From Catenuloplanes sp. (GTDB taxonomy: Bacteria; Actinomycetota; Actinomycetes; Mycobacteriales; Micromonosporaceae), in assembly GCA_036386695.1 (NCBI GenBank), contig DASVVF010001057.1, positions 1 through 14,077 on the forward strand: DNA of 14,077 nt, in the 5' to 3' direction. Both the position numbers and the translations under genes were made by a program. Positions 1 to 14,077 of the stretch are shown piece by piece; the stretch's first letter is position 1, and each line of letters opens with the position of its first letter. Below the pieces are notes generated by a model. It saw nothing but the letters and a program-made list of their open reading frames with translations, searched no databases and was not told the origin of the DNA.

Positions 1-75
1 CGACGGCACAACGGTCGACGGCACAACGGTCGACGGCACAACGGTCGACGGCACAACGGTCGACGGCACAGCCGG
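1..75 (+). repeat. Perfect 15-bp tandem repeat (cgacggcacaacggt) x4 (1-60) plus a diverged fifth copy (61-75). It is in-frame and encodes DGTTV pentapeptide repeats. The array may continue upstream of the window.
   Basis: Direct reading: four identical 15-mers at 1-15, 16-30, 31-45 and 46-60; the fifth copy is cgacggcacagccgg. Frame starting at base 2 reads DGTTV DGTTV DGTTV DGTTV DGTAGDW... Confidence 0.9.
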
Positions 76-1516
76 CGACTGGCCCACAGGCGGCTGGCCC
101 ACCGGCGACGGCTCACCCATCCCCGAGCCGACCGGCACCGAGCCGGACCACCCGCAGAGCCGGGCCGAGGCCGAGACCGGCAACCCCGCATCCGGGTACG
201 CCGAAGCCGGGTACGACGCCGCCGGCCACAGCGCCGATGGCTCGGGGACCTTCCCCGGCTTCGCCATGCACACCTCGACCGGATCGGCGTCCTCGGCAGC
301 GGCGGCGGCGGACGACGACCTTGGGGCCACCGGTGAGTATCCGGTCATCAGTGACGCCTGGCGCACCGATCCACTGGACACCACGGTGGTGACCGCGACC
401 GACGCCGAACCGGAGTACTACCCGCCGTTCACGCTGGTCGACGACCTGTTCTTCGATGACCGGGGCCCGGACCTGCCCACCCCCGCGAATGCGGCGGTCA
501 CCGGTCCGAGGGCGCCGGAGGACCCCGAGGAAAGGCAGCCCGCCATGGCCGGCGCGGCCCCGGCCGGCGGCGGCAAGCGGGCACGCCTGCTCGGGCTGCG
601 CTGGACCACCGTGGTGGCCGCCCTGGCGGTGCTGGCGCTCGCGGCGACCGGCGTGGCGGTCGCGGTGTTCGCCGCGGGGGCGGACCCGCTCGGCACCTCG
701 GCGTCGCGTACCGCGGCCGGTGCACCGGCGAACGCCGGACCGGCGGCCGGCGCACCGGCGAACGGTGGACCGGCGGGCGGCGCACCGGCGAACGGTGGAC
801 CGGCGGGTGCGGCGGACGGCCGGGCCGACGAAAACCCGCCTGCCGGTGGTGGGGCCCCGGCCGGTTCCGGATCAGAGGGGGCCGGCCAGGCACCCGACCC
901 GGCCGCCGCGCACACCGTCTCCGCCCCCCGCAACGGACGCGACGAGGCCTCCTTCGACCTGGTGAACGGTACGACGACGGTCAAGCTGCACACCGGCGAC
1001 CTGGGTGACGACCTGTTCCGCGTCGAGACACCGGTCGGCAGCGACGTGCTGCCCCGTCCGGTCGAGCAGGGCGACCGGGTGCAGCTGCACCTGGTCGACA
1101 GCGGCGAGGACGGGCCCGGCTCGGTCGACATCACGCTGAACTCACAGGTGCGGTGGGCGCTGCGGCTCACCGGAGGGGCCGCCGAACACGTCATCGACAT
1201 GAGTGAGGGCGAGCTCAGCGGCCTGGAGATCCTCGGCGGCGCCACCCGGGTCGAGCTGAACCTGCCCGAGCCGGACGGCACCATGCGGGTCAAGATGACC
1301 GGCGGGGTCAACGAGTTCGCCGTCGGCACTCCCGCGGGCACACCGGTGCGGCTGCGGATCGGCAGCGGCGCGGCGCAGGTGGTGCTGGACGGAAAGACCC
1401 ACCGCGGCATCGCCCCCGGCCGGGTGTTCGTCCCCACCCGGTGGGGCCACGCCGACGACCGGGTGGAACTCGACGCGGTGGCCGGGGTGGGGACTCTCAC
1501 CCTGAGTCATCACTGA
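2..1516 (+). CDS. Repeat-rich single-pass membrane protein, 5'-truncated by the window edge. It has DGTTV repeats, a Pro/Asp-rich linker, one TM helix (LLGLRWTTVVAALAVLALAATGVAVAVFAAG), PANGGPAGGA x3 repeats and a ~190-aa beta-rich C-terminal domain (possibly LiaF/toastrack-like; uncertain).
   Basis: The frame is open with no stop from base 2 to TGA at 1514-1516. The ORF track lists only 266..1516 (first ATG), but the perfect in-frame repeats upstream argue the CDS continues 5' of the window. A hydrophobic stretch lies around nt 590-680 and GC3 is high. The C-terminal domain shows alternating hydrophobic/Gly patterns (VKLHTGDLGDD..., RVELNLPEPDGTMRVKMTGG..., VRLRIGSGAAQVVLDG...), consistent with a beta-solenoid/toastrack-like fold. 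The true start is unknown; M266 and M545 are internal alternatives. Confidence 0.6.
   Translation, partial: DGTTVDGTTVDGTTVDGTTVDGTAGDWPTGGWPTGDGSPIPEPTGTEPDHPQSRAEAETGNPASGYAEAGYDAAGHSADGSGTFPGFAMHTSTGSASSAAAAADDDLGATGEYPVISDAWRTDPLDTTVVTATDAEPEYYPPFTLVDDLFFDDRGPDLPTPANAAVTGPRAPEDPEERQPAMAGAAPAGGGKRARLLGLRWTTVVAALAVLALAATGVAVAVFAAGADPLGTSASRTAAGAPANAGPAAGAPANGGPAGGAPANGGPAGAADGRADENPPAGGGAPAGSGSEGAGQAPDPAAAHTVSAPRNGRDEASFDLVNGTTTVKLHTGDLGDDLFRVETPVGSDVLPRPVEQGDRVQLHLVDSGEDGPGSVDITLNSQVRWALRLTGGAAEHVIDMSEGELSGLEILGGATRVELNLPEPDGTMRVKMTGGVNEFAVGTPAGTPVRLRIGSGAAQVVLDGKTHRGIAPGRVFVPTRWGHADDRVELDAVAGVGTLTLSHH
722..811 (+). repeat. 30-bp tandem repeat x3 encoding APANxGPAGG decapeptide repeats inside gene 1.
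   Basis: gcaccggcgaacgccggaccggcggccggc / gcaccggcgaacggtggaccggcgggcggc / gcaccggcgaacggtggaccggcgggtgcg. Copies 2 and 3 are nearly identical. Confidence 0.85.
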
Positions 1517-1588
1517 CGTCAACGCGGTGGTCGCCGGAGGGTAGGGCGCGCGGGCGGCCCCACCCCCCGGCTCCCGACCCCGCCGGCG

Positions 1589-4500
1589 CTACCCCTCGGG
1601 AGCGAGCCGATCGGCGGCCCGGCCGATCGCCGACTCCACCCGGTCGGCGAGCAGGCCCACCGCACCGACAGCGCGGCTCATCGGGTCGTCGGCGGCGCCG
1701 CCCAGCGCCCGTTCGCGCAGATACGCCGCTTTCACCTCGGCCCACCGGCGGGACTGTTCGGGGGTCAGCCGGCCGCGCAGCTCGGCGAGCTTGAGCAGGT
1801 TCGCCTCGGCACCGGAGGTCAGCGTCTGGGCCTCGCCCGCGTAGTGGTCGTCGATGGCGGCTTCCAGCTCGTCGTCGTTCATCACCGGGACGATCCGCTC
1901 GGCCAGCTTGTTCATGTTCCGGTACGAACCCTGCAGCCGGAACGGCGGCTCGGTGCGCGACGCGTCGGCCTGCCCCGCCGAGGCGATGTACGCCTGGTTG
2001 TTGGCCAGCACCACCCGCTGCACCCGCAGCATCTTGCCCAGGACCGACAGCAGCTGGGTCAGCTCCACCGACGAGTACGGGTGCGCCAGCTGGTCGGGGC
2101 GTACGCTGCCGTCGCCCGCCGCCAACCGGACCAGCAGCTCCACGTCGCCACGTTCCCTTGTGGACATCGGGGCCAGCACCGGGTTGGAGGTGAGTGCGTT
2201 CTCGATGTAGCTCAGCGCGAACAGATCGTCCCGGCCGGCCAGCACGTCACCGAGGTTCCACACGTCCGCCCGGTTGGCCAGCATGTCCGGGATCCGGAAC
2301 CGTTGCCCGGCCTCGGTGTACGGGTTGCCCGCCATACACACCGCGAACCGCTTGCCGCGCAGGTCGTAGGTGCGGGTGCGGCCCTCCCACACGCCTTCCA
2401 TCCGGCGCTGCGCGTCACAGAGCGGGATGAACTTCTGCAACAGCTCGGGTGAGGTGTGCTGGATGTCGTCGAGATACAGCAGCACGTTGTTGCCCATCTC
2501 CAGGGCGAAGGAGATCTTCTCGACCTCCTGGCGGGCGGTGGCGTTGGGTGCCTCGGCCGGGTCCAGGGAGGTGACGTCGTGGCCGAGGGCCGGGCCGTTG
2601 ACCTTGACGAAGACCAGCCCCAGCCGGCTCGCGACGTATTCCATCAGGGTCGTCTTGCCGTAACCGGGCGGCGAGATGAGCAGCAGCAGACCCATCTGGT
2701 CGGTGCGCTTGGCGGCGCCGACGGCGCCGAGCTGACGGGCCAGGTTGTCGCCGATCAGGGGCAGGTAGACCTCGTCGAGCAGCCGGTTGCGCACGAAGGC
2801 GTTCATCACGGTGGGCCGGTATTCGTCCAGGCGTAGCCGGGCCCGCTCGGCGGCGGCCAGGGCGGTGCGCTGGCGTTGGTACGCCCGGTACGCCGGCACC
2901 CGGTCCAGGCGGAACCGGTGGGTACGCGACAGCGCCTCGTCGAGCCGCAGCTCCAGCCGCCGCCCGGTGAGCCGGGGGTGCGCGCCGAGCAGACCGTCCA
3001 CAGTGGCGGTCAGCGCCGCCGACGAGTCGTGCCGGGGTAGCTCGGCACCGCACAGCTCGATCGCGACGGCTTCCGGGAGGTCGATCGCCTGGGCCGCCCG
3101 ATCCGGTGACGACGCCAGGAAGGCGCCCAGCCACGCCTCGATGAGTTGGTGCCGGGCGGCCAGGTCGTCGCCGAGGGAGCGCAGGTCGTCGTCGAAGTCC
3201 CGCCCGGAGCGCGACCCGGCACCACCGAGGGCCTGGCGGAACCGGGTGAGCAACGAACGCGCCCCGGCGCTGGTCACGAAGCCGAACGGGGCTCCGGACA
3301 GCTCCTCGAAGAGGTACTCGCCGACCAGGTCGGTGGGCTGCGGTAGGCCGACCGTCCGCAGGAAGTCGCCGGCGGCCCCGGTCAGCTCCGCGCACATGTC
3401 GTCCACGGCGGCCGGTCGGCCGAACGCGGCCCGGGCCCGGGCGAGCGAGCCGGCCCGCCGGGACCAGGCGGCGCGGGCGGCCGGCTGGGCGCCGTACGCC
3501 CAGAAGAGCTGGGCGGCGGCCCGCTCGGCCGCCGGGTAGCGCAGCAGGCCGGCACCGATGTGCAGGCGCAGCAGCGCGTCGAGGATGGCGGTGGCGTCGG
3601 CGTCGTGCACGCCGCGCTCGTACCCCTCGTCGTAGCGGGCTTCGGCGGCCCGGCGTACCAGGTCGTGCAGGGCGCCGTCGGTGACGGCGGCCTCGCGCAG
3701 TACGTCACCGCCCACCTCGGACAGCACGATGGCGGCGAGGTGTTCGGCCCGGTAGACCTCGGTCGACTCGGAGACCAGCGGCTGGTCCCAGAACGGCCGG
3801 GTGGCCTGGAACGCCTCGTCGGCCACCGGCGACCGGTAGTCGGTGGCGGTCACCGCGAACGCCATCGCGCCGTCGTGCGGCACCAGGGTCAGGTCGATGA
3901 CCTGGGTGTTCACCGCGAACCGGTGCCGGCCGAGCCGGATGGTGTCACCGCCGTCGGTGTACAGGTCGAGGCGGTCCCGCAACGCCCGGCCGGCCTCTTG
4001 CCGGGCGGCCTTCACCCGGCCGTCCAGCTCCTCCGCGCGCACCTGGTCACCGAGGGCGCGCAGTTCCTCGGCGACGCTGCGCAGCTTCGTGATCATCGGG
4101 TCGGCGACGAAGTACGTGTTGACCTCGTCGAGGGAGTCGAGGCCGGCGACCCGGCGCTGCACGCTGGCCAGGATCCGCCCGGCGGAGTCGACCAGCCGGT
4201 CGGCGCGGCGGGCCCGGTCGTCCAGCAGCGCCTGCTTGCGCGCGGAGAACGCCTCGTAGACGTCGGTCCGCTTGGTGCCCAACTGGGCCAGGAAGTCGTC
4301 GAATTCGGCGAACCGCGACTCGAGGTTCTCCAGTTGCAGCAGCAGCCGGCCCAGCTGCTCGTCGCAGTGTTCCGGGGTGTCGGCGGCGGCCAGGGCGCCG
4401 GTGATGGCCTGGGCCAGCAACGCGAACTGGGCGCTGAACTCGGCCCGACCCTCGACGTCGAGCAGTTCCCGGCGGCGGCCGTCCAGGGTGGCGCGGGCCC

Positions 4501-6526
4501 GGTTCACCCCGCCGAGGACTTCGCCGATGCGCTCCAGGATACCGATCCGCACCCGCGCGTCGGTGATGTCCAGGGTGCCGACGATCTCGGTGACCACCTG
4601 GAGTCCGTCCGCCTGCTCGGTCAGCCGGGCCTCGATCGGGGCCGCCTGGGCGACGGCCGAGATCCCGGCGGCCTCGGCCACCAGCCGGTCCACCTCGGCG
4701 GTGTAACCGGTGAAGGCGTCGTCGCGCCCGAGGAACCCGGCGGCCCGCTGCCCGGCCGAGGTCAGCTCGCCGGCCAGGTCGACGGCGAGCCGGTCGATCC
4801 GGTCGGTGTCGACGTAGCGCAGCTCGCGCAGGCCGACCAGGTGGCCCTGCGCCTGGCGCAGCGCGGCGAGTTGGCGTACCCACGCGTCGGTGGTGGCCGG
4901 CACCTCGCCGCGGGCCCGGCGGATCAGCGACGCGGTCCGGTCGGCCGCCTGCTGCACCGCGGCGGTGGCCTGGTCGGTGAGCGCCTGCACGGTTTCGAAC
5001 TCGTCGAGGACCTGCTCCGCGGTGGCGCGGACCTGGGCCAGCGGGGTACGCAGGTCGCCGAGGTCACGGTCGCCGAGCCAGTGGTAGTGGTCGAAGATCC
5101 GGGCACAGGCGGCGATCATCGCCTCGAACACCGGACCGGACGGGCTCATCTCGCCGACCATCCGGCCCACCGACAGGCAGTCCGAGATGCCCCGGACCAG
5201 CTCGGCGTTGCCGACCCGCTCCAGCGGGCCGGTGCCGACCGGCTGGGCGGCGGCGTAGGTGTCGGCCAGGTACGGGGTCTGCCACACCTGCATCGGGTGC
5301 ACCCGGGCCGGCTCGTCGGACATCGCCCGGAAGACGACCAGCGTGCCGTCGTCGAACAACGAGTACCCGTGGCACGGCACCGGCGTGGCGACCTCCTTGC
5401 GGATCACGTTGTACGGCAGCAGCAGCGACCGGCCCTCGGCGCGGGCGTGGAAGACGTACAGCACGTCCTCACCGTTGGTGGAGCGGATGACCCGCTCGAA
5501 TTCGAGGCTGGCCACGTCGGTGTCGAAGGTGCGGCTGACCCCGGTGGCCAGGTAGTAGCCGCCGGGGAAGATGATCCCGTGGTCCTCGGGCAGCCGCTGG
5601 CATGCCTGCCCGATGCCGTCCACCCGCAGCACGTCGCGGGTGCGGGTGTTGAAGACCAGGTACCGCCAGGCGGTTTCCTTGTACGGCAGGATTTTGAGCA
5701 GGATGAGCGGCCCGACGCGGGCGTAGCGCACATCGGCGTCGGCGAGGCTCTGCAGCGGTTCGTCGACCGGCTCCCGGTAGATCCCCTCGCCGTCCTCGGT
5801 GTTGTTCTCCACCTTGACCGTCAGGGTGCCGCCGACCGTTTCGACGAACACCTCGTCGTCGATCGAGATGTGCGGGTGCCGGCCCAGGACGTGGTGGTCG
5901 CGGGTGGTCTCGGTCCACTCGAAGTCGTGCGGCCGGGGGAAGACGTGGTCGCGCTCTCCGCGATTGTCCACATACGACACGCTGCCGTCGGTTGCCACCC
6001 GCCAGCGCAGCACCCGCAGGTCGTCGGGGCGCGGGCCGGTCTGGAACACGGCCAGCAGCAGCCCTTCGACCCGGCGGAGCTGGACCAGCCGGGTCTCCCG
6101 GTAGTAGCGGTACAGCTCGGCGAAGTCCCGCTGGAACGTCGGATCGTCCAGCAGCCCGGGCAGCGCGTCCGGGCCGACCTCCTCGAACCGGAAGGCGTCA
6201 CCGTCGCGGGTGAAGCCGTGCAGCGAGATGACGTCGGCTACGGTCGTCTCGCTCTTCAGCCCGATGAACACGTTGTATCCGAACAGCATCAGCCCACCGA
6301 CGGACACGATGTCGCGCGGGACGCAGTTGTTCGCCGTCCGGATCCGTTCGGTGCCGAGCAGCCGCAGCTCCGCGCTGCCGAACGTGGCCACCCGCTCGGC
6401 GTTGAGCGCCTCGGCGCGCCGGGCCAGCTCGGCGGCCTGGTCGGCCAACCGGGCCCGCAGCACCTCGTAGGTGCCGGCGTCGAGCGCGGCGGCCCGGCCG
6501 GGGGCCGCCGTCGCCACGTCCGTCAC
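1589..6526 (-). CDS. Giant (1645 aa) uncharacterized AAA+ ATPase. It has an N-terminal beta-rich domain (~500 aa), a ~700-aa Ala/Arg/Glu/Leu-rich helical region and a C-terminal P-loop AAA+ module with a ~190-aa helical C-terminal extension. Similar large proteins are often auto-annotated 'DNA repair ATPase' without evidence.
   Basis: GTG start at 6526-6524 gives MTDVATAAPGRAAAL and overlaps the flotillin TGA stop (GTGA). Walker A LLLLISPPGYGKTT is at 2648-2671 (verified by reverse-complementing). Walker B VLLYLDD is at 2465-2485. A downstream sensor/Arg-rich segment reads CMAGNPYTEAGQRFRIPDM. GC3 is very high. The opposite-strand ORF 3560..6916 is low-complexity antisense. Confidence 0.85.
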   Translation of the reverse strand: MTDVATAAPGRAAALDAGTYEVLRARLADQAAELARRAEALNAERVATFGSAELRLLGTERIRTANNCVPRDIVSVGGLMLFGYNVFIGLKSETTVADVISLHGFTRDGDAFRFEEVGPDALPGLLDDPTFQRDFAELYRYYRETRLVQLRRVEGLLLAVFQTGPRPDDLRVLRWRVATDGSVSYVDNRGERDHVFPRPHDFEWTETTRDHHVLGRHPHISIDDEVFVETVGGTLTVKVENNTEDGEGIYREPVDEPLQSLADADVRYARVGPLILLKILPYKETAWRYLVFNTRTRDVLRVDGIGQACQRLPEDHGIIFPGGYYLATGVSRTFDTDVASLEFERVIRSTNGEDVLYVFHARAEGRSLLLPYNVIRKEVATPVPCHGYSLFDDGTLVVFRAMSDEPARVHPMQVWQTPYLADTYAAAQPVGTGPLERVGNAELVRGISDCLSVGRMVGEMSPSGPVFEAMIAACARIFDHYHWLGDRDLGDLRTPLAQVRATAEQVLDEFETVQALTDQATAAVQQAADRTASLIRRARGEVPATTDAWVRQLAALRQAQGHLVGLRELRYVDTDRIDRLAVDLAGELTSAGQRAAGFLGRDDAFTGYTAEVDRLVAEAAGISAVAQAAPIEARLTEQADGLQVVTEIVGTLDITDARVRIGILERIGEVLGGVNRARATLDGRRRELLDVEGRAEFSAQFALLAQAITGALAAADTPEHCDEQLGRLLLQLENLESRFAEFDDFLAQLGTKRTDVYEAFSARKQALLDDRARRADRLVDSAGRILASVQRRVAGLDSLDEVNTYFVADPMITKLRSVAEELRALGDQVRAEELDGRVKAARQEAGRALRDRLDLYTDGGDTIRLGRHRFAVNTQVIDLTLVPHDGAMAFAVTATDYRSPVADEAFQATRPFWDQPLVSESTEVYRAEHLAAIVLSEVGGDVLREAAVTDGALHDLVRRAAEARYDEGYERGVHDADATAILDALLRLHIGAGLLRYPAAERAAAQLFWAYGAQPAARAAWSRRAGSLARARAAFGRPAAVDDMCAELTGAAGDFLRTVGLPQPTDLVGEYLFEELSGAPFGFVTSAGARSLLTRFRQALGGAGSRSGRDFDDDLRSLGDDLAARHQLIEAWLGAFLASSPDRAAQAIDLPEAVAIELCGAELPRHDSSAALTATVDGLLGAHPRLTGRRLELRLDEALSRTHRFRLDRVPAYRAYQRQRTALAAAERARLRLDEYRPTVMNAFVRNRLLDEVYLPLIGDNLARQLGAVGAAKRTDQMGLLLLISPPGYGKTTLMEYVASRLGLVFVKVNGPALGHDVTSLDPAEAPNATARQEVEKISFALEMGNNVLLYLDDIQHTSPELLQKFIPLCDAQRRMEGVWEGRTRTYDLRGKRFAVCMAGNPYTEAGQRFRIPDMLANRADVWNLGDVLAGRDDLFALSYIENALTSNPVLAPMSTRERGDVELLVRLAAGDGSVRPDQLAHPYSSVELTQLLSVLGKMLRVQRVVLANNQAYIASAGQADASRTEPPFRLQGSYRNMNKLAERIVPVMNDDELEAAIDDHYAGEAQTLTSGAEANLLKLAELRGRLTPEQSRRWAEVKAAYLRERALGGAADDPMSRAVGAVGLLADRVESAIGRAADRLAPEG
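2465..2485 (-). other. Walker B coding segment (VLLYLDD) of the giant AAA+ protein.
   Basis: Reverse complement of 2461-2500 translates to EMGNNVLLYLDDI: four hydrophobic residues followed by DD. Confidence 0.8.
2648..2671 (-). other. Walker A / P-loop coding segment (PPGYGKTT) of the giant AAA+ protein.
   Basis: Reverse complement of 2648-2689 reads ctgctgctgctcatctcgccgcccggttacggcaagacgacc, which translates to LLLLISPPGYGKTT. Confidence 0.85.
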
Positions 6527-8664
6527 TGCTTCGCGGCGGTCAGCGCCGCCACCGGCGTCTCCGCCACGCCGAGCCGCTGGGCGGTGGTCAGCAGCTCCCG
6601 CAGCTTGCCGGCGTCCGGACCGCCGGCCTTGATCTGCTGGAGCAGGAACGCCGACAGGGTGAGGTTGCCGATGTCCGCGGTGCTCATGCCGCCGAGCACC
6701 CGACCGAGGTCGTCGGCGAGGTGGGACGACCCGTTCAGGTACGGCTTGGCCAGCGCTTGGGCCACGTCGGAGTGGCCGACGAAACCATCGACGCTCTTGC
6801 CCATGGTGATCGAGCCGATCAGCTTGTCGAAGAACATCCCGTCGCCACCGACGATGTCGATGTTCGCCTTTTCCAGGCCGGCGGCCATCACCAGCGCCTG
6901 CGCCTCGGCGACCTGACGCTGCACGTCGATCCCGGCCAACCGGATCTCCTTCTCGGCCTCCAGCCGCAGGCGGTACTCCTCGTGCTCCCGGCTGGCGTCG
7001 TTGAGGGCGGCCATCGCGGCGGCCTTGTCGGTGAGCCCTTCGGCCTCGCCCTTGAGCTTCTCGCGCAGCGACTCGGCGATGGCCAGCCCCTTCTCGCGTT
7101 CGTTGGCCGCCTGCGCCTCGCCCCGCTGCCGTTCGATGGCGGCCAGCGCGCCACCCTTCTCCAACTCGACGGTGGCCTGGGCCTGACCCAGCTGCAGCTC
7201 GACGGTGGCCTGCGCCTGGCCGCGCTCCCGCTCGACGGCGGCCTCGGCCCGGCCGATCTTCTCGATCGCCTCGGCGTTGCGCTCGCGCACCTGCACGTCG
7301 GCCAGTCCCTTGGCGGCCGCTTCGGCCTGCACCCCCTCGGCGAGCCGGATCTTCGCGCGGGTGTCCAGCTCGGCGGCCTGCTGGCGGGCCTCGGCGAGGA
7401 CCAGTTCCTCGCGGGCCTTGAACCTGGCGGACGCCTCGGCGGCCTCGGCCGCCTTGATGTCCTTGACCAGGCTCTCCTGCGCCTCTCCCTCGGCCTGGAT
7501 CACCACGGCCTGGCGGATCCGCTCGGCCTCTTCGACGACCCGCAGCCGCTTGATCTGCTCCTCCTGCTCGGCGACGGTCTTGTCGACGGCGATCCGCTCG
7601 CGCACCACCTCGGCGACGGCCCGCTTCTCGGCCTCCACCTCCTTGTCCTTCGAGATGGTGGACAGCGCGGTCTCCCGCTCCCGGGAGATGATCTCCAGCT
7701 GCCGGTCCTTCTCGATCCGCTCGGTCTCGATGGCGATCACCCGCTCGCGGTTCTTCTCCGCGACGGCGATCTCCCGGGCCTGGTTCTCCTTCTGCACACC
7801 GAGCTGCTCGTCGGTACGCAGGTAGGCGGTCTGGGCCTTGAGCCGCTCCTCGGACTGGACCCGGGTGATTTCGGCCTCCTCGCGGGCCCGCATCGTCTGG
7901 ATCTCCCGGTGCTGCTTGATCTCCGCGTCGGCCTGGCGCCGTTCCAGCTCCAGGATCGCCTCCTTGGCGTCGACGTTCTGCCGGGTGATCTCCTTCTCCT
8001 CGTTGCGGCGGTAGTCGTTGGTCCGCACCGCCTCGATCGCGGTCAACTCTGTGATCTTGCGGATGCCCTGGGCGTCGAGGATGTTCGCCGGATCCAGCCG
8101 GGTCATCGGGGTCTGTTCGAGGTAGTCGATGGCCGCGTCCTCAAGGCTGTAGCCGTTGAGGTCGGTGCCGATCACCTCGATGATCCGGTCCCGGAACTCG
8201 TTGCGCTTGGTGTAGAGGTCGACGAAGTCGAGCTGCTTACCGACCGTCTTGAGGGCCTCGGAGAACTTGGCGGCGAACAACGCCTGCAACGTCGCCTCGT
8301 CGCTGGCCCGTACGGTGCCGATGGCCTGGGCCACCTTGATGACGTCCTCGACGGTCTTGTTGACCCGGACGAAGAAGGTGATCCGGATGTCGGCGCGGAT
8401 GTTGTCGCAACAGATCAGGCCCTCGTGACCGGTGCGCTCGACCTCGATCGTCTTCACCGAGATGTCCATGATCTCGGCCTTGTGCAGCACCGGCATGACG
8501 ATCGCACCGGTGAAGGTCACATCGACCCGGCGGACCTTGGAGACGATGAGGGCCTTGCCCTGCTCCACCTTGCGGAACAACCGGGTGACGAGCAGGACGA
8601 AGCCGATGACGACGAGCAGGACGACGGCGAAGAGCACGCCGACCCCAACGGAGATGACATCCAT
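6523..8664 (-). CDS. Flotillin-family SPFH/band-7 protein (YqiK/FloT-like). It has an N-terminal TM helix, an SPFH domain and a ~350-aa Ala/Glu/Arg-rich coiled coil with EA repeats.
   Basis: ATG at 8664-8662 gives MDVISVGVGVLFAVVLLVVIGFVLLV, a TM helix. The SPFH-like core reads KALIVSKVRRVDVTFTGAIVMPVLHKAEIMDISVKTIEVERTGHEGLICCDNIRADIRITFFVRV. It is followed by a long heptad-like EAxxRxxA coiled coil typical of bacterial flotillins. Stop TGA is at 6525-6523. A GGGA Shine-Dalgarno sits 5-8 nt upstream. Confidence 0.9.
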   Translation of the reverse strand: MDVISVGVGVLFAVVLLVVIGFVLLVTRLFRKVEQGKALIVSKVRRVDVTFTGAIVMPVLHKAEIMDISVKTIEVERTGHEGLICCDNIRADIRITFFVRVNKTVEDVIKVAQAIGTVRASDEATLQALFAAKFSEALKTVGKQLDFVDLYTKRNEFRDRIIEVIGTDLNGYSLEDAAIDYLEQTPMTRLDPANILDAQGIRKITELTAIEAVRTNDYRRNEEKEITRQNVDAKEAILELERRQADAEIKQHREIQTMRAREEAEITRVQSEERLKAQTAYLRTDEQLGVQKENQAREIAVAEKNRERVIAIETERIEKDRQLEIISRERETALSTISKDKEVEAEKRAVAEVVRERIAVDKTVAEQEEQIKRLRVVEEAERIRQAVVIQAEGEAQESLVKDIKAAEAAEASARFKAREELVLAEARQQAAELDTRAKIRLAEGVQAEAAAKGLADVQVRERNAEAIEKIGRAEAAVERERGQAQATVELQLGQAQATVELEKGGALAAIERQRGEAQAANEREKGLAIAESLREKLKGEAEGLTDKAAAMAALNDASREHEEYRLRLEAEKEIRLAGIDVQRQVAEAQALVMAAGLEKANIDIVGGDGMFFDKLIGSITMGKSVDGFVGHSDVAQALAKPYLNGSSHLADDLGRVLGGMSTADIGNLTLSAFLLQQIKAGGPDAGKLRELLTTAQRLGVAETPVAALTAAKQ
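7163..7221 (-). repeat. 33-bp internal tandem duplication within the flotillin coiled coil, encoding GQAQATVEL(Q/E)(L/K) x2.
   Basis: + strand aactcgacggtggcctgggcctgacc (7163-7188) and agctcgacggtggcctgcgcctggcc (7196-7221). Protein reads ...RGQAQATVELQLGQAQATVELEKG... Confidence 0.8.
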
Positions 8665-8678
8665 GACGGTCCCTTAAG

Positions 8679-8760
8679 GCAGAGGGTGGGTGGTGTGGGG
8701 GGTGGCGGGGGGGTCAGGCGGTTGCGGGGGGTTCGGGGTGGCGCGGGTCGGGATGCAGGG
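8679..8760 (+). repeat. G-run tract (G3-G7 runs) on the + strand spanning the NfeD 3' end and the NfeD-flotillin intergenic spacer. It is a potential G-quadruplex on the template strand of the operon.
   Basis: gagggtgggtggtgtggggggtggcgggggggtcaggcggttgcggggggttcggggtggcgcgggtcggg. Runs include GGG, GGG, GGGGGG, GGGGGGG, GGGGGG and GGGG. Confidence 0.5.
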
Positions 8761-9406
8761 CGGCGTCCGCGGGCACGATCCAGAAGAACTCGCCGTCGCC
8801 GTCATAGCCGTAGATCAGGGCGTGGGTGCCGGCGGGCAGCGGATCGGCAGCCGCCTGCCGGACCTGGACCAGCGCGGACGAGCCGTCCGGCGTGGTCACC
8901 TCGGCCTGGCCGAAGTGGCGGTCCACCCGGCCGGTGCGGACCACGCAGGTACGCCCGACGAACTCGGCTCGGGACGGTCCGCTGCCTGTGGGCAGGGCGC
9001 GCCGCAGCAGCGGCACCACCAGCCGGGTGCCGAACCAACCGACGGCCAGCGCGGCGAGCAGCACCGCGAGGGAGGCCAGGGGGAAAACCTCATCGCCCAC
9101 CAGGACCGTGCCGACCAGGCTGAGAAACCAGGTGAGGGCGATCAGCAGCGATCCGGCCACGGCGGCCGGCACCCCACCGAGGCCCAGACCGCTCATCAGG
9201 CCGGCCACGCCGCCGTCCAGCCCGGCGTCGCCGTCGAGGTCGGCGGCACCCAGCACGACCAGCAGCCAGTAGCCGACGACGACAACCAGCAGGAAGGTGA
9301 ACAGTACGGTCGGGAAGCTGAAGGCAGCGCCGATGAACCCGCCCATCCCGCGCCTCCCCACCGCCGTACCGACTACCAGCAGCGTGGCAGGCCTCGTCAA
9401 CACCAT
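8714..9406 (-). CDS. NfeD/YqiJ-like membrane protein. It has multiple TM helices plus a C-terminal OB-fold beta-barrel, and is the usual partner of SPFH/flotillin genes.
   Basis: 230-aa ORF with hydrophobic segments (FIGAAFSFPTVLFTFLLVVVVGYWLLVVLGA; LLIALTWFLSLVGTVLV; LASLAVLLAALAVGWFG). The C-terminal region (EFVGRTCVVRTGRVDRHFGQAEVTTPDGSSALVQVR...GTHALIYGYDGDGEFFWIVP) fits the short NfeD beta-barrel. It lies immediately upstream of flotillin, as in yqiJ-yqiK and nfeD2-floT. The start is uncertain: ATG 9406 has a poor SD, whereas internal ATG 9346 is preceded by a strong GGGGAGG with a 6-nt spacer and would give 210 aa. Confidence 0.7.
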   Translation of the reverse strand: MVLTRPATLLVVGTAVGRRGMGGFIGAAFSFPTVLFTFLLVVVVGYWLLVVLGAADLDGDAGLDGGVAGLMSGLGLGGVPAAVAGSLLIALTWFLSLVGTVLVGDEVFPLASLAVLLAALAVGWFGTRLVVPLLRRALPTGSGPSRAEFVGRTCVVRTGRVDRHFGQAEVTTPDGSSALVQVRQAAADPLPAGTHALIYGYDGDGEFFWIVPADAALHPDPRHPEPPATA

Positions 9407-9640
9407 CGGTCCGGCCGGGCTGGTGCGCCATCAATGGTCGTGAATTTGATTCGCGATCCGGCGCCGCACCCGGGCGGTCAAGGATCTGGTCGACCGTCCG
9501 GCCGCCGCGCGATCATGCCACACCCCGGGCCGGGGGCGGACCCACCCCACCCGGCGCGCCGAACCGGTCCCGACGCCAAGGGCCCGACCCTGGTGGAATA
9601 TGTTTTCTGGGAACAGTTCACCACCAACTACCCGGTCTCG

Positions 9641-9661
9641 CCGTCGGTTCCGGTCCGACGG
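9641..9661 (+). promoter_or_regulatory. 7-bp inverted repeat ccgtcgg-N7-ccgacgg, 19 nt upstream of the GH13 ribosome-binding site. Possible operator or small hairpin.
   Basis: ccgtcgg (9641-9647) and ccgacgg (9655-9661) are exact reverse complements. Located in the 284-bp divergent intergenic region 9407-9690. Confidence 0.3.
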
Positions 9662-9679
9662 TTCAGCTGACCGGGACGT

Positions 9680-9684
9680 GGAGG
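9680..9684 (+). promoter_or_regulatory. Shine-Dalgarno GGAGG for the GH13 gene, 6-nt spacer to ATG 9691.
   Basis: cgtgGAGGttcgacATG; canonical anti-SD complement. Confidence 0.6.
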
Positions 9685-9690
9685 TTCGAC

Positions 9691-11277
9691 ATGCCGTGGT
9701 GGCGCGACGCCGTGATCTACCAGGTGTACGTCCGCAGCTTCGCCGATTCCGACGGTGACGGCATAGGTGATCTCCCCGGGGTCCGTTCCCGGCTGCCGTA
9801 CCTGCGGGAACTGGGCGTCGACGCCCTCTGGCTGAACCCGTTCTATCTGTCACCGCAGGTCGACGCCGGATACGACGTGGCCGACTACCGGGCCGTCGAC
9901 CCGCGGTTCGGGACCCTCGCCGACGCCGACGACCTGCTGCGTGACGCCCACGACCTGGGGCTGCGGATCATCGTCGACCTGGTGCCCAACCACACCTCGG
10001 ATCAGCACCCGTGGTTCCAGGAGGCGCTGCGGTCGCGCCCGGGCAGCCCGGAACGCGCCCGGTACCTCTTCCGGGACGGCCGGGGGCCGGGCGGCGACCA
10101 GCCGCCGAACGACTGGCCCAGCGTCTTCGGCGGCCCGGCCTGGCACCGGGTCACCGAGCCGGACGGCACCCCCGGCCAGTGGTACCTGCACCTGTTCGCC
10201 CCGGAACAGCCGGACCTGGACTGGACCAACGACGAGGTTCGCGCCGAGTTCGAGTCGATCCTGCGGTTCTGGCTCGACCGTGGGGTCGACGGCTTCCGGA
10301 TCGACGTGGCGCACGGGCTGGCCAAGGACCCGGAGATGCCGGACCTGGCCGGTCGCTTCGCCAGCGCCGGGCCGGCCGTATCGGGGCACCCGCACTGGGA
10401 CGTCGACCAGGTGCACGACGTGTACCGCGGCTGGCGGCGGGTGATCGACTCGTACCCCGGTGACCGCACGTTCGTCGCCGAGGCCTGGGTGCACACCCCC
10501 GCCCAACTCGCCCGCTACCTGCGCCCGGACGAGCTGCACACGGCCTTCAACTTCAACTTCCTGCTGGCCCCGTGGGACGCCAAGGCGGTCCGGGCGGCCG
10601 CCGACGAGAGCATCGCCACGCTGGTCGACGTGGGTGCCCCGGTGACCTGGGTGCTGTCCAACCACGACGTCATCCGGCACGTCACCCGCTACGGCGGCGG
10701 GGAGCTCGGCACCCGGCGCGCCCGCGCCGCGGCGCTGCTCATGTTGGCCCTGCCCGGCGGCGCCTACCTGTACCAGGGTGAGGAACTGGGGCTGCCGGAG
10801 GTCATCGACCTGCCCGACGAGGTACGGCAGGACCCCAACTTCTTCCGGACCGGCGGGGCCGAGCGTGGTCGCGACGGCTGCCGGGTGCCGCTGCCCTGGT
10901 CGGGCGACGAACCGCCGTACGGGTTCGGCCCGGGCGGCCGGCCGTGGCTGCCGCAGCCGGCCAGCTGGGCGCAGCTGTCGGTGCAGCGGCAGGACACCGA
11001 CCCCAGCTCGATGCTGGCGCTCTACCGGGCCGGGCTGCGGCTGCGGCGGGAGCTGCCGGCGCTCGGCGAGGGCGCACTGTCCTGGGTCGACGCCGGCCCG
11101 GACCTGCTGGCCTTCCGCCGGGAACCCGGTTTCCTGTGCGTGACCAACTTCGACGACGGACCGGTACCTGCTCCGGCGGACCTGCTGACCGGCCACGATG
11201 TGGTACTGGCCAGCGGATCGACCCCGACCGACGGCACCATCCCGGGCAACACCACCCTCTGGTGCGTGGCCCGCTGA
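9691..11277 (+). CDS. aglA: Glycoside hydrolase family 13 alpha-glucosidase / oligo-1,6-glucosidase-like enzyme, 528 aa, cytoplasmic (no signal peptide).
   Basis: All four GH13 conserved regions are present: I VDLVPNHTS, II GFRIDVAHG (nucleophile Asp codon at 10303-10305), III FVAEAW (acid/base Glu codon at 10480-10482) and IV LSNHD. The N-terminus DAVIYQVYVRSFADSDGDGIGDL and the QPDLDW motif are typical of the oligo-1,6-glucosidase/alpha-glucosidase clade. Strong SD; stop TGA at 11275-11277. The gene symbol is by family resemblance only. Confidence 0.93.
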   Translation: MPWWRDAVIYQVYVRSFADSDGDGIGDLPGVRSRLPYLRELGVDALWLNPFYLSPQVDAGYDVADYRAVDPRFGTLADADDLLRDAHDLGLRIIVDLVPNHTSDQHPWFQEALRSRPGSPERARYLFRDGRGPGGDQPPNDWPSVFGGPAWHRVTEPDGTPGQWYLHLFAPEQPDLDWTNDEVRAEFESILRFWLDRGVDGFRIDVAHGLAKDPEMPDLAGRFASAGPAVSGHPHWDVDQVHDVYRGWRRVIDSYPGDRTFVAEAWVHTPAQLARYLRPDELHTAFNFNFLLAPWDAKAVRAAADESIATLVDVGAPVTWVLSNHDVIRHVTRYGGGELGTRRARAAALLMLALPGGAYLYQGEELGLPEVIDLPDEVRQDPNFFRTGGAERGRDGCRVPLPWSGDEPPYGFGPGGRPWLPQPASWAQLSVQRQDTDPSSMLALYRAGLRLRRELPALGEGALSWVDAGPDLLAFRREPGFLCVTNFDDGPVPAPADLLTGHDVVLASGSTPTDGTIPGNTTLWCVAR

Positions 11278-11372
11278 GTCCGCCGGACGACGCCGCCCGC
11301 AGCCGGGACGCGGCGGGGCGCCCCCGCAACGCCCGCCCCCGGGACGAGCTGGGCCGGCCGCTGCCGTACGGG

Positions 11373-11867
11373 ATGCCCGGGGTGCGGACCACCCCGGAGG
11401 ATGTCGTCCTGGCCCCCCGGGAGGCGCTCACGGAGGCGCAACGGCTGCTCGACGCCGGCCGGCCGTTCCACGCCCACGAGGTGCTGGAGGGCACGTGGAA
11501 AGCGGCGCCCGAGGGGGAGCGCGAGCTGTGGCGGGGGCTGGCGCAGCTCGCGGTCGGTCTGACCCACGTCCGCCGGGGCAACCCCGCTGGCGCGGTGCGG
11601 TTGCTGCGCCGGGCCGCCGACCGGGTGGCGGACTACGCCGCGACCCCACCGCACGGTGTGCCGGTGCGGAATCTGGTGACCTGGGCCCGGGAGCTGATCC
11701 TGCGGATCGAGGACGGCGGAACGGCCGCGCTGCGACCGGCCGACCTGGCGCCCCGGTTGACCGGGGCGGACGACGAGCTGACCCGGGCGGACGAGTTGAC
11801 CGGGGCCGACGAGTTGACCGGGGCGGACGACGAGCCCGGCGGCGCGGGCCCGGCCGCCGCGCGCTGA
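11373..11867 (+). CDS. DUF309-like small protein (~164 aa) with a C-terminal LTGADE-type tandem peptide repeat.
   Basis: The frame is open from the GH13 stop region. The first ATG after the GH13 stop is at 11373; an upstream non-ATG start is not excluded. The core RPFHAHEVLEGTWKAAPEGERELWRGLAQLAVGLTHVRRGNPAGAVRLLRRA matches the DUF309 signature (F.aHE.LE..W......e......GLIQ.Av...H...GN..GA..L). Stop TGA at 11865-11867. Confidence 0.6.
   Translation: MPGVRTTPEDVVLAPREALTEAQRLLDAGRPFHAHEVLEGTWKAAPEGERELWRGLAQLAVGLTHVRRGNPAGAVRLLRRAADRVADYAATPPHGVPVRNLVTWARELILRIEDGGTAALRPADLAPRLTGADDELTRADELTGADELTGADDEPGGAGPAAAR
11757..11834 (+). repeat. Imperfect 17-22-bp tandem repeat x4 (ttgaccggggcggacgacgag variants) encoding LTGADDE / LTRADE / LTGADE / LTGADDE at the C-terminus of the DUF309 protein.
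   Basis: Units at about 11757-11778, 11779-11795, 11796-11813 and 11814-11834. Confidence 0.8.
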
Positions 11868-11935
11868 ACCGCCCGGCGCATCACCCGGACCGCCAGGCGA
11901 GCACCGGCCGCCGTCGGGCGCATCAGTGTCGCCGG

Positions 11936-11968
11936 CCATCGATCGGTGAGCGGTAATGGGCGATCGCC
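11936..11968 (+). promoter_or_regulatory. Two palindromic CGATCG cores (ccatCGATCGg at 11936-11946 and GGCGATCGCC at 11959-11968) centred 21 bp apart in the intergenic region upstream of the SGNH gene. Candidate dimeric-regulator operator.
   Basis: Direct reading: GGCGATCGCC is a perfect 10-bp palindrome, and the two cores are separated by two helical turns. Confidence 0.3.
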
Positions 11969-12061
11969 ATTGAGTGCGGCAAATCCCAACGGGCCTGCTG
12001 AGCGGCTCGGGAACGCCCAGCTCGCGAGGGTCAGCGCATTGAATGGCGACGATTCCGATGG

Positions 12062-12090
12062 TCGACAGCCGGAAATTGCCTCCGTATAGT
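12062..12090 (+). promoter_or_regulatory. Candidate housekeeping-sigma promoter: -35 TCGACA (12062-12067), 17-bp spacer, -10 TATAGT (12085-12090). It would drive the SGNH gene with a ~140-nt leader.
   Basis: ggTCGACAgccggaaattgcctccgTATAGTcc. The -35 matches TTGACA at 5 of 6 positions, the -10 fits TANNNT, and the spacing is 17 bp. This is an unusually AT-rich patch for this DNA. Confidence 0.3.
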
Positions 12091-12236
12091 CCACGACACG
12101 TGACGGTCCGGAGCACCGGCGGCGAGCCGTTGGCCACCGGGGGACGGACCGGCGCGGCAATCGGGGGGAATTGTCGAACACCGCCGTCAGTCGTTTCCGT
12201 CACCGTTCCCTGCGGAAGAAAGCGGAACTGTCGCCA

Positions 12237-14077
12237 ATGGTCGGACTTCGGCGGTTACTCCGCCCAGCGTTGCTCGGCGCCACGGCGGCCATGCTCGTCG
12301 CATCCACCGTGACATTCGCCCCTTCCGCCGCTGCCGCGATCGGGGACGGCGGCCCGGCCGACGCCAACATCAGATACCTCGGTCGCTGGGACCCGCCCAG
12401 CGCCACCACCGCCGTCGGCCACTGGTCGGCGCCGTATCTACGGGCCGCCTTCACCGGCACCACGATCCGGGTGAAGCTGCGCGACCGCGCGAACATCTAC
12501 GTCAGCATCGACGGCCAACCCGACGTGTTCCACCAGGGCGTCCGGGGCACCGTCAACCTGACCCCGACACCGCTGGCCGCCGGCACCCACCAGCTCTGGA
12601 TCGCCTTCCGCGGCGGCGCCGCGTTCCAGGGCTTCGTGCTCGGCGCCGGCGCCGGCACCGTCGCGCCGACGGTGTCGGACACCCTGGTGGAGTACGTCGG
12701 GGACTCGATCACATTCGGCGCGACCTCCTCGAAGCTCACCGTCACGTCGTACGGCTGGGTCGCCAGCGAACAGCTCGGGGTGGAGCACGCCACGGTGGCC
12801 CGGTCGGGCGGCTGCCTGGTCAGCCGGCCGGACTGCTTCGGGCTGAGCGTCAACTACGTCAGGAAAGGCGTCGGCCTCACCGAGGACTGGGACTTCGCCC
12901 GGTACCGGGCGGACGCCGTAGTGATCAACATGGGTACCAACGACGCCGGCCGGGGCGTGACCGCCGCCGACTTCGGCTCGGCGTACCTGCGGTTCCTGCG
13001 CGACATCCGGGCCAGGCGGCCGAACGCCGCGCTGTTCGTCTTCCAGAACTTCCGGCAGCGTTACGTGGCCGAACACCAGGCGGCGGTCCGGACGCTCCAC
13101 GCGGCCGGCGACCTGAACGTCCACTACGTCGGCACCGCGGGTTGGCTCACCGACGCGGACTACACCGACGGCGGACATCCCAACGACGCCGGCCACCGCA
13201 AGGTCGCCGACCGGCTGGCACCCATCCTGGCCCCGCACCTGGGCGGGCCGACGGCGGCGGTCGGGGATGGCAGCACCACCGACCCGAACATCGCCTTCGT
13301 CGGGCGGTGGGACCGCGGTTCGACCACCGCGTTCGTGTCGAACTGGGCCGGGGCGTACCTGCGCACCGGTTTCACCGGCACGACCGTGCGGCTGCGCCAG
13401 CGCAACCCGGTGGACCTGTGGGCGAGCATCGACGGCGGCGAGTTCGTCAGCTTCCGGAACGTCTCCGGCACGGTCAATTTGACCCCGACCCCGCGCAGCG
13501 CCGGCAACCACACGCTGATGGTGAGTTACCGGCAGGTGGCCGGGGCGTACCGGGGGGACGCCGTCTTCACCGGGCTCACCCTGGACCCGGGCGCCCGGAC
13601 CTACGCCCTGCCGGTCCGACCCGGGCTGGTCGAATTCGTCGGTGACTCGATCACCGCGGGCGCCACCAGCAGCAAACTCGCCGTCACCGACTACGCCTTC
13701 GTGGTCGGCGAACGCCTCGGCGTCGACCACACCCAGATCACCATCGGGGGGATGTGTCTGGCCGAAACGGCCGACGGGTGCTGGGGGCACGAGGGCCGGT
13801 ACTTCCTGACCAACGGCACACTGGGCACGGCGGCCTGGGACTTCTCCCGCTACCAGGCGGAGGCGGTGGTGATCAACCTGGGCACGAACGACCGCAGCCA
13901 CGGCGTGGCGGCGGCGGACTTCCAGGCGAAGTACACCACGTTCCTGCGCGATGTCCGGGCGAGGTACCCGAGGGCGGCGCTGCTGGCGCTACGCACCTTC
14001 ATCGGCCGGTACGCGGCCGAGACCGAGGCGGCGGTACGGGCCCGCAACGCCGCCGGCGACGCCAACGTCCACTATGT
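12237..14077 (+). CDS. Secreted tandem-duplicated SGNH/GDSL hydrolase (carbohydrate-esterase-like; each unit is a ~110-aa beta-module plus an SGNH domain). 3'-truncated by the window edge and not present in the supplied ORF track.
   Basis: ATG 12237 gives MVGLRRLLRPALLGATAAMLVASTVTFAPSAAAA, a Sec signal peptide with Ala-X-Ala. Unit 1 has GDSIT (Ser codon at 12705-12707), GTND and DGGHPND (His codon at 13176-13178). Unit 2 has GDSIT (Ser codon at 13647-13649) and GTND, with its DxxH beyond the window end. GC3 is high and there is no stop in frame to 14077. The antisense ORF 12438..13901 is rejected. Confidence 0.8.
   Translation, partial: MVGLRRLLRPALLGATAAMLVASTVTFAPSAAAAIGDGGPADANIRYLGRWDPPSATTAVGHWSAPYLRAAFTGTTIRVKLRDRANIYVSIDGQPDVFHQGVRGTVNLTPTPLAAGTHQLWIAFRGGAAFQGFVLGAGAGTVAPTVSDTLVEYVGDSITFGATSSKLTVTSYGWVASEQLGVEHATVARSGGCLVSRPDCFGLSVNYVRKGVGLTEDWDFARYRADAVVINMGTNDAGRGVTAADFGSAYLRFLRDIRARRPNAALFVFQNFRQRYVAEHQAAVRTLHAAGDLNVHYVGTAGWLTDADYTDGGHPNDAGHRKVADRLAPILAPHLGGPTAAVGDGSTTDPNIAFVGRWDRGSTTAFVSNWAGAYLRTGFTGTTVRLRQRNPVDLWASIDGGEFVSFRNVSGTVNLTPTPRSAGNHTLMVSYRQVAGAYRGDAVFTGLTLDPGARTYALPVRPGLVEFVGDSITAGATSSKLAVTDYAFVVGERLGVDHTQITIGGMCLAETADGCWGHEGRYFLTNGTLGTAAWDFSRYQAEAVVINLGTNDRSHGVAAADFQAKYTTFLRDVRARYPRAALLALRTFIGRYAAETEAAVRARNAAGDANVHY

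Follow-up and report, generated by a model that had tools for sequence, protein, structure and literature searches.

What does a giant AAA+ ATPase do beside a flotillin, and does their pairing reach beyond one genome? The question is raised by three open reading frames on the minus strand of the 14,077-nt stretch of Catenuloplanes DNA analyzed here (the window), which encode a small membrane protein (8714-9346, or up to 9406 in the longest form of the reading frame), a flotillin (6523-8664) and an ATPase (1589-6526). A first-pass annotation of the same DNA had put them forward as a candidate for an uncharacterized membrane-microdomain machine, suggesting an ATP-driven remodeling or defense-like module.

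The three genes and their products

The description of three same-strand genes joined by a 49-bp spacer and a GTGA overlap, with a divergent GH13 gene upstream and a convergent gene downstream, is borne out by the coordinates and codons. The stop codon of the small gene ends at 8714, 49 bp from the flotillin ATG at 8664, which is preceded by an AAGGGA ribosome-binding site; the flotillin TGA (6525-6523) and the ATPase GTG at 6526 share the GTGA overlap, and the three genes are tightly arranged and probably translationally coupled. For the ATPase, the ENA gene call gives 1645 residues, and the NCBI model, which starts 9 nt further downstream, gives 1642. The start of the small gene is most likely ATG 9346 and not 9406, because this codon has a GGGGAGG ribosome-binding site 7-8 nt upstream and because the NCBI and ENA models both predict a product of 210 residues. 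The intergenic stretch at 9347-9690, which separates the operon from the divergent GH13 gene and is presumed to hold the promoters, contains no match to the sigma-70 consensus, as expected of DNA with ~70% G+C, and a promoter/terminator scan was uninformative in this high-GC sequence. The GH13 gene itself (9691-11277, divergent from the operon) matches the Pfam Alpha-amylase family (E 4e-105), and the convergent gene downstream of the ATPase ends at 1516.

The product of the small gene (8714-9346, minus strand; 210 residues) is an inner-membrane protein of the YqiJ/NfeD2 type, with three hydrophobic segments, taken to be transmembrane (TM), followed by a soluble C-terminal domain. Its earlier designation as NfeD-type holds when orthologs are pooled: a 74-sequence cross-phylum profile matches Escherichia coli YqiJ (probability 96.6%, E 5.7e-10, 180 columns), and the ortholog at locus L005 matches Pfam YqiJ_N (PF21001, E 3.5e-8). 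The designation does not carry over to domain libraries, however: Pfam, NCBIfam and PADLOC scans return no match for this copy. Its C-terminal region, a candidate OB-fold (NfeD-C) domain, aligns with its YqiJ counterpart, FGQ motif included, and has no Pfam NfeD match. An actinomycete-only profile reached YqiJ with a probability of 10%, being too shallow until orthologs from other phyla were joined to it. Relatives of the protein carry the name "DUF1449 family."

The flotillin (6523-8664, minus strand; 713 residues) is of the YqiK type and comprises an N-terminal membrane anchor, with a single hydrophobic segment in residues 1-34, an SPFH domain, a long coiled coil (56-72% E/A/R/K/Q over residues 200-600) and a conserved C-terminal region. 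Called a clear flotillin from the start, it is recognized as such by hhalign against E. coli YqiK (alignment A1: 99.6% probability, E 6.3e-24, 29% identity over 408 columns that include the SPFH domain), but Pfam (PF01145 included) and NCBIfam are blind to this copy, as is PADLOC; PDB sequence searches with the protein and with its actinomycete profile returned nothing useful. PF01145 is precomputed for relatives of ~75% identity, which are named "flotillin family protein" or "YqiK." Identity to YqiK is ~29%, as against 33-47% to ATPase-linked flotillins from other phyla. The coiled coil contains three copies of a 33-bp tandem repeat (7159-7256, minus strand; 11-residue unit; Tandem Repeats Finder score 126), which probably explains why the protein has 713 residues when most relatives have ~665-690.

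The ATPase (1589-6526, minus strand) is a soluble protein, annotated by NCBI as a "DNA repair ATPase," that lacks any hydrophobic segment. It shares 72-81% identity with its counterparts in other actinomycete genera, and the family comprises 930 clusters at 50% identity. The first-pass annotation saw a P-loop AAA+ domain as the only recognizable catalytic module; that domain is present (Pfam AAA_5/AAA, residues 1281-1408), but the remainder is matched by DUF3686 (residues 33-482, E 1e-223) and DUF7902 (residues 603-687, E 1e-28), two Pfam families named as domains of unknown function. A long N-terminal helix (residues 19-49) leads into a β-propeller-like domain (residues 55-416; 5279-6364, minus strand), and an AlphaFold2 model of residues 1-700 has a mean pLDDT of 90.1. 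Foldseek searches of the PDB with the propeller retrieved generic propellers only (Elp1, Ski8, YncE, paraoxonase and the clathrin terminal domain), the best of them at E 4e-7 and all with low TM-scores. A long helical, coiled-coil region follows (residues 420-855; 3962-5269, minus strand), with DUF7902 inside it, and the middle region of the protein bears an invariant GVHDxDA motif (G972, H974, D975 and D977; 3593-3613, minus strand). In two alignments (n = 29 and n = 52), G972, H974 and D977 are 100% identical, and D975 is invariant in one and conserved to at least 90% in the other; all four residues reach at least 95% in a 71-sequence alignment, the sequences compared extending down to ~27% identity.

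The AAA+ module (residues ~1240-1560; 1847-2809, minus strand) is of the MoxR/dynein type, a protein-remodeling clade, and its fold is closest to MoxR ATPases. The Walker A motif (SPPGYGKTT in translation; 2648-2674, minus strand) and the Walker B motif (LLYLDD; 2465-2482, minus strand) are invariant family-wide, as are CMAGNPYT and PDMLANRAD, which from their positions would be sensor 1 and a candidate arginine finger, respectively; GSYRNM is a candidate sensor 2. Walker B ends in DD instead of the usual DE, and ATP hydrolysis may therefore be slow or regulatory. Matches of the family profile to the PDB are confined to P-loops. Pfam finds no peptidase domain, and this, together with the MoxR-type fold and the lack of a TM segment, upholds the initial view that the protein is neither a protease nor an FtsH relative.

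Gene order across phyla and the PspA-linked form

The three-gene order is kept across at least seven bacterial phyla. Of 74 assessable loci from six other phyla (Bacteroidota, Planctomycetota, Verrucomicrobiota, Desulfobacterota, Clostridia and Fibrobacterota), 69 have the flotillin gene upstream of the ATPase gene and on its strand, as do all four actinomycete loci examined, so that the proposed link between the two genes stands up to a check of their neighborhoods; a YqiJ-like gene precedes the flotillin in 57 loci. Flotillin orthologs were recovered by hmmsearch at E 1e-94 to 1e-211 in 65 of the 69 loci and at E 1e-40 to 1e-87 in the remaining four, which lie at contig ends or are frameshifted. 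In Streptosporangium, Thermomonospora and Actinokineospora the three-gene unit sits amid unrelated flanks, and the families common to many loci are limited to the three operon genes, PspA, CesT/Tir and an HTH regulator. Across loci, the degree of identity to the flotillin of the window shows no correlation with that to its ATPase (r = -0.03), a value made uninformative by the narrow range of identities. Five loci (L002, L012, L013, L044 and L069) carry the ATPase without an adjoining flotillin; at L012 the upstream DNA extends for only 1.5 kb. Genes found between flotillin and ATPase in the other phyla were considered as a possible fourth component and rejected, being unrelated and not conserved.

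In some lineages the operon reaches further upstream. In 22-24 Bacteroidota loci it is directly preceded by genes for PspA_IM30 (E 9e-41) and CesT_Tir_1 (E 9e-56), and plasmid pQBR103 carries YjfI and PspA genes in one gene run with an SPFH protein and a "DNA repair ATPase"; neither a PspA nor a CesT/Tir gene is present in the 14-kb window or at three other actinomycete loci. The earlier view that the layout belongs to no larger cassette is thus accurate for this genome but not for Bacteroidota and pQBR103, where CesT/Tir-PspA cassettes extend it upstream.

Nor is the operon new, as its presentation as an uncharacterized machine had implied. In a comparative-genomics study of the PspA (phage-shock) system of membrane stress, Ravi et al. 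2024 (PMC11237479; bioRxiv version 10.1101/2020.09.24.301986) described an operon of CesT/Tir, PspA, YqiJ/YuaF, Band-7/flotillin and an ATPase combining β-propeller, coiled-coil and AAA+ regions, gave Dokdonia donghaensis ANH61663.1 as an example, and explicitly mentioned abbreviated operons without the CesT/Tir-PspA pair. [quoted passage not shown] The window operon is an actinomycete copy of this PspA-associated flotillin operon in its abbreviated form: it agrees in all three proteins and in their order and differs in having the three-gene form only, without PspA or CesT/Tir, and the Bacteroidota loci compiled here reproduce the full form. Our literature searches found no experimental work on any member of the operon, in agreement with the initial statement that the ATPase has no experimentally assigned function. 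The first two genes also have a precedent in the SPFH2-NfeD2 operons described by Hinderhofer et al. 2009 (PMC2636767). E. coli yqiJ-yqiK and Bacillus subtilis yuaF-floT likewise place a small NfeD2/YqiJ membrane gene before a flotillin-like SPFH2 gene, but in E. coli no gene for an ATPase follows yqiK.

Proposed role of the ATPase and its alternatives

We posit, with moderate confidence, that in this actinomycete copy of a conserved operon the ATPase remodels flotillin, PspA or client proteins in the service of membrane maintenance or envelope stress. Tethered to the membrane by its N-terminal hydrophobic segment, the flotillin would build an SPFH cage on the cytoplasmic side, where its YqiJ partner with three TM segments would join it. 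The giant ATPase would be cytoplasmic, would probably form a ring, as other AAA+ proteins do, and would probably dock through its propeller or helical region. ATP could then be spent on building up, taking apart or otherwise remodeling the flotillin scaffold, ESCRT-III-like PspA polymers, or clients, which would be membrane proteins held by either the scaffold or the polymers, and this remodeling would serve membrane maintenance or the response to envelope stress. The topology fits such a membrane module, since the ATPase has no TM segment and the flotillin has one N-terminal anchor. Observations that run counter to a membrane-stress module are the lack of a PspA gene in the window and at three other actinomycete loci, the missing partner with a VWA domain, the DD of Walker B, and the five of 74 loci that have the ATPase and no flotillin adjoining it.

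Two better-known systems help to place the proposed module. HflK/C-FtsH joins an SPFH scaffold and an AAA+ machine in one functional system; the window resembles it in encoding an SPFH protein together with an AAA+ partner and differs in that its ATPase lacks a protease domain and a TM segment, belongs to another AAA+ clade and is predicted to be cytoplasmic. The likeness to Vps4/ESCRT-III lies in the extended operons, which link an AAA+ ATPase genetically to PspA, a polymer of the ESCRT-III superfamily, and a functional analogy is possible. A Vps4-like ATPase for PspA is apparently absent from bacteria, according to a 2025 review (PMC7619361). We advance only tentatively the idea that the DUF3686 ATPase is this missing ATP-driven remodeler, a functional analog and not a homolog of Vps4, which would assemble or disassemble flotillin cages, PspA assemblies or both.

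In a different role, the ATPase would be a MoxR-type maturation chaperone that serves one particular membrane enzyme or complex, and flotillin and YqiJ would be a mere platform and not its substrate. MoxR-type maturation is exemplified by CbbQ/Rubisco and NorQ/NorB, where it consists in cofactor insertion or activation, and proteins of the family (CbbQ, NorQ, RavA) have ~250-500 residues and usually act with VWA-domain partners. The window ATPase differs from them in its ~1240 additional N-terminal residues, which form the propeller and helical regions, and in the DD of its Walker B motif. There is no VWA-domain gene in the window operon or among its conserved neighbors, and the conserved neighborhood offers neither a VWA adaptor nor a candidate client enzyme, which makes a dedicated maturation chaperone rather unlikely.

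We consider it very unlikely that the operon is an anti-phage or conflict system, in which an SPFH/NfeD membrane sensor would be coupled to a large ATPase as the effector. Some defense systems do contain large ATPases and SPFH proteins, selfish genes (a RayT-like transposase, DUF559, a toxin-antitoxin pair) separate flotillin from ATPase at some loci, and one copy resides on the megaplasmid pQBR103. Yet PADLOC yields P-loop noise only (E 0.003-0.006), none of 50,697 phage records contains a copy, and copies in plasmid records are rare (13 of 72,556, mostly megaplasmids or chromids), and on these grounds a role in defense is improbable. The sequences are very highly conserved (identities of 72-81% between actinomycete genera and ~40% between phyla) and gene order is stable, unlike in fast-evolving defense loci; Pfam detects no nuclease or other recognizable toxic effector domain; and the four actinomycete loci are flanked mostly by metabolic, transport and signaling genes, with one N6 methyltransferase (L082). 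The suggestion of a defense-like module in the first-pass annotation is thus left without support.

The public annotation as a DNA repair ATPase is a misnomer, and we give an actual function in DNA repair scarcely any credence. In its favor are the NCBI and Pfam names and weak RuvB matches over ~36-47 residues around the P-loop. The NCBIfam RuvB models, however, score 21-23 bits against cut-offs of 282-299, with similarity limited to 46 residues of the Walker A region; the fold is nearest to MoxR ATPases and not to RuvB; no domain for DNA binding, helicase or nuclease activity turned up in the ATPase; its conserved partners are membrane proteins; and literature searches gave no paper that backs the name. 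Finally, that ATPase and flotillin are neighbors by a coincidence of this genome is refuted by the order and strand retained in 69 of 74 loci and in four of four actinomycete loci, and its probability is practically nil.

Implications for flotillin and PspA biology

Because the gene association had already been published, the window adds confirmation and detail, not discovery. The detail consists of the MoxR-type AAA+ fold, high-confidence domain models for the whole ATPase, a synteny count of 69 out of 74 loci, and the equation of the ATPase with Pfam DUF3686 and DUF7902. Bacterial flotillins and PspA have been studied as membrane organizers and repair factors, and a giant, highly conserved ATPase that accompanies flotillin and YqiJ across phyla, and in some lineages PspA too, makes an obvious candidate driver of their assembly and turnover. 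If the ATPase does assemble or disassemble flotillin cages, PspA assemblies or both, bacteria would repair membranes or turn microdomains over in a cycle that consumes energy.

Organization of the operon and its products

The window, from a metagenome-assembled contig labeled Catenuloplanes sp. by NCBI, has a G+C content of ~70-76% and carries the operon on its minus strand as a small-gene ORF (8714-9406), a flotillin ORF (6523-8664), and a giant ATPase ORF (1589-6526). A 49-bp spacer separates the small-gene stop from the flotillin ATG, which follows an AAGGGA ribosome-binding site; the GTG start of the giant ORF overlaps the flotillin TGA as GTGA, and the three proteins are probably co-translated. 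For the giant protein, the start in the NCBI model (1642 aa) lies 9 nt downstream of that in the ENA gene call (1645 aa). The first-pass annotation described ORFs, junctions, and flanks accurately, except that it opened the small gene at 9406; ATG 9346 is the best start because a GGGGAGG site lies upstream and both public models give 210 aa. The operon is flanked by a divergent GH13 α-amylase-family gene (9691-11277) and by a convergent plus-strand gene (2-1516) that runs off the start of the window; its product, of 504 aa or more, matches nothing in Pfam at E ≤ 0.01. Beyond the GH13 gene, also on the plus strand, lie genes for a DUF309/TPR-like protein (11262-11867) and a GDSL lipase/CE2-type carbohydrate esterase with Ig-like domains (12237-14075), whose Ig-like matches are weak and below Pfam's cutoffs; with the GH13 gene, they suggest a small carbohydrate-active neighborhood that bears no relation to the operon.

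The small protein has three hydrophobic segments followed by a soluble C-terminal domain, and its relatives are named “DUF1449 family,” the annotation of E. coli YqiJ. A profile restricted to actinomycetes matches YqiJ weakly, whereas a 74-sequence profile that adds orthologues from other phyla matches it with 96.6% probability (E = 5.7e-10, 180 columns), and one orthologue hits Pfam YqiJ_N directly. The window's flotillin has no match in Pfam, NCBIfam, or PADLOC, and PDB sequence searches were unsuccessful; a profile of this protein and 14 relatives nevertheless matches E. coli YqiK over its membrane anchor, SPFH domain, and coiled coil (probability 99.6%, E = 6e-24). Relatives ~75% identical contain PF01145 and are named “flotillin family protein” or “YqiK.” The protein has a single N-terminal hydrophobic segment and a ~400-residue coiled coil rich in E/A/R/K/Q; its 713 aa exceed the ~665-690 aa of most relatives, probably owing to a tandem repeat of three 33-bp units (11-aa unit, ..GQAQATVEL..) at 7159-7256, within the coiled coil.

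The giant protein lacks TM segments and matches DUF3686 (E = 1e-223), DUF7902, and AAA_5/AAA in Pfam. AlphaFold2 models, for which 52 diverse sequences were used, are of high confidence (pLDDT 90.1 over residues 1-700, 90.5 over 701-1645) and show a long N-terminal helix (19-49), a β-propeller-like domain (55-416), an extended helical region (~420-855), a small β-rich unit followed by helical domains, an AAA+ module (~1240-1560) whose fold is MoxR-type, and a helical C-terminus. In alignments reaching ~27% identity, Walker A (SPPGYGKTT), Walker B (LLYLDDIQH), putative sensor-1 (GNPYT), PDMLANRAD, and GSYRNM are invariant. Walker B (2465-2482) has Asp-Asp in place of the usual Asp-Glu throughout the family, a substitution that may denote slow or regulated hydrolysis. 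The helical middle contains an invariant GVHDxDA motif (window 3593-3613, aa 972-978), preceded by a conserved RYxEGYxxG pattern; retained down to ~27% identity, GVHDxDA may mark an additional active or binding site.

Conservation of the gene linkage

Searched with its N-terminal 700 residues, the ATPase yields 930 clusters at 50% identity; full-length members span 1500-2000 residues and are 72-81% identical across many actinomycete genera. A 29-sequence alignment scanned against one genome per GTDB species gave at least 600 matches. Among the matches listed, 586 were confirmed relatives, and 80 loci from Bacteroidota, Planctomycetota, Verrucomicrobiota, Desulfobacterota, Clostridia, and Chitinispirillaceae were retained, in which all stop-to-stop reading frames were searched with HMMs of the actinomycete flotillin and small-protein alignments. 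Of these listed loci, 74 were assessable, having 1 kb or more of sequence upstream; a flotillin orthologue lies upstream of the ATPase on the same strand in 69, with E-values of 1e-94 to 1e-211 in 65 and 1e-40 to 1e-87 in four copies cut by contig ends or frameshifted, and a YqiJ-like gene directly precedes the flotillin gene in 57. In the other five loci, L002, L012, L013, L044, and L069, the available upstream sequence (1.5 kb only for L002 and L012) yielded no flotillin gene; the upstream genes identified there encode DUF389, DUF2147, 7TMR-DISM/SpoIIE, Uma2, and TonB_C proteins.

In some loci a gap of 0.5-2.4 kb between the flotillin and ATPase genes holds unrelated, non-conserved genes, including ones for lipoproteins. 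In several other phyla, selfish or small genes inserted there (L011, 5659-6183; L030, 6718-7248; L014, 8266-8895; L017, 8497-8940; L048, 8353-8912), which by their translations encode RayT/IS200-like transposases, DUF559-like proteins, and a toxin-antitoxin-like pair, leave the flotillin-ATPase order unbroken. Loci from Streptosporangium, Thermomonospora, and Actinokineospora keep the compact three-gene unit amid unrelated flanks, and relatives of the three proteins often share contigs. Three proteins are thus co-inherited: a flotillin with a membrane anchor, its 3-TM YqiJ partner, and an AAA+ protein of the MoxR type that is soluble. The first-pass annotation had named an adjacency peculiar to this genome as grounds for refutation; linkage in other phyla and in three further actinomycetes shows that it is not peculiar.

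PspA context and a proposed model for ATPase action

The operon that the first-pass annotation proposed as uncharacterized is real and was well observed, yet it is an instance of a published, computationally defined one: Ravi et al. (2024, mSystems, PMC11237479; bioRxiv 10.1101/2020.09.24.301986) described CesT/Tir-PspA operons with three further genes, one encoding a 3TM protein exemplified by YqiJ and YuaF, and their supplementary table includes a Dokdonia donghaensis example with the same gene order. SPFH2-NfeD2 operons (YqiK/YqiJ, YuaG/YuaF) were established by Hinderhofer et al. (2009, PMC2636767). We are highly confident in the identification of the window's operon. The three-gene unit is physically linked to PspA in some lineages: in 22-24 Bacteroidota loci among the matches listed, CesT_Tir_1 (E = 9e-56) and PspA_IM30 (E = 9e-41) genes precede the cassette, accompanied by a divergent XRE-type HTH regulator. 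The Pseudomonas fluorescens SBW25 megaplasmid pQBR103 (887-14091 of its locus) carries a single same-strand run encoding YjfI, PspA, a rhomboid protease, DUF2491, DUF350, DUF1190, a glutathionylspermidine-synthase family member, a hypothetical protein, SPFH, and, last, a “DNA repair ATPase,” a merger of two PspA operon types of Ravi et al.

We posit that flotillin, by analogy with other SPFH assemblies, would build a cage or scaffold at the cytoplasmic side of the membrane, onto which the ATPase, probably a ring, would dock via its propeller or helical region to drive ATP-dependent assembly, disassembly, or reorganization of flotillin and/or PspA polymers, or of their clients, during membrane maintenance or stress. 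This specific mechanism is tentative, with the odds slightly against it; identification and mechanism taken as one statement are modestly favored. The main rival, in which the ATPase is a MoxR-style maturation factor for some membrane client and flotillin a mere platform, seems to us unlikely. Less probable by far is a defense system: the family is absent from all 50,697 phage records searched, and just 13 of 72,556 plasmid records contain it, most of these being megaplasmids, chromids, or mislabeled chromosomes. A role in DNA repair is more improbable still; RuvB matches cover just 36-47 residues around the P-loop, far under family cutoffs, and this similarity is probably the sole basis of the “DNA repair ATPase” name. 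Coincidental adjacency can be dismissed, gene order and strand being kept in 69 of the 74 assessable loci among the matches listed.

We found no experimental study of the giant ATPase in the literature; a 2025 review (PMC7619361) notes that bacteria appear to lack a Vps4-like ATPase and that the roles of PspA's Band-7 partners are undetermined. To the published operon, the present analysis adds the identification of the ATPase with DUF3686 and DUF7902, its MoxR-type AAA+ assignment, high-confidence domain models, and a quantified synteny count, and the operon is a reasonable experimental target.
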